From assembly GCA_041641295.1 (NCBI GenBank), contig JBEPYO010000001.1, positions 1,248,001-1,312,000 of the forward strand: a stretch of DNA of 64,000 nucleotides, read 5' to 3'. The stretch's first letter is position 1. Each line of letters begins with the position of its first letter. The position numbers were made by a program, and so were the translations under genes. This document shows positions 1 to 64,000 of this stretch, one piece after another. The notes under the pieces are model-generated. The model saw only the letters and a list, made by a program, of their open reading frames with translations, did not search any database and was not told the origin of the DNA. This DNA comes from Nitrososphaerota archaeon. Its GTDB lineage: Archaea > Thermoproteota > Nitrososphaeria_A > Caldarchaeales > Calditenuaceae.

Positions 1-172
1 ATCACCATACGAGGATAGACACCCCTACGAGGCCGAGGTCATCATAAAAGTTAATGGAAACACTGTTGTCGGGAGGGGGATTGGCAAGACGAGTGGACAC
101 ACAATACTAAACGCGGTATCTAATGCAGTTAATCAATACTTGCTAACCCAGTCGCGGGGGGTGGGGAGATGA
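1..172 (+). CDS. 3' end of an upstream gene, probably the C-terminal regulatory domain of a LeuA/CimA-family synthase (partial)
   Basis: Open frame from base 2 reads ...YEAEVIIKVNGNTVVGRGIGKTSGHTILNAVSNAVNQYL...; its TGA overlaps the ilvB ATG (ATGA). The pattern and BCAA operon context fit the LeuA dimer domain. Confidence 0.5.
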   Translation, partial: SPYEDRHPYEAEVIIKVNGNTVVGRGIGKTSGHTILNAVSNAVNQYLLTQSRGVGR

Positions 173-1902
173 AGGCCAGCGACGCCTTAGTCAAGAAGAT
201 GGAGGAGCTGGGCGTTGAGATAGTCTTCGGCATCCCGGGCGGCGCTAACCTGCCACTATACGACTCCCTTTACGACTCAGATATCAGGAGCGTGCTCGTG
301 AAGCATGAGCAGCAAGCCGCCCATGCCGCTGAGGGTTATGCCCGCGTCAAAAAGAGGCCCGGAATAGCCCTAGCCACCTCCGGCCCAGGGGCGACGAACT
401 TGATAACAGGCATCGTGAACGCCTCGATGGATAGCGCACCCCTAGTAGCCATCACGGGCCAGGTAGTCAGGTCCTTTATGGGTACAGACGCCTTCCAAGA
501 GGCAGACATAGTCGGCATGGTACTCCCCCACGTAAAATACGCCACAGTTGTCGTCGATTCGTCGAGGCTCGTGAAAGAATTTGTCAATGCCTACCGGTGC
601 GCCATAAGTGGGCGGCCTGGGCCAGCTCTGATAGATATTCCCAGGGATGTTCAACAAGAGGACGTGGGAGATTACGAGCAGCTCGACGACTCTGTCGAGG
701 AGAGATTCATCAAACCTGCCCCACAGCCCGATGACGGCCAGTTTAGGAGAGCTGCTGAGCTCTTGGCAGCCGCTCAGCGTGTATGCATATTGCTGGGTGG
801 TGGGACGTACTTCAGTGATGCCACAAGAGAGGCTCTGAAACTCTCTGAGCTTCTCAACGCCGCCGTGATCGCCACCACACCGGGGAAAACAGCCCTCATC
901 GAAGACCATCCAAACGTCCTAGGGGTGGTTGGAATGCATGGACGCTTCGAGTCTAATCTCGCTGTCATAGACGCTGACGTCATATTGTGTGTCGGTACTA
1001 GGCTCTCAGACAGGGCCATCGGCCCGCCAACAGAATTCAGGAAGGGCAGAAAAATCATCCACATAGACATTGACGGCAGCGAGATTGGGAAGAATGTTGT
1101 CCCCGACGTAGGTATTGTCTGCGACGCCAAAGTAGCCCTAATGAAGATACTGGAAAACCTCTCAGCGCAAGACATCAAGCCTAAGGATCCGGGATGGGTC
1201 TTGGGCCTCAAGGAGATTGGCCGCAGTTTTGACGATTACATGTTTAACCAAGCTGATGGGAGCAGGCTATCGTCTTGGAAGGTTGTCAAGACTATTAGAG
1301 ACGAGCTGCCTAGGAATGCCATAGTGACTACAGGGGTGGGGCAGCATCAGATGTGGTCACAGCTCTTCTTCAAAGTTTTAGAGCCCGGTACCTTCATCAC
1401 GAGCGCGGGATTGGGTACCATGGGCTTCGGCCTTCCAGCAGCTATGGGTGCCAAGGCTGCAGCCCCAGACAGGATAGTCCTCAACATGGATGGGGATGGT
1501 AGCTTCCTGATGACTTGCCAGACTCTCGGAACCATCGTCGAATACGACCTCCCCGTTATCACGGTGATCTTCGACAACCGCTCGCTAGGCATGGTGAGGC
1601 AGTGGCAGGACCTCTTCTACAAGAAGAGGTTCAAGGATGTTGACATCGAGGATAGGACAAACCTAGTCAAGCTCTCTGAGGCCTTCGGGGTTGAGGGTGT
1701 CTTCGTTGAGAGCTATGAGGAGTTGAGGACCGCGCTTAGGAGGGCCATCAGAAACAATGAGGCCCTAGTCATAGACGTGCCTATCGACAAGGACGAGAAA
1801 GTATTCCCAATGGTGCCGCCCGGAAAGTGGCTTGCGGACGTCATCCTCCCACCGGGGTTCAGCTCCTATGTCGAGGAGAAAACTACTAGTCCGGCTAAAT
1901 AA
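169..1902 (+). CDS. ilvB: Acetolactate synthase large (catalytic) subunit
   Basis: FGIPGG, HEQ, TSGPGATN and FQEAD motifs; ThDP motif GDGSF...N; GMVRQWQ; lies upstream of ilvC. Confidence 0.95.
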   Translation: MKASDALVKKMEELGVEIVFGIPGGANLPLYDSLYDSDIRSVLVKHEQQAAHAAEGYARVKKRPGIALATSGPGATNLITGIVNASMDSAPLVAITGQVVRSFMGTDAFQEADIVGMVLPHVKYATVVVDSSRLVKEFVNAYRCAISGRPGPALIDIPRDVQQEDVGDYEQLDDSVEERFIKPAPQPDDGQFRRAAELLAAAQRVCILLGGGTYFSDATREALKLSELLNAAVIATTPGKTALIEDHPNVLGVVGMHGRFESNLAVIDADVILCVGTRLSDRAIGPPTEFRKGRKIIHIDIDGSEIGKNVVPDVGIVCDAKVALMKILENLSAQDIKPKDPGWVLGLKEIGRSFDDYMFNQADGSRLSSWKVVKTIRDELPRNAIVTTGVGQHQMWSQLFFKVLEPGTFITSAGLGTMGFGLPAAMGAKAAAPDRIVLNMDGDGSFLMTCQTLGTIVEYDLPVITVIFDNRSLGMVRQWQDLFYKKRFKDVDIEDRTNLVKLSEAFGVEGVFVESYEELRTALRRAIRNNEALVIDVPIDKDEKVFPMVPPGKWLADVILPPGFSSYVEEKTTSPAK

Positions 1903-2098
1903 CTCCTACGAGGCTGTCCTGAAGCTCTTGCTCTTCGCAAAGCAAGGGCGGCTAGTGTTAAGCGAGTTTCATCTAAAATCTGACGACGGCGAACTATCGG
2001 CCGAGCTGGTTGTGGAGGGGCCGCCAGAGAAGATCGACTGGTTCGCGAAAAAGGCCAGCGGCTCACCCCTAGTCATAGAGTGTAAAAGTCTCGAGTAG
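1868..2098 (+). CDS. Small ACT-like protein, putative acetolactate synthase small subunit (IlvM-like)
   Basis: 76 aa from ATG 1868 with an alternating beta/alpha ferredoxin-like pattern; overlaps the 3' end of ilvB. Confidence 0.6.
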   Translation: MSRRKLLVRLNNSYEAVLKLLLFAKQGRLVLSEFHLKSDDGELSAELVVEGPPEKIDWFAKKASGSPLVIECKSLE

Positions 2099-2106
2099 CA
2101 GGCGGT

Positions 2107-2379
2107 ATGTCTGGAGGGCTTGTTGTTAGGCTCTTATTCAAAGGGTTGGGGAACGCGATTTCTGCTGCGCGGCTAGTCGGAGAGTTGGAGGGCGTGGAGG
2201 TTAGAGCTATATACATCGGGCGTGAAAGTGTTGAAGAAATGTACGAGGTGGTGTTAGAATTGTCAGCGAGCTCGCAAGTGGTCAACGAATTCTTAAGAAC
2301 CGTGTCATCGAGTAACGGCTTCATAGAGGCTTGTGTTGAGGACTTGGACGCCCGGATCATATGGGAGGGGATCAGGTGA
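2107..2379 (+). CDS. Second small ACT-like protein in the ilv operon
   Basis: 90 aa with an ACT-like pattern; fills the gap to ilvC, with short spacing on both sides. Confidence 0.55.
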   Translation: MSGGLVVRLLFKGLGNAISAARLVGELEGVEVRAIYIGRESVEEMYEVVLELSASSQVVNEFLRTVSSSNGFIEACVEDLDARIIWEGIR

Positions 2380-2385
2380 AGAGTC

Positions 2386-3366
2386 ATGGCTAGGGTCTAC
2401 TACGACTCCGACGCCTCTCTCAACCCTCTCAGTGGAAAGCGGGTTGCAGTGATCGGTTATGGAAGCCAAGGCAGGGCTCAAGCCCTAAACATCAGGGACT
2501 CCGGGATAGAGACTGTTATCGGACTGAGAGGGGAGGGCAAGTCGTATGAGGCGGCGGTCAAGGATGGGTTCACTCCTATTCCGATAGAAGAGGCTGTCCG
2601 GATATCCGATGTTATCTTGATGCTAATCCCCGACGTGCCCATGCCCGAGACATATAAGAATTATGTCGAAAACAGCCTGACACCCGGCAAGACACTTGTC
2701 TTCGCCCACGGATACAATATACACTATAAGAGAATCATTCCTCCGCCCTACGTAAACGTGGTCCTTGTAGCACCTAAGGGCCCCGGCCCGCTCGTGCGGC
2801 AGAAATACCTCGAGGGGCGCGGAGTCCCCAGCCTCATAGCAGTCCACCAAAACCCCACAGGCAACGCGAAGGAGATCGCCCTAGCGATTGCCAAGGCGAT
2901 TGGCGCAACTAGGGCAGGGGTCATAGAAACGACATTCCAGGAGGAGACCGAGACTGACCTTCTCGGGGAGCAGGCAGTTCTGGTCGGCGGAGTCATGGAA
3001 CTCATCAAGAAGGGGTTTGAATTCTTGGTCGAGAACGGATATCAGCCCGAACTCGCCTACTATGAAGTCTGCAACGAGCTAAAACTCATAGTGGACCTGA
3101 TATACTCGGGAGGTCTGATGCACATGCTCCGCTCCGTCTCCGACACTGCCAAGTTTGGCGGCCTAACAATCGGCCCCCAGATAATCGACGAGACCGTGAA
3201 ACAGAAGATGCAGGAGGCTTTGAGGAGGATAAAGTCTGGCGAGTTCGAGAAGATGTGGACCGGAAACCCCAACGCATACAAGATCCTGGAAGAATTGATG
3301 AGGAAGACGGAGCAGCACCCGCTCGAGGTCGTGGGAAAGAGACTCAGGGAAATGGCACTAATATAG
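2386..3366 (+). CDS. ilvC: Ketol-acid reductoisomerase
   Basis: IGYGSQG, APKGPG and ETETDLLGEQAVL motifs; GGTGA ribosome-binding site upstream. Confidence 0.97.
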   Translation: MARVYYDSDASLNPLSGKRVAVIGYGSQGRAQALNIRDSGIETVIGLRGEGKSYEAAVKDGFTPIPIEEAVRISDVILMLIPDVPMPETYKNYVENSLTPGKTLVFAHGYNIHYKRIIPPPYVNVVLVAPKGPGPLVRQKYLEGRGVPSLIAVHQNPTGNAKEIALAIAKAIGATRAGVIETTFQEETETDLLGEQAVLVGGVMELIKKGFEFLVENGYQPELAYYEVCNELKLIVDLIYSGGLMHMLRSVSDTAKFGGLTIGPQIIDETVKQKMQEALRRIKSGEFEKMWTGNPNAYKILEELMRKTEQHPLEVVGKRLREMALI

Positions 3367-3394
3367 CAACTACACAAGTGCATCGCAGTGTTAA

Positions 3395-3519
3395 GAAGCG
3401 CCGCCAATTCAACCCTCCCAGCATTTCTGCGACATCGTTTGAAGTGAAGGTGTTTGGTCCGAAGATCCTGTATAGTCTAGCGTATAGTCTTCCGAGTTTC
3501 TCGGGAGCCGCTCGGTCAC
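3395..3519 (-). pseudogene. Frameshifted remnant of a winged-HTH/antitoxin-like gene
   Basis: GTG 3519 reads MTERLP; a one-base shift continues EKLGRLYARLYRIFGPNTFTSNDVAEMLG, then similarity is lost. Confidence 0.4.
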
Positions 3520-3552
3520 TCGTTACAAATATTGTGACGCCTGTATAGGGAT

Positions 3553-3759
3553 CTATTCTAGGACCTTCTCCACTCTGCCCAGAATCTTTGCCTTACCACC
3601 TGTAGGCAGGGCTAATGGCTCCCCACACACGTTGCAGACAACCCTGATCTTTGCCGTATCGGGGAAGATCTGCTTGTTGCCGCACTGGAGGCATGTGACT
3701 AGGAGGAAGCGGCTCCTAGGCCTCGGGATTAGGCGCTCAATGATCTGCTCTCTCGACAA
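3553..3759 (-). CDS. rps27e: 30S ribosomal protein S27e
   Basis: IPRPRSRFLLVTCLQCGN...CNVCG...PTGGKAKI. Confidence 0.97.
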   Translation of the reverse strand: MSREQIIERLIPRPRSRFLLVTCLQCGNKQIFPDTAKIRVVCNVCGEPLALPTGGKAKILGRVEKVLE

Positions 3760-3769
3760 GCCTGATCAG

Positions 3770-4048
3770 TCACCTCACTATCTCGAGTTTTCTCAGCCTT
3801 ACTCCTTCCCTCATAGACTTTCTACCACACTTGGAGCACGTCAAGACTAGGGTCTTCTTATCCGTCGTCTTGGCCTTATTCCTCTGAATCGGATACTTCT
3901 GGCCACCATATCCTCTCAGCTCCCTCTCATGCCTCCTCGCACCTATGGCTAGGCCCCTCTCCTTACCCTTCTTATAGAGGGCTACTTGGTGCTCGGTATG
4001 CTGGTTGCATTTGGGGCAGTAGCTGTTAAGCTTCGGCGGAACCTTCAT
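3770..4048 (-). CDS. rpl44e: 50S ribosomal protein L44e
   Basis: YCPKCNQHTEH, GYGGQKYP, AKTT and CSKCG motifs. Confidence 0.97.
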   Translation of the reverse strand: MKVPPKLNSYCPKCNQHTEHQVALYKKGKERGLAIGARRHERELRGYGGQKYPIQRNKAKTTDKKTLVLTCSKCGRKSMREGVRLRKLEIVR

Positions 4049-4204
4049 GCTAAAAGAGATGTGGAGGGGGCTGGTTTTTTAATATTATGCGGGTGGAGCG
4101 ACGGGGGTCTGGTTTTCCCCCGATCAAGGTTCTACGGATTGTTTCTACTACACGTTTTAACGCTTTTAAGTACGGTGGGGTTCTAGGCATGTAGTGGCGG
4201 CTGG

Positions 4205-5308
4205 TTGAGGAGGGTCGGGAGGACGGAGCTGCTGCTGGTTGAGGGCGGCGTCCCCCACTACCGGGAGATGGTAGTGCTGGGGAGGGAGATCTCCCGGCTC
4301 ATCGTGGAGGAGTATGGCCCAGATTTCTTGGTGGAGAGGCTCTCAGACCCTTTTTGGCTCAGCTGCCTCTCCTGCGTCCTCGGCTTCGAATGGAATACGT
4401 CTGGCCAGACTACCGTCACACTCAGGGCTTTAAAGGATGCCCTCAGAGAAGGTGAGCTGGGGGTCGTCGTGGTTGGCGGTAAAGGTGGGGCGATGAGGGA
4501 GACGCCCCACGAGCTTAGTGAATACCTGAAGCGAATTGGGAGAGAGGATCTTGTCCCCCAGCTGGTGAAGGCGTCGATGATGAGCTGTAAAGTCGACAAC
4601 AACGCTATCCAAGACACCTACAATATTTATTTCCACTCTATAGCGGTCTCGGACTCCGGCTCCTCAGCCATAATCAATCAAGGAATGAACATTGAAGCAC
4701 AGACGGCTAGGAGGTATCAGTGGCTAGGCTCGAGCATTAGGGTCGAGGAGCCCCACACCTCCATTTCCTCCGAAGTGGTGGAAGAGGTTGTCCTAGACCT
4801 GACAAGTAGGGAGTCGAGAGAGTGTAGGGATTGTATCCTCGACGTTTTGAGGGACTCCCCAATCGGGACGATACAATCAGACTTCGCAAGGGTGAGGAGC
4901 ATCCTAGCCGGGCAGGCTACGCTTGATGAGCGGCCTTCTAGTGATGCTTGGTCTAAGAACGCCCACTTAAAGCCTCCCAAAAAGCTGGACGAAGCAATCC
5001 TGCGTAAGGCTAAAGAGAATGCTGAAAGCTTCGAATCTCTCCTACTCTGCGAAGGGGTAGGACCGGCGACGCTCCGAGGGTTAGCCTATATCTCGGAGCT
5101 GGTTTATGGTGCTCGGGCTTCTTGGAAAGACCCTGCAAGATATGCCTACGCCTTCGGGACTAAATCGGGCCGACCATACCCCGTTGATAAACGCGCCATG
5201 GTCAAGGCGGCAGAGACCATAAGACAGGCCCTAGAATCCAAGGACTCAAGCGCCTCGCGGATCATGTTAAGGCGGCTCGGCACACTGCTTGGTAGATTGG
5301 AGGTGTAG
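4205..5308 (+). CDS. DUF763-family protein
   Basis: RLSDPFW...VLGFEWNTSGQTT, GGKG, KVDNNAIQD, QGMN...ARRY, GVGPATLRGL and AFGTKSGRPYPVD motifs. Confidence 0.85.
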   Translation: MRRVGRTELLLVEGGVPHYREMVVLGREISRLIVEEYGPDFLVERLSDPFWLSCLSCVLGFEWNTSGQTTVTLRALKDALREGELGVVVVGGKGGAMRETPHELSEYLKRIGREDLVPQLVKASMMSCKVDNNAIQDTYNIYFHSIAVSDSGSSAIINQGMNIEAQTARRYQWLGSSIRVEEPHTSISSEVVEEVVLDLTSRESRECRDCILDVLRDSPIGTIQSDFARVRSILAGQATLDERPSSDAWSKNAHLKPPKKLDEAILRKAKENAESFESLLLCEGVGPATLRGLAYISELVYGARASWKDPARYAYAFGTKSGRPYPVDKRAMVKAAETIRQALESKDSSASRIMLRRLGTLLGRLEV

Positions 5309-5314
5309 TTTGGA

Positions 5315-5890
5315 TTGTCTGGGAAGACAATATATGATGAGGTTGTTGAGATCTGGAGTCTTGAGAGGACTTCGAAGAGTCTGGTCAAGATCTCTGAGGA
5401 TTGGATAAAGAGGCTTAAAGAGTATGCAGAGGAGCTCAAGGTCCGTCTGAGGCTGGCGGTAGACCGCGATAGCATACATTCAAGACTCTGCGAGAGGGAG
5501 TTGGAAGTGCTCTCAACACTTGTCTCAGATATCTTTAATGTTCGGCTGGAGAAGATCGTGAGGGCCGCCATAAGAGGGGAGGCTGTTGAAAATCTCCTCC
5601 CCGCCGAGAGCAGGCTCTATGAAAGCCTCCTCAAATCCCTAACAGTCTACAGGGAATATATCGAGTACTGTTCCGAGACACTTGACCTCACGAGGGAGCT
5701 TACAGAGGCCGTCGACAAGGTTGTGGTAGAGTTTTTGAAGGATGCGCCAGCAATAGTCGACGCTGATGGGGTTACGAGGGGCCCGTTCCGTGAGGGTTCC
5801 ATCGCGTCGCTGGATCACCGAACCGCAGACCTCCTAGAGAGGGGCGGCTATGTTAGACGACTCCCACTCATTAGGGGCGCGTCTCCCTAG
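5315..5890 (+). CDS. GINS complex subunit Gins51 (Gins15)
   Basis: Helical A domain (RLEKIV...LLPAE) followed by B domain VEFLKDAPAIVDADG..RGPF..G.IASL...A..L...G. Confidence 0.85.
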   Translation: MSGKTIYDEVVEIWSLERTSKSLVKISEDWIKRLKEYAEELKVRLRLAVDRDSIHSRLCERELEVLSTLVSDIFNVRLEKIVRAAIRGEAVENLLPAESRLYESLLKSLTVYREYIEYCSETLDLTRELTEAVDKVVVEFLKDAPAIVDADGVTRGPFREGSIASLDHRTADLLERGGYVRRLPLIRGASP

Positions 5891-5948
5891 GCATGGGCGG
5901 AATCACGTATTTGTATTAGGGTCAGTTAGGCATTCTTAGGACCAGGAA

Positions 5949-7040
5949 ATGCAGGGAGACGTGGATCGGGAAGTTCGGCTGATCGAGGAGTTCGGCCTAA
6001 GAAGTATAACTGGACAGGAGTTAGGGATTGATCACTATTTTGCAAGGAGGGGCATTATCTTCGCGTGCAGAGGATATGAGGAGTTGATGGAGGCGCTCAA
6101 GAGCGGCGACTTCTACACGCTTACTGGGATCATGCCCTCCTCGGAGCGGATACATCTAGGCACAATGGCTGTGGTGGAGGCGGTGAAGTGCTTCTCCGAC
6201 AGGGCAAAGCAAACCATCCTGCTGGTCGCAGATCTGGAGTCCCTAGCCACTAGGGAGGTGAGCTTAGAAGAGGCTAGAAGGATAGCCTTTGAATTCCACA
6301 TACCCACCTATTTGGCTTTAGGGATAGATCCCGGGAAGTGCGTCTTCTACTTCCAGTCAGAGAACAAGGACATCCACAAGATAGCTGCCGACGCCTCGAG
6401 AGAGATTACACTCCAAGAATTCAGGGCCGTTTATGGCGTGCTAGAACCCTCCCGCATAATATCGTCCCTCTACCAGATAGGTGACATCCTATTCCCCCAA
6501 CTAGTAAGGCCTATGATAGGCATAATCCCGGTAGGACTGGACCAGGACCCACACATCAGACTCTGCCGAGACTATGTTAGACGCTCAAAGTTCTTCCAGT
6601 TTAAGCAGGCCGTCGGCGTATACATCAGGGATGTTCCCAGCCTGAAGGGTGAGGGGAAAATGAGTAAGAGTGAGCCCCACGCCGCAATCTTCCTCCCAGA
6701 AGACGACTACAAGGAATTGAAAAGAAAGGTCTACAAGGCCTTCTCAGGCGGAGCCAACACGCTTGAGGAGCAGAGAAAATATGGTGCAGACCTAGAGAAG
6801 GACGTACCATACAAAATCCTGCAATTCATCCTAAAGGATGACTCTGAACTCCGACGCATAGCTGAGAGCTACTCAACCGGCAAAATGATAAGCGGCGAAA
6901 TCAAGGAGTACCTATACGAAAGGCTCGTCGAACTGATGCAGGACCTCAAAGCCAAAATCGAGCAACACAGGGAGACGATTAGACGGAGAGAGATTAGAAT
7001 AATAAGCTCGGCTAAAGAGCTTGCGGAATACCTCGCATAG
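5949..7040 (+). CDS. trpS: Tryptophan--tRNA ligase
   Basis: TGIMPS..IHLG, PVGLDQDPH, KMSKS and AFSGG...EEQRKYG motifs. Confidence 0.95.
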   Translation: MQGDVDREVRLIEEFGLRSITGQELGIDHYFARRGIIFACRGYEELMEALKSGDFYTLTGIMPSSERIHLGTMAVVEAVKCFSDRAKQTILLVADLESLATREVSLEEARRIAFEFHIPTYLALGIDPGKCVFYFQSENKDIHKIAADASREITLQEFRAVYGVLEPSRIISSLYQIGDILFPQLVRPMIGIIPVGLDQDPHIRLCRDYVRRSKFFQFKQAVGVYIRDVPSLKGEGKMSKSEPHAAIFLPEDDYKELKRKVYKAFSGGANTLEEQRKYGADLEKDVPYKILQFILKDDSELRRIAESYSTGKMISGEIKEYLYERLVELMQDLKAKIEQHRETIRRREIRIISSAKELAEYLA

Positions 7041-7070
7041 GCAGGAAGGAATACGTTTTCGGTCAGAAAG

Positions 7071-7079
7071 CCTTTAATT
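7071..7079 (+). promoter_or_regulatory. TATA box of the SRP RNA gene
   Basis: CCTTTAATT preceded by purine-rich AGAAAG (BRE-like), about 26 nt upstream of the RNA 5' end. Confidence 0.6.
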
Positions 7080-7104
7080 CCCAGCCGGGCAACTATGTTT
7101 TTTC

Positions 7105-7427
7105 GGGGTGGCGGGTAGGGCCGGGGGGCTAGCCCTCCCCTACAACCTGAAACGGGCTTACGCAGGGGCCAGTAACCGGCTGGAAGGGGTGTCCGGTCCT
7201 CTGCTCGGCCTAGACGAGGAGGCATGAAGCCGCGTCCCACCGGAGAACGGTAGGGTGCGGCGCCACGCGTAGGCGTGGCCTCCCACACCCGCATGCACCG
7301 AACCGCGTCAGGCCCGGGAGGGAGCAGCGCTAAGGTGCAGCCGGGCTGCTGGTGGGGGTGCGTGGCTAACTGAATCGTCTAGGAGCGGCAGAGGCATCGG
7401 CCCTCGACCAGCTGGAGCCGCCACCCC
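7105..7427 (+). ncRNA. ffs: Archaeal signal recognition particle (7S) RNA
   Basis: Terminal helix GGGGTGGCGG/CCGCCACCCC; helix 6 GCCACGC-GTAG-GCGTGGC (7262-7279); helix 8 GCGTCAGGCCCGGGAGGGAGCAGCGC (7305-7330); GC-rich, about 320 nt. Confidence 0.95.
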
Positions 7428-7476
7428 TCTCTAATGTAGAGTTTTAATATCGAGCACACTAATTCGTGGGATAGAC

Positions 7477-7944
7477 ATGTCTAGTGAGGGGGGTGGCTCT
7501 TTAGAGGAGGAGTTGAAGCGGCTTAGGGAGGAGAACCTTTACCTCAAGGCCGAGATCGAGAACCTCAAGAAGCTGATGGCTAAGGAAGTGGAGACCGCCA
7601 GCCGCGCAGTGGCCGAGAGACTCCTATTGAACATGATCCTGATATACGAGGAAGTCGAGAGAGTGTTTACAAGCCTCCTCAACAACTCGGACATGAAACA
7701 AGTCGCGGAGGGAATCGGCATTCTCTTGAAAGAGATAAGGAAGCTATTGGCCGAGCAAGGTGTCAATCCGTTAGAGACTATAGGGAAGAAGTTTGACCCA
7801 TTCATCCACGAGGCGGTCGGCTTCGTCGAGAGAGATGACGTCGAGGACGAAACGATAGTCGCGGAGATTAGCAGGGGGTATGAATATGTGGGTAAGATTC
7901 TGAAACCCCCCAGAGTAATAGTGGCTAGAAGGAGCCAGTCCTAA
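7477..7944 (+). CDS. grpE: Nucleotide exchange factor GrpE
   Basis: N-terminal coiled coil, G..FDPFIHEAV and RGYEYVGKILKPPRVIV. Confidence 0.9.
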   Translation: MSSEGGGSLEEELKRLREENLYLKAEIENLKKLMAKEVETASRAVAERLLLNMILIYEEVERVFTSLLNNSDMKQVAEGIGILLKEIRKLLAEQGVNPLETIGKKFDPFIHEAVGFVERDDVEDETIVAEISRGYEYVGKILKPPRVIVARRSQS

Positions 7945-7995
7945 TGCCCAGACCATGGGTATATGCATAGGTTTAATCCGCACCCCCTCTTAACT

Positions 7996-8661
7996 ATGAA
8001 CGGAGAGGGAGTGACGCGGGAGAGGTGGCTCGCGGAGAGGCGTGCCGATCCTTGGATCAGGATGGCTAAGAAGGAGGGATACCCCTCTAGGGCGGCATAT
8101 AAGCTCAAACACATCCAGAGACTATACTCAATCATAAGCCCTGGAGATGTTGTAGTCGAGCTTGGGGCTGCGCCGGGCGGCATGTTGAAGGTAGCTTCCG
8201 AGCTTGTGGGTGAGGATGGGCTGGCTGTGGGTGTTGACATTAAGCCGATACACTGCACTGGCGATAACATCCGGCATCTGAGAATCGACATCTACGATCC
8301 TTCAGCGCCGAAGGAGATATTGAAACTTTTAGGGCATGTTGGATGTGATGTGCTTATCTCCGACGCCTCCCCAAACCTGATTGGTATCGCCGAGATAGAT
8401 ACGATGAGGCAGCTTGACCTAGTTATAAGGTGCTGCGAGATTGCAGACGAGGTCCTGAAAGATAATGGAAACATCATGCTCAAGGCCTTCGAGTGTCCAG
8501 AACTTACGCGGGTCGACAGAGTTCTCCGCAGCTGCTTTAACAACTACAAGAGAGTTACGACGCCGCCAAGTCTGAGAAAGCACAGCTCGGAGGTCTATCT
8601 AGTCGGCATCGGTAGATGGAGGGCACCCATTGCTCCGCTGTTAAAGACAGCTCTTGGTTAA
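7996..8661 (+). CDS. rlmE: 23S rRNA Um2552-type 2'-O-methyltransferase (RlmE/FtsJ)
   Basis: YPSRAAYKL, ELGAAPGG, SDASP, LKAF and SSEVY motifs; start placed at ATG 7996, downstream of TTTAAT. Confidence 0.92.
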   Translation: MNGEGVTRERWLAERRADPWIRMAKKEGYPSRAAYKLKHIQRLYSIISPGDVVVELGAAPGGMLKVASELVGEDGLAVGVDIKPIHCTGDNIRHLRIDIYDPSAPKEILKLLGHVGCDVLISDASPNLIGIAEIDTMRQLDLVIRCCEIADEVLKDNGNIMLKAFECPELTRVDRVLRSCFNNYKRVTTPPSLRKHSSEVYLVGIGRWRAPIAPLLKTALG

Positions 8662-8668
8662 ATGTGCC

Positions 8669-10123
8669 TCATTGCGTAAGGGTCAGTAGGTGAACCGAAC
8701 AAGGCTCCAGATTCAATATTATCTCTCCATTCCGGCTCTCAATTCTTCCCCCATCTCTCGGAACGACTTTACCTGGCTCGTCGAACGTATTTCTGTCGTC
8801 AGGTGAGGGGCTAGTCAAGTATCGATGCTTCACACGCTTGAAGTCGAAGCCGGCAACGCGGATACTACATTCAACAGTCTCATCCTGCAACCCATTAACC
8901 ACGTGCAAATACATTTTATCACTATCAAAGCTGGCCACCGCATCCACTGCTGGGACCTGCTCTTCAGCCTCTTCAGAGTAGAGTGTAGGCCCGACGACAC
9001 CCGTCCAAGCAACTTGGCTCCCCGCGTTTGGTGCAAATAGCTCATAGACGTAGAATTGGGGGCTCAGGACCATCCCCCCATCATCCCTAGTCGAGATGAG
9101 TGGGAGGACATTCACGGTCTGCGCAAAGCAAGCTATCGGAACCATCTTAGACATCTTTTGGAGCTTAATCAATACAAGGCCTGTAAACACTGCGTCCCTC
9201 ATCGATGTAAACTGAACATGCATGGGAGGAACCGCCTCTTTATACCATACATTCCACTCATCAAAAGCTAGTCGAATCCTTTTTGGAATGCCAAACTTTC
9301 TGCAGGCAGTCTTTACGCTTTCGTATATTGAGGTTAGGTTACGCTCAATCTGTAGCGGGGCGGCGATAAGGTCTTCATGCTTTTTTGGACAGAAAATGTA
9401 GGTGTGTACCGAGAGATAATCGATGTAGTTGCCAGCGATCTTTATCATGTCTATGTTCCACTCTGGGTCATTATCGACTCCACAGCCCACGATCTCGATG
9501 CTTTTATCAACCCTTTTCATCAGGTTTACAAACTCTATTGTCCTCCGCGCGCACTCGGCTCCGTCGATGCAGAAGCCGACCTGCCAGCGGCCGTACAGCT
9601 CGTTCCCAACCCCCCAGAGCTTGACGTTGAAGGGTTCAGACCATCCATCCCTCTTCCTCAAGGACGCATAATACGTATCGCCTCTCGAGTTACAGTACTC
9701 CACCCATGCTGCCGCCTCCTCCGGCGTACCACTGCCAGCGTTGACGACGATAAATGGCTCGGTGCCCACAAGCCTACACCACTCGATAAACTCCACTGTC
9801 CCAAACTCGTTGGGCTCAACCCACTCCCAAGCCAGCTCAAACTTCCTTGGACGCGAGGCCCTCGGCCCAATCCCATCCATCCAGTGGTAGGCTGACGAGA
9901 AGTTTCCACCAGGCCATCTGGTAACTGGAGGTGCTATTCTTTTCACGGCCTCGAGGACGTCAGACCTGTAACCTCTCAGGTTGGGTATCTGCGAGTTCTC
10001 CCCCACCCAAATCCCACCGTATATGCAGCGTCCCAGATGCTCAATGAACTGGCCGAAAACCCTCTTGTCGAGAGGTCCAACCACAGAGCTGGCGTCCACC
10101 CAGATTTTAGCGTGCCGGCTCAC
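8669..10123 (-). CDS. Alpha-L-arabinofuranosidase, GH51
   Basis: GQFIEHLGRCIYGG, RWPGGNF, WGVGNE (acid/base), AFDEWNVW (nucleophile) and FAQTVNV; start trimmed to GTG 10123 to remove the overlap with the upstream gene; no signal peptide. Confidence 0.92.
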   Translation of the reverse strand: MSRHAKIWVDASSVVGPLDKRVFGQFIEHLGRCIYGGIWVGENSQIPNLRGYRSDVLEAVKRIAPPVTRWPGGNFSSAYHWMDGIGPRASRPRKFELAWEWVEPNEFGTVEFIEWCRLVGTEPFIVVNAGSGTPEEAAAWVEYCNSRGDTYYASLRKRDGWSEPFNVKLWGVGNELYGRWQVGFCIDGAECARRTIEFVNLMKRVDKSIEIVGCGVDNDPEWNIDMIKIAGNYIDYLSVHTYIFCPKKHEDLIAAPLQIERNLTSIYESVKTACRKFGIPKRIRLAFDEWNVWYKEAVPPMHVQFTSMRDAVFTGLVLIKLQKMSKMVPIACFAQTVNVLPLISTRDDGGMVLSPQFYVYELFAPNAGSQVAWTGVVGPTLYSEEAEEQVPAVDAVASFDSDKMYLHVVNGLQDETVECSIRVAGFDFKRVKHRYLTSPSPDDRNTFDEPGKVVPRDGGRIESRNGEIILNLEPCSVHLLTLTQ

Positions 10124-10158
10124 GTTTAGGCGGCAGTCACACCCCGATATATCCTTAA

Positions 10159-11181
10159 TTATGGCTTTTCCGCGGAGACCCTCTCCAGCGCGCCTAAGTT
10201 TAAGGTGACCTCGCAGATGTCGGAGCTGTATTCCGCGATTCGCCGTATGTCTTGGGCTAGCATGATGACCCCGACATCGGTCTCCCATTTCGCACCCTTT
10301 CTCCTCGTTATGTCCATGAGCAGGAGCTCAAACGCTTCAATCTTCCTCATTGCCTGGCGGGCTCTCGAGACGCTCCTCTCAAGTAACGCAGTTTTGGCCT
10401 CTGTGAAGAGGCTGCTGGCCTCGTAGCCGGCCCTTATTAGCTCGGGCGGTGGGGTCTTAGTCTGCCTCTCACCGACTAGGAAGTTGGCGATGGATGTTGC
10501 ATGGTCGGCCGCTCTCTCGATTGTTTTAGCAGCTATGATGTATGATAGGCATTCTTGCGGGTTCTTGAGGCCGAGCGCTGCTAGTCTTCGAGGGCTTGAG
10601 ATGCCTATGTTAAGTTGTCTAACGGCGAAGTGGTAGAACCTGTCCACGTCATAGTCCCTCTGGATGATGTCTTGGGCAAGTCCTTCATCATTATTCTCAA
10701 TTGCGTATAGGGCATCCCTCTGCATGCTTGCGGCGAGGTCCGCCATCCTCTCGATAACCTTGACCGGCTGTAGGCTGTCATGGGTAGGCAAGCACTGTGT
10801 GACTATCCCATGGAAGGTCTCACCAACGATCTCAACACCCACCAGCCACCTCCTCATCATCTCCTTCAACTCCTTCGTGTGCCTATAGCCAGTCTCCCCG
10901 AACTCAAGCCTAATGACGCTAAAACCTGCAATATACATTGAGAGGTAAAGCCGCAGCACATCCTCGGGGCCTGCATCAGCAGGAACCTTGACAACGGCCT
11001 CCTCTACGGCCTCCTGCCCATCGAGGGCGGTCGGCCATATTATAAGCCCCCCACCGGGCTCCTCCATCAAGTAGAGCTCGTCATGGGGCTTCAGTCCAAC
11101 CCTCCTAACCCACTCCTGTGGTAGCGAAACTATGAGGGTTGAGCCTCCTGTTTTCTGTACGCGGCGAGAGTAGACGGGCAT
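10159..11181 (-). CDS. Phosphate uptake regulator, AbrB-like DNA-binding domain plus two PhoU domains
   Basis: RRVQKTGGSTLIVSLPQEWV N-terminus; DYDVDRFY, IERAADHA and IRRIAEYSSDI; divergent from pstS. Confidence 0.9.
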   Translation of the reverse strand: MPVYSRRVQKTGGSTLIVSLPQEWVRRVGLKPHDELYLMEEPGGGLIIWPTALDGQEAVEEAVVKVPADAGPEDVLRLYLSMYIAGFSVIRLEFGETGYRHTKELKEMMRRWLVGVEIVGETFHGIVTQCLPTHDSLQPVKVIERMADLAASMQRDALYAIENNDEGLAQDIIQRDYDVDRFYHFAVRQLNIGISSPRRLAALGLKNPQECLSYIIAAKTIERAADHATSIANFLVGERQTKTPPPELIRAGYEASSLFTEAKTALLERSVSRARQAMRKIEAFELLLMDITRRKGAKWETDVGVIMLAQDIRRIAEYSSDICEVTLNLGALERVSAEKP

Positions 11182-11213
11182 ACCGCTTCGAACTATTTAG
11201 TGGCGGTGTTTGA

Positions 11214-11302
11214 ATATATAGGCTTTCCCGTCTTTTGACTCCTATATAGGAATGTGTAGATAAAATATTGAATATAGGTTTAGTTTAAATCGTCAATATA
11301 GC
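11214..11302. promoter_or_regulatory. Divergent regulator/pstS promoter region with four ATATAG repeats
   Basis: ATATAG starts at 11216, 11244, 11272 and 11296; palindrome CCTATATAGG at 11241-11250; TTTAAAT TATA box at 11284-11290. Confidence 0.6.
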
Positions 11303-11316
11303 CTGTTAAGGTCGAG

Positions 11317-12390
11317 ATGATGTCACAGCCAAAAACGATTGGGCTAATCCTGACATTCTTACTTGTAGGCGGCGTAATAGGATACGTGGGAGGATGGTTC
11401 TCATCTAGCCCCTCATCAATAGTAACCGTCACAGAGAAAATAACGGTTACATCTGGGGGACAGACTCAGACCACCGGACAGCTTGCGGGTGAGATCATCA
11501 TTGATGGTTCCAGCACAGTGTATCCTATAACTGAGGCGGCTGCGGAGGCCTTCATGAATCTCTACCCCAATGTGAAGATATCTGTTGGGATATCGGGGAC
11601 GGGGGGCGGGTTTAAGAGGTTTGTAGTAGGTGAGACGGACATCAACGACGCCTCTAGGCCCATTCTGAGGAGCGAGGCTGAGACCGCCCAGTCGAATGGC
11701 ATAGAGTGGATAGAGGTTCCTGTCGCGATAGATGGCTTAGTGGTTGTGGTGAACAGGCAGAATGACTGGGTGGACTGTTTAACAATCTCGGAGCTTAAGA
11801 AGATCTGGGAGCCCGATAGCAAGGTATCAAAGTGGAGTGACATAAGACCCGAGTGGCCCAATGCACCCATACTGCTCTACGGCCCTGGACCCGACTCAGG
11901 TACTTTCGACTACTTCACCGAGAGGGTTGTGGGGAAGCTTAAGGCAAGTAGGACAGACTACATCGCCTCTGAGGACGACAACGTCTTAGTAGCTGGTGTA
12001 GAGGGGGAGAAGAATGCGCTGGGATACTTCGGCTACGCATATTATCCCCACGCGGCAGATAGGATCAGGATAGTACCCATACGTGATGATTTGAAGGAGG
12101 GGTCAGAGTGCGTAGTACCTACAGATGAGACGGTGGGCTCGTTTGTATATCCACTTGCGAGACCAATATTCATATACGTCAACAAGAAGGCATGGAACGA
12201 GAAGCCTTGGCTGAGAGAGTTCGTTATATTCTACCTCGAGAATGGGGAGAAGTTTGCGAAACAGGTGAGCTATACACCGTTCACTTCGCAGTACTATAAG
12301 TCTGCTGCCGCCCTACTAAGAGCCGGCGTAACCGACGGGCTGTACTCATTAACGTCCATAGTCGTGTGGAGGAACGCGGGTCCCCACTAG
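11317..12390 (+). CDS. pstS: Phosphate ABC transporter substrate-binding protein
   Basis: IDGSSTVYP, SGTGGG, DSGTFDYF and YPLARPIFIYV; N-terminal TM segment and Ser/Thr linker. Confidence 0.95.
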   Translation: MMSQPKTIGLILTFLLVGGVIGYVGGWFSSSPSSIVTVTEKITVTSGGQTQTTGQLAGEIIIDGSSTVYPITEAAAEAFMNLYPNVKISVGISGTGGGFKRFVVGETDINDASRPILRSEAETAQSNGIEWIEVPVAIDGLVVVVNRQNDWVDCLTISELKKIWEPDSKVSKWSDIRPEWPNAPILLYGPGPDSGTFDYFTERVVGKLKASRTDYIASEDDNVLVAGVEGEKNALGYFGYAYYPHAADRIRIVPIRDDLKEGSECVVPTDETVGSFVYPLARPIFIYVNKKAWNEKPWLREFVIFYLENGEKFAKQVSYTPFTSQYYKSAAALLRAGVTDGLYSLTSIVVWRNAGPH

Positions 12391-12410
12391 TGTGAGAAGG
12401 TGGATGCTTA

Positions 12411-13337
12411 ATGGTAGCTGAAACAACTAGTGTGGAGAAATTAAAGAGATCAATAGATAGGCGGAGATATATGGACAGGATTTTTTACATCCTCTTTCTT
12501 TTATCAACCCTTGTCTCTACGGCTGCACTTATAATCATCTTCGCAACATTGGGGCTTGAATCCTTCGGGTTCTTCGCTCATGTCTCAATAGTCGAATTTC
12601 TGACGAGTACCAAGTGGACTGTACTTTTCGCAGAAAAGCATTTCGGTGTTCTTCCACTTCTGAACGCGACCATTCTTACCTCGCTGATAGCCATCGCGGT
12701 AGCCGCACCCCTAGGAGTCATGATAGCATTATTCCTTAGCGAGTACGCCTCAGCGAATACGCGGTCAGTAGTTAAGCCACTGGTCGAGACGCTTGCAGGC
12801 ATACCTACAGTCGTCTACGGATATTTCGCCCTCTACTTTGTAACACCTAATCTGCTGAAGCCCCTGTGGGAGGGATTGCAACTCCACAACGCTCTTGCGG
12901 TCGGGTTGATGATTGGCGTCTTGATAATCCCGATAGTGGCCTCCATCAGTGATGACGCCATGGCAGCTGTCCCCGCCGACCTCAGGCTAGCGGCATATGC
13001 TGTAGGCTCTAGGAAGTCTGACGTTGCGCTTAGAGTCGTTCTACCCGCAGCCCTCTCAGGCGTGTCAGCCTCGATAATACTTGCGTTTGCGAGGGCTATG
13101 GGTGAGACTATGATCGCCGCCATAGCTGGCGGGTTCAGGAGCATTTTAACCTTCAACATAGGCGAGAGCATGCAGACGATGACGGCATACATTGCACAGG
13201 TTGCAACCGGTGACGCCCCGCACGGAACAATAGAATACCAGTCATTGTTCGCCGTCGGGCTATTCCTCCTAGTGATAACGGCCGTGTTAAACTACATAGG
13301 TATCAGGGTGGTTAGGAGATGGGCCATCAAGTATTGA
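12411..13337 (+). CDS. pstC: Phosphate ABC transporter permease
   Basis: LAGIPTVVYG and ARAMGETM motifs; multiple TM segments. Confidence 0.95.
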   Translation: MVAETTSVEKLKRSIDRRRYMDRIFYILFLLSTLVSTAALIIIFATLGLESFGFFAHVSIVEFLTSTKWTVLFAEKHFGVLPLLNATILTSLIAIAVAAPLGVMIALFLSEYASANTRSVVKPLVETLAGIPTVVYGYFALYFVTPNLLKPLWEGLQLHNALAVGLMIGVLIIPIVASISDDAMAAVPADLRLAAYAVGSRKSDVALRVVLPAALSGVSASIILAFARAMGETMIAAIAGGFRSILTFNIGESMQTMTAYIAQVATGDAPHGTIEYQSLFAVGLFLLVITAVLNYIGIRVVRRWAIKY

Positions 13338-14215
13338 CTGGCGCAGAGCGCCGTCATGCGAGGCTTAGGAAGTTCATTGACCGGGTGCTGCCCATAATTC
13401 TCAGCGTGGCTGTTTTCATAGCGGTCGCCACCGTAGCCTCCCTACTCCTCACAGTGATTATTACCGGCGGCCACAGGCTGTCATGGAACCTGATCCTCAA
13501 CTATCCGTCAGCCAACCCTGAAGAGGCCGGTATGAGGTCTGCCATTCTGGGCAGCATATTCACTGTAGGCTTGTCTGCGCTTATATGCGTCCCCCTCAGC
13601 ATAGCAACCGCGATCTATCTCGTGGAGTATTCGAGGGGAGGTAGGCTCTCCTCCCTCCTTCGCTACAACATTGCAAATTTGGCGGGTGTCCCATCAGTGG
13701 TCTTTGGAGTCGTAGCACTGGGCTTCCTAGCCTACTGGTTGGGAATGGGGCGGACAGTAATCACCGGAGCCTTCACGCTCGCCATCTTGACGCTACCCCT
13801 AGTGACCGTGACTTGTGTCGAGGCATTGAAGGCTGTTCCCGACGATCTACGGTTGGGTGCATATGCTCTCGGAGCTACGACTCTTCAAGTCGTTAGGCGC
13901 ATCTCCCTCCCTAGGGCTCTACCCATGATGCTGACGGGCGGGATACTAGGCATAAGCAGAGCCCTAGGCGAGGCTGCTCCAATACTAGTTGTGAGTGGCA
14001 TACTCTTCATAAGAGAGGACCCAACCTCACTCTTCAGCAAATTTACAGTCATGCCGCTCCAGCTCTACAACTGGATAAGCAGGCCACAGCCAGCCTTCAT
14101 AGAACTCTCATCCGCCGGAATTATCATCCTGCTGCTGATACTATTAGCGCTCAACGGCGTCGCCATCGCTTTGAGACAGTATTTGATGAGGAGGATTGGG
14201 CAGACTTGGCGATAG
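13319..14215 (+). CDS. pstA: Phosphate ABC transporter permease
   Basis: [11 protein letters not shown] and SRALGEAAP motifs; exact start uncertain. Confidence 0.93.
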
Positions 14216-15054
14216 AGTCATATAATCAGTTACTCAGGGACTATGTGGAGCTAGGTAAGGAGGAGATGGCAGATATATCTGGCCCTGAGGTCGTGAGGGT
14301 GGAGAACCTTAGAGTAGACTATGGGGGCAAAACAGCCATTGACGGCATAAACATATCATTCAAACGTAACAACATCACAGCAATCATAGGGCCGTCGGGC
14401 TGCGGCAAATCAACCCTCCTAAGATCGATAAACCGTATGAACGACCTCATCCCAGGCGCCAAGGTAACCGGTAAAGTATACTTTAACGGAATTGATATTT
14501 ACTCACGAGATGTGGATCCAGTCTTTATACGTTCTAGGATTGGAATGGTCTTCCAGCGTCCGAACCCCTTCCCCTTCAGCATATTCGACAATGTTGCTTT
14601 TGGTCTGAGGGTTAATGGCTTCAAGCTCTCGAAGTCAGAGCTTTATGAGAAGGTGAAGGATGCGCTGGTCAAGGCGGCTCTGTGGGATGAGGTTAAGGAC
14701 AGGCTGGACAAGCACGCGTACAGCCTGTCGGGTGGGCAGCAGCAGAGGCTATGTATCGCGCGCGCATTGGCCGTAGACCCTGAGGTGTTGCTGCTCGACG
14801 AGCCCACAGTCTCGCTCGACCCCATCTCCACTGCGCGTATCGAGTCTCTGCTCCGCTCAATCAAGGACGAGTACACAATAATAATAGTCACACACAATAT
14901 GCTTCAGGCTGCGCGTGTCTCGGACTACACAGCCGTCATGATGCCCGATGAAAACATGGTGGGCCGGATAATCGAGTTCGGGGAGACTAGACAGATCTTC
15001 ACAAACCCTCGGGATAAGAGGACTGAGGACTACATCAGTGGGCGTATAGGGTGA
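14206..15054 (+). CDS. pstB: Phosphate ABC transporter ATPase
   Basis: [26 protein letters not shown] and [10 protein letters not shown]; the start may be ATG 14266. Confidence 0.96.
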
Positions 15055-15063
15055 GGAGAGGGT

Positions 15064-15699
15064 TTGAGCAGGATACTCGATATGGGGCTTCAGCTACTTA
15101 CTCGGCGTCTAGAGGAGATGTTCAACATCGGCATAAACTCTTTCTACAAGAGTATCGACGGGCTACTGCAGTACAGAGACGTTGAGAATGAGGTCTTTGA
15201 GTCTGCGAAGAGGCTAAGGGACCTGCACGAAGAGATTAGTGAAATTGCTACGGAGCTTATAGCTAGGTATCAGCCAGTCGCTAAAGATCTAAGATACATC
15301 CGCTCCTGCCTCAATATTTCGTACGACATTCTTAGGATGGGGCGATACGCCCTAGAGATAACTAGGAGCAGTCGGATGCTCGGCTCTCTCCTTGAATGCG
15401 ACCTTACACCAATCTCGGAGGCCAGCGAGGTTATTGGCCAGATGCTTAAGAACGCCCTCCAAGCACTCCAAGAGCTAAATGTGGATATGGCCAAGAAGGT
15501 TAAGGAGATGGATGAGAGGATAGACGAGATTTATCGGGAGAGGATTAAGGCAATAACACTCGAGAGAAACGGCTCGCGGGAGTGTGATGTAGCAATCGTC
15601 CTGACGCTCAGGAATCTCGAGAGGATTGCAGACCACGCCACCTACATTTGCGATGCTGTGGAGTATATCGTCACGGGCGCCCTGAGGCATCGCGAGTAG
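15064..15699 (+). CDS. phoU: Phosphate signaling protein PhoU
   Basis: ARYQPVAKDLR and RNLERIADHATYI; last gene of the pst operon. Confidence 0.92.
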   Translation: MSRILDMGLQLLTRRLEEMFNIGINSFYKSIDGLLQYRDVENEVFESAKRLRDLHEEISEIATELIARYQPVAKDLRYIRSCLNISYDILRMGRYALEITRSSRMLGSLLECDLTPISEASEVIGQMLKNALQALQELNVDMAKKVKEMDERIDEIYRERIKAITLERNGSRECDVAIVLTLRNLERIADHATYICDAVEYIVTGALRHRE

Positions 15700-16654
15700 C
15701 CCTGACCTGCGAGAGCTTAGCTAAGAGAATGGAGGCTACAGCCGCGTCTTGTGCTGCTGTACCAACTGTCTTAAAGACGGTAACCTCATCATTGTTGACA
15801 CGGCCAGCCTTTCTTCCAGCTATTATCTCCCCAATCTCAGCATACACGTCCTCCCACCTCATCAGGCCCGACTTGACTGCCTGAATTATCTCCCCCGCCT
15901 CCTCCTTGGCCGCGGCTAGCGAGTCAACAACAACTTTGCTGGATGCCAGTAGCCGCGGGTCTATCTCGGCCATTTCAGGGGTGTAGGCCCCTATAGCCGA
16001 GATATGTGTTCCGGGTCTCACCCACTCCTTCAAGACTACGGGTGTCTTGCTCGTGGTGGCGGTTATAATGACGTCGCAGGACCTGACTAGGGTCTCGGCA
16101 GAGCCGCATATCTCCACCTCTACCCCGGTCTTCTCTCGCATCTCCTCGGCGAACCTCTCGGCCCTATCTCTATATACGTCGAAAGCGTAGACTCTTTCCG
16201 GCTTCATCACTCGGTGTGTTATGGAGAGCTGCCAGCGGGCTTGGTATCCGCAGCCTATGATTCCCAGGCTTGATGCATCGCTCCTAGCTAAGTATTTTAC
16301 GGAGAGGGCGGTGGCGGCCGCAGTCCTTAAGCCTGTTAGGGCCCGCGCCTCAGCGACCAGCTTGGGGATACCGTCCGCAGGATCAACTGCCACGACTACG
16401 GCGTTGGTGGTCGGTAAACCCTTCTCAATATTGCCCGGATATACTGAGACGACCTTGAGGGAGAAAACCTTCAGACTTGGAGCAAGACACGGCATTAAAA
16501 GTATGTCCCCTACTCCTTGAACACTAATCCTGTTCCGGGGCGGCATAACGACCTCGCCGAGGCTGAGTGCTTTAAACGCCTCGGCAACAGAGCTCAGCAG
16601 CTCCTCCACCGATACAAGAGCCTCAACATCGCTATCACTGAGTGTTGCGACCAT
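15671..16654 (-). CDS. Ornithine cyclodeaminase/mu-crystallin family protein (archaeal alanine dehydrogenase-like)
   Basis: LKVVSVYPGN, LTGLRTAA, IIGCGYQA, HISAIGA and FKTVGTAAQD motifs. Confidence 0.88.
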   Translation of the reverse strand: MVATLSDSDVEALVSVEELLSSVAEAFKALSLGEVVMPPRNRISVQGVGDILLMPCLAPSLKVFSLKVVSVYPGNIEKGLPTTNAVVVAVDPADGIPKLVAEARALTGLRTAAATALSVKYLARSDASSLGIIGCGYQARWQLSITHRVMKPERVYAFDVYRDRAERFAEEMREKTGVEVEICGSAETLVRSCDVIITATTSKTPVVLKEWVRPGTHISAIGAYTPEMAEIDPRLLASSKVVVDSLAAAKEEAGEIIQAVKSGLMRWEDVYAEIGEIIAGRKAGRVNNDEVTVFKTVGTAAQDAAVASILLAKLSQVRATRDASGRP

Positions 16655-16782
16655 ATACCCTCCAGCAGCGAGTCTCAGGCTAGGTATATAGAGTTTAAGA
16701 ACCCCATCAAGTATAATACTGATAATCGCTAAAATCTACCCTTCCTGCGCGAAACTTTAAAAGCAGAGTCCCAAGAGGTATA

Positions 16783-17049
16783 GTGGTATCCTTGTCCACG
16801 GATATATCGCTGAAGATGCTGGCAAGGTCGCTTGGAGGTACTGTGCTGGTTAAGCTGCGAAACGGCCGAGCAATACGAGGCCAGCTCAAAGGATACGACC
16901 AACACATGAACCTCGTCCTAGAGGGCGCAGAGGAGATAAGGGGCGAGAACAACTCGGTCAAGCTAGGACTCATAGTTGTGAGGGGGGACAACATAGTTAT
17001 GATCTCCCCCTCGCAGATAAAACAGGAAGAGGAGGTTAGCGGCGCATGA
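16783..17049 (+). CDS. Sm-like (Lsm/SmAP1) protein
   Basis: Sm1 [13 protein letters not shown] and Sm2 VVRGDNI; upstream of rpl37e, as is usual in archaea. Confidence 0.95.
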
Positions 17050-17219
17050 AGGGAACACCCTCAATGGGTAAGTTTAAGACGCCGACGCATGGGCGCTGCA
17101 GGAGGTGTGGTAGACGCTCATTCAACTATAGGCGTGGTAGGTGTGGACACTGTGGGTTTGGAGCTACGAAGAAGTGGCGCAGCTATAGGTGGCTGAAAAG
17201 CCTTAAGGAGCGTCTCTGA
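17046..17219 (+). CDS. rpl37e: 50S ribosomal protein L37e (absent from the ORF track, 57 aa)
   Basis: Manual translation [49 protein letters not shown]...; ATGA overlap with the Lsm gene. Confidence 0.96.
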
Positions 17220-17227
17220 GAATAGAG

Positions 17228-19987
17228 CTAAGCGGCGGCCTTTTCGCTAAGAATCTTCCTTACAACGTAGGGGAGAATGCCTCCATGCTTATAGTACTCT
17301 ATCTCTATTGGTGTGTCGAGTCTGAGTATTGTCTCGAATGTAATGGAGGTCCCATCTCCCCGCCGCGCAGTAACTCTGACACGCTTCCTCGGCTGTAGCT
17401 GGCCTATCTCAATATCGTAGACCTCGGAGCCCGTGAGGCCAAGGCTCCTCCAGCTGACGCCGTCCAAGAATTGGAGAGGAAGCACCCCCATACCCACCAA
17501 GTTGCTCCTGTGAATCCTCTCGAAACTCTCAGCTATCACAGCCCTAACGCCGAGAAGCCTAACACCCTTTGCGGCCCAGTCCCTCGAACTCCCGGCCCCA
17601 TACTGCTTCCCCGCGATGATTATCAGCGGCACCCCCTCCTCCCTATACTTCATAGCCGCGTCGTAGACAGTCATCTTGGTCCCGTCGGGATAGTGTATTG
17701 TCCACCACCCCTCACCATCCGGTAGAAGGTAGTTTCTTAGACGGTGGTTTGCGAGGGTCCCACGAATCATGACCTCGTGATTCCCCCTCCTCGAGCCATA
17801 AGTGTTGAAGTCTGTGGGATCTACTCCTAGGCTCTTCAGGTAGAGTCCAGCGGGGCTGTTGGGGGGTATTGCACCGGCTGGTGAGATGTGGTCTGTCGTT
17901 ACGCGGTCTCCGAGGAGGACTAGTACGCGCGCGCCCCTTATGTCGCCTGGCGGGGTGGGCTCCCTCTGGAAGTTTTCGAAGTATGGGGGCTTCCTGATGT
18001 ATGTGGAGGTGGGGTCCCAGTTATAGGTGGGGCTCTGCGGCGCTTTCAGCTCCTCCCACTCGCCAACGCCGCTAAATATCTCGCCATACCTTTTCCTGAA
18101 CATCTCTGTCCTGATGCTCGACTCCATTATTCTTCTAATCTCATGCCTGTCCGGCCAAATATCCTTCAGGAAGACTGGCCTGCCGTCTCTGCCCACTCCG
18201 AGTGGCTCTGAGTAAAAGTCAACATCTATCCTACCGGCCAGCGCATACGCCACAACCAGTATGGGCGAGGTCAGGAAGCTTGCCTTGACAGAGGGGTGTA
18301 TCCTACCCTCAAAATTCCTGTTACCACTCAGTACTGCCACTGTGAAGAGGTCTCTCTTCTTTATCTCTGCCTCAACCTCCGGGAGTAGCGGTCCACTGTT
18401 TCCAATGCAGGTGGTGCATCCATAGCCCACAACCTCGAACCCGAGCTCGGCCAAATAGGGAAGGAGACCGGCCGCCTCGAGATAATCAGTAACGACTGCG
18501 GAGCCTGGTGCGAGGCTGGTCTTCACATAGGGCTTCCGTCTCAGCCCCTTCTGGACAGCGTTCCTAGCGAGTAGGCCCGCGCCTATCATGACCTCGGGGT
18601 TGGAGGTGTTTGTGCAGCTGGTTATCGCGGCTATCACTACCGCACCATCTGAGATCTCTATCTCTTCGCCACCAATCCTAACCCTCCCAGCCATACCACC
18701 AGATACGGGGTGGGTGCCACTCGACCCTCCCTCACTATGCCAGACCCCCAGCCGATTCTCAGAAGCAGCTATAACCGGTTTAGCCTTCCTCAAAATATCC
18801 AGCACAATCTTCTTCGCCTCCCTAAGCCTTATCCTGTCCTCCGGGTTTGCGGGCCCGGCTATGGAGGGCTCTATCGCGCTCAAATCAATCTCAACGACAT
18901 CGCTATACCTAGCCCCACGTTCGTAGTCCGTTGTGAAGAGGCCCTGAAGCTCAGTATAGCGTCTGACCAGTTGTATGTGTGCCTCATCCCTCCCAGTCAT
19001 CCTAAGGTAGCTGAGTGTTTGCTCGTCTATGGGGAAGAGGCCTACAGTTGCGCCGTACTCGGGGGCCATGTTTGAGACCGTGGCCCTGTCGGGGACGCTC
19101 AGCTTAGCCACTCCGGGGCCGAAAAACTCGACGAACTTGCCGACCACGCCTTTCCGCCTAAGTGTCTCCGTCACAGTCAGCACGAGATCTGTGGCTGTGG
19201 CTGGGGGCTGAAGCTCACCGACTAGCCGTACTCCAACGACCTCAGGGACGCTCATGTAGTAGGGCTGGCCAAGCATGACTGCCTCAGCCTCAATCCCTCC
19301 AACCCCCCAGCCCAAGACCCCGAGGCCATTTACCATGGGTGTGTGCGAGTCTGTTCCCAGAAGTGTGTCGGGGTAGGCCGCCAGCCCGTCGGCCTCCTTT
19401 CTAACCTCCACTACTCTAGCCAAGCTCTCAAGATTGACCTGATGGACAATCCCCCTCCCAGGAGGAACAACATAAAAGTTCTTGAACGCGTTTTGAGCCC
19501 ACTTCAGTAGCACATATCTCTCCCTGTTCCTCGCGAACTCTAGCGCGAGGTTCTTCCAGTAGGCATCCTTCACCCCGAAGTAGTCAACCTGGATTGAGTG
19601 GTCGACGACTAGGTGTGTCGGTATTGTTGGATTGACCCGTGAAGCGTCTCCGCCGAGACTGTGAACCACCTCCCGCATCGCGGCAAGATCGACGATTAGT
19701 GGGACTCCGGTGAAGTCTTGTAATAGGACGCGAGATGGCATAAACGGTATCTCCGAATCGCCCCCAGCCCTACCCTCACCTACAGCCTTCACGTCATCGA
19801 GAGAAGCTATCCCCGCGCCAGCACTCCTAGCAACATTCTCCAGAAGAATCTTCAGGCTCAACGGCATAGTGTCCAAGCTCTTAGCCAGACCAACTTCCTC
19901 GAGCATGGAAAGACTGTAATAGTAAGCCTCACCTAACGGCGTAGGTATACTCTTCCTAACCTCCCTGATCTCCTTCCTAGAACTCAT
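17228..19987 (-). CDS. acnA: Aconitate hydratase A
   Basis: LQDFTGVP, DSHT, AITSCTNTSNP, GYGCTTCIGNSG and GSSRDWAAKG motifs. Confidence 0.97.
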   Translation of the reverse strand: MSSRKEIREVRKSIPTPLGEAYYYSLSMLEEVGLAKSLDTMPLSLKILLENVARSAGAGIASLDDVKAVGEGRAGGDSEIPFMPSRVLLQDFTGVPLIVDLAAMREVVHSLGGDASRVNPTIPTHLVVDHSIQVDYFGVKDAYWKNLALEFARNRERYVLLKWAQNAFKNFYVVPPGRGIVHQVNLESLARVVEVRKEADGLAAYPDTLLGTDSHTPMVNGLGVLGWGVGGIEAEAVMLGQPYYMSVPEVVGVRLVGELQPPATATDLVLTVTETLRRKGVVGKFVEFFGPGVAKLSVPDRATVSNMAPEYGATVGLFPIDEQTLSYLRMTGRDEAHIQLVRRYTELQGLFTTDYERGARYSDVVEIDLSAIEPSIAGPANPEDRIRLREAKKIVLDILRKAKPVIAASENRLGVWHSEGGSSGTHPVSGGMAGRVRIGGEEIEISDGAVVIAAITSCTNTSNPEVMIGAGLLARNAVQKGLRRKPYVKTSLAPGSAVVTDYLEAAGLLPYLAELGFEVVGYGCTTCIGNSGPLLPEVEAEIKKRDLFTVAVLSGNRNFEGRIHPSVKASFLTSPILVVAYALAGRIDVDFYSEPLGVGRDGRPVFLKDIWPDRHEIRRIMESSIRTEMFRKRYGEIFSGVGEWEELKAPQSPTYNWDPTSTYIRKPPYFENFQREPTPPGDIRGARVLVLLGDRVTTDHISPAGAIPPNSPAGLYLKSLGVDPTDFNTYGSRRGNHEVMIRGTLANHRLRNYLLPDGEGWWTIHYPDGTKMTVYDAAMKYREEGVPLIIIAGKQYGAGSSRDWAAKGVRLLGVRAVIAESFERIHRSNLVGMGVLPLQFLDGVSWRSLGLTGSEVYDIEIGQLQPRKRVRVTARRGDGTSITFETILRLDTPIEIEYYKHGGILPYVVRKILSEKAAA

Positions 19988-20046
19988 GCTTCTGTCTCGT
20001 GCAGAGATTGACTAGCTGGGTTTTTAACCTTGGTTTTAAACCCGGC

Positions 20047-20568
20047 TTAAATGCGCGCTACATGCACCATGTGGGGCAGCTCCGGCCCTATCAGCTTGAG
20101 GGCCGTCTCCACCGCCTCGGGGGAGCCGGGCAGGGCGAGTATTATGGAGCCTGAGATAACGCCGGCGAGGCATCTCGAAAGCGCGGCGTGAAACCCTATC
20201 CTCTTATAGCTTTCAAGCCTGAAGATCTCTCCCACACCCTCAATCTCCTTCTCTAGGAGGGGTCTCACAGCCTCTACGCTAACGTCTCTCCTCGATATGC
20301 CCGTCCCGCCTATCACCGCCACTACATCGTAGCCCTCAGCCAATGCTTGGGCTAGCTTAGCCCTTATGCCTAGTATCTCGTCGCCAACAAGGCCTAGGTG
20401 CTCAACCTCATGGCCCAGCTCCTCCAAAACCCTTCGCGCCACCTCTGATGAATCATCCACGTACGGCTCACCCCTCACCATAGCCTGATAGCGAGAGGTG
20501 CTAGACCTTATGATCGCTATTCTAAGCCTCTTCGGTGCCGCTGATCTATGCGACTCCGCGGCAGACAC
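20047..20568 (-). CDS. moaB: Molybdopterin adenylyltransferase, MoaB/MogA family
   Basis: GGTGISRRDVSVEA, G.GEIFR and LPGSP motifs. Confidence 0.88.
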   Translation of the reverse strand: MSAAESHRSAAPKRLRIAIIRSSTSRYQAMVRGEPYVDDSSEVARRVLEELGHEVEHLGLVGDEILGIRAKLAQALAEGYDVVAVIGGTGISRRDVSVEAVRPLLEKEIEGVGEIFRLESYKRIGFHAALSRCLAGVISGSIILALPGSPEAVETALKLIGPELPHMVHVARI

Positions 20569-20691
20569 AAATGTATCACATCGAGGGCGAGTAATAAGAG
20601 TAGAGTGGTGCTGCTCTGCCGAACACCGGTTTGGATATTGTGTTGGATTATGGTTTATATCCTGCCTGGGTGGATTCTCGTCAGGTGATCT

Positions 20692-21921
20692 GTGCTATCC
20701 GAGGCAGAAGTATTCCTGAGATGTAGGGAGTGCGGAAAACCCTTCGGCCATATACTGGCACATGTGTGCGATGAATGCTTTGGAGCCCTCGAAGCAGCGT
20801 ACAGCCCGGACAGGCACTCGGTAAGCAGAGCTGTGATAGAGGCGCGGCCACCGTCTATGTGGAGGTACTGGGAGTTTCTACCCCTCCTCGACGCATCCAA
20901 GAAGGTCGACATAGGCGCCGGCTACACTCCACTTGTGAGGGCCGAGCGACTCGCAAAAAAGCTGGGTGTCACAAATCTCTACATAAAGAATGACACCCTA
21001 AACCCCACCTTCAGTTTTAAGGATAGGCCTTCGAGCTTGGCAGTCTCAAAGGCTAGGGAGTTTGGCATAGGCGCTGTTGGGTGTGCCTCCACTGGCAACC
21101 TAGCTGGGGCGACGGCCGCGCACGCAGCAGCCGCAGGGCTCCCATGCTATGTCTTCATGCCCAGCAGCGTTGAGAGGACCAAGATTAAACAGGCCGCACT
21201 CTATGGCGCTGAGATACTCCTAGTACAGGGGACCTATGACGACGCCAACAGGCTCGCAGCGCTCGCGGCTGACAGGCTTGGCATCGGCATCGTCAACGTG
21301 AATCTGAGGCCGTATTATGTGGAGGGCTCGAAGACGATGGGCTTGGAGATCGTTGAGCAGCTGGGCTGGCGGACGCCTGACAGGATTATAGTTCCGACGG
21401 CGAGCGGAGCCCTACTCTCCGCGATATTCAAGGGTATCGTTGAGGCGGAGCAGGCAGGCCTGATACGTGATAGCAGTGTAGCCATGACCTGTGCACAGCC
21501 GCTTGGATGTTCTCCGATTGTGAAAGCCTTCAGGGAGAGGAGCGACCGTATAGAGCCTGTCAGGCACCCCGACACTATCGTGCAGAGCCTCGCCATCGGC
21601 GACCCGGGAGACGGCTACCAGGCCCTAAAGGTGTTGAGGGAGAGCGGAGGGACCGCAGTCGCATTGACCGATGACGAGTGCCTAGAGGCTGTCCAGCTGC
21701 TTGCATCCACTGAAGGCATCTTTGCAGAGCCTGGCGGCGCCATATCAGTCGCAGCCCTCAAGAAACTCCTAGAGCTGGGAGAGATTGGGAGGGATGAGGA
21801 GGTAGTCTGCTGCGTAACAGGTACCGGACTAAAGACAGTTGAACTCCAGCCAGAGCCCAACCGTGTTAGAATCATACCTCCCACACTCGAAGGTGTTAAA
21901 AAGGCTCTAAACCTGCAGTAG
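20692..21921 (+). CDS. thrC: Threonine synthase-family PLP enzyme with N-terminal Zn ribbon
   Basis: CRECG...CDECFG, NPTFSFKDR (PLP Lys), ASTGNLA, EGSKT and TGTGLK motifs. Confidence 0.85.
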   Translation: MLSEAEVFLRCRECGKPFGHILAHVCDECFGALEAAYSPDRHSVSRAVIEARPPSMWRYWEFLPLLDASKKVDIGAGYTPLVRAERLAKKLGVTNLYIKNDTLNPTFSFKDRPSSLAVSKAREFGIGAVGCASTGNLAGATAAHAAAAGLPCYVFMPSSVERTKIKQAALYGAEILLVQGTYDDANRLAALAADRLGIGIVNVNLRPYYVEGSKTMGLEIVEQLGWRTPDRIIVPTASGALLSAIFKGIVEAEQAGLIRDSSVAMTCAQPLGCSPIVKAFRERSDRIEPVRHPDTIVQSLAIGDPGDGYQALKVLRESGGTAVALTDDECLEAVQLLASTEGIFAEPGGAISVAALKKLLELGEIGRDEEVVCCVTGTGLKTVELQPEPNRVRIIPPTLEGVKKALNLQ

Positions 21922-21979
21922 GAGAAGACCAGAAAACCTGTACGGTTTATATCATCCCCTCGCCAGAAATCCTTTAAAG

Positions 21980-22261
21980 ATGTCCCCCAAAGTGAAGGTA
22001 ACGGTTACTGCAGTCCTCGCAAACTATCTCGGGGGTCAGAGGGATTTCATAATAGAGGCCGACTCTGTCAGAGCAGTGATAGAGGAGCTGGCAAAGAAGT
22101 ACGGGTCAGAGATTAGGAGGAGACTGCTTGACGACAAGGGCCGGCTCAGAAGATACATCAACATCTATGTGAATGATAGAGGGCTGAGCCACCAAGAGCT
22201 GGACACCAAGCTTCAGGAAGGCGACGAGGTCCTAATTCTTCCAGCCGTAAGTGGCGGATAG
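21980..22261 (+). CDS. MoaD/ThiS/CysO-type ubiquitin-like sulfur carrier (SAMP-like)
   Basis: Beta-grasp pattern YINIYVND...GDEVLILPAVSGG with C-terminal Gly-Gly. Confidence 0.92.
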   Translation: MSPKVKVTVTAVLANYLGGQRDFIIEADSVRAVIEELAKKYGSEIRRRLLDDKGRLRRYINIYVNDRGLSHQELDTKLQEGDEVLILPAVSGG

Positions 22262-22263
22262 GC

Positions 22264-22665
22264 ATGAAACCCTTGAAGGCGCTACCCCCCCTACTAGCCA
22301 TTGGCCTACTCGTACAGATCGCGCTGGGGGAGATGGGGCTTGCAGCGAGGGCGCTAAGAGACTTGCATGCGGCCATCGGTTTAGCGGGTGTGGTGTTGAC
22401 AGCCTACGCGCTCCTCGCTGCGCGAGGAGTACGCGCATCCCTCTTGTATCTAACCGCACTTTTCATACTTGTCTTGATTCAATCGATACTTGGGCTAGTT
22501 CTCTTCGGAATATTTAGGGTTGATTTGGAGCTGTTCGAGCTCGTGGAGATGATTCACAGGTATAATGCATATTTGATGCTTGTGGTAGGGCTGGTCGGCG
22601 GGATGGCTGTTGCTGTGGTGAGGAGAAGGGTCAGCTCAGCTGATACTGTCGCGAAGAGCGGATAA
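22264..22665 (+). CDS. Hypothetical four-TM membrane protein
   Basis: Four hydrophobic segments and two His (DLHAAIG, MIHRYNA); starts 2 nt after the sulfur-carrier stop codon. Confidence 0.7.
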   Translation: MKPLKALPPLLAIGLLVQIALGEMGLAARALRDLHAAIGLAGVVLTAYALLAARGVRASLLYLTALFILVLIQSILGLVLFGIFRVDLELFELVEMIHRYNAYLMLVVGLVGGMAVAVVRRRVSSADTVAKSG

Positions 22666-23379
22666 TTTAGAGGCTAGGCTGGTAAGCAGCTCGTCGATGA
22701 ACTGGTTCACAGCTTCCACGTACTGCTGGTAGCTGGGTGGAAGGGATAATAGCCACTGTACTATCTCCTCAGCCGAGGCATTCTCGCCCGGATATCTTTC
22801 TATCCAGTCATAATAGTCGAACAGGCCATTCACATTGTTTATCACCCGGTCCACAGACGGTGTAAGTGCGGGCTCGAATGATGCTACAAGCCCCTTTATG
22901 TCGAGCCAGTAGTTCATCGTGGCGTTCCTGTCCGGGCCCAGAGCCTCTACACCCCTCAGCTGGTTTAGGATCGGTATTGCCTGTGATACAGTTCTCACTT
23001 GTGTTTCTACACGCTGCATCCGTGCTTCAACACTGCTTAGCCTCCTTGACAGGTCTGAATTACTTCTTCTCAAATTCTCGAGTTCGCTTGAGAGTGTTGT
23101 TTGAAGTGCTGCTAGGCGCTCCTCGCTCTCTGAGAGCATTCTCTTTGTCTCGCTTAAAAGCGCCTCTAACCTGTCCACGTTGTTAAGGGCGGAGTTGAGT
23201 TCTGACTGTTTTGAGGCCAGCTCTGCCTCCAGCTGTCTGATCCTCTCCCGCTCACCTGCAAGAAGCTTCTCTGACTCGAGGGCTGTAGTGTATGTGCCGT
23301 AGCTCATGCCAGCCACAAAGCTCGAGATAGCGACAGCAGCCACGACGACGGCGACAACCAACGCTCTATACAATTGCAT
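22636..23379 (-). CDS. Membrane-anchored coiled-coil hypothetical protein
   Basis: N-terminal hydrophobic helix, about 100 aa of heptad repeats, then a helical C-terminal domain. Confidence 0.75.
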   Translation of the reverse strand: MQLYRALVVAVVVAAVAISSFVAGMSYGTYTTALESEKLLAGERERIRQLEAELASKQSELNSALNNVDRLEALLSETKRMLSESEERLAALQTTLSSELENLRRSNSDLSRRLSSVEARMQRVETQVRTVSQAIPILNQLRGVEALGPDRNATMNYWLDIKGLVASFEPALTPSVDRVINNVNGLFDYYDWIERYPGENASAEEIVQWLLSLPPSYQQYVEAVNQFIDELLTSLASKLSALRDSIS

Positions 23380-23441
23380 GACACATAGAGCGCGCTGCTA
23401 ACTAATAAGTAATATCTAAATCTCCCAGATCGTTTTAACGG

Positions 23442-24407
23442 CTACCCTGTACCCCTCTCCTGCATCCGCAGCTCAAGCGTCTTCAGGTCAAGCCCAGCCA
23501 TAGCCTTGGTCTCATCGACCATCCTCTGAGCCTCCGCAACTATGTCAGGCCTGTCCCAGTAAGTGGTTGCCAGGACTATGGCTTCAGCCCTCGCCCTCGG
23601 GTCTGACGACTTGAATATGCCTGAGCCAACGAACACGCCGTCACACCCTAGACTCATCATTAGGGCGGCGTCGGCCGGTGTTGCTATCCCTCCGGCGGCG
23701 AAGTTCACCACGGGGAGCCTCTTAAGCCTTGCAGTCTCGAGGACCAGCTCGTATGATACGCGAAGCTCGCGGGCAGCCCTTATAAGCTCCTGCTCATCAC
23801 CCTCCTCATACAGAATTGCGATTTTTCTCAGCTCGTTGTTCAGAATCCTGACGTGCTTCACAGCTTCCGCAACGTTTCCAGTCCCAGGCTCACCTTTCGT
23901 CCTAATCATCGAAGCACCCTCCTCAATCCTGCGCAGAGCCTCTCCCAAGTCGCGGGCACCACAGACGAATGGTGTTGTGAAATCCCATTTCCATATGTGC
24001 CTCTCCTCGTCTGCCGGTGTTAAGACCTCCGACTCGTCGATCATGTCTACTCCCGCCTCCTCGAGGACCCTGGCCTCCCAGGTGTGTCCGATTCTGCACT
24101 TAGCCATGACAGGGATAGTAACGTGGTCCAACACCTCCTCGATCACTTTGAGGCTTGCAGTTCTCGCCACGCCCCCCGCTTTCCTCACATCGTATGGCAG
24201 CTTGTCCAGCACCATAACTCCGACTGCACCAGCGTCCTCCGCTATCTGAGCCTGCTCAACGTTTGTAACATCCATGACGACGCCGTGTTTAAGCATGTGG
24301 GCGAACCCTCTCTTCACTAGGGTGGAGCCCCGCTTGACGGATAATCCCTCGTAAACCTCTATCCGGAGCCCCGGAGCTTCCCTATGGCTGAGGGTGAGAG
24401 AGATCAA
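23442..24407 (-). CDS. pdxS: Pyridoxal 5'-phosphate synthase lyase subunit
   Basis: [29 protein letters not shown] and [12 protein letters not shown] motifs. Confidence 0.97.
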
Positions 24408-24506
24408 GTCCGATGGTAGAACCGCTCCTACGATATATAAACCAATCGCGTCACTAGGAGTTTAGGGGGATAGATATTTCATAGAGGGGTATGCGGGATT
24501 GGGTGG

Positions 24507-26174
24507 ATGCGTTTAGGAAGGGTGAGGCTGTTAGCTCTGGTCTTCCTAGCTGGGGCTGCCGTGATGGTTATAGAGCTGGCTGGGAGCAGGCTTCTCACAC
24601 CTGTTTTCGGAAGCTCGGTATTCGTGTGGGGTAGCATCATCGGTGTTGTGCTATCCTCTCTCGCAGCTGGCTACTACTTGGGTGGAAGGATCTCCGACCT
24701 TCGGCCTGACCCCCGCCTCCTAGACACGATAGTCTTCACCGCAGGCCTCCTCGCAATCTCAATACCATTTTTCTCGCCTGTAAGTATCGAGGCGGTGTTA
24801 TCGGTTGGGCTGGAGGAGCGGTGGGGGGCGCTGCTCGCGAGCCTAGCCCTCTTGGCCCCATCCAACCTCCTGTTGGGGATGGTGTCGCCATTCGCCGTTA
24901 AGCTGGCTACAAGCGAGTTAAGGTTGCTTGGGAGCAGCGCAGGTTACCTATACGCCGTCTCGACGCTTGGAAGCATATTCGGGACATTTGGGACTGTTTT
25001 CCTCCTGATCCCCGCTTTAGACGTCCGCACGATCTTTCTCGGAGTTGGCTTAGCGTTGATGGCGGTCTCGATGGTGAGGCTCGGTATCTCATCGAAGGTT
25101 ACTTTCGCGGCGATTCTTCTATTCTTACTCTCTCCGCTGGGTCTTGTGGGTGTCCAAGTGGTAGCAGCTTCAGGCGAAGTGGTGGAGGCGAGAGAAACAC
25201 CATACAACAGTCTTGTGGTGGCTAGGAGCAATGACCTCCAAGTCCTATATCTTAATGGGCTCCCACACAGTGGCATGAGTCTTAAAAACCCGAATGAGCT
25301 GGTCTTCACCTACACTAAGTTCTTCGAGGCAGCTCTTGCGCTGAACAGCAGGGCTAATGATGTGCTATTCATAGGTGGAGGAGGGTTCTCTGGCCCAAAA
25401 TACTTCATCAGTAGATATCCCAATATTGCCGTTGAAGTGGTTGAGATAGACCCGGTCGTCGTCGAGGTAGCCAAAAAATACTTCCAAGTCCCCGACGATG
25501 AGCGGCTCATCATCCACGTAGATGATGGCAGGGTTTTTCTGCAGAAGATTGGTAAAAAGTTTGACGCTATCATCATAGACGCATACGCGAAGACCTATAT
25601 CCCATACCATCTGCTGACCCTTGAGTTCTTCAGGCTTGTGAGGGAGAGGTTGGAGAGCGGCGGCGTGGTGGTCAGCAACATCATAGCATCAGTCGCCGGC
25701 GACACTTCAGGGATTCTCTGGTCCACCTATAAGACCATGAGCCTAGTCTTCCCCAAGATCTATGTGGTGAAGGCCTCGGAACACGGAGCTCCACTCGTCC
25801 AGAACATCATACTCATCGCCTGCGCAGAGGAGGACTGCGACCTCCTTGACTCGCTATCCAAGTGGGGAAACAGGGAGCTTGAGACCCTAGTCGCCCGAGG
25901 GCTTTGGAGCAGGCTGCCTGACCTGAGCGAATACAAGATCTTGACTGACGACTACTCGCCCGTCGAGTCTCTGCTAAACCCTGTAACGGGGAAGCCCTAC
26001 TCAGTGGAGCTAGAGTCGGGCGAGTACAGTGTCCCAGCGATACTTATGGGTGGAAGCAACTCACTAGCCTTGGCCGTAGTCACGCTGGCTGCAACATACT
26101 GGTTGGCGTCGCTAGTCTTGGTCATGGCCCCGCGTCGCGAGGTTGGGCGGGGAGAGTATAACTTGGGGGGTTGA
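24507..26174 (+). CDS. Membrane-domain-fused spermidine synthase-like protein
   Basis: About seven N-terminal TM helices, then IGGGGFS, VEIDP, DDGR and IIDAY class I SAM-fold motifs, LTDDYSP and a C-terminal TM helix. Confidence 0.85.
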   Translation: MRLGRVRLLALVFLAGAAVMVIELAGSRLLTPVFGSSVFVWGSIIGVVLSSLAAGYYLGGRISDLRPDPRLLDTIVFTAGLLAISIPFFSPVSIEAVLSVGLEERWGALLASLALLAPSNLLLGMVSPFAVKLATSELRLLGSSAGYLYAVSTLGSIFGTFGTVFLLIPALDVRTIFLGVGLALMAVSMVRLGISSKVTFAAILLFLLSPLGLVGVQVVAASGEVVEARETPYNSLVVARSNDLQVLYLNGLPHSGMSLKNPNELVFTYTKFFEAALALNSRANDVLFIGGGGFSGPKYFISRYPNIAVEVVEIDPVVVEVAKKYFQVPDDERLIIHVDDGRVFLQKIGKKFDAIIIDAYAKTYIPYHLLTLEFFRLVRERLESGGVVVSNIIASVAGDTSGILWSTYKTMSLVFPKIYVVKASEHGAPLVQNIILIACAEEDCDLLDSLSKWGNRELETLVARGLWSRLPDLSEYKILTDDYSPVESLLNPVTGKPYSVELESGEYSVPAILMGGSNSLALAVVTLAATYWLASLVLVMAPRREVGRGEYNLGG

Positions 26175-26179
26175 GCTAG

Positions 26180-27106
26180 ATGGGTGGCTCGGAGGGAATG
26201 GTCTCGGAGCCAGGCCCAGAGGGGTTGGACCGGCTGAGGCAGGCGGGGTCCATTGCTGCCTCTGTCCTCAGGGAGGCTGTCCTAAGGGTTAGGCCGGGAG
26301 TGCGGTCTCTACAGATATGCGAATGGGTTGAAGCCAGGATTAGAGAACTTGGAGCCAGACCGGCTTTCCCCTGCAACATTGGGGTAGACTCCGTTGCAGC
26401 CCACTACACGCCGACCATCGGAGATGACATAGTAATCCCGATGGGCTCACTGGTTAAGCTGGACATAGGGGTGGAGCTTGACGGATATATAGTTGACACG
26501 GCCGTATCCGTAGACCTTAGGAGCCCTTACGGCTATTTGGTGGATGTTGCGCGGGAGGCCCTGAGGAATGCTCTCAGCGTTCTGAGGCATGGCGTCAGGG
26601 TAGGGGAGATTGGGAGCATAGTCTACGAGACGGCCACAAGATACAGGTGTAGACCGATCTCCAACCTCTCGGGACACGAGATTAAGAGATACAACCTACA
26701 CGCGGGGGTCTCGATTCCGAATATCCCGGCTGCTGAGTCGCAAAGGCTTGAGGCAGGCCACATATACGCTATCGAACCCTTCATAACCCTGCAGGATGCT
26801 CCAGGTCTAGTGGTAAACACTAAGACGGTAAATATTTTCTCGCTCAGAGAAGCCTCCGGTAGAGCTAAAGGCCTTAGCCAAGAGGAGCAGGAGGTGCTTA
26901 GAGAGATAAACACAGTCTCGCGGGGGCTTCCATACACTACTAGGTGGCTGAGCGAGAAGGCTGCATCGATTCATCCACGCCTCTACAAGCGAGGATTAGT
27001 CTTCGGCTATCCTGTACTGGTTGAGAAGAGTGGGGCACCGGTCTCACAGGCCGAGCACACGGTCATAATCTATGAGGATGGATGCGAGGTATTGACGTCA
27101 AGCTAG
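26180..27106 (+). CDS. map: Methionine aminopeptidase type II
   Basis: AFPCNI..AAHYTP, KLDIG...GYIVDTA, NLSGH, AIEPF and SQAEHT motifs. Confidence 0.95.
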   Translation: MGGSEGMVSEPGPEGLDRLRQAGSIAASVLREAVLRVRPGVRSLQICEWVEARIRELGARPAFPCNIGVDSVAAHYTPTIGDDIVIPMGSLVKLDIGVELDGYIVDTAVSVDLRSPYGYLVDVAREALRNALSVLRHGVRVGEIGSIVYETATRYRCRPISNLSGHEIKRYNLHAGVSIPNIPAAESQRLEAGHIYAIEPFITLQDAPGLVVNTKTVNIFSLREASGRAKGLSQEEQEVLREINTVSRGLPYTTRWLSEKAASIHPRLYKRGLVFGYPVLVEKSGAPVSQAEHTVIIYEDGCEVLTSS

Positions 27107-28350
27107 GCCTTCTGGACTTGTAGTAGCTGGCTGTAAACCTCTAAAGTCTTCTCAGCCGCCCGCTGCCACGTAAACTCTTCAAGCACCCTCCTCCTACCGT
27201 TACGCCCCATCCGCCTAGCGCGGTCAGGGTCTCTCAAAACCTCCTTCACCCCCCAAGCAATGTCGAGCGGGTTTGAGCCATCTACATGCATTCCACACTG
27301 ATTCTCTCCCGATGGTATAACCTGCTCCCTGAACCCCACGACACCCCTCGCACCAACTACAACTGGTCTCTCCATGGCCATGGCCTCGAGGCTCACTATA
27401 CCGAAAGGCTCGTATAACGAGGGGAAGACACAGACATCCGCGGCGGCATAGTGCAGAATCCTCTCACGCTCCGACACAAACTCGGTCCTTAGGATAACCC
27501 GGTCACTCAATCCGAGGTCTCTGACTAGATTCTGGAGCACACCCTCCAACTCACCCTTACCCAATATGACTAGCTTAGTCTTGGGAAACTCGCTCAAAAT
27601 ATGAGGCATAGCTTGGACAAGCTCTTCAACGCCTTTGATATGCACTAGGCGTCCAACAAAGAGTATCATATTCTCATCACTGCCTATCCCATACCGCGCC
27701 CTGAGGCTCTCCCTATCCTGCTGGCTTATGGCCGATGGATCGTATACGTCAGGGTCGACACCGTTCCAGACGACCCTTATCTTGTCAGCAGGCCAGCTGT
27801 GTACCTGCAGATCATCCTTCATCGCGTAGCTCACCGTAATTATTATCGAGGCATACTCGGCTCCGAGCCTCTCAATCTCGGAGACAGTCCTAGAGCCCCT
27901 ACCCATCGCCCTCCCCCACTCCGTAGAGTGGACGTGATAGACTGTGGGAACCTTGCCCAGCCCTGATATGGAGATGCCTGAGAGGGCGCAAAGCCAGTCG
28001 TTGAAGGCAACAATGTCAAACCTGCCATCCAATACCTTAGAAACAAGCCTCGAGGAAGTGGCGGCGTTAAAGGCAACAACATTGCTGAAGAACTTAAGGC
28101 CATCACCCCACCCCCTCACCTCATCATTCATTATATGCTTCAACCCCGCCGAGAGGTCGGGGAGTTCAACCCAGTTCACCTCGACCTTCTCCATCCCTAT
28201 TACTGGGGGGTGGGAGCCGGCGGGAAGAGGGGCATAAACCTCCACCTCATGCCCCAGCTTGGACATCCACATAGTCATGTATTGGGAGTATGTTCCGAGA
28301 CCCCCTACGATTACGGGGGGATACTCCCAAGTAATGAACGCAATCCTCAT
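27103..28350 (-). CDS. GT4-family glycosyltransferase
   Basis: MRIAFITWEYPP..VGGLG, NDW, HSTEWGR, FVGRL..IKG and YEPFGIVSLEAM; start trimmed to ATG 28350. Confidence 0.92.
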   Translation of the reverse strand: MRIAFITWEYPPVIVGGLGTYSQYMTMWMSKLGHEVEVYAPLPAGSHPPVIGMEKVEVNWVELPDLSAGLKHIMNDEVRGWGDGLKFFSNVVAFNAATSSRLVSKVLDGRFDIVAFNDWLCALSGISISGLGKVPTVYHVHSTEWGRAMGRGSRTVSEIERLGAEYASIIITVSYAMKDDLQVHSWPADKIRVVWNGVDPDVYDPSAISQQDRESLRARYGIGSDENMILFVGRLVHIKGVEELVQAMPHILSEFPKTKLVILGKGELEGVLQNLVRDLGLSDRVILRTEFVSERERILHYAAADVCVFPSLYEPFGIVSLEAMAMERPVVVGARGVVGFREQVIPSGENQCGMHVDGSNPLDIAWGVKEVLRDPDRARRMGRNGRRRVLEEFTWQRAAEKTLEVYSQLLQVQKA

Positions 28351-28412
28351 CCAAGCTGTTATTCCGTTTTTGCTGTTTAAATAAGATATCACCCTGGGAT
28401 GGGTGTGGAGTT

Positions 28413-28447
28413 GCAATAATACTGTGCATATGCTTAAGTATTATCGC
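28413..28447. promoter_or_regulatory. Inverted repeat (putative operator) in a divergent promoter
   Basis: GC-A-ATAATACT-gtGCATATGCtta-AGTATTAT-C-GC; overlaps a TATA-like CTTAAGTA just upstream of the wHTH gene. Confidence 0.55.
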
Positions 28448-28456
28448 GGCGAATAG

Positions 28457-28720
28457 ATGGCGGTTGGCATGACCACCGAGAGGGACGAGTCGACCCTCTT
28501 ATTGACGTTCATGCACAATATGGGCTATGTAGACAAGATGAAGGCGGTGGAGGTTAGAGAACTCTCCGAGGCTCTGGCACTGGATAGGCAGCTGGTAGAG
28601 GAGACTTTGAGGAAGCTTGAATCCGACGGCTACGTGGCTAGTACTAGGCAGCGAGGGGGCGAAGCAAGCTTCTACCTCACGGGAAAAGGAGTGATAAGGG
28701 TCTGCTCAATATACACGTAG
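28457..28720 (+). CDS. Small winged-helix DNA-binding protein
   Basis: VRELSEALALDRQLVEETLRKLESDGYV...FYLTGKG wHTH pattern. Confidence 0.8.
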   Translation: MAVGMTTERDESTLLLTFMHNMGYVDKMKAVEVRELSEALALDRQLVEETLRKLESDGYVASTRQRGGEASFYLTGKGVIRVCSIYT

Positions 28721-28729
28721 GGTCGCGGG

Positions 28730-29341
28730 TTGAGGGTCGTCTTTCTCTCATGGGAATATCCGCCCCGCATCGTTGGTGAACTGGCCTGGCAAGTCCAGTC
28801 TCAGATTGAGAGGCTTAGGAGAAAGGGGTTAAAAATCGACCTAGTGACGATCAGTGATGCGGGATATTATGTCGAGGAGCCCGCACCCAGTTTTAGGATA
28901 ACAAGGATAACCAGCCCAGTCTCTCACCACTCCACAATCATAACGTGGATGGTAAGCATAAACACCGAGGCTGCCAGAATAGTTGCCGACATCTATCACT
29001 CGGAATCGGATAGGATAATACTCCATACATACGACTGGCACTTCGCCCCAGCCTCCTCAGCCCTGAAAAAAGCCCTCAACATCCCATGGGTGGCCTCCCT
29101 CTACAGCCTCGAGCAGCACAGGTCCCTAAACCCCAACTCGCCGCTCAGCTCCTGCATTAGAACGATAGAATGGCACATGGTCCGCGAGTGCGACTTCCTA
29201 CTGGTCAGGGATGAGTGGATGCTAAGAGAGGTGAGGAACAACCTATCCATCGACAGGGAGGCCGTCGTAGTATCTAATCCCTCGGCCGCAGACTGGGAGG
29301 ACCAAGTCTTGCAGCTCTACGAGAAGCTGGTGAGCAGCTAA
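28730..29341 (+). CDS. Stand-alone GT4 N-terminal-domain protein (no nucleotide-sugar-binding domain)
   Basis: SWEYPPRIVGEL, HTYDW and SLYSLE; only 203 aa, with no GR/KG or EPFG motifs. Confidence 0.8.
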   Translation: MRVVFLSWEYPPRIVGELAWQVQSQIERLRRKGLKIDLVTISDAGYYVEEPAPSFRITRITSPVSHHSTIITWMVSINTEAARIVADIYHSESDRIILHTYDWHFAPASSALKKALNIPWVASLYSLEQHRSLNPNSPLSSCIRTIEWHMVRECDFLLVRDEWMLREVRNNLSIDREAVVVSNPSAADWEDQVLQLYEKLVSS

Positions 29342-30546
29342 TGAGCCTGAGCGTTCTGATGCTTAGCTGGGAGTTTCCGCCCAGAATAGTTGGAGGGCTG
29401 GCCGCCCACGTCCACGACCTCTCAGTAGAGCTAAGCAGGAAAGGAGTCGAAGTGCATGTCCTCACCCTAGACTTTCCGGGCGCGGCGGAGAGGGAGAGGG
29501 TGAATGGCGTAAATGTATATCGCGTAGACTCCTACAAGTATCCGGCGCCAGATTTCGCATCCTGGATCGCCATGATGAACGTAAACCTTCTGAACTACGC
29601 CTGCGGACTGCTGAGGAGCGTGTTGCAGAGGCCCTCCATAATTCATGCACACGACTGGCTCGTAGCATATGCTGGAATAGCTCTCAAACACATCTTTAGA
29701 GTCCCGCTCGTAGCGACCATCCACTCGACGGAATATGGCAGGCGGGGAGGGATACACGACGACTATCAGAGAATGATTGCCTCTACGGAGGCATGGCTCT
29801 CTAGGGAGGCTTGGAGGGTGATATGTTGCAGCAGATACATGGCAGAAGAGGTTAACAGGGTCTTGGGCACGCCGCTGGACAAGATAGACGTGATACCGAA
29901 CGGCGTCTATATCGAGAACTTCCAGCCTCGAGACAACCGCGCCGAGTTGCGGTCAAGGTATGCACTCCCCCACGAGAAGCTTGTCCTCTACGTTGGCAGG
30001 CTCGTCCACGAGAAGGGAGTCCACCTGCTGGTCGAGGCAATCCCACGCATCCTCCATAGCGTAGACGCAAAATTCGTCATAGTTGGCGAAGGATATCTCA
30101 AGGAATGGGTCAAGAGACGGGCGGGAGAGCTAGGCGTCTCCCAGAAAGTATATGTTACCGGCTTCTTGGACGTAGAGACCCTCAGAAGGCTCTACACGAT
30201 CGCGGACGTCTTGGTTATGCCTTCGCTCTACGAGCCTTTCGGCATAGTCGCCCTAGAAGCTGCTGCTTCACGTCTTCCAATAGTCTCCACGTGCGTGGGT
30301 GGGATAGGCGAGATAGTGAGCCACATGGAGAGCTGTGTATGCGTTTATCCCAACCCGGACTCCATAGCGTGGGGGGTAGTCCAAGTGCTCACCAATCCAG
30401 GACTGGCGGAGCACATCAGGAACAACGCATACGAGAGGGTGAAAAGCGCCTACACCTGGGGAAGAATAGCTGACCAAACGCTGGGAGTCTACCACAGAGT
30501 ATTGAACGAATACAAGTCGATAGAGGGCTGGAAGCCCCGGCTATAA
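29341..30546 (+). CDS. GT4-family glycosyltransferase
   Basis: SWEFPPRIVGGLAAHV, HAHDW, HSTEYGR, YVGRLVHEKG and YEPFGIVALEA motifs. Confidence 0.93.
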   Translation: MSLSVLMLSWEFPPRIVGGLAAHVHDLSVELSRKGVEVHVLTLDFPGAAERERVNGVNVYRVDSYKYPAPDFASWIAMMNVNLLNYACGLLRSVLQRPSIIHAHDWLVAYAGIALKHIFRVPLVATIHSTEYGRRGGIHDDYQRMIASTEAWLSREAWRVICCSRYMAEEVNRVLGTPLDKIDVIPNGVYIENFQPRDNRAELRSRYALPHEKLVLYVGRLVHEKGVHLLVEAIPRILHSVDAKFVIVGEGYLKEWVKRRAGELGVSQKVYVTGFLDVETLRRLYTIADVLVMPSLYEPFGIVALEAAASRLPIVSTCVGGIGEIVSHMESCVCVYPNPDSIAWGVVQVLTNPGLAEHIRNNAYERVKSAYTWGRIADQTLGVYHRVLNEYKSIEGWKPRL

Positions 30547-30611
30547 TTTCTAACACGCTAGGCATAACCTCCCGAGCCAAGTTTATATCCAATGGATGGA
30601 ATAGAACCCTT

Positions 30612-30980
30612 GTGGAGAAACGTAAACCAAGTCCAAGACAAGTATCGAGAGGGCGCGGAGCGAACATTTTTGAAACCGTCGAGAGGATAGATTTTGTAGA
30701 GGGATTCGGCGAAATTATACGCTCAGCCCGCGAGAGGCTCGGACTGACCCAAGAAGAGCTGGCTAACCTCGTCCACGAGAAGGTCTCCATAATAAAGAAG
30801 CTTGAGGCCGGCTCCTTCAGACCACCTATCGAGCTGGCGCGAAACATAGAGAAAGTCCTCAAGATACGGATCGTCAGGGAGCTAAGAGACGAGGACATAC
30901 ACATCACCCCGCCAAAGACACTACAGAGGGGCGTAACGCTGGGCGACCTTCTCTCCTCTAAGGACGAGAAGAAAGAGTAG
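30612..30980 (+). CDS. Multiprotein bridging factor 1 (aMBF1), HTH portion
   Basis: FVEGFGEIIRSARERLGLTQEELA...IKKLEAG...P and C-terminal TLGD; adjacent to hflX. Confidence 0.85.
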   Translation: MEKRKPSPRQVSRGRGANIFETVERIDFVEGFGEIIRSARERLGLTQEELANLVHEKVSIIKKLEAGSFRPPIELARNIEKVLKIRIVRELRDEDIHITPPKTLQRGVTLGDLLSSKDEKKE

Positions 30981-31119
30981 TCGGGCATACTCTGTTGGTT
31001 TTGCGTACCTTTTTGGGTGACAGGTTAAATACTCTGATAGTGCATTATATAGTAGGGCTAGGAAAGGGTGGTGTGGCTCGCAGGTAGGCGCTAGAAGGGT
31101 CGCGATAGTCCACAGATAC

Positions 31120-32352
31120 TTGGATGATGAGGAGCCCAACTTGGAGGAGCTTGCGGAGCTCTGTGAGACAGCTGGATACGAGGTGGTCTACGAGCTATCA
31201 CAGAGGCGGCACCCTCACAGCCAGTACAACATCGGGCCCAGCAAGGTGAAGGAGCTTGCAGAGGCGGTGAAAAGGCTGGGCATAGAGAAGGTCATATTCG
31301 AGAACGAGCTGAAGCCCATTCAGGAGTACAATCTGGCCAAGGCGCTGGGCGTCGAGGTAATCGACAGAATAAGGCTAATCTTGGAGATCTTCACACTCCA
31401 CGCCTCGAGCCTTGAGGCTAAACTCCAGATAAAGCTGGCGGAGCTCAAGTACGAGCTTCCAAGGGCCAAGGAGAAGGTCAGGCTAGCGAAGAGGGGCGAG
31501 CAACCAGGATTCCACGGGCTGGGCGCCTACGAGGCCGACGTATACTACGAGGAGATCAGTAGGAGGATACAGAAGCTACAGGAGAGGCTCGAGGAGATAA
31601 AGATGAAGAAGGCCATCTCCATCAGACGCAGTAGACTTGACGGCACACCCTCAATAGCGCTCGCCGGCTACACCAACTCCGGCAAATCAACACTCTTCAA
31701 GAGGCTCACAGGCTATCCCACCGCGATATCGAATAAACTCTTCACAACCCTCTCAACTAAGAAACGGGTCGCGAGGATCATGGGGAAGCCGGTGTATGTC
31801 TCGGACACTGTAGGTTTTATAAAGAATGTCCCAGCCATGCTCGTCTCAGCCTTCATGTCGACTTTGATGGAGGTTGTCGAGTCTGACCTCGTCTTACTCC
31901 TAGTTGATGGCTCCCTCCCTCTACCGGAGGTAAAGCTCCGCCTCAACGTCGCCCTCTCCACACTGAGGCAGATAGGCGTAGTCAACAAGCCGATCATTAT
32001 AGTGTTTAACAAGGCCGACCTCATACCACCCGAGAAGCGGGACAAACTAGTCGAGATGGTTGACGGCGCCTATCCCGCAGTGGTCATATCTGCTAAGACG
32101 GGCGAAAATATAGACCTCCTTGAAAAAACCATAGACTCCATGCTCTCAGGCTTTGTCACGTTCATTGCAAGGATACCACTAATGGAGGCTAGTCCACAGC
32201 TCATAACTTGGCTCCGAGAGAAGGGCCGAGTAGAGCTAATGGAATACCGCGATGGATTCCTAGAGATCAAAGCAACAACTCCCGCCCAGCTCGCCGAGAG
32301 AGTGCGGGCCCTCACCTACAACGGCGGGAGCTTCGTTCTGGGCGAGACTTAA
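31120..32352 (+). CDS. hflX: GTPase HflX
   Basis: LILEIF..HA...EAKLQ, GYTNSGKST, LFTTL, SDTVGFI, NKAD and SAK motifs; the true start is probably further upstream. Confidence 0.95.
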   Translation: MDDEEPNLEELAELCETAGYEVVYELSQRRHPHSQYNIGPSKVKELAEAVKRLGIEKVIFENELKPIQEYNLAKALGVEVIDRIRLILEIFTLHASSLEAKLQIKLAELKYELPRAKEKVRLAKRGEQPGFHGLGAYEADVYYEEISRRIQKLQERLEEIKMKKAISIRRSRLDGTPSIALAGYTNSGKSTLFKRLTGYPTAISNKLFTTLSTKKRVARIMGKPVYVSDTVGFIKNVPAMLVSAFMSTLMEVVESDLVLLLVDGSLPLPEVKLRLNVALSTLRQIGVVNKPIIIVFNKADLIPPEKRDKLVEMVDGAYPAVVISAKTGENIDLLEKTIDSMLSGFVTFIARIPLMEASPQLITWLREKGRVELMEYRDGFLEIKATTPAQLAERVRALTYNGGSFVLGET

Positions 32353-32433
32353 TATACGTGGATATTGTATCTTGGTCTGATGCTAAGGCGGGACGATTTA
32401 GGCGTCAGGGGACTTCAGGGCCCCAGCGTGATA

Positions 32434-32538
32434 ATGCCATCAGACATAGAGAGGCTTGTCCGAGAGGTAATGCTCCTCAAGGAGGAGGTAAGGAAGATAA
32501 GAAAGGCCTTGGAGGAGCACGGCATCAAAGTAGAGTAG
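32434..32538 (+). CDS. Putative 34-aa coiled-coil microprotein (absent from the ORF track)
   Basis: MPSDIERLVREVMLLKEEVRKIRKALEEHGIKVE; alternative in-frame ATG at 32380; fills an otherwise empty gap. Confidence 0.55.
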   Translation: MPSDIERLVREVMLLKEEVRKIRKALEEHGIKVE

Positions 32539-33091
32539 GTAGGTCGCTGTAAACGGCCATTATCAGGGGGACCAGCCTCCTCGTCAACTTGTCTAAAGCG
32601 GCGACCTCAGCCCTGCACTTTACAGAAGTATACCTCAATTCCTGCTTGGCATTTAGAGCTCGGTGTCTGGTGCTTGGCTCGAGGGCTCTGGCCGGCTTTA
32701 GGACAGGGTCTACTGGGACTCTAAAAAATCTGCACACATCGTAGAGGCTGCTGGCACTTAGGCCCAATCGGCTCGACACTAAGCTGTGGAGGTCTATGTG
32801 TCTCGCAGTAAATAATGGTGAGGGATCCAATCCATAGAAAAGCATCTTAGCGGTTAGGAATGGGACGAGCCTAGACTCGCCTTCCCAGCTGATGTATATG
32901 TGGCTGGCCCTCAACACACGCTCCAGAGAAGCTATTGCCGCCCTCTCACCACCTATATTCCTGAGAATTCTGATCTTCTCTTTCGCGTCACTGAGCTCCT
33001 TGTACCCTATGCACAGCAGCATTCCTTTGTCTGGGTGTGGATCGGTAGTCTCTATGGCCAGTATGTGGGTAGTAGGTCTCAGCTTCATCAT
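32525..33091 (-). CDS. YprB/RNase_H_2-like DEDD exonuclease-fold protein, degenerate active site
   Basis: LAIETT...LLCIG, ISWEGESRLVPFL, HIDL, SLYDVCRFF and CRAEVAAL follow the ExoI/II/III layout with acidic residues replaced. Confidence 0.7.
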   Translation of the reverse strand: MMKLRPTTHILAIETTDPHPDKGMLLCIGYKELSDAKEKIRILRNIGGERAAIASLERVLRASHIYISWEGESRLVPFLTAKMLFYGLDPSPLFTARHIDLHSLVSSRLGLSASSLYDVCRFFRVPVDPVLKPARALEPSTRHRALNAKQELRYTSVKCRAEVAALDKLTRRLVPLIMAVYSDLPTLL

Positions 33092-33106
33092 CCAAAACCT
33101 GTAGGC

Positions 33107-34036
33107 CTATCTCTGGATATAACCCGTCCCACCCACTCTAACAAATGTACCGGGTGGAGCCATGCCCCTGAACTCCTCCGGGTGCAGAATCTCTGCAAGT
33201 ATCGATACCCCCTTAATAGTGCTTGGCGAGTGTCTGCTGAAGTATATCGAGGAGTTGACCGCATAGATCTCACCACTCATGAATGCAGGAGTCTCCCTAA
33301 CCCAGTCCTCACCCATCAATAGCTCGGCGTCGCGGTAAGACTCTTGAAGATCGTACCCGCAGGGTCCACAGATTATGACCTCCGGCTCAAACCTCAAAAT
33401 CTCCTCAGGTCTAACCCGCCTACTGGGCTTCGCCTTAACACCAAAATCAATCCCTCCAGCAATCTCAACCATCTCCGGAACCCAATGCCCCGAACAGTAG
33501 GGTGGGTCTACCCACTCCATAAAGAAAGTCCTCCTCCTCTCAAGTCCTTGTGCCTTCTCAGCAATCCGCCCTATTTCCTCGCGGAGCTGTGAAACCAGCT
33601 CTCCCGCCTCTTCAGCCCTACCCACAGACTCACCAACCCTCAAAATGTCTCTGAACACATCCTCAATCGAGTGAGGATGAAGTGTTAAGATCTTGGGGCT
33701 TGGCCGTAGCGACCTAATCACACCCTCAATGCTTCCGGGAGTGACTGCGCACACCTCACAGAGCCCCTGAGCTACCACCAAGTCAGGCCTAAGCTCCGAT
33801 AATAGTCGACTGTCAACGACGTAAGGCGTCTCACCCTTAGCGTAGAGCTCGGAAATAATCCTGTCAACCTCCCTCGATGACTTGCCACGCGTATCAACCT
33901 TCGGAGAAACAACTACGGGCCTGGTCTGGGCCTCAGGCGGATAGTCGCAGGCATAGGTAACCCCAACAACATCATCGCCCGCACCCAAGGCAAACAATAT
34001 CTCGGTGGCACTGGGAACTAGCGAGACGATCCTCAC
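33107..34036 (-). CDS. BtuF/TroA-like cobalamin/iron-binding protein without signal peptide
   Basis: MRIVSLVPSATE, GVTYACDYP, QGLCEVCAV, EWVDPPYCSGHWVPEMV and YFSR motifs. Confidence 0.85.
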   Translation of the reverse strand: MRIVSLVPSATEILFALGAGDDVVGVTYACDYPPEAQTRPVVVSPKVDTRGKSSREVDRIISELYAKGETPYVVDSRLLSELRPDLVVAQGLCEVCAVTPGSIEGVIRSLRPSPKILTLHPHSIEDVFRDILRVGESVGRAEEAGELVSQLREEIGRIAEKAQGLERRRTFFMEWVDPPYCSGHWVPEMVEIAGGIDFGVKAKPSRRVRPEEILRFEPEVIICGPCGYDLQESYRDAELLMGEDWVRETPAFMSGEIYAVNSSIYFSRHSPSTIKGVSILAEILHPEEFRGMAPPGTFVRVGGTGYIQR

Positions 34037-34165
34037 GGGTTATTAGTCGCTGAAACCCATACTTATTCATTAATTATCCCTCAATAACGCGAGTATATTT
34101 CGACGCCGCACGTGTGTAGGTGGAGGAATCGCATTTAAATAAAACAATTTAGCTAAATGTGAATT

Positions 34166-34597
34166 GTGGTTCTAGACGACTCTGAGCTCGAGCGTATTAA
34201 GGCGCGTAAGATGAAGGAGCTGCTTTCTCGGGGTGAGGGCAGTCCACAGGAAGTCTCGAGTGTCGGGGAGTATCCTAACCAGCCCGTTGAACTGAGTGAC
34301 GCGGAGTTTGACCGGTTTGTGAGCAAGTATCCGCTCGTAGTGGTTGATTTTTGGGCCGAGTGGTGTGCGCCCTGCAGGTTCATGGCTCCGGTGGTTAAGG
34401 AGCTGGCGTCTGAGCTGGCGGGGAGGGTGGTTTTCGGAAAACTGAACGTGGACTATAATCCCGTTACTGCGACTAGGTTTGGGATCATGAGTATACCTAC
34501 CTTTATCGTTTTTAAGGACGGGAAGCCGGTTGACGCTATAGTCGGCGCCATGCCGAAGCAGAGGTTCAAGAACATGATCATGCAGTATGTGTCCTAG
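34166..34597 (+). CDS. trxA: Thioredoxin
   Basis: DFWAEWCAPC and SIPT; archaeal N-terminal extension ELERIKARKMKEL. Confidence 0.95.
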   Translation: MVLDDSELERIKARKMKELLSRGEGSPQEVSSVGEYPNQPVELSDAEFDRFVSKYPLVVVDFWAEWCAPCRFMAPVVKELASELAGRVVFGKLNVDYNPVTATRFGIMSIPTFIVFKDGKPVDAIVGAMPKQRFKNMIMQYVS

Positions 34598-34658
34598 CTC
34601 CGGGCTCCGGCACTAGCTTTATTACAGGACTGGGGATTGTACAGCTGGGCCGCGGGTA

Positions 34659-35585
34659 ATGGGTGTTCTGTCTTACAGCGTAGAGATCGTCGAGCATCTT
34701 GACGCGCGGAGGAGAGAGCTTGAGTCTTGGATTGAGAGGCGGCTAAGCCAGAGACCTGATAGGCAGATTTTTGAGAGGGCCGTTTACGGTGGGAAGAGGC
34801 TGCGGCCTGTCTTCCTCTTACTGGTTTTTGAAGCTCTGGCTGGGAAGGACCGGGAGTCCGCCCTCGATGTGGCGTTTGCCCTAGAGCTGGCGCATGCAGC
34901 AAGCCTAGTTCACGACGACATTATTGACTGGGACGATCTTAGGCGGGGGCGGCCCGCGCTATGGAGGCAGGTGGGGATCAGCAGGGCCGTAGTGGAGGGG
35001 CACAGAATTATCAACCTCGCATTCAGGACGGTTCTCGAGAAGGGGATAGAGATAGCTCGGATCTTTCTCGAGGCGTGGGATAGGGCCTCGCTCGGAGTGC
35101 TGGAGGAGATCCTCTCGACGACCCCGCCCTCTAAGCTGCTCTACCTCCGGATCATCGAGAACAAGACCGCTTCTCTCTTCGCGGCCGCCGCCGAGTCCGC
35201 AGCCATACTTGCGGGGGCTCCCGAACATGTCCGCATGCTCGCTAAGAACTATGGGAGGTGCGTCGGTATTGTCTACCAGCTAGGCGATGATTACGGTGAG
35301 ATGCTCGCGGGTAGAGGTGTTGTGAGGCTGGTGCGAAACCTAGGGAGGATTGAGGAGCTGATAAGGCAGGGATACTTTGCGTTAAAGAGTGGGCGTCTCC
35401 GCGAGCTGATAAATGTGTGGAGGGCTCTTCGTGGATTCCAGGGATATGTGCTGGAGATCTTGGAGGAGACGCTGAGGGAGATAGATAGTCTTGTGGCTGT
35501 GATGCCTGTGGAGGCTCATTACAAGAAGATTTTGAGAGAGTTTCCCAGATACTGTTTTCTCCAGATGGTCAGGGCGAACAGGTAG
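34659..35585 (+). CDS. trans-Polyprenyl diphosphate synthase family protein
   Basis: GGKRLRP, FARM HDDIIDWDDLRRG, KTASLF and a SARM-like YQLGDDYGE. Confidence 0.88.
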   Translation: MGVLSYSVEIVEHLDARRRELESWIERRLSQRPDRQIFERAVYGGKRLRPVFLLLVFEALAGKDRESALDVAFALELAHAASLVHDDIIDWDDLRRGRPALWRQVGISRAVVEGHRIINLAFRTVLEKGIEIARIFLEAWDRASLGVLEEILSTTPPSKLLYLRIIENKTASLFAAAAESAAILAGAPEHVRMLAKNYGRCVGIVYQLGDDYGEMLAGRGVVRLVRNLGRIEELIRQGYFALKSGRLRELINVWRALRGFQGYVLEILEETLREIDSLVAVMPVEAHYKKILREFPRYCFLQMVRANR

Positions 35586-35670
35586 GGGGTTCTCAGGCGG
35601 GATCTCAGCCCGGCCGTGTAGCAGGGAGCGGCTTATATGCTGGATCGCAGTTGCTAGAAGTGGATGAGGG

Positions 35671-35802
35671 TTGGAGAATTATAGGGCCTGCTCGCGCTGT
35701 GGCGCTGCTGTGAAGAGGCTCAACATGTATCGCGGCCAGGCACTCTGCGACGAGTGCTACGAGAAGGTTGCAAGTGACTCCGACCTGCTCTGCAGCCACT
35801 AG
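35671..35802 (+). CDS. 43-aa zinc-finger microprotein (absent from the ORF track)
   Basis: TTG start, (M)ENYRACSRCGAAVKRLNMYRGQALCDECYEKVASDSDLLCSH, with two CxxC motifs; GAGGG immediately upstream and CTTATAT near 35631. Confidence 0.7.
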   Translation: MENYRACSRCGAAVKRLNMYRGQALCDECYEKVASDSDLLCSH

Positions 35803-35832
35803 TCCGCGAGGATTTAGGGGATGTTTGTTTAG

Positions 35833-36225
35833 CTACTGTTTGCGGACGAGTTTTTCAATCCTCATTAAGGGGTAGTTCAGCTCATCAATCCAGCTGAGCC
35901 TCCCCCAGACCCTGCTCTGACCATACCTGACCACAACGCTCACCTCGAGGTTCCTAATGTCTATGCGACCGTACCTGTAGGCTGTCTTCCCAATACGCAG
36001 GCCCTTAACCCTCAACTCTACCCTCTCCCTGAATGGCTGGGCGGCGAGGCCCTCGCTCAATTGGGCCAGCAGCCTCTTAATCGCTGCAGGTCTTCTGGGT
36101 AGTGGGAGGCCTAAGAGGTAGTGATAAGCTGTAGCCAGCGCGATTCCCGCCTCGAAAGCCGCCCTCTCAGAGTCGGTGAGGCCCTCGTAGAAATACTTCC
36201 TTCCCGGATCTCTCACTCTCCCCAA
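35833..36225 (-). CDS. mptD: Archaeal dihydroneopterin aldolase (MptD/DUF372)
   Basis: TDSERAAFEAGIAL..YH...G.P, QPF and ELNYPLM motifs. Confidence 0.85.
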   Translation of the reverse strand: MGRVRDPGRKYFYEGLTDSERAAFEAGIALATAYHYLLGLPLPRRPAAIKRLLAQLSEGLAAQPFRERVELRVKGLRIGKTAYRYGRIDIRNLEVSVVVRYGQSRVWGRLSWIDELNYPLMRIEKLVRKQ

Positions 36226-36305
36226 TCCTGTTCGCTGAGTTGTAGCGTTCAGGTGTTAAAAGCCCTTCCCTCCAAAACTTCTACCGGGTGAGGATACTAT
36301 GAATA

Positions 36306-37301
36306 GTGGGGGTTGACTATCATGGATTCGTGGCTAGGGGCGCGGTCGCTAGGGCCTATACCATGCAGGCCCTCGTGAAGTATCACGGCCTGAGGGACTG
36401 GAGCCTGAGGATTCCGTATCATGACAGCATATCGGTGAACACAGATGTCGCATACACAACTGCGCGTGTTACTTTCGGCTCGTTTGAGAGTGATAAGGTT
36501 TTGGCTGGTGGTGTAGAGCTTGTGGGGCGGCCTCGGGAGCGTGTTATAGCTGTGATAGATAGGGTGAGGGCGCTGGCGGGTATCGATGATAAGTGCGTAG
36601 TGGAGACTGAGAATCACCCGAGGATAAGGGCCAAGGGCATGGGCTTCTCCTCATCCGCAGGCGCCGCAATAGCCGCGGCCGCCTACAAGGCCGCCTCACT
36701 CGACAAAAAGTATGGATGGGATTTAAGACTCATATCGCGGATCGCTAGGCTGCTGGCAGGCTCTGCATGCCGCTCGGTTGTGGGTGCGTACGCTAAGTGG
36801 CTGGCAGGAACAGGCGACGAGGATAGCTATGCCATAAGAATAGGCGACGCCTCCGACCTAGATATCAGATATGTTATTGTCCCTCTCTGGCTTGATGTCT
36901 CAACCGAGACGGCTCATAGAGAGGCTGAGACCTCACCATTCCTCTGGGCTAGGGTTGAGTCGGCCAATAGGAGGTGCATAGAGCTTGAGAAGGCTATTAA
37001 GGACGGCGACTTCAAGCGATTCGGCGAGCTTGTAGAGAAGGACTCCCTCGAGCTCCACGCTGTAACAATGACCGGCGCCCAAGGGACGATACTCATGACA
37101 CCAGAAGCCCTAATGGTGATAGAGATTGTCAAGAGGCTGAGAGGGAAAGGAGTAGCGGCCTACTTCTCAATGCAGACAGGTCCAACCGTCTACGTAAACA
37201 CCCTCCCAGAGGATGCTGAGATAGTCGCGGAGGAGATTCGGGCCGGAGGGTTCGACGTACTGGTGTCGGGTATAGGAGGGGAGGTGGAGGTCCTTGGCTG
37301 A
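36306..37301 (+). CDS. GHMP-family (di)phosphomevalonate decarboxylase-like protein, haloarchaeal PMD-type signature
   Basis: QALVKYHGLRD..LRIPYHDSISV, GFSSSAG, GSACRS and YFSMQTGPTVYVNT motifs. Confidence 0.85.
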   Translation: MGVDYHGFVARGAVARAYTMQALVKYHGLRDWSLRIPYHDSISVNTDVAYTTARVTFGSFESDKVLAGGVELVGRPRERVIAVIDRVRALAGIDDKCVVETENHPRIRAKGMGFSSSAGAAIAAAAYKAASLDKKYGWDLRLISRIARLLAGSACRSVVGAYAKWLAGTGDEDSYAIRIGDASDLDIRYVIVPLWLDVSTETAHREAETSPFLWARVESANRRCIELEKAIKDGDFKRFGELVEKDSLELHAVTMTGAQGTILMTPEALMVIEIVKRLRGKGVAAYFSMQTGPTVYVNTLPEDAEIVAEEIRAGGFDVLVSGIGGEVEVLG

Positions 37302-37343
37302 AAGAGAAGATTAAAAAAGTAAGCGATATGTAAGGTAAATGCG

Positions 37344-37508
37344 ATGGGTGAGGTAACGGTAAAGGAGGAGGATGTACCCTTCTTCGCAGAAGTGACCGCA
37401 GGCGGACGTATCACCATCCCGGAGGAGATTAGGAAGATCTTCGACATTAAGGATGGGGACTACCTGCTCTGCAGGATCAAGATCGTGAAGAGGCGTAGCC
37501 GGGACTAG
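37344..37508 (+). CDS. AbrB/MazE/SpoVT-family DNA-binding protein, 54 aa (absent from the ORF track)
   Basis: MGEVTVKEEDVPFFAEVTAGGRITIPEEIRKIFDIKDGDYLLCRIKIVKRRSRD; ATTAAAAA TATA-like site upstream. Confidence 0.85.
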   Translation: MGEVTVKEEDVPFFAEVTAGGRITIPEEIRKIFDIKDGDYLLCRIKIVKRRSRD

Positions 37509-37792
37509 CGAGCTGGACATCTGCACGGTATTTGCCCACAGCGCGGACAGCCTGCACCATATCTTGAGATGAACTCCTTCTGAATGTCAATCCCCAAAAC
37601 ATTACATGTGCTGAGCATCCATGCCAAGAGGTCGGCGAACTCTGGCCCAATGTTTTTAGAGTCTTTAATGTAGGCGTCAGCCACCTCTCCAGCCTCCGAG
37701 AGCATCCAGAGTAGCGTCCTCTCAGCACCCCGCGCAGCGTCGCGCTCGCCGTATATCCTCGCCATCAACCTCTGGCATTCACTAAGCTCCAA
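37505..37792 (-). CDS. MazG-like nucleotide pyrophosphohydrolase
   Basis: YGERDAARG...SEAGEVADA...EFADLLAW and C-terminal CPRCG..PCRC; start set at TTG 37792 after GGAGGG. Confidence 0.85.
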   Translation of the reverse strand: MELSECQRLMARIYGERDAARGAERTLLWMLSEAGEVADAYIKDSKNIGPEFADLLAWMLSTCNVLGIDIQKEFISRYGAGCPRCGQIPCRCPAR

Positions 37793-37895
37793 GACCCTCC
37801 CTCCAGCAGTCTCAACAACAGATACAGCATAAAAATCCTTCCATCTGCCGGTGATGATGTAAACCTTTTCAATCCCAGCCGCCCTATAGGTTTGT

Positions 37896-38846
37896 ATGTC
37901 GTCTGGCAAGGTTTTGAGGAGTCTGCTAAGGGGTGATGGCCTAGTCTTCACCGCGGGAGTATACACGCCTGTTCAGGCAAGGCTGGCTGAGCTCGCGGGG
38001 CTCAGCTGCATCTATGTAAGCGGCTACACATGCTCGATAGGATATCTTCTCAAACCGGATATAGGGTTCCTCAACCTCACAGACATGGTGAACTTCGCCG
38101 GAATGATTACTAGGGCCGTCAGGAAGCCAGTGGTCTCCGATGCTGACGACGCCTATGGAAACGCTGTAACTGCCACAAGGACGGTTGAGGAGTTCGCGAG
38201 GATTGGGGTTGCCGGGATACACGTGGAGGATCAGAGGTTTCCCAAGAGGTGTGGGCACCTAGCCGGCAAACTAGTCCTCCCGTTTGATGAGGCGTTGTTG
38301 AAGATGAAGTCGATTCTGAGGGCGCGGGACGAGGTCGATAGGGACTTAGTCATAATAGCTAGGACCGATGTCTTGGGGTCTGAGGGTGGGACGGTTGAGG
38401 AGGCTGTCCGGAGGGGAGTTGCGTATGCCGATGCTGGGGCCGACGTGGTCTGGGCAGAGTTCAGATCACCCGACGACGAGGCGGCAAAAATATTTGCGGA
38501 GAGGGTCTTGGCCGAGCATCCGGGCCTCCCACTCCTCTTCAACTACTCCTCATCCTTCAGGTGGTCTAAGAGCAGGCTGAGGTTGCGTTTCAAGGATGTA
38601 GCTGATATGGGATATAAGCTCCTCTTGGTGAGCATGGGTGGACTACAGGCCGAGCTCGTCTCCGTATGGAGGTATTTGAAGGCGCTGGCTGAGGAGATGG
38701 AGCAGGCCCACTGGCGGCTCGAGTCCGAGCTCGAAGGTACCCCCTTCGAGAATCTCCACGAATTCGCAGGCATCAGCAGATACGCCGAGCTTGAGAGGCT
38801 CTTCCTACCTAGCAGCGAGCTCCGGGAGAGATACGGCACAGGTTAA
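37896..38846 (+). CDS. Isocitrate lyase/PEP mutase superfamily enzyme, probably a haloarchaeal-type isocitrate lyase
   Basis: YVSGY, DADDAYG, HVEDQ..PKRCGH, IIARTD, WAEF and FNYSSSFRW motifs. Confidence 0.8.
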   Translation: MSSGKVLRSLLRGDGLVFTAGVYTPVQARLAELAGLSCIYVSGYTCSIGYLLKPDIGFLNLTDMVNFAGMITRAVRKPVVSDADDAYGNAVTATRTVEEFARIGVAGIHVEDQRFPKRCGHLAGKLVLPFDEALLKMKSILRARDEVDRDLVIIARTDVLGSEGGTVEEAVRRGVAYADAGADVVWAEFRSPDDEAAKIFAERVLAEHPGLPLLFNYSSSFRWSKSRLRLRFKDVADMGYKLLLVSMGGLQAELVSVWRYLKALAEEMEQAHWRLESELEGTPFENLHEFAGISRYAELERLFLPSSELRERYGTG

Positions 38847-38883
38847 GAATTATAGACTACTCTACAAGTTTACTGGAGTGGAG

Positions 38884-39303
38884 ATGACGACCTATATCGG
38901 CGAGATAGTGGTTCGGACGCGGGGCGAAAACGATGTCGTGGACATAACAGAGAAGGTTGAAGGCTACATTGAGAGGTCAGGGGTGAAAAACGGTGTCGCC
39001 CACCTCTACGTAGTCGGCTCCACGGCAGCATTGACGACCATGGAGTATGAGCCGGGGCTGATAGAGGACATAAGGGCGGCGTTGGAGCGTATAGCGCCAA
39101 GAAACGCCTACTACAAGCACCATGAGAGGTGGGGCGACGATAACGGCCACTCACACATAAGGGCCTCGATAGTAGGCCCCTCCCTCTGCGTCCCCATCAG
39201 AAACGGCTCCCTAACCACGGGGACTTGGCAGCAGCTCGTACTAATCGAGCTCGATACTCGCGCAAGGGAGAGGCGGATACTTGTGACCATCATAGGTGAC
39301 TAA
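38884..39303 (+). CDS. YjbQ/UPF0047-family protein
   Basis: DIT, GSTAALTTMEYEPGL, NGHSHIRAS and GTWQQ..LIELD; ATG at 38884. Confidence 0.92.
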   Translation: MTTYIGEIVVRTRGENDVVDITEKVEGYIERSGVKNGVAHLYVVGSTAALTTMEYEPGLIEDIRAALERIAPRNAYYKHHERWGDDNGHSHIRASIVGPSLCVPIRNGSLTTGTWQQLVLIELDTRARERRILVTIIGD

Positions 39304-39367
39304 ATACTCGAAAAACGGGGGCTCAAAGAAGTTCAGAGAGGCGGTCTGAGAAAAATTACTTGGGCTG

Positions 39368-39793
39368 TTATGGCGGGGTTATCTTGATCGCTTGGACGGG
39401 GCATGCGGATTCGCAGGCCATGCAGAAGATGCAGTCAGACTCTCTAACCGGGTCGGACTTGTCTGTCCTATACTTCTCCCAGAGCTCCTTATCCTTCTCA
39501 GGGTCTATAACCCTGTCCTTCCCAGTGCCTGAGAAGCCCGGGTTCAGGAACCATTCAAACACGTTGACTGGGCAGACATCCATACATGCCCCATCTGCGA
39601 CACAGCAATCGAAATCCACCGCCACGGCTGTGCCGTGGATTCCCAGCCTCGTCGGGTATGGCTTACCCTCACCGTCCAGTCGCTCCATCCCCTCAGCCCA
39701 AACGGCGTGGCCGTGGTGTTCACCAGTTTTCGGGAACTTCTTTGAGAAGTCAGGATCTATGGGTGCTGACTTGAAATCAACTTGTCGGACCAT
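39368..39793 (-). CDS. zfx: Zinc-containing dicluster ferredoxin (Zfx type)
   Basis: PIDPDF...GEHHGH...LGIHGT.VAVDFD, CVADGACMDVCP and KSDP...CIFCMACESACP. Confidence 0.88.
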   Translation of the reverse strand: MVRQVDFKSAPIDPDFSKKFPKTGEHHGHAVWAEGMERLDGEGKPYPTRLGIHGTAVAVDFDCCVADGACMDVCPVNVFEWFLNPGFSGTGKDRVIDPEKDKELWEKYRTDKSDPVRESDCIFCMACESACPVQAIKITPP

Positions 39794-39901
39794 CGGTATC
39801 GAGTCTATTTATTCCGCATCTACTATATCTACTTAACCCAGTTATACGGTTTTGACAGTCAAGAGCTTAGTGGAGCCCACAACCAGCTACGCGAATATTC
39901 C

Positions 39902-40264
39902 CTACTCTATCCGCTCGCCATGATCTGCTGCTAGGATTCTGGTGAAGCATGTCCTAGTGCCTAGATGGCAGGCGGGGCCCTCTGGGATGACACGGTAAAT
40001 TACCGCATCGCCGTCGCAGTCCACCCATATCTCGACAACCCGCATATAGTTTCCTGAGGTCTCACCCTTGAGCCAGAGCCTGCCCCTAGACCTGCTGTAG
40101 AAGTATGCAAGCCCTTCGCGGACTGTCCTCTCAATCGCCTCCCTGTTGGCGTGAGCGAACATCAAGACCTCGCCCGACTCGTGGTCCTGAACTATGACAC
40201 TTACCAAGCCCCCAAGCTTTGAGAAGTCAAGGTCTGAGACTGTCACCCTCTCTGGGCCGCTCAT
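39902..40264 (-). CDS. hisI: Phosphoribosyl-AMP cyclohydrolase
   Basis: YSRSR..LWLKGETSG, DCDGD and ACHLG..TCF motifs. Confidence 0.95.
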   Translation of the reverse strand: MSGPERVTVSDLDFSKLGGLVSVIVQDHESGEVLMFAHANREAIERTVREGLAYFYSRSRGRLWLKGETSGNYMRVVEIWVDCDGDAVIYRVIPEGPACHLGTRTCFTRILAADHGERIE

Positions 40265-41028
40265 AGTCTGACCTCGACGCCGTGTGTCTTTAAATATTCC
40301 TTCACCTGCCTGATCGAGTACACGCCATAGTGAAATACGGAGGCTGCGAGAACGGCGTCCGCGCCACCAAGTTTGACTGCCTCCAAGAAGTGTTTGAGAT
40401 CACCCGCTCCCCCGCTAGCGATGACTGGTATGGAAACGGCATTAGTTATGCGGTGGAGCAGCTCTATGTCATATCCAGTCCTCCTTCCGTCTTGGTCGAT
40501 AGATGTGAGCAGTATCTCTCCTGCGCCAAGCTCTTCTCCGCGCACGGCCCACTTCACAGCGTCCAGTCCTGTCGGCTTGGTCGCGCTGTGGCTGTATACT
40601 TGGAACCACACCTTGCCCGAATCATATTCCCGCTTAGCATCAATGGCTAGTACAGCGCATTGGGCGCCGAATCGCCTCGATATCTCCGTGATGATGCTGG
40701 GGTTTTGGATGGCTGCTGTGTTTACAGCCACCTTGTCTGCACCGTTTGCGAGTATCCTGTAGGCGTCCTCTGCACTTCTAATCCCGCCACCAACGGTGAA
40801 AGGTATGTTTATCTCCGACGCCACCCTACGCACCACATCGACAAATGTTTCCCTACCCTCAACCGAGGCCGAGATATCCAGCAGAGCCAGCTCATCTGCA
40901 CCGTCCTCCACGTACCTAGCAGCTAAGGCCACGGGGTCCCCGGCAGTCTGGAGCTCCCTGAATGATACACCCTTCACAACGACTCCATGATGAACATCAA
41001 GACAGGGTATAACCCTCTTAGCTGGCAC
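40261..41028 (-). CDS. hisF: Imidazole glycerol phosphate synthase cyclase subunit
   Basis: KRVIPCLDV, VVKG, GAGEILLTSIDQDG and ASGGAG motifs. Confidence 0.97.
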   Translation of the reverse strand: MPAKRVIPCLDVHHGVVVKGVSFRELQTAGDPVALAARYVEDGADELALLDISASVEGRETFVDVVRRVASEINIPFTVGGGIRSAEDAYRILANGADKVAVNTAAIQNPSIITEISRRFGAQCAVLAIDAKREYDSGKVWFQVYSHSATKPTGLDAVKWAVRGEELGAGEILLTSIDQDGRRTGYDIELLHRITNAVSIPVIASGGAGDLKHFLEAVKLGGADAVLAASVFHYGVYSIRQVKEYLKTHGVEVRL

Positions 41029-41752
41029 CCGCTACACCTTTAGCAGCCTTGATGTAATCCCTAATCGGTGCCAGCTTCTCATAATAGGCCCTGCCCAGCA
41101 CTACTCCCCTATAGCCGATGCTCGACAGTATCTTGACCTCGCGCGGCGTAGTGATTCCACCGCTAGCGTAGATCGACCCCCTCCTCTCGGCTGGAACCTT
41201 CTCAAAAAATCTCAAGTCCGGCCCCTCCAACGTACCATCCCTCTCCACGGACGTCATCAAAATGTATTTCAGTGAGAGGTCGTCGACGAGTCTAAACCCT
41301 TCCTCAACACGCATGAGGCTCGTCATACTCCACCCCTCATAGACTATGCCCTCGCTGTTGAAGTCTAGTGCAGCGACTAACCGCTCCGGACCATAATCCC
41401 TCACAAGCTCCTTAACCAGCTCCCTATTCTTGAACAGGATGGTCCCAACAACGATCCTGTCGACCCCAATCTTAAAGACGGCTTCAACCCGCTCCCGGGT
41501 CCGGAGACCCCCACCAACCTGTACCGCTTTACCCTCTGCGTTCTTCACAATCTCTTTTAAAACTTCCATGTTGTCCCCCCTGTTCAGGGCCGCGTCAATA
41601 TCAACTACGTGGATACCGTCAATATCTGTAGAGGCCAGCTGACTCGCTACATACGCGGGGTTATTGGAGTAGACGAACATGTTTCCTAAATCTCCTTTTA
41701 TCAGCCTCACTACGCGGCCCTCAAGGATGTCAATCGAGACCCACAGCTCCAT
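41018..41752 (-). CDS. hisA: ProFAR isomerase
   Basis: SIDILEGRVVRL.KG, HVVDIDAA, QVGGGLR, RDGTLEGPD and ASGG; start trimmed to ATG 41752. Confidence 0.92.
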   Translation of the reverse strand: MELWVSIDILEGRVVRLIKGDLGNMFVYSNNPAYVASQLASTDIDGIHVVDIDAALNRGDNMEVLKEIVKNAEGKAVQVGGGLRTRERVEAVFKIGVDRIVVGTILFKNRELVKELVRDYGPERLVAALDFNSEGIVYEGWSMTSLMRVEEGFRLVDDLSLKYILMTSVERDGTLEGPDLRFFEKVPAERRGSIYASGGITTPREVKILSSIGYRGVVLGRAYYEKLAPIRDYIKAAKGVAGAS

Positions 41753-41805
41753 GTATCCACGAATCCATCTAAAAGCCACCATAAATACACAATCCCGGCC
41801 AGCCT

Positions 41806-42843
41806 CTACACCCGCATATTTGGCCAACTCTCCATGGGCTCGGTGGATCTCACAATACGGGCCCCCATCTCCGCAAACCTTTTGAAAGCGAGTTCTGCCT
41901 CCACCGAATAGTCCACAACGCCCGGAACCACCACAGGCGAAGTGCAGTCCTCAAGCAAATATATCCTAGGGACTAGCTCAGGTCTTCTCTCCTTCACGAC
42001 CTCTATCAGGTCTGAGACAGTCCAAGCGACACAGTGACTCTTAGCCTCACCCGCAATTATGAGGGCGTCGTAGGATAGGAGCCGGTTTATGAGCTGCTCA
42101 TCCCTCTCACCTATAAGCTCCCCGCCCGGCCCACGCTTCACCTCAGGCCCCAGGGCAGAGTAGTGCTCTGTGAGCGGTGAGAAGCCCTTCGTCCTTATAA
42201 CTGGCTGGGATGCCCGTGCTATTGCGTGAAAGAACACGGCCTCCTCTACTAGCGGGACGAGAGAGTGTCCTATCCCGCCCAGCATTGCGTGGAATGGCCA
42301 GATGGTTAGCTCGTACTTCCCACTCCTCTCCAGCGTCTCAACATAATGCCTGACGTAGGACTGGAGGTACTCGAGGCTTATCCCAACTGTTCTCGCCGCC
42401 TCTGCAGACACCCTCCACCTCCCCTCTCTAATATCGTCTACTGTTATACGTGTATAGGGGTCGGGATGCCTGCCATTCTCATCCTCGAAGAAGACTGAAT
42501 GGAAGATCTGGTAAGCCTGGTGCGTATCCATCGTGGCCACTATCCCAGTTATCGAGGCCAGATTCCTGTAAATGAAAGACGCCATCCTCTGGCAGTCCTC
42601 CACCGCACCCCTACCGGAGGACCCCGCCACAAAGAGCTCAAACCCAGGCATACAGAAGGTGTTCTGAACATCTATGAGTATCAGGCATGTCCTAAACTCG
42701 TCGGCGGAGGCGGGCTTGATTGAATACTTCTTCCGCCACTCCAAAGCCTCAGCAGCCCTCTGCTGATATGGTACTCGCCAGATCTTGTCTGCTTGGGACG
42801 GGTCGAAGTGTGGGGGGTGTGGGAGCTCTTTAGCCATCAGCAT
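41806..42843 (-). CDS. Isochorismatase/nicotinamidase-like cysteine hydrolase (long type)
   Basis: LIDVQNTFC, TMDTH, IWPFH, TKG...TEHYS and GEAKSHCV (Asp-Lys-Cys triad). Confidence 0.85.
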   Translation of the reverse strand: MLMAKELPHPPHFDPSQADKIWRVPYQQRAAEALEWRKKYSIKPASADEFRTCLILIDVQNTFCMPGFELFVAGSSGRGAVEDCQRMASFIYRNLASITGIVATMDTHQAYQIFHSVFFEDENGRHPDPYTRITVDDIREGRWRVSAEAARTVGISLEYLQSYVRHYVETLERSGKYELTIWPFHAMLGGIGHSLVPLVEEAVFFHAIARASQPVIRTKGFSPLTEHYSALGPEVKRGPGGELIGERDEQLINRLLSYDALIIAGEAKSHCVAWTVSDLIEVVKERRPELVPRIYLLEDCTSPVVVPGVVDYSVEAELAFKRFAEMGARIVRSTEPMESWPNMRV

Positions 42844-42900
42844 ATAGATAGACTGCCTGTCTCATATTGGCTTTTCGCAGAGGAGTAGGCTTAGATTGGT

Positions 42901-43494
42901 CTAGCTCTGTGGTGAGGATGGCTGTTCAGGAAGAGTGAAGAAGGCAACTATCTGAACTATAACTGCTACGAACAAAATTACAAATCCTATAAGAACTATC
43001 GCCAATGCAGCCCCGATAAGGTAGAGAAGACCGGTGGTGGAGAAGAGGCCGGCGCCAAGCTTCTCAGATATAGAACTATAACTCTTCCTAAGGAAGATGC
43101 TGGACACAATAGAAAAGACCCAGACGACTACTAGTGCGGCGAAAACTGCGATAAATAATCCCCAAAATAGTTGAAGTGCTTCAGGCTCTGTAAATTCTCG
43201 CGACAGACCGTCGCCGGCGAAGACCCTTGAGAAGATTTGAGCGAAGCTTGCTAGGCCGAGGGAAAAGCCAACAGCCACACCTACAGCGCCTCCCACTATA
43301 AATAGTATGATTGAGATCAGCATGTTGTTGAATATTGATGAGTCGCCCACAGCGTCAGCGATTTTTTTCACAGCTATAGCGACGAGCACTACTCCTACAA
43401 TGTAGAGTATGAAGCCCACATTTGGGGCCAGTAATAACAGCATCAGTATCGAGCCGATGCCTCCGAGGTATTTTGCATCCCTGATATTGTCCAT
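42901..43494 (-). CDS. DUF996-like membrane protein
   Basis: AKYLGGIGSIL...LFSTTGLLYLIGA...IVAFFTLP with multiple TM segments. Confidence 0.8.
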   Translation of the reverse strand: MDNIRDAKYLGGIGSILMLLLLAPNVGFILYIVGVVLVAIAVKKIADAVGDSSIFNNMLISIILFIVGGAVGVAVGFSLGLASFAQIFSRVFAGDGLSREFTEPEALQLFWGLFIAVFAALVVVWVFSIVSSIFLRKSYSSISEKLGAGLFSTTGLLYLIGAALAIVLIGFVILFVAVIVQIVAFFTLPEQPSSPQS

Positions 43495-43541
43495 GCCTAT
43501 CCCGTGGGTTTTTACGGGTTAATATTCCTTGCGATGCAGCG

Positions 43542-44588
43542 TCAATATCTGACCCTGGGATCAAGTATGAGGTAGAGGGACTCGAGAAGGAGTCTTGCTG
43601 CGACGTAGATTAGGCCGTACATGTAGGTTAGGGCTATTATTATCGCCTCATCTCCCCTCACGACTGCGTCGTAGTAGAGCCTTCCCATTCCAGGCCAGTT
43701 GAATATTGTCTCGGTGAGTATCGCGCCTCCGAGGGAGCCTGCGAGGCTGAAGACTACTATAGTTATGATTGGCGGTGCGGCGGGTCTCATGATGTATCTC
43801 CGTATGACGACGCCCTCGGGCAGTCCTCTAGCCTTTGCGGCCGTAACAAAATCCTCCTGCGCAACATTCAAGACAACGGTCCTTGCAGCATAGATTGATG
43901 GTCCAATGCTCACTGCCACCAGCGTTGTGAGTGGTAGTATTGAGTGCCACAGGATATCGAGCGCTATGAGGTGTGGCTCGGTGGGTGGCGGTGAGCTCAT
44001 AATACCGCCGGGTGGTAGCAGCCTCACATAGTATACGAAGACGAGCAACAGTATTATTCCGGTCCACCAGCTGGGGAGGCCGTTCGATATCGCGGCTAAA
44101 TAGACAGCTATCCTATCCATCCTGCTACCTGGGTTTAGGGCGAGTTTGAGGCCGATATAGATTCCGGCGAGCGTTGAAATCATAACGGCTGATGTAACCA
44201 GCATCACTGTGAATGGAATCCGCTCCATTACTATATCGCTGATTTTTCTGCTCCCGCTGAATCCTTCGATTACCCTTGACTCCCCTAGGTCGAGGAGTAT
44301 GACACGGCGGATTAGGTCGGGAAGCCTGAAGTACCATGGCTTGTCGAGGCCGTAGGATTCTATCAACTCTTGCCTCCGCGCCGCTAGGACGTTCTCAAGC
44401 TCTGTGGGGTCCGTTATGCGCTGTGCCAGCGTCTGCCTCAGGTTTCTCAACTCCTCGTTTATAGTCGCTGTTATGACCCGTTCGGAGAATCCGCTGACTC
44501 CCAATATCACTACAAGAATGGCGATTACCACTAAAAGGACGAGGCCAAGTGAGGCTGCCCTCACAACAAGTGGACGTGCTACGCCCAC
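43542..44588 (-). CDS. Peptide/nickel-type ABC transporter permease (OppB/DppB-like)
   Basis: YGLDKP, DLGES, EAA loop DFVTAAKARGL and ETIFNWPGMG motifs. Confidence 0.92.
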   Translation of the reverse strand: MGVARPLVVRAASLGLVLLVVIAILVVILGVSGFSERVITATINEELRNLRQTLAQRITDPTELENVLAARRQELIESYGLDKPWYFRLPDLIRRVILLDLGESRVIEGFSGSRKISDIVMERIPFTVMLVTSAVMISTLAGIYIGLKLALNPGSRMDRIAVYLAAISNGLPSWWTGIILLLVFVYYVRLLPPGGIMSSPPPTEPHLIALDILWHSILPLTTLVAVSIGPSIYAARTVVLNVAQEDFVTAAKARGLPEGVVIRRYIMRPAAPPIITIVVFSLAGSLGGAILTETIFNWPGMGRLYYDAVVRGDEAIIIALTYMYGLIYVAARLLLESLYLILDPRVRY

Positions 44589-47164
44589 TACCTCCCCCTA
44601 CGCCTCAACAACACAACTGCTATAAACAAAGCAGCAGCCACGGCCACAGCGACGCCGGCATACAGGAGGATTGGCGGCTGCGCCTCGGGTGACACTGTAG
44701 CCGTTGTTATAGTCGGCCGGGTCTGAGTTGTAATTTCCCTCGTAGTCGTGGCCTCGCCCGGTATAACCCGGAGATCGCCCTCAAACTCTAGCACGGTGCC
44801 TACCTCGTCGGGATTATAGGCGACGATTGTGAGTTTGTAGAGACCGGGTCTTAGCTTGGATGAGGTCTCTGCTGGGACTTTGATTTCGTAGGCTCCTCCG
44901 CTGGTGGGTGTGGCGTCGCCGGCGGCGAATATCTCTGCTCGTGAAGCGTCTTGTATGAGGTATCTAACCTTGGTTCCCTGAGGGGCATTGAGTCTAAAGG
45001 TAATTGTTCCGCCTGTCAATGTGTTTATCTCTCCTGAGATGGGTGATGCGAGAGAGAGCTGTGGGGGCTGGGTGAATTCCGACCATCTGCCTGGGCTAAG
45101 TGGGTATGTTGGGTCTCTGAAGGCTGCCAGCTCAGCCGTCTGGCTAGGGCCGTCAAACCTAGCCAATATGAAGGGCCCCTGCCCAATCACCAAGTGCCTA
45201 TACTTTCTGAACCACTCTATAGATGCCCGATACCTGGCCTCAGCCTCGCTCCACTCCACTTGGTAGACGCCGTCAATGCTGAGAACCTTTTCAGGCAAAA
45301 ACTTGGAGGATAGAAACTCGCTCAAAACGACTTCGGCCAAGTGTCTCGAGATTCGCTCCTTGACGAGGTTTATCCACCCGAGCTCTGGGTTAAACCGCGC
45401 CGCGGCCGTGTCCGTGTAAGCGGCCTGCCTCTTATCGAAGACTAGGACATCCATGGCTAGGAGGACCTCCCAAGGCATCGAGACAGAGGTTGGGAGGGCG
45501 TACTCTGCGACAATCTCGGGCTCGAAGTGCCAGTAGTCCACGTAGACCTCGAGCTTAGACCCTTCCACTATCCTGAAGCCCTTGAAGGTTTCGAGGTATG
45601 GGCGGGATGTCACGGCTATCGCAGTCTCTATCCTGCTCTTCCGCTCGTTGTAGGCTATGTCGAATGCCTGGTAGATGGGGTATAGTATGTCTGCCCACGT
45701 TATAGGCTGGCCGTGATGCCACTTCGCGCCGATGTATTTCGAGAAGTCGTAGACAACCTTGCTCTTAGCCGAGACTCCTGCACCGACTCTACGCCACCCC
45801 CCTGACTGAGCATCCCATATGAAGGCGTCTGGGGGAACCTGAACTGTAGGCTGAGGAGAGGAGGCCTCGACTCTGAAGTCAGCTCTGAAGGGTATTGGCC
45901 TGCCGGAGAAGGGGTGGCGGGCAATTGGTGGGTCAACAATGTTGCGGTAAATGTCTACGCTGTAGACGTCGCCGAAGCCGCCGACCGGGTTCCACGCGCT
46001 CCTCCCGCCCGGAGGCTCGACCCAGAGATGACCAACTACTAGGCTCTTATCGGCCCGCTCCTTGTTGACGCTCTCCCTTAGTGTGTAGACTGAGCGTGGG
46101 CCTCCCACTATGTCTAGGATTAATGGGGCGACTGAGGGGCTTGCGGGGAAGACGCTGATGGCTGTCGCAACCCAGACCCTGACCGACTCTTGGACGCAGA
46201 GTCGCGTCATCTTTCTGAAGAGTTCGTCGCGCTCCTCTTTGCTACTGTAGTCGCCCTTGAAGAGCTTCTGACCAAGCTCGTCTAGTGTCGAGTTCTCATA
46301 CTGCCAGAACCCAACCTCCCTCCAGCCAGGCATACTGCCGAGCCAGGGTGCGCAGAACTGGTTTATGCTCCCTGCCTCGTACCGGGCTGCTCCACCCCGC
46401 CCCCAGCCCTCAGTGTATATGTGCCAGTCGAAGGCGGCTGGGTCCCTAGAATAAACCCTCTCAACAGCCGGGCCAAACTCGAGCAGTATAGGCTCAACCC
46501 TAAACCCGAGCCTCTCCAACTCGTTCCGAAGCATCTCGCCTATCTCCCTCCTCTCGTCCTCAGACCTGTAGATCAGCTTCAGGGAGATCTCCCTCCCACC
46601 ATACCTCCAGACGCCGTCCACGAGCTCGGCTCCAGCCCTCCTCATCGCCTCGGTTATCAGGGACCGCGCATAGTCCGGGTCATATCGTATCCCAAGCGAC
46701 TTGACATCCTCGAAGACTGTAACATAGTCTAGGTCGAAGGGGCTTACGAAAGAGTACATGGGCTGGGCTAGACCCTTGAAGATCACCGAGACAACCTCAT
46801 CCCTGTTTACGAGATACTGCATTGCCTGTCGGACCTCTCTGATGGAGAAGGGGTTGAGCTGGCCGCTGGGTGCTGGGGCAGGGTTGAGGAGAATAGAGTA
46901 CATTGTTGCGGGTGCTTCGATGAGCTTGATTGAGGGATCGTCCCTTAGGCGGCGCGCGAACTCTGTCTTAAGGTTGAAGAGGAATATGTCTATTCTACCC
47001 GCCTTTATCTCCCGGTCGGCTATGTCCTGTGAGCCCAGACCACGAAATATTATCTTCTCGGCTGCGGGTCCACGCAGCTCGGACTGGCCATAAGAGACTT
47101 CCAGTAAGGACAGCTGGGAGACTGTCAGCAGTATCGCAAAGGCCAATGCTGCAAGGCTCCGCAT
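44588..47164 (-). CDS. Large family-5 ABC substrate-binding protein with Thr-rich linker and C-terminal TM anchor
   Basis: Signal peptide from ATG 47164, NPFSIREVRQAMQY, WHHGQPITWAD and GQGPF; TTTREITTQTRPT linker; TM helix followed by RRRGR. Confidence 0.88.
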   Translation of the reverse strand: MRSLAALAFAILLTVSQLSLLEVSYGQSELRGPAAEKIIFRGLGSQDIADREIKAGRIDIFLFNLKTEFARRLRDDPSIKLIEAPATMYSILLNPAPAPSGQLNPFSIREVRQAMQYLVNRDEVVSVIFKGLAQPMYSFVSPFDLDYVTVFEDVKSLGIRYDPDYARSLITEAMRRAGAELVDGVWRYGGREISLKLIYRSEDERREIGEMLRNELERLGFRVEPILLEFGPAVERVYSRDPAAFDWHIYTEGWGRGGAARYEAGSINQFCAPWLGSMPGWREVGFWQYENSTLDELGQKLFKGDYSSKEERDELFRKMTRLCVQESVRVWVATAISVFPASPSVAPLILDIVGGPRSVYTLRESVNKERADKSLVVGHLWVEPPGGRSAWNPVGGFGDVYSVDIYRNIVDPPIARHPFSGRPIPFRADFRVEASSPQPTVQVPPDAFIWDAQSGGWRRVGAGVSAKSKVVYDFSKYIGAKWHHGQPITWADILYPIYQAFDIAYNERKSRIETAIAVTSRPYLETFKGFRIVEGSKLEVYVDYWHFEPEIVAEYALPTSVSMPWEVLLAMDVLVFDKRQAAYTDTAAARFNPELGWINLVKERISRHLAEVVLSEFLSSKFLPEKVLSIDGVYQVEWSEAEARYRASIEWFRKYRHLVIGQGPFILARFDGPSQTAELAAFRDPTYPLSPGRWSEFTQPPQLSLASPISGEINTLTGGTITFRLNAPQGTKVRYLIQDASRAEIFAAGDATPTSGGAYEIKVPAETSSKLRPGLYKLTIVAYNPDEVGTVLEFEGDLRVIPGEATTTREITTQTRPTITTATVSPEAQPPILLYAGVAVAVAAALFIAVVLLRRRGR

Positions 47165-47306
47165 ATTAGGTCTGATGAGATGAGAAGTAGGCGAATAGAT
47201 AAGCTTTGAGCACATACCACTAGAAAAGGCCGAGTAGCCTCTCTCACCGTATAGTATTACGGCGACTAGGTCATCGCGGCTGTAATGGTCTCGTTTTCAG
47301 TTCTTC

Positions 47307-49622
47307 TCACGCTTGGCTCGTCTCTTGACTGTCCCGCCTGGATGCTAGAGGCCTCCTAGCTATGACCACTCCAACCCACAACCCAATCGCAACGCCTGCA
47401 AGACCGGCCACTATCAACCATGCAATGTCAGGCGCGGGTGCTGGCTGTCCTTCCTGCACGGGCCTCCCCTCACTACTTGATTTTAGGGACTCGCTGATTC
47501 CTTTGACCTCCGTCAAGAGGTTTTGGAGGAGCTGTCTATCCGACTCGAGGGCGCTGATACGCTCCGCCAAGTTGTTGAACCCAAACTCAATATAGAAACT
47601 AGCAATAGCGAAGTTGCCCGTCTGGTCATAAGCCACCACCGTCTGCGGCCCCTCCGAAGTCAGTGGCGTGAATATCCGTGCTGTGAAGGAGCCCTCCTCA
47701 CTCGTCTTAGTGTATGCAACAACGCTCCCCCCGAGCTCAATGTAGATGTTGGAGTCGGGCTGGAAGTTTGAGCCAACTATCGTTATGTCTCGGCCAGCGA
47801 CGCCGCTGGGCGGTGAGACGAAGATTGAGGGAGCGGTCATAGCCCTCCTCCTAGCGAAGGCTATCTTCTGGTTTAGGCCGGTGAATTCTCCCAGCCTGCA
47901 GTCCGCCCACACCATGTATACGTCATCGGCTGTAGCTTTTATCGAGAAGTAGTCCCCGATAAATGCGCCGCCGGGGAATCCGAAGTTGGGGTTACTGTAA
48001 GAGTCCGTGACCCTCGCGCTCCCAACCCTCTGGCCGAGCTCGGGTATTTCGAACCCCCACGTCTCTCCCTTGTCGCTGGACCTAGTATAATATATGTGGT
48101 ATTTCGTCTCAACGGGGTCATCCCTCATATCACCCCACATCACGTGAATAACGCCGTTTGGGTCTACCGCTATGGATGGATAGAACTGGAGCCTGCTAGT
48201 CTCGTCGTCATTGAGCCTCTTTGGCTGTGACCATGTGGCTCCGCGGTCGAGGCTTCGAACAAAGTAGATATCACCGTCATCGAGTGGCTTGTCGGCTGGG
48301 CGGCCGGCGAATACGATGTAAACCTCTCCTCCAGGGCCTATGGCGACTTGTGGGAAGGAGGAGCCCCAGTTCCTGAAGGCCGCGTTTCGCGGAGTGAAGC
48401 CGACCTCGTTAAAGATGGCTGCCCTTACTGGTCTGCTCCAGCTCCTTCCCCCATCGTCGCTGAATGTCACGTGTATCTCTCCTAGCCCCATCGCGCTATC
48501 GTCGTCCAGCGTGTCTAGCCAGGCGACGTACACCCTCCCGTCGGGTGCAACTGCCGGCTGAGAACCTTGGACCACCCGCCTCTGAGTTGTCTCTGTCCCG
48601 AACCCTCTGACAACAACGGGGCTGACTTGGATAGGCGATGTCATCACCGTGAAGTCCGTCGAGGATTTGACCAGCTTGATGACTGACTCAATCCTTGGGT
48701 TTCCTAGGAATACGAGCTCTTCGACGTAGAATATGTCCCATACGACGGAGAACTCTGTGTATGTTACGTATATTGCGTCTCTAGTGGGGTCTGCCTTGTC
48801 GGGGCCTACTGTCATCCAAGGCTTGTCGAGGAATGAGAATGCTATGCTTCCCCTCAGCCTCCCCCTCTCATCGTATCCTATATTCCTGAAGGTGATTCCA
48901 CTCCTAGCCACTGAGACCGGCTCAGACCAAGTGAACCCTCCATCCACGCTCTTGGAAACTATTATGCTTGAGACTATCTCCTCGGCTACTGCCGCACCTA
49001 TCCTAAACTCCTCCACACCGATGGATATTGATGAGAAGTAGGCATTCCCATCTCTGTCAAAGGCTACTACAGGGTCTCCACCAGACCCTATGTCATCCCT
49101 CAAGTATCTTATCTGGCGCGGGCCTATCCACGTCTCCCCCCCGTCCAAGCTAACATAGGCGCTGACCCCGGCGAAGTTGTAGTCTATGACACCTACGAGC
49201 AAGTGGCTAGGGTTCTTCGGATTCACGGCGATGTGGGGCTCCGTCTGGACCGGAGCCCTGCTGAAGTCCCGTGTTATTAGAATGTTCCTGCTGAAGGCCG
49301 GTGCAGGGCTTCTGAATGGGACCAGTACTCCCGCAGCCCCCGGCGCCTGCAGGGCTAATGGGCCTGGGCCGAGCCCTCCTCCCTCCGCCTCAGCCCTCCT
49401 CCCTCCAGGCTCCTCACCCGTCTCGCCTAGCCTCAGCAACGGGTCTTCCCCACGCGCTACTACGCCCAGCCTTCCCGTCAAGAGTTTTGAGACGAGTTTA
49501 GTTGACTGAAACTCTATCCTCGCTCCGCCGCCTAGATTAGCCTCTTGGAGGGAAAGGGCTACTGGTAGTACTAACGCAATTGCCATGAATATTGCGAGTA
49601 TAGGTGCTGCTAGCCTCTGCAT
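47307..49622 (-). CDS. Cell-surface BNR/Asp-box beta-propeller (sialidase-like) protein
   Basis: Signal peptide; Asp boxes SLDGGETW, SVDGGFTW, SDDGGRSW, SLDRGATW and SSDKGETW; GDP, DKPW and GDY motifs; Ig-like domain, coiled coil and C-terminal TM helix. Confidence 0.85.
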   Translation of the reverse strand: MQRLAAPILAIFMAIALVLPVALSLQEANLGGGARIEFQSTKLVSKLLTGRLGVVARGEDPLLRLGETGEEPGGRRAEAEGGGLGPGPLALQAPGAAGVLVPFRSPAPAFSRNILITRDFSRAPVQTEPHIAVNPKNPSHLLVGVIDYNFAGVSAYVSLDGGETWIGPRQIRYLRDDIGSGGDPVVAFDRDGNAYFSSISIGVEEFRIGAAVAEEIVSSIIVSKSVDGGFTWSEPVSVARSGITFRNIGYDERGRLRGSIAFSFLDKPWMTVGPDKADPTRDAIYVTYTEFSVVWDIFYVEELVFLGNPRIESVIKLVKSSTDFTVMTSPIQVSPVVVRGFGTETTQRRVVQGSQPAVAPDGRVYVAWLDTLDDDSAMGLGEIHVTFSDDGGRSWSRPVRAAIFNEVGFTPRNAAFRNWGSSFPQVAIGPGGEVYIVFAGRPADKPLDDGDIYFVRSLDRGATWSQPKRLNDDETSRLQFYPSIAVDPNGVIHVMWGDMRDDPVETKYHIYYTRSSDKGETWGFEIPELGQRVGSARVTDSYSNPNFGFPGGAFIGDYFSIKATADDVYMVWADCRLGEFTGLNQKIAFARRRAMTAPSIFVSPPSGVAGRDITIVGSNFQPDSNIYIELGGSVVAYTKTSEEGSFTARIFTPLTSEGPQTVVAYDQTGNFAIASFYIEFGFNNLAERISALESDRQLLQNLLTEVKGISESLKSSSEGRPVQEGQPAPAPDIAWLIVAGLAGVAIGLWVGVVIARRPLASRRDSQETSQA

Positions 49623-49719
49623 GTTATAAAAACGCAACATACAGCCCTATTAACGTATAGCCATCTAACACTTAGTCTTAAGTAGCCGTTATGCCGACAT
49701 AGGCTATGAGGTCTGAGCC

Positions 49720-50646
49720 ATGAGGATTGTTAGGATCCAAACACCGCGTGGAGGTGCTAGACTGGGGGTCGTGGTTGATGATGAGGTGGTTCTGCTGCCC
49801 GAGAGTCGCTACGGCTCAGGGAGAGGCATTCTAACACTCTTCCGCGAGGCCGCGCGGAAGGGTATGAGTGTGGCCCAGTATCTGGAGCGGAGGCTAAGCG
49901 TGGGTGGGAGGTTGAAGAGGATCGGCTACTCTGATGTCGCTGAGGGCAGGCTAAAGGGCTTCCGCCTCCTGATCCCCATCGTTCCGCCTGAGGTCTGGGG
50001 TGCTGGTGTAACATATCTCAGGAGTCGGGAAGCCCGTGAATACGAGACAAAGGCTAAGGGGATCTACGACCTCGTATACGAGGCCGAGCGGCCAGAGATC
50101 TTCTTCAAGGCCACACCCTCCCGCTGCGTCGGGCCAGGTGATGTCGCATACATACGTGGCGACTCGAAATGGTCTGTGCCTGAGCCGGAGCTGGCGCTGG
50201 TCCTCGGCCCAAGACACGAGATAATAGGATACACTGTAGGCAACGACATCTCGGCCAGAGACATCGAGGGCGAAAACCCCCTCTACCTGCCCCAGGCCAA
50301 GATCTACAAGGGAAGCTGTGCGCTGGGCCCGGCAATAGCCCTGCCTGAAACGGTTGGAGACCCCAAAAACCTCAAGATCGAGATGAGGATTCTACGGGGA
50401 GGGTCTGAGGTCTTCAGAGGCTCTGTGAGCACTTCGAGCATGAAGAGGGGGTTGGATGAGCTTGTAGGCTTCCTGACCAGGGACAATGTCATCCCCGCAG
50501 GCACCGTGTTGCTGACTGGGACTGGAATAGTTCCTCCGGACGAGTTCACGCTAGAGAGTGGGGATGTGGTGGAGATAGAGATTGAGAAGATTGGTCTGCT
50601 TCGGAACAGGATTGAGCGGCTTAGTAGCCGAGGTAGACGGTCTTAA
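49720..50646 (+). CDS. FAH-family protein, 2-keto-3-deoxypentonate dehydratase (KdaD/XylX-like)
   Basis: EVWGAGVTY.RSR, YDLVYEAERPEIFFK, PEPEL, GNDISARDIEGENPLYLPQAK and LLTGTGIVP motifs. Confidence 0.85.
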   Translation: MRIVRIQTPRGGARLGVVVDDEVVLLPESRYGSGRGILTLFREAARKGMSVAQYLERRLSVGGRLKRIGYSDVAEGRLKGFRLLIPIVPPEVWGAGVTYLRSREAREYETKAKGIYDLVYEAERPEIFFKATPSRCVGPGDVAYIRGDSKWSVPEPELALVLGPRHEIIGYTVGNDISARDIEGENPLYLPQAKIYKGSCALGPAIALPETVGDPKNLKIEMRILRGGSEVFRGSVSTSSMKRGLDELVGFLTRDNVIPAGTVLLTGTGIVPPDEFTLESGDVVEIEIEKIGLLRNRIERLSSRGRRS

Positions 50647-52078
50647 TCTTGGTGTAGAAGTCTAGGGCGGCCTCGCCCTGCTCCTTAATCATCCCAAAGC
50701 TAGATTTCTTGAATCCTCCGAACGGTACGTGAGGCTCCAACCCAGTTGTCGGCTTGTTTATCTTGACAACACCTGCCTGTACACGGTTAATGAACTCGAA
50801 AGCCCTCGGCAGGCTCCTCGTGAATATAGAGGCTGACAGACCGTACTCGATCTTGTTTGCCATCTCCACAGCCTCGTCGAAGTTTTTGGCGCGCATAATC
50901 GCTAGGACCGGCCCGAATATCTCTTCCTGTGCTATCCTCATGTCCGTAGTGACATCTGTGAATATGGTGGGCTCCAAAAAGTATCCCTTAGAGTGTTCCG
51001 GCCCTGTGAGCCTCTTTCCACCTAGGACCAGTTTAGCCCCCTCTTCAACTCCTATACGAATATAGTCGAGAATCTTGTTCATCTCCTTCTCACCTACAAC
51101 AGGCCCCATCTCAACACCCTCCGCAAGACCGTTGCCAACCTTAATCCTCTTGACACGCTCGACAAGTTTCCTCTCAAACTCCTCGGCCACGTTTTCAAGA
51201 ACTATTGCTCGGCTGGTTGCTGTGCAGGCCTGCCCCGTCAGGCCGAAGGCTCCTCTAACCACCATCTCAACCGCCCTCCCCATATCCGCATCGTCTAGAA
51301 TCACTGCCGGGTTTTTACCACCCAGCTCCAACTGAATCCTTACGTTTCTTCCGCCAGCAGCCCTCTTAATCTCCTCACCAACCTCGAGCGACCCTGTGAA
51401 GGATATCGCATCCACCTTCGGGCTCTCGATTAGCTCTGCGCCTACAGTCGAGCCGGGGCCTGTGATAAAGTTGAGGACTCCGGGCGGCAGGCCTGCGCGG
51501 TGGAGGGCGTCGACTATCCTATAGCCTATTAGTGGGGTGTAGCTTGCCGGCTTGAAGACTACTGCGTTGCCCGAAATGAGTGCTGGTGCGATCTTCCAGG
51601 AGGGTATGGCTATTGGGAAGTTCCAGGGGGTTATGATGGAGACTACCCCTAGGGGTTCTCGGAGGGTGAATAGGTGTGTGTTGGGCTCGGCAGAAGGTGT
51701 GAACTCTCCCCTCAATCTATAGCCCATCACCCCATAGAATCTGAAGATGCTTACAGCCCTGGCGACCTCGGCCCTGCTCTCAGCCAGCGTCTTCCCCTCC
51801 TCCCTAGTCAGGACCCTAGCCAGCTCGTCAGCCTCATCCTCAAGTATCTGCGCCGCTTTAACTAGAATCCTTCCCCTCTCGGGGGCTGGGGTTGAAGCCC
51901 ATTTAACCTGGGCCTCTCTCGCAGCGTCGATGGCCCTCGCGGCATCGTCCCTAGACAGTTGGGGGAACTCTGCGACTACCTCGCCTGTGTCTGCGGGGTT
52001 GATGTCTTTGAATGTCTTGCCGTCAGGTGAAAAAATCTTCTCCCCTCCAATAATACATGGATAGAGGTGCCCAGCCAA
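50621..52078 (-). CDS. Aldehyde dehydrogenase, probably 2,5-dioxopentanoate (alpha-ketoglutarate semialdehyde) dehydrogenase
   Basis: ITPWNFPIAIP, FTGS, LELGGKNP, TGQACTATSR and EEIFGP; adjacent to the KdaD-like gene. Confidence 0.82.
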   Translation of the reverse strand: MAGHLYPCIIGGEKIFSPDGKTFKDINPADTGEVVAEFPQLSRDDAARAIDAAREAQVKWASTPAPERGRILVKAAQILEDEADELARVLTREEGKTLAESRAEVARAVSIFRFYGVMGYRLRGEFTPSAEPNTHLFTLREPLGVVSIITPWNFPIAIPSWKIAPALISGNAVVFKPASYTPLIGYRIVDALHRAGLPPGVLNFITGPGSTVGAELIESPKVDAISFTGSLEVGEEIKRAAGGRNVRIQLELGGKNPAVILDDADMGRAVEMVVRGAFGLTGQACTATSRAIVLENVAEEFERKLVERVKRIKVGNGLAEGVEMGPVVGEKEMNKILDYIRIGVEEGAKLVLGGKRLTGPEHSKGYFLEPTIFTDVTTDMRIAQEEIFGPVLAIMRAKNFDEAVEMANKIEYGLSASIFTRSLPRAFEFINRVQAGVVKINKPTTGLEPHVPFGGFKKSSFGMIKEQGEAALDFYTKIKTVYLGY

Positions 52079-52165
52079 TTCGTATCTATGAAAGCAAAGC
52101 CTGATAAAAATCCTTCATAGAGGATGGGAATTCTTTAATATACGCACAGTGGTTCATCTGGCGAG

Positions 52166-53860
52166 ATGTCAGGGTCTGGAAAAGGTGCTGTCCATAGTGT
52201 TGAGCGTTTTGCAGGAGTACTTAATGCGCCGCATAGGTCGTTCCTCTGGTCTATAGGCCTTGACCCCAGCGATATTGGTAAGCCTCTGGCAGGCGTGGTT
52301 GTGGCTTGGAGCGAGTCTGGTCCATGCAACTTCCACACCCTAAACCTCATCGGCTACGTCAAGCAGGGGCTTCGCGATGCTGGGTGTGTGGGGCTTGCAA
52401 TGCCCACCATAGTGGTGAATGATAACATATCGATGGGGACGGATGGCATGAGGTATAGTCTCGTCAGCAGGGAGGTGATAGCGGACAGTGTGGAGGCCCA
52501 GATAGTCGCCCACGCATATGATGGCTTCGTCGGGATAGGTGGGTGCGACAAGACCCAGCCCGGAATAATGATGGCCATGGCGAGGATCAACAGACCCTCA
52601 ATATACATGTACGGCGGCTCAGCCGAGCCTGGCTTCATCGGGGAGAAGAAGTTCACGATCGAGGATGTCCACGAGTATGTGGGCGCCTATATTAGTGGGA
52701 AGGTCTCAGAGCAGGAGCTTCTTCAGGTCGAGATGGTCGCACACCCCACCTACGGAGCATGTGCAGGCCTCTTCACTGCCAATACGATGGCACTCCTGAG
52801 TGAGGGATTGGGCCTAGCATTACTCGGAAGCTCAAGTCCAACAGCAACCTCCTCAAGGAGAGCGATCTTCGCCTACGAGACAGGCAAGGCTCTTGGCACC
52901 CTCCTAGAGAACGGGATCAAGCCCCGGGACATCCTGACGTACGAGGCGTTCAGAAACGCAGCTACACTTCTCATGGCTTCAGGCGGCTCGACAAACGGTA
53001 TACTCCACCTCCTAGCACTAGCCTACGAGGCTGGGGTCAAGTTCACCTTGGACGACTTCGACGAGATCTCCAAGAAAACCCCATACATCCTCAGCATGAG
53101 GCCGGCTGGAGAATATGTCATGGCCGACCTTGACAGGGTAGGTGGCGCCCCACTCCTCCTCAAGAAGCTGCTTGATGCAGGGCTCATAGACGGAGACGTT
53201 CTGACAGTCTCTGGGAAGACACTGTCCCAGAGCCTGCGGGAGTACAGACTACCCAATGTCCCCCACGAACACATAGTCCGAGACCCCTCGAAGCCGATTA
53301 AGAAGACGGGTGGTATCCGGATACTGAGGGGGTCACTGGCTCCTGAGGGCGCGGTTGTGAAGACCGCGGCTACGGGTGTTACGAGGTTTGAGGGGCCTGC
53401 ACGGGTCTTTGACGACGAGGACCCCGCCTTCGAGGCGATAAGAAAAGGGATTGTGAGGGAGGGCGAGGTGTTGGTCATCCGGTATGTAGGGCCTAAGGGC
53501 GCGCCTGGCATGCCTGAGATGCTGAGGGTTACGGCCGCCCTCTCAGGGGCTGGGCTCGGAGAGTCCGTCGCCATGGTTACTGACGGCAGGTTCAGTGGCG
53601 CAACACGGGGCATCATGATAGGTCATGTGGCTCCAGAGGCGGCTTCGGGTGGGCCGATAGCCCTAGTAAAGGACGGGGACAGGATACTGATAGATACTGA
53701 GGCCGGGAGGCTAGACCTGCTGGTATCTGAGGAAGAGTTGGAGCGTAGAAAGAAGGACTTCAAGCCGAAACCACCAAAAGCCACTTCAGGACTCCTAGCA
53801 AAATACGCCTCCCTCGTCGCCTCGGCTTCGATGGGAGCAGTAACAATACCGCGCCTCTAG
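52166..53860 (+). CDS. ilvD: Dihydroxy-acid dehydratase
   Basis: [38 protein letters not shown] and TDGRFSG; co-oriented with leuB. Confidence 0.95.
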
Positions 53861-53867
53861 AACAGGA

Positions 53868-54893
53868 ATGTACAGGATATCTGTAATCCCAGGTGACGGT
53901 ATAGGCCCAGCAGTCACGGGCCAAGCGGTCAGGATAGTCGAAGAACTTGCCTCCAGGATGGGCTTCGGAGTAGAGTTCGTTGAGGCGCCGGCCGGAGACA
54001 GGGTTGCCGCCGAGACCGGCAAAGCCCTCCCCCCAGACTCCCTGAAGAAAATAACGGCCTCGGACGCCTGCCTGAAGGGCCCAGTAGGAGAGACGGCCAG
54101 GGACGTGATAGTATTCCTCAGGCAGAAGCTCGACCTATACGCCAACATAAGGCCCTTCAAGACGTACAGGGGTGTCAAAACTCACTGGAGCGGAGTGGAC
54201 TTCGTCATAGTTAGGGAGAACACGGAGGACCTCTACAAGGGCGTCGAGGATGTGGGGCGAGACCATGCGGTGTCTCTACTCGTAGTCACGCGGTTTGGCA
54301 CTGAGCGCATAGCGCGGGTCGCCTTGAACATGGCTAATGAGAGGCGGAGGAAGGTCACAATAGTGCACAAGGCAAATGTCCTCTCCTCTTACAGGTTTTT
54401 CCGCGATGTAGCCTTCGAGGTGCTCAGGGAGGGTGGGCTAGCAGTGGACGAGATGTATGTTGACAATGCGGCCTACCAGATGGTCGTCAACCCCACGATA
54501 TTCGACGTGATCCTCACGCCCAACATGTTTGGGGATATTCTTTCAGACTTGGCTGCAGGTATTACCGGCTCCATCGGCTTAGCGGGTTCTGCCAACGTTG
54601 GTGAGAAGATGGGGGTTTTCGAGCCGGTGCACGGCTCCGCGCCCGGCCTCAACCCGGAATACGCGAACCCGATAGCCACGATACTCTCGGCATCATACAT
54701 GCTCGGCTGGCTTGGAATGTCGCGGCGCGACGAGAGGCTCTCCCGCGCCTCAAAGGCGGTTGAGAGGGCTGTGGAATCCATCCTGGACGAGGGGAGGGTT
54801 CTTACACCTGACCTCGGGGGGAGCGCTAGGGGGAGAGAGGTCTCAGGCGCCATACTGAATAAGGCGCTCCAATACCTAGACATGGAGAAGTAA
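53868..54893 (+). CDS. leuB: 3-isopropylmalate dehydrogenase (isocitrate/isopropylmalate dehydrogenase family)
   Basis: IPGDGIG, LYANIRP, RENTEDLY, HKANV, NMFGDILSD and FEPVHGSAP; downstream of ilvD. Confidence 0.85.
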   Translation: MYRISVIPGDGIGPAVTGQAVRIVEELASRMGFGVEFVEAPAGDRVAAETGKALPPDSLKKITASDACLKGPVGETARDVIVFLRQKLDLYANIRPFKTYRGVKTHWSGVDFVIVRENTEDLYKGVEDVGRDHAVSLLVVTRFGTERIARVALNMANERRRKVTIVHKANVLSSYRFFRDVAFEVLREGGLAVDEMYVDNAAYQMVVNPTIFDVILTPNMFGDILSDLAAGITGSIGLAGSANVGEKMGVFEPVHGSAPGLNPEYANPIATILSASYMLGWLGMSRRDERLSRASKAVERAVESILDEGRVLTPDLGGSARGREVSGAILNKALQYLDMEK

Positions 54894-55579
54894 TGCGCCT
54901 ACTCGCCCTCTACACTGGTGGAAAAGACTCGACGCTTTCTCTCCACATGGCCCGGGAGGCCGGGCACGAGATAGCACTGCTCGTTACCGCACGCTCATTA
55001 GAGAGGGACTCGTGGATGTTCCACACCACCTGTATAGGGGTCCAACACCTTCAGGCCAAGGCGATGGGCCTAGAGCACAGATACGTCGACGTCAGTGGGA
55101 GAAAGGAGGCTGAGGTCCAGGAGCTCTGCGAGGCTTTGCGAGGCCTCGTGAAGGAATACGGCGTAGAAGGATTGCTCAGCGGTGGACTGGCAAGCAGGTA
55201 TCAGCGCGATAGGATCGAGTGGCTTGCGGGGCGTCTAGGTCTAAAGCATGTCGCGCCCTGCTGGGGGATGGGGCCTCGCGAAGTCATGAGCGAGGTACTG
55301 GCTAGGGGATACTACGTCATGATAGTGGCGGTGAGTGCCCATGGACTTGGCCCCGAGTGGCTGGGCAGGCGGCTGGACCGCGAGTCTGTTGAGCTGCTCG
55401 CCACACTCTCCGAGCGCCATGGATTCAATTTGGCAGGTGAGGGTGGAGAGTATGAAACCCTCGTCCTAGATGCGCCCTTCTTCAGTGATTCGTTGCGGAT
55501 AGAGGCTGAGCCGGTCTGGCTCGGTGACAGGGGATATCTCAGGCTTATAAAGGCCTCACTCACCCCTAAGATCTCTTAA
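54893..55579 (+). CDS. Diphthine--ammonia ligase (Dph6 family)
   Basis: TGGKDS, SWMFH, S.YQ and AGEGGEYETLVLDAP motifs. Confidence 0.9.
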   Translation: MRLLALYTGGKDSTLSLHMAREAGHEIALLVTARSLERDSWMFHTTCIGVQHLQAKAMGLEHRYVDVSGRKEAEVQELCEALRGLVKEYGVEGLLSGGLASRYQRDRIEWLAGRLGLKHVAPCWGMGPREVMSEVLARGYYVMIVAVSAHGLGPEWLGRRLDRESVELLATLSERHGFNLAGEGGEYETLVLDAPFFSDSLRIEAEPVWLGDRGYLRLIKASLTPKIS

Positions 55580-56083
55580 AATTGTGTATGTGAGCCCCCA
55601 AACGACGACGTCACCCCAGATATAGGCGTCGACCTCAGCCAAGCCACGGGACGTCTCCACCATACGTCTACCCTTCTCCAGCCCATATAGCGGCGCCCAC
55701 CTGTAGTCCTCCAGCTCCTCCGCAAGCCTGACAGGCAGCCTCTCCGAGGCTAGGAAGACCAGAGGATAGACCGTCAGCTCAGGCCTATTTCTCGGACTCC
55801 TAGGCGTAAGCCAGCCCAGCAGCCTCAGATCCTTAGACTCTATACTCACCTCCTCCCAGACCTCCCTAAGAGCAGTATCGAGCAGATTACCGTCCAACTC
55901 CTTCCAAAACCCGCCTGGAAGCGCCCAATGCCCGCTCCAAGGATCTCCAGCCCTATACCCCCTCTTTACGAGGAGAACATCACCGTCCTCAGTCAATATT
56001 GCCGAGACCGCGCACTCCCTCCGACCACCAGTCGGAGCAACATCGCGTTTAACGAGTGGGAGGCGGGTAATCCAGTCAACCAC
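55556..56083 (-). CDS. Nudix hydrolase (CoA pyrophosphatase-like)
   Basis: DPWSGHWALPGG...TALREVWEEV Nudix box and VWGLT. Confidence 0.88.
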   Translation of the reverse strand: MVDWITRLPLVKRDVAPTGGRRECAVSAILTEDGDVLLVKRGYRAGDPWSGHWALPGGFWKELDGNLLDTALREVWEEVSIESKDLRLLGWLTPRSPRNRPELTVYPLVFLASERLPVRLAEELEDYRWAPLYGLEKGRRMVETSRGLAEVDAYIWGDVVVWGLTYTILRDLRGE

Positions 56084-56148
56084 TCTAATAAACTCTGAAA
56101 GGAATATTATTTTAGGATGAATGGGCCTATCTTGATTTAGGCCTGGTT

Positions 56149-59100
56149 TTGAAGTCGGTATATGTCTCGCTCTGCCCCAACTGTGAGGGCGAAATAACTG
56201 ACGAGGAGCTGATAGAGCTCGGAGTATGCAGGCAGTGCCTCCTAGAGGGCCTGAAGGAGGGTGGCCGGCTCCGGATTAGGCCCGGGAAATACGTTCCGGT
56301 GCTGGAGCTGGAGGAGAGGTTCAAGGAATTTGAGGCCTTCTTCAACATGATCGTAGGTTCGCGTCCATGGTCGCTTCAGAGGACTTGGGCTAGGAGGGTC
56401 CTACTGGGAAGGAGCTTTTCACTAATATCCCCCACAGGGACCGGCAAGACGACATTCTGCCTAGCAATGGCACTCTACCAAGCCACCAAGGGGAAGAAAT
56501 CCTACATACTGGTCCCCACCAGCCTCCTAGTCCAACACCTCCTCGAGAGGGCGGCCGCCCTAGCCGCCAGGCTGGGAGAGAAACAGCCCAAGATACTCGG
56601 ATACTACTCGGGCATGAAGAAAAATGCCGCCAGCCAGGCGCTTCAACAAATAGCCGAGGGAGACTTCGACATACTGATCACAACAGATAGATTCCTCTAC
56701 AGCAGATTCGAACTACTCCGAGACAAGAAGTTCTCATTCATTTTTGTGGATGATGTCGACTCCTTCCTGAAATCTCCAAAAAATATTGACAAGGTATTAC
56801 TGCTAATGGGGTTCACTCTCGAGGAGATTGGAAAATACCTCGAATTAATTTCAGGTAAATCTGGCGAGGCTGGAGAAGATAACCAGTATGAGGAATCCAT
56901 GAGCAATGATAGGGAGCTGGACTCCGTACTCCTCGTCTCAGGGGCTACTGTGCGGGGTCGGAGAACCAAGAGAATGAGACTGTTTAGACTTGCACTCAAC
57001 TTTGAGCCAGGAAGCTCAGTAGACCTCGTCAGAAATATCTCCAACATGTATCTGCGACAGGGAACAAGTCTCTGGGAGGATGTCGCAGGTCTCATAGAGA
57101 GGCATGGCGGAGGATGCCTAGTGTTTGTCCCACAGGTGGCGGGTGTTGACTCGGCGAAACAGTTGGCACAGTATCTGAACAGCCGGGGGATAAAGGCCTA
57201 CGCCTACGAGAGGATGAATGCAAAGATGCTGGAGCGTTTCAGGTCAGGAGAATACGACGTCCTAGTGGGTGTGGCTAGTACTAGAAGCCCGCTGGCGAGA
57301 GGTATTGACCTGCCGGAGCGGATAAGGTATGTGATCTTCGCCGGAGTGCCGAGGCGAGAGTTAAATGTGTCTTGGAATGAGCATCGACCCTCAATGCTTC
57401 TAAGCGTCCTCAGGAATTTAGCACCGATTATTAGGGAGAAGAGGGAGGTGGAACTCGCCCAAGTAATGGAGATGCTAAACAAGTGTGTTCCGACGCGGAG
57501 CGAGATACTGGAAGCGGTTAAGCAAGGGCTCGAGAGTGGAAAGCCTCCAGAGGGGTTTGCGGGCTACGTATACTCAGCGGTTACGAGGGCGCACCAGCTC
57601 CTGAAATCCTCGATCGGAGAGGAGGAGCTGAGAAGGATTGCAGAGATGCTGGACCTAAAGATTCGCGTAGATGAAAAGGGCATCTCCATACTGATACCTG
57701 ACATTGATGGATACGTTCAGGCGTCTGGCCGCTCATCGAGAATGTTCGCAGGAGGCATAACTAGGGGAATCTCCATCCTAATAGTTGATGACGAGAAGGC
57801 CTTTAGAGGCATTTCAAGGGGGTTGGAAGCCCTCTACGAGGAGACGTTCCAAGAGTATCAGCCAGACTTGGCGGCGGAGGAGTTCAAACTCTGTGATAGG
57901 GACAGAAAACTTCTACAGGCTATAAACATCGGAGAGGTGAGGCCTGAGGCAATAGACATTCTAAAATCATCCCTAATAATAGTTGAGTCACCTACTAAGG
58001 CCAGAACACTAGCCTACTTCTTCGGAAAGCCGGCTAGGCGAATCATCGACGGATTAACAGTCTACGAGTCGGTAGGTGAGGGGTATGTTGCATGCCTCTC
58101 CGCCTCCCAGGGACATGTAGTGGACTTGACAACCAGCTTCGGATTCCACGGTGTGGCACTGGTAGACGGCGAGTTCGTACCCACATACGTCGACATTAAG
58201 AGGTGTTTGAGGTGTGGGGAGCAGTTTACTGATGGTGAGTTATGTCCCAACTGTGGCTCAAAGAGATTCTACAGCAAGCGCACCATCATCGAGTCTCTCC
58301 GTAAGCTCTCACTAGAGTTTGACACGGTCTTCATAGCCACTGACCCCGATGCTGAGGGTGAGAAGATTGGCTACGACATATACGTGAACATCAAGCCTTT
58401 CAATAAGTCGATTAAGAGGCTCGAGTTCCACGAGATAACGAGGAAGGCTCTCCGCGACGCCCTAAAATCTCCCCGAGACATCTCGCTCCCCCTAGTAGAG
58501 TCTCAGACTGTCAGGAGGATAGAGGATAGGTGGGTGGGCTTCGAGCTCAGCAGGCGTCTCTGGGAGCACTTCGGCAAGAAGCACCTGTCGGCTGGACGGG
58601 TTCAGACCCCTGTGCTTGGCTGGATCCTCCAGAGGATGGAGGAGGCGAAGAAGAAGCGGATAGTTGCGACGATGGTGCTTGAGGACGGCTCTGAGATAGT
58701 GCTGGAGAACCTACAGGACGTGGAAGATGTTAAAAAGCATTACAGAGAGGGCACGCTCCAAGTAGAGATAACAAATGTGGATGTCGTTGATACCCCACTC
58801 CCGCCGCCGCGCCCCTACACCACCGACTCACTCCTCCGCGACGCCTCTATCATTCTCAGGATGGGAACCGCCGAAGCGATGCAGGTGGCTCAGAGACTCT
58901 TCGAGTCCGGACTGATAACATACCACAGGACCGGGTCAACCTATGTCTCTAGCACTGGAATTGGTGTGGCTAAGAGCTACATCGGTGAGAACTTTCCAGA
59001 GCTCTTCTCGCCGAGGCACCATGGAGAGCCTGGCGCTCACGAGTGCATCAGGCCGACAAGGCCGCTCAATAGAAGGCAGCTAGAGCTCTACCTCCAGTCG

Positions 59101-59700
59101 GGCATGATCAGAATACCTATGCGGCTGGAGAGCAGGGACCTAGCCCTCTACGACCTCATCTTTAGACGCTTTATGGCCAGCCAGATGAGGGAGGCTCTAC
59201 TGCGGAGGCAGGTCGCTAAGGTGAGGGTGGTTGACCGCGAGTATGAGGTTGAGAGGATTGTTGATGTGCTGGAGCCCGGTTTTCTCAGGGTCTTCCAGAC
59301 TGTTAGGGTCCTTAAGCCGCTGACACCGGGTACTCACAAGGTGGTTAGCCTCGATGTGAGGAGTGTCCAGGCCGCCCCCCTGTTCCGCGAGGGAGACATA
59401 ATAGCCCTCATGCGGGAGAGAGGAATAGGCCGTCCAAGCACGTATGCAAGGATACTCAGCGTCCTCTATAAGAGAGGATACATCTTCAACAACAGGGGCA
59501 GAGTACTGGCTACAAGGCTTGGAAGGATAGTCTACGAGTATCTCGCATCCAACTTTGGGCCACTTGTTTCAGAGGAGTTGACGAGGAGGCTGGAGGAGCT
59601 TATGGAGAAGGTTGAATCAGGTGAGGTGGGCTATCAAGAGGTCCTTAAAGAGCTCTATAACGAGGCGTTGCTAATCTCGAAGCTTCCTGAGAAGGCGTGA
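56149..59700 (+). CDS. rgy: Reverse gyrase
   Basis: N-terminal Zn finger CPNC...CRQC, PTGTGKT, DDVD, RGIDLP, QASGR, TOPRIM VESPTKA and DPDAEGE, SAGRVQ, ITYHRT and GIGRPSTY; no intein seen. Confidence 0.97.
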   Translation: MKSVYVSLCPNCEGEITDEELIELGVCRQCLLEGLKEGGRLRIRPGKYVPVLELEERFKEFEAFFNMIVGSRPWSLQRTWARRVLLGRSFSLISPTGTGKTTFCLAMALYQATKGKKSYILVPTSLLVQHLLERAAALAARLGEKQPKILGYYSGMKKNAASQALQQIAEGDFDILITTDRFLYSRFELLRDKKFSFIFVDDVDSFLKSPKNIDKVLLLMGFTLEEIGKYLELISGKSGEAGEDNQYEESMSNDRELDSVLLVSGATVRGRRTKRMRLFRLALNFEPGSSVDLVRNISNMYLRQGTSLWEDVAGLIERHGGGCLVFVPQVAGVDSAKQLAQYLNSRGIKAYAYERMNAKMLERFRSGEYDVLVGVASTRSPLARGIDLPERIRYVIFAGVPRRELNVSWNEHRPSMLLSVLRNLAPIIREKREVELAQVMEMLNKCVPTRSEILEAVKQGLESGKPPEGFAGYVYSAVTRAHQLLKSSIGEEELRRIAEMLDLKIRVDEKGISILIPDIDGYVQASGRSSRMFAGGITRGISILIVDDEKAFRGISRGLEALYEETFQEYQPDLAAEEFKLCDRDRKLLQAINIGEVRPEAIDILKSSLIIVESPTKARTLAYFFGKPARRIIDGLTVYESVGEGYVACLSASQGHVVDLTTSFGFHGVALVDGEFVPTYVDIKRCLRCGEQFTDGELCPNCGSKRFYSKRTIIESLRKLSLEFDTVFIATDPDAEGEKIGYDIYVNIKPFNKSIKRLEFHEITRKALRDALKSPRDISLPLVESQTVRRIEDRWVGFELSRRLWEHFGKKHLSAGRVQTPVLGWILQRMEEAKKKRIVATMVLEDGSEIVLENLQDVEDVKKHYREGTLQVEITNVDVVDTPLPPPRPYTTDSLLRDASIILRMGTAEAMQVAQRLFESGLITYHRTGSTYVSSTGIGVAKSYIGENFPELFSPRHHGEPGAHECIRPTRPLNRRQLELYLQSGMIRIPMRLESRDLALYDLIFRRFMASQMREALLRRQVAKVRVVDREYEVERIVDVLEPGFLRVFQTVRVLKPLTPGTHKVVSLDVRSVQAAPLFREGDIIALMRERGIGRPSTYARILSVLYKRGYIFNNRGRVLATRLGRIVYEYLASNFGPLVSEELTRRLEELMEKVESGEVGYQEVLKELYNEALLISKLPEKA

Positions 59701-59763
59701 TACGGGTCTTGGCGAGAAGTTTTAATACGTCGAGACTGGGGAAGGAATAAGGGTAGGCCGGGA

Positions 59764-59877
59764 ATGTCGCCAAGCCAATTCTTCGACATGCTGTATACGA
59801 ACGCCTACATCCTATTCCTCATAGGCCTCTCAATCTACGCCCTCTACATCATCTACACCAATATCCGCTCTGACTAG
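59764..59877 (+). CDS. Putative 37-aa single-TM microprotein (absent from the ORF track)
   Basis: MSPSQFFDMLYTNAYILFLIGLSIYALYIIYTNIRSD; TTTTAATA near 59720; overlaps the 3' tail of the ttuA-like ORF. Confidence 0.55.
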   Translation: MSPSQFFDMLYTNAYILFLIGLSIYALYIIYTNIRSD

Positions 59878-60816
59878 TCCACCCTCCCTGCCGAGGAGGC
59901 TGGAGACTTGGCTCTCCAACTCGCATGCGCGGCAGATGGTTCTAGAAGATGGCTCGCCGCATAGCTGGCATGGTGTTAGGGCTCCCTCGCGGGGGATTAT
60001 GCTTGACTCGATGGTTTTGAGGGCGGCAAATAGTGAGCCCGGGTATCTCGACTCATACTGGGCCAGGAAAGTTCTCACCAAGTCTCGCTGGGAGTTTTGG
60101 GCGTTTGGGCAGGGTATCTCTTGGAAGGGTATGCGGCTGAGATAGGCGTATAGGACGACCTCCTCCTCCGGAATCAGTCTAAGTGGTGCTACGCGGGGGA
60201 TGATACCGTTTCCCTCCCGCCTCAAGCCTATCGGCGCCTTTGGGAACTCGCCGCGTAGAATATCCATTATGTAGGTCTGGACTATGTCGTCGAGTGTGTG
60301 GGCCGTGGCGACGACAGTTGCCTTCAGATCCCTTGCGGCTAGGCTGATGGCCTTTCTCCGCCAGACCCCGCAGAGGGTACAAGCACCCAGCCCCAGCCGG
60401 CCCAAGACACCCCTATTCATAGCCTCGGCCAGGCCCAATCCGAACAGGTCCTCGAATGTGTATACGCGGTGCTCGACCCCGAGCCTCCTACACATGTCGG
60501 CAGCGAGTCTCAGGGCCTCGTCCCTGTAGCCCGGAATACCCTCGTCTATCGAGACAGCGACAAGGCTCGCCCTAGGGTAATCTCTCTCAATCCTTGCGAG
60601 GATCTTGAGGAGGGTTAGGCTGTCTTTGCCGCCCGAGACCGCTACGAGTATTCTGTCATCCTCCCTCAGGAGGTTGTATCTCGAGATGGTCTTCCTAACA
60701 CGCTTCTCTATGCTCTCCTTGAAGCAGGAGGCGCAGAAGCTTACCCCCGAGTAGACCTGCCTGTAGACTGGCTGGGCCTCTCCGCACACATCGCAGACCT
60801 TAGACCCTGTCTCCAA
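59830..60816 (-). CDS. ttuA: tRNA 2-thiouridine synthase, TtuA/Ncs6 family
   Basis: Zn fingers at both ends, PP-loop SGGKDS, CTLCG and a distal CP (three Fe-S ligands). Confidence 0.88.
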   Translation of the reverse strand: METGSKVCDVCGEAQPVYRQVYSGVSFCASCFKESIEKRVRKTISRYNLLREDDRILVAVSGGKDSLTLLKILARIERDYPRASLVAVSIDEGIPGYRDEALRLAADMCRRLGVEHRVYTFEDLFGLGLAEAMNRGVLGRLGLGACTLCGVWRRKAISLAARDLKATVVATAHTLDDIVQTYIMDILRGEFPKAPIGLRREGNGIIPRVAPLRLIPEEEVVLYAYLSRIPFQEIPCPNAQNSQRDLVRTFLAQYESRYPGSLFAALKTIESSIIPREGALTPCQLCGEPSSRTICRACELESQVSSLLGREGGLVRADIGVDDVEGVD

Positions 60817-60862
60817 GCCAAATCTACTCTGCAGCCCTGGGTTATAGTCTTGGCGGATGGTT

Positions 60863-62482
60863 TTAGAGTGCTTTAGCAGGATGTTTTAGTATCCCGGCCC
60901 TAATACTGCCTGGTTTGGGCGTGTAGGCCGGATGCCCTATGGCCACGACTGTCACCATTTCCAAGCCTTCTGAACTTGGTGAGAAAAACTCTACGCAGTC
61001 GTCGTCGTAGAATGTGAGTCCGGTGGCGCCGAGGCCGAGCGCGTAGGCGGATAGGTAGAGCCTCCCAAGCCTTATCCCGCCCTCGAGCTGGACTGCGCGG
61101 TATCCCCGCCCACCAAGCACCTCTAAGACCCTGTCCAAGTCGGCCATGTTGAAGAAGACTACGGCTGCATCCCGGCCTAGGGCCTGTTCTAGGCATAGGT
61201 AGCCGGCGGCCTCCCTGAACTGCCCCTTCCTCAAGAGACGCAGCTCGCCCGTTGAAGGCACATATCGGTAACAGCCGCTAGGAATACCCTCCACCGCATT
61301 CACGATCAAGTAGGGGTGGATTAGCGTGTAGCTAGGGTCTGGCAGGAAATCAGCCCTCAGAGGGCCGAAGCTGTACCTGAGTATTGCTGAGAGCTGGGTG
61401 GCTCCGATGCTCCTCCTCGCAAACTTTCTGGTTGAGCCGCGCTGTAGAATCACCTCCCAGAGCCTCTTCTCTGTCGGCGCCGGCTGGGGTGGTTGGACTG
61501 GAAGCCCAGCACCCCCATCTCCATCTGACTCGTGTAGCAGGGCTGCAGCCCTCTTCCAAGCCGCAACATCATCGCCAGATCTGAGCATGGTTGAGGCATG
61601 TGTCTCAGAGATTAGAGAGTATTTCACAGGCCTGCCTCTCTGGGGGGCAGGAACAGCCTCGACGGCTCCGGCAACCCTCTCGGGAGCCTCTGAGCCTACA
61701 GCCTCCGCTCCGCCACCTAGTGTTATGACCGCGAAGGCCGCCTCATCCTCACCATCAACGCCCACCAACTCGTTCACAACAGAATCATCAAATCCTACGT
61801 GAAGCACTGCCTCGAGGCCGAACGAGCAAGCAACTGCTAGGAAATTGGCGATCATCGCGCCCCCGTCCCAGAACCAGTGCCTATAACTCCTCTCCCTATA
61901 CTTCCAAGCATTCCTCCAGCCGCAGGCAGTGAAGACAACACTAAGCACCGAGCGTAAGACGCCCTCATCTTGGACGGCAGAGGCTAATACGCGCCTGTAA
62001 TCCCCCCTCCTCAGCCTAGTGAGGACAAACTCGCCCGGATCAAAATGGTAGACACCAGCCTCCAAGCCCTCAGCCACACCAATCACAGGGTAGAGCTCGG
62101 TGCTGTGCAGCGCGCCAGTAGCTGGCGCCACCCTAAAGTAAATGTAATGATCGCCGACGCGCTCTACGCGGCTTATCCCCGCAGTGAAGTAGAGGAGTGA
62201 GGCTAGGAGACTGGGTGATACGGTGGGTTGCGGCTTAGAATCTGTGCTACACAAGAGAGCGTCTAGGGCCGGAGTCTCAGGCTTCTCAAACTCTTTTGGG
62301 AGTTGAAGCTTCTCACCTGTCACATAGTATTTGAACGGGTATGGCTTGTTAGAGAAGTCGAGGAAGCCGGAGCCCACCCTGATGCTGGCATAGCTGTGTT
62401 TGGTTGACTCGTGATATTTGTGAGCTATGTCGGAGCCCCATTTTCCAAGCGAAGGGTGGGGTGGCAAATAATTATCCACCAC
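60863..62482 (-). CDS. SagB/ThcOx-family tandem nitroreductase-fold flavoprotein
   Basis: YHESTKHS, FRVAPATGAL..TELY and WKYRERSYR..FWDGG; second domain RGSTRKF...RGYRAVQLEGG...GATGLTFYDD. Confidence 0.88.
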   Translation of the reverse strand: MVDNYLPPHPSLGKWGSDIAHKYHESTKHSYASIRVGSGFLDFSNKPYPFKYYVTGEKLQLPKEFEKPETPALDALLCSTDSKPQPTVSPSLLASLLYFTAGISRVERVGDHYIYFRVAPATGALHSTELYPVIGVAEGLEAGVYHFDPGEFVLTRLRRGDYRRVLASAVQDEGVLRSVLSVVFTACGWRNAWKYRERSYRHWFWDGGAMIANFLAVACSFGLEAVLHVGFDDSVVNELVGVDGEDEAAFAVITLGGGAEAVGSEAPERVAGAVEAVPAPQRGRPVKYSLISETHASTMLRSGDDVAAWKRAAALLHESDGDGGAGLPVQPPQPAPTEKRLWEVILQRGSTRKFARRSIGATQLSAILRYSFGPLRADFLPDPSYTLIHPYLIVNAVEGIPSGCYRYVPSTGELRLLRKGQFREAAGYLCLEQALGRDAAVVFFNMADLDRVLEVLGGRGYRAVQLEGGIRLGRLYLSAYALGLGATGLTFYDDDCVEFFSPSSEGLEMVTVVAIGHPAYTPKPGSIRAGILKHPAKAL

Positions 62483-62530
62483 GGGTCAGGGTGAGCTGGT
62501 CTCTTCACAGCTCAGGTGAGACAAATCTCA

Positions 62531-63748
62531 TCATTCCTGCGATATGTTCCGCCGCCCAGTAGATATATTTTTCCAAGCCTCTAGGCTCGAACCGTCAAAA
62601 ACATAGACTTCCTCAAGCGTCTTGGCAACTGCGTCGTCAAGCCCCAGTCTCCCCCACTCATGCTCCACATCCTCGAGTCTGGGCCTGGGTATGGGGTGCT
62701 TAGATATTATCGAGCAGCAGTCCTTATAGTCACGTGTGGAGAGTTCGTAGAGGCCTAGAGTCTTAGAGAGGCGTATAATCTCCTCCTTGTCATAGCCCGC
62801 TAGCGGGCGGAGCACTACCAGCCGTAGGCCATAAGAGGCCGCGTGGAGGGCCTCAAGGGTTTGAGAAGCAACCTGGCCCACCGAGTCTCCGGTAACAATG
62901 GCCTTCGCCCCAATCTCTAGGCTCAAGGCCTCGGCGAGTCTGAGCATGAACCTCCTGAAGAGGGCCAGCTCGAGTCTTGGCTTCGCAGTGATTGCGCCGC
63001 TCATGAAGTGGTGGTAGGGTGCGAGGAAGAGCCTCGAGAGGGGGCTCGTCTCTCTTAGCTTGAGGAAGAGCTCACCAATCTTATCAGATATAGCGTCCTG
63101 CGGTGTGGGTAGCGCGTATATGTGGAGCATGTCCACGATGCATCCACGCTTCATCATCAGCCAAGCCGCGACAGGCGAGTCCAGCCCTCCGGAGAGGAGT
63201 GCCAGCACCCTCCCCGACGCGCCCACAGGCAGCCCACCTACCCCCTCAATACGACGCCAACCAAAGAGAAACACGTCGTCAAGCACGTTCACCCAAAAAA
63301 CCGTCTCCGGATTCTCCAAATCCACCATCGCCCCGCTCGAACTTCTTATACGCTCACCCAGCTCCCGCATAATCTCGAGCGAGGTCTTCGGATAAGACTT
63401 GTCAGCCCGCGACACTTCAACCGCTATGCGGGATGGCTTAAGCTCCCTCGCCTTCTCCACAGCTATCTGCATGAGCAGCCCGTAGTCCCGCGGAACTAGA
63501 TACCCTATGCGGACCCACCTCACGCCAGGTATTCTGCTTACCCGCTGTGCCAGCTCCTCAGAATCTTCACCGCTCCTCGGCTCAACTATTATCCTCGCCT
63601 GCTTCCGATACACCTTTGCCCCGTGTACACTGACTGCGTCGGCGATGTTCTTGGCCAGCAGCCTCATATATCTGGGCCGGTTTCCTCCCTTCAGCATTAT
63701 CTCAGAGGCCGCCACTATTATCGCAGGTCTCCACAGACTCTCTGCCAT
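62531..63748 (-). CDS. thiI: tRNA 4-thiouridine synthase ThiI/TtuI (no rhodanese domain)
   Basis: EIMLKGGNR, THUMP domain, GGLPVG, SGGLDS, GDSVGQVASQT, RPL..YDK and DCC; start trimmed to ATG 63748. Confidence 0.93.
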   Translation of the reverse strand: MAESLWRPAIIVAASEIMLKGGNRPRYMRLLAKNIADAVSVHGAKVYRKQARIIVEPRSGEDSEELAQRVSRIPGVRWVRIGYLVPRDYGLLMQIAVEKARELKPSRIAVEVSRADKSYPKTSLEIMRELGERIRSSSGAMVDLENPETVFWVNVLDDVFLFGWRRIEGVGGLPVGASGRVLALLSGGLDSPVAAWLMMKRGCIVDMLHIYALPTPQDAISDKIGELFLKLRETSPLSRLFLAPYHHFMSGAITAKPRLELALFRRFMLRLAEALSLEIGAKAIVTGDSVGQVASQTLEALHAASYGLRLVVLRPLAGYDKEEIIRLSKTLGLYELSTRDYKDCCSIISKHPIPRPRLEDVEHEWGRLGLDDAVAKTLEEVYVFDGSSLEAWKNISTGRRNISQE

Positions 63749-63853
63749 CCTCTCCCCATAAATCATGAAGGGCTGGTTCAACCTAAAAGTTATGGAGACT
63801 GTTTTCCACGAGTAGGAATCCTTGAATAACTGGTTTAGCGTATCTTAGGTGGG

Positions 63854-64000
63854 GTGGAGGACTGGAGCTGGGCTTCGGCGGGTGGCGCTGAGAAGAACTT
63901 AGAGTCCTTCAGCTGCAGTGTCTGCCACGGGGTAGCGAAGAACTGCAGCCTAATGAAATGCCCATTCTACCGAGACACCATAAGGGAGGCCCTAAAATCC
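63854..64000 (+). CDS. 5' end of a gene, probably an Nre-family DNA repair protein (partial)
   Basis: GTG start; reads MEDWSW...CSVCHGVAKNCSLMKCP..., matching the CxxCxG-x4-C-x4-CP N-terminus of NreA; runs off the window. Confidence 0.55.
   Translation, partial: MEDWSWASAGGAEKNLESFSCSVCHGVAKNCSLMKCPFYRDTIREALKS

Follow-up and report, generated by a model that had tools for sequence, protein, structure and literature searches.

We have found that the gene at 36306..37301 on the + strand of the window (the whole 64,000-nucleotide stretch of Nitrososphaerota DNA that was analysed) belongs to a large and so far unremarked archaeal branch of the diphosphomevalonate decarboxylase/phosphomevalonate decarboxylase (DMD/PMD) family, in which the catalytic Asp of the family is replaced by Gln. 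We think it fairly likely that its product, P0001, is an ATP-dependent phosphomevalonate decarboxylase equivalent, serving an ordinary pathway with a non-canonical active site. A working PMD with a remodelled site is the simplest reading, since MVK and IPK are constant across the related genomes, AcnX is swapped with this gene, and genes of another route were not found. Against this reading stand the absence of the catalytic Asp and the missed curated cut-offs (247 versus 475 bits, and 161.9 versus 171.35 bits).

The gene and its active site

P0001 is the translation of the longest ORF (331 aa), and its assignment is supported by Pfam, AF2 and Foldseek. PF22700 (MVD-like_N) matches it with 130.4 bits (cut-off 27) and PF18376 (MDD_C) with 45.9 bits (cut-off 23.2), the AF2 model has a mean pLDDT of 96.9, and Foldseek relates this model to S. 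epidermidis MDD and A. thermophila PMD with TM values of 0.90–0.91. Overall, P0001 is a member of the GHMP-fold DMD/PMD/MBD/M3K superfamily with the full-length fold. The true start is probably the GTG at 36330, giving 323 aa. We favour it over the longest-ORF start because the closest homologs begin there with MARGAV or MARRAV, and because five same-genus loci, where the match reaches query residues 1–6, have an in-frame stop within the query match, which would sit inside the N-terminal extension of P0001. Residue numbers in this text follow the 331-aa numbering, not the 323-aa form.

The translation contains QALVKYHGLRD, PYHDSISV, the KGMGFSSSAGA loop, SACRS and YFSMQTGPTVYVNT, so the intact N-terminal signature, ATP loop and SACRS motif described in the original prediction were seen again. 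The GHMP phosphate-binding (ATP) loop, K110-A120 (KGMGFSSSAGA; 36633..36665, + strand), has G111, G113 and S115 invariant, and in the conserved Ser/Arg substrate-binding motif S153-A-C-R-S157 (36762..36776, + strand) S153 is invariant and R156 nearly so. Alignment with solved chains and with the clades places the PMD-like signature at K25-Y-H-G-L29 (36378..36392, + strand), where His27 stands in place of the DMD Trp and Leu29 in place of the DMD Lys, which is Lys21 of the S. epidermidis enzyme when counted along the alignment. In PMC11052028, PMD is described as missing the DMD Lys and retaining the His. At position 204 (36915..36917, + strand), identified by its conservation in the alignment, His occurs throughout the Gln clade (100%) and in 97% of PMD-like sequences, while DMD-like sequences have Met (59%) or His (40%). 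Judging from the title of entry 6n0z (N20K H194M), His204 appears to be the counterpart of the mutated His194. Thus the monophosphate-type binding residues H27, L29 and H204 are all present, and T200/E201/H204 together with S153/R156 are PMD-like binding residues.

The site of the catalytic Asp is occupied by Gln290 (CAG, 37173..37175, + strand; motif YFSMQTGP), as seen from the codon itself, directly preceded by ATG at 37170-37172, from the alignment and from conservation in the clade. In HMMER pairwise alignments Gln290 pairs with the Asp of FTMDAGPNV in 2hk2 and 3qt5 and with that of YTLDAGPNV in 6n0x, which upholds the register of the Asp-to-Gln replacement first proposed from the DNA; the S. 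epidermidis residue opposite it, counted along the printed alignment, is Asp283. Two further positions are specific to the clade. Glu249 (GAG, 37050..37052, + strand), located in helix 236-255 of the AF2 model, shows no variation within the Gln clade, and its presence is coupled to that of an amide in place of the Asp. The third clade-specific invariant position, Met20 (ATG, 36363..36365, + strand), recognised by its conservation in the alignment, is Ile in other PMD-like and Asn in DMD-like sequences.

Conservation and phylogeny of the Gln clade

Among the 120 closest homologs listed, with identity down to 46%, 119 have Gln at site 290, and the sole exception, P0113, is a 197-aa fragment that stops short of it. 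At the DNA level Gln is encoded at all 16 Gln-type loci of one set and all 80 of a second set, by CAG in 83 cases and by CAA in 13. The codons for Asp (GAY) and Gln (CAR) differ at two positions. Because all 96 loci agree, both Gln codons are used and the Asp codons are two bases away, Gln290 is not a sequencing error, and this explanation, which the original prediction had left open, is refuted. The conservation of Gln points to strong purifying selection. Over 71 aligned members 33 positions are invariant, among them those of the ATP loop and the Ser/Arg that bind the substrate.

In the trees, for which 150 of 2210 matches were taken in as family representatives, the Gln clade is monophyletic inside a "KYHG" PMD-like group (support 99 in both FastTree and IQ-TREE), so that Gln does define a clade, as had been suspected. 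One Asp-to-Gln change accounts for it, and all 29 other KYHG sequences have Asp at the site. The sister of the Gln clade is a long-form clade that partly scores on the MBD model (SH-aLRT 93), and the haloarchaeal PMD subclade excludes the Gln clade. Members of the clade carry the source name 'diphosphomevalonate decarboxylase', and they include MAGs whose records are titled marine, groundwater, bog and soil.

A Gln or Asn substitution at this site was not described in the literature searched, outside subscription journals and preprint supplements, and the same search found no biochemistry for any Gln-clade enzyme. In a 2022 structural paper (PMC9254496), the Asp is said to be conserved throughout DMD, PMD and MBD enzymes. 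Genome surveys label such proteins 'PMD' or 'DMD' and the lineages haloarchaea-type (PMC11052028; PMC12979851); the biochemical support behind this annotation does not extend to enzymes with a Gln-type active site.

Pathway context and exchange with AcnX

The genome of the window (93.8% complete) encodes MVK (227 bits), IPK (189.8 bits), IDI2 (394.8 bits) and HMGR (447.7 bits). An inventory of the kind that had been proposed with the original prediction found in this 93.8% complete assembly neither the large or small subunit of AcnX, nor UbiD, nor a PMK over the cut-off, nor a second DMD homolog besides P0001. As TIGR01220 missed its cut-off in all control genomes as well, the statement that PMK is absent leans mainly on the GHMP inventory, whose remaining genes are a shikimate kinase, a homoserine-kinase-like and a galactokinase-like gene. 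The pathway context of a PMD, namely MVK and IPK with no PMK and no other route, is therefore present, and P0001 is the organism's only candidate for the step from mevalonate 5-phosphate (MVA-5P) to isopentenyl phosphate.

Within the order, the Gln-type gene occurs in 25 of 41 genomes (that of the window, and all 12 in each of the groups f1 and f2), and AcnX, an oxygen-sensitive [4Fe-4S] dehydratase (PMC10040528), in 15 (11 of 12 in f3 and 4 of 4 in f4). The two never occur together in these 41 genomes, one genome has neither, and MVK and IPK are present in 41 and 40 of them, respectively. That is, the Gln-type gene and AcnX substitute for one another exactly within the order, and the pattern is repeated in a phylum sample of 201 genomes. 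With MVK and IPK in place and this swap seen over 41 genomes, the undescribed route to IPP that had been proposed from the DNA is not needed. The exchange inside a single order also makes a tractable case of how the lower mevalonate pathway is swapped.

The Gln-type gene also occurs in the genomes of 64 other species. In 55 of these AcnX, UbiD or both are missing, with neither present in 38, UbiD only in seven and AcnX only in ten. In the other nine, the Gln-type gene coexists with AcnX and UbiD, the two genes being no more than 2 kb apart in eight and on different contigs in G255; therefore the Gln-type gene is not always the sole route, and it could have another role there. UbiD itself was rejected as an indicator that the archaeal route is present, as it is not diagnostic: seven Gln-type genomes without AcnX have it, five of them in 3–7 copies.

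Gene neighbourhood was likewise discarded as a functional clue, since ORF clustering gave no real neighbour common to more than 35 of 80 loci. The recurrent neighbours over these loci (SDR, HEAT, chaperonin, ABC, MIP) are lineage-specific, and those in the window, encoding a polyprenyl synthase, DHNA, a MazG-like and an isocitrate-lyase-family protein, recur at 9, 12, 17 and 8 of 109 loci, respectively, in close kin only. As a separate observation, K17942 is included in a table of the Calditenuis paper supplement whose columns (baseMean, p-value, log2 fold change) are in DESeq2 style; the counted quantity is unstated in that listing, and K17942 was not credited as proteomic support.

Co-variation of Glu249 with the amide

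Among the representatives, Glu249 is present in 119 of 119 Gln-type and 4 of 4 Asn-type sequences, and in 9 of 114 Asp-type ones. The Asn-type relatives belong to Patescibacteria: two homolog searches listed Asn at the catalytic site in 120 of 120 and 117 of 120 sequences, and Glu at the 249 column in 116 of 120 and 109 of 117 of the Asn-type relatives, with 4 and 8, respectively, lacking it. No description of these homologs was found in the literature searched. A paired phylogenetic test of the coupling between 249 and 290 gave p values of 0.125–0.5 with only 4 pairs, too few for significance. Parsimony counts four origins of the pairing, which may be just two because the relatives of P0203 found by homolog search are again Patescibacteria; the independent origins behind the idea are then as few as the archaeal Gln and the Patescibacteria Asn.

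This co-variation suggests that the carboxylate has been relocated in amide-type enzymes. That decarboxylase chemistry was kept while the catalytic carboxylate moved from 290 to Glu249, independently in the archaeal Gln-type and the Patescibacteria Asn-type enzymes, we would put slightly below an even chance. The invariance of Glu249 and its co-variation are new here, and the two large natural clades without the Asp, each with a co-varying Glu, are natural experiments on the role of this carboxylate.

If P0001 is a phosphomevalonate decarboxylase equivalent, MVK would convert mevalonate to mevalonate 5-phosphate, P0001 would use ATP to phosphorylate the 3-hydroxyl and then form isopentenyl phosphate by eliminating phosphate and CO2, and IPK would convert this product to IPP, the whole being a 'haloarchaea-type' lower mevalonate pathway. 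The usual Asp, always Gln in this archaeal subfamily, normally orients the 3-OH and presumably helps phosphate to leave; its role is debated between general base, 3-OH orientation, charge repulsion and carbocation stabilisation (PMC7414129). In the remodelled site, Gln290 might still hydrogen-bond with the 3-OH or 3-phosphate, and Glu249 might provide the negative charge. The substrate and product named here are predictions, as are the role of Glu249 and its place in the active site. Thermophile members of the clade could serve as thermostable decarboxylases in isoprenoid engineering.

Alternative explanations

A rather unlikely alternative is that P0001 only phosphorylates MVA-5P to mevalonate 3,5-bisphosphate, with a non-homologous enzyme or heat finishing the reaction; if true, the lower mevalonate pathway would have a fifth variant. 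The original prediction had argued in this direction from the loss of the Asp, and the argument holds in part. According to published work, the Sulfolobus DMD variants D281T and D281V become 3-kinases that halt at the 3-phospho intermediate (Aoki 2022, PMC9254496), and natural M3K also lacks the Asp (PMC9254496; PMC7414129). The intact ATP loop and the sister relation (SH-aLRT 93) to the long-form clade partly matching the MBD model can be read in the same way. What that argument omitted is that Sulfolobus D281N still decarboxylates, as also stated in PMC9254496, so that an amide at the site is not by itself disqualifying. Picrophilus MBD is dead as D309N or D309T (PMC9254496). In addition, the known bisphosphomevalonate decarboxylases are DMD homologs only, whereas a second homolog was not found in the genome, and the 80 related loci hold no conserved neighbour as a partner. 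Heat-driven decay is no general answer if the marine, groundwater, bog and soil members are mesophiles, as their record titles imply, and an invariant Glu249 better fits a continued need for a carboxylate. It is unlikely that P0001 is an MVA-5P 3-kinase only, with a non-GHMP mevalonate 3,5-bisphosphate decarboxylase still to be discovered in Caldarchaeales and many non-ammonia-oxidising Nitrososphaeria. Of the two kinase activities originally suggested, the M3K one is unlikely, as P0001 has 41.8 bits on NF040848 (M3K), whose cut-off is 440, and MVK is conserved; the MVA-5P 3-kinase one would need the extra enzyme.

It is quite improbable that P0001 has another role or substrate, as a classical DMD, an M3K, an ATP-independent MBD, or a non-IPP enzyme beside an AcnX/UbiD route. 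The name given to members by their sources and the TIGR01240 (DMD) score of 161.9 bits, near the cut-off of 171.35 without reaching it, would fit a classical DMD, but P0001 has Leu29 for the KYWGK Lys and Gln290 for the catalytic Asp, the PMD-like His is present, and no PMK over the cut-off was found in the genome. An M3K role is at odds with the presence of MVK in all 41 genomes of the order; for an MBD role, NF040847 (MBD) gives 98.8 bits against 560, with the Asp absent and the ATP loop intact, and nothing in the genome is able to supply mevalonate 3,5-bisphosphate. That nine of the 64 other genomes carry the gene alongside AcnX and UbiD favours a non-pathway role, but then the 25 genomes of the order that have the Gln-type gene would lack a route from MVA-5P to isopentenyl phosphate. 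Finally, a codon error or an inactive, decaying pseudoenzyme has the missing Asp and nothing further in its favour and is extremely unlikely against Gln at 96 of 96 independent loci with both synonymous codons two bases from Asp, 33 invariant positions in 71 members, an intact frame and the pLDDT of 96.9.

Overall, the interpretation given in the original prediction is partly supported, and a phosphomevalonate decarboxylase equivalent with a remodelled site is the reading with which we compare the known systems below.

Comparison with known systems

The best NCBIfam match of P0001 is NF040704 (PMD MvaD), with 247.4 bits against the cut-off of 475, and other members of the Gln clade score 240–248 bits; the [FY]S.DTG motif with the catalytic Asp of MvaD is broken by Gln290. 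For comparison, P0135, named MvaD of a haloarchaeon by its source, reaches 603 bits on this model (cut-off 475) and has KYHGM, PYHDSIS and YFSTDTGASVY, which bears out the statement in the original prediction that haloarchaeal PMD combines the same N-terminal signature with YFSTDTG. The haloarchaeal MvaD (Haloferax volcanii enzyme, VanNice 2014) resembles P0001 in the fold, KYHG and PYHDSIS, T-E/D...H, the ATP loop and S..R, and it shares with the genome of the window the context of MVK and IPK without PMK. It differs in having YFSTDTG versus YFSMQTG and in belonging to another KYHG subclade, Glu249 and Met20 being specific to the Gln clade.

The Anaerolinea thermophila PMD (6n0x, 6n0y, 6n0z) is close in structure (TM 0.90) with 33% identity, and 6n0x aligns with P0001 over the full length (E 2.3e-37). 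It also has His at the 204 position, but it keeps the Asp (YTLDAGPNV) and is of a bacterial DMD-like lineage, judged from the N-terminal residues in the alignment. Classical DMDs (S. epidermidis, E. faecalis, S. solfataricus) share the fold and the motif register, whereas they have the Trp and Lys of KYWGK and the Asp, and need PMK upstream. The Thermoplasma-type M3K is like P0001 solely in being without the catalytic Asp, and its route is unlike that in the genome of the window, which has MVK and no second homolog that could be an MBD partner. MBD, in contrast, keeps and needs the Asp, and MBD-like long-form proteins make up the sister clade. The Patescibacteria (CPR) Asn-type DMD homologs share with P0001 the amide for the catalytic Asp (FT[IVL]NTG) and, in most members, Glu at the 249 column, but they have the KYWGK DMD-like signature, a bacterial lineage, and Asn instead of Gln.

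Gene, fold and neighbourhood

The Gln-type gene (36306-37301, +) is an ORF that runs through 331 codons without interruption. Its translation contains all the motifs listed in the original prediction, and residue 290 is, as stated there, encoded by CAG (37173-37175, +). Both domains of the diphosphomevalonate-decarboxylase-like family are present (Pfam), and the AlphaFold2 model, built from 110 aligned sequences with a mean pLDDT of 96.9, superposes at TM 0.88-0.91 on the solved diphosphomevalonate decarboxylases (DMDs or MDDs) of S. epidermidis and E. faecalis and the phosphomevalonate decarboxylase (PMD) of Anaerolinea. In HMMER pairwise alignments with solved chains, Gln290 falls on the catalytic Asp of F-T-M-D-A-G-P in 2hk2 and 3qt5 and of Y-T-L-D-A-G-P in 6n0x; this register is unambiguous. 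The longest ORF begins at GTG 36306, and the nearest homologs begin at GTG 36330. In five same-genus loci an in-frame stop lies inside the match to the query, which reaches query residues 1-6, and we infer that this stop falls in the N-terminal extension. Based on the homologs' starts and the stops in these close relatives, the true start is likely GTG 36330, giving 323 aa. Residue numbers here nevertheless follow the 331-aa form.

No conserved partner gene was found in the neighbourhoods of related loci. The same strand carries, 0.7 kb upstream, a polyprenyl diphosphate synthase homolog (34659-35585, +) that scores under every NCBIfam cut-off (best 114.6 bits, encapsulin-cargo polyprenyl transferase model); it stays linked to the decarboxylase gene in 9/109 related loci, which all belong to the window's own genus or are titled Calditenuaceae, Caldarchaeales or Thermoproteota. 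The flanking archaeal dihydroneopterin aldolase family protein (35833-36225, -; PF04038, 79.9 bits) and MazG-like protein (37505-37966, -; 25.8 bits) recur in 12 and 17 of the 109 loci, respectively, in related Caldarchaeales only.

Gln290 as a clade character

Among the 120 best homologs listed from a collection of 5.8 billion proteins (100% to 46% identity), 119 carry S-[MLF]-Q-T-G-P, and the sole exception is a 197-aa fragment ending before site 290. After clustering of a 1.84-billion-protein library at 50% identity, two representatives stand for the clade and the next match is only 42% identical. For the 134 representatives listed with at least 280 aa, the residue at this column is Asp in 121, Asn in 4, Gln in 3 (all from the Gln clade) and another in 6, most of which look truncated or degenerate. 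At DNA level, Gln is encoded in 16/16 Gln-type loci of the phylum-sample genomes and 80/80 loci of named species representatives (83 CAG and 13 CAA codons altogether); in the 14 loci that are more remote, the codon is one for Asp. Both trees (FastTree, 144 rows; IQ-TREE, 76 rows, LG+C20+F+G4), whose alignments included the column of site 290 itself, recovered the Gln sequences as a single clade with support 99 and one Asp-to-Gln change. Since Gln is kept across the clade at protein and DNA level, an artefact, including the sequencing error considered originally, is excluded, and judging from these sequences Gln290 is a clade character rather than an error.

The clade is nested in the K-Y-H-G group (DMDs read K-Y-W-G-K at the same place), separate from the haloarchaeal PMD subclade, and its sister consists of long-form (376-416 aa) Asp-type proteins (SH-aLRT 93). 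By record title, its members are Calditenuaceae, Caldarchaeum, Pelearchaeum, Methanocellales, two Methanosarcinales MAGs and Hydrothermarchaeota, and many are non-ammonia-oxidiser Nitrososphaerales/Thaumarchaeota MAGs. Two other small PMD-like clades have a degenerate ATP loop and KYHG motif: proteins P0160, P0218 and P0219 retain the Asp and could represent an ATP-independent form like bisphosphomevalonate decarboxylase (MBD), and in P0190 and P0243 the Asp column holds Glu or Gly.

Family assignment and active site

The window's protein scores under every curated cut-off: 247 bits vs 475 for PMD MvaD, 161.9 vs 171.35 for DMD, 98.8 vs 560 for MBD, and 41.8 vs 440 for mevalonate 3-kinase, the last speaking against a mevalonate 3-kinase, one of the roles proposed originally. 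Its substrate-side residues (His27, Leu29, T200/E201, His204) are those of the PMD-like group, with Leu29 where DMDs have Lys, and the ATP loop and Ser/Arg motif are intact; from these features, it appears to use ATP and to act on the monophosphate. Overall, it is most likely, in our moderately confident judgement, a working PMD whose active site, Gln290/Glu249, is non-canonical and whose lower mevalonate pathway is of the haloarchaeal type.

The original prediction also stated that replacing the Asp of the Sulfolobus enzyme leaves a kinase only. According to Aoki 2022 (PMC9254496), this is so for D281T/V of Sulfolobus DMD, which halt at the 3-phospho intermediate, but D281N still decarboxylates, and Picrophilus MBD D309N/T is inactive. 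We consider it unlikely that the Gln-type protein is a kinase only, acting on mevalonate 5-phosphate and needing an additional decarboxylase yet to be found. Chen 2020 (PMC7414129) argues for an Asp that orients the 3-OH during dissociative phosphoryl transfer and that may also stabilise the carbocation or repel the 3-phosphate.

In a screen for compensating changes (119 Gln-type, 29 other KYHG and 81 KYWG sequences; thresholds of 90% or more for fixation within the Gln clade and 15% or less for sharing with the other sequences), only Met20, Glu249 and Gln290 pass. Glu249 (GAG, 37050-37052, +) lies within helix 236-255 of the model. Glu occupies this column in 4/4 Asn-for-Asp representatives vs 9/114 Asp-type sequences. 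It is already present in some Asp-type relatives beside the Gln clade (P0129) and beside the Asn sequences (P0148, P0181, P0215, P0217), which would suit an order of events in which Glu appeared earlier, as a permissive change, and the Asp was replaced by an amide later. A paired test of 249/290 coupling gave p 0.125-0.5 from only 4 pairs and is underpowered; a few Asn-type sequences lack Glu at 249, and the independent origins of amide plus Glu249 may be only two.

The Asn sequences belong to a very large DMD-like clade of Patescibacteria with FT[IVL]NTG (P0147, P0202, P0203, P0262 and relatives P0313-P0541), whose source names include Roizman-, Davies-, Levy-, Woese- and Curtissbacteria; no description of it was found in the literature searched. 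Among the matches listed in two Asn-type-seeded searches, Asn was found in 120/120 and 117/120 homologs, and of these Asn carriers 116 and 109, respectively, have Glu at 249.

Pathway context and distribution

The window's genome (1.56 Mb, 5 contigs, 93.8% complete) encodes HMG-CoA reductase, mevalonate kinase (MVK), isopentenyl phosphate kinase (IPK) and type-2 IPP isomerase, all above cut-off. The inventory suggested originally found in it neither AcnX subunit, no UbiD, no phosphomevalonate kinase over cut-off and no DMD homolog besides the Gln-type gene. Its other GHMP genes are a shikimate kinase, a homoserine-kinase-like gene and a galactokinase-like gene (403 aa, G000:C1:1414349-1415560, locus L005 1366-2577), the last under all curated cut-offs (165 bits vs 443; 161.7 vs 226.65).

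Across 41 genomes of the order, MVK (41/41) and IPK (40/41) occur in all families. The Gln-type gene occurs in 25 (the window's genome, f1 12/12, f2 12/12) and AcnX in 15 (f3 11/12, f4 4/4), the two never together; one genome, G278, has neither. The phylum sample of 201 genomes agrees, with AcnX in 180 yet in 0/16 Gln-type genomes; UbiD occurs there in 0/7 (f1), 5/8 (f2), 9/9 (f3), 1/1 (f4) and 26/26 (f5). The steps before and after thus stay the same, and the Gln-type gene and AcnX replace each other in between; this is the chief ground for proposing that the putative PMD has the net reaction from mevalonate 5-phosphate to isopentenyl phosphate.

On the other hand, the Gln-type gene is not always the sole route. 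Of 80 further species genomes with this gene, 64 were examined, and of these 9 also have AcnX and UbiD, 10 AcnX without UbiD, 7 UbiD only and 38 neither. The 9 include two Methanocellales MAGs, Methanosarcinales Met33H and Gagatemarchaeum, and in eight the AcnX and UbiD genes are at most 2 kb apart on one contig (separate contigs in G255). This coexistence would suit another substrate or role for the Gln-type enzyme, which we regard as quite improbable; Asp-type PMD-like genes likewise occur together with strong matches to AcnX and UbiD in seven phylum-sample genomes, so the redundancy is not peculiar to the Gln type.

In those seven (G023, G039, G071, G073, G081, G103, G109; loci L034-L040), whose Asp-type proteins are 37-40% identical to the window's protein, isopentenyl phosphate seems to be reached from mevalonate 5-phosphate by two routes in parallel. 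The genomes with AcnX but no UbiD are G205 (L106), G207 (L093), G211 (L113), G247 (L089), G254 (L099), G257 (L102), G258 (L103), G260 (L105), G261 (L107) and G262 (L108). Nine are MAGs titled Nitrososphaerales, Thaumarchaeota or archaeon (AcnX about 390-415 bits), one of them a complete 1.8-Mb chromosome, and the remaining one, a Hydrothermarchaeota MAG, matches AcnX only in part (251 bits). The AcnX dehydratase of these ten has no known decarboxylase downstream of it and may be either a relic or an unexplained case. Caldarchaeum and related genomes (G227, G229, G233, G235, G239, G145) have 3-7 UbiD-family paralogs each and no AcnX, and these are probably decarboxylases outside the mevalonate pathway.

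Comparison with known enzymes

In the portions of the literature searched, no mention of the Asp-to-Gln substitution was found; surveys covering these lineages label the proteins PMD and, in their available text, are silent on the Asp (PMC11052028; PMC12979851). For enzymologists who work on the mevalonate pathway the Gln-type enzyme is genuinely interesting; at the pathway level it is ordinary. Compared with haloarchaeal PMD P0135 (603 bits, NF040704), which has Asp in Y-F-S-T-D-T-G just as the original prediction stated, the window's protein has Gln.
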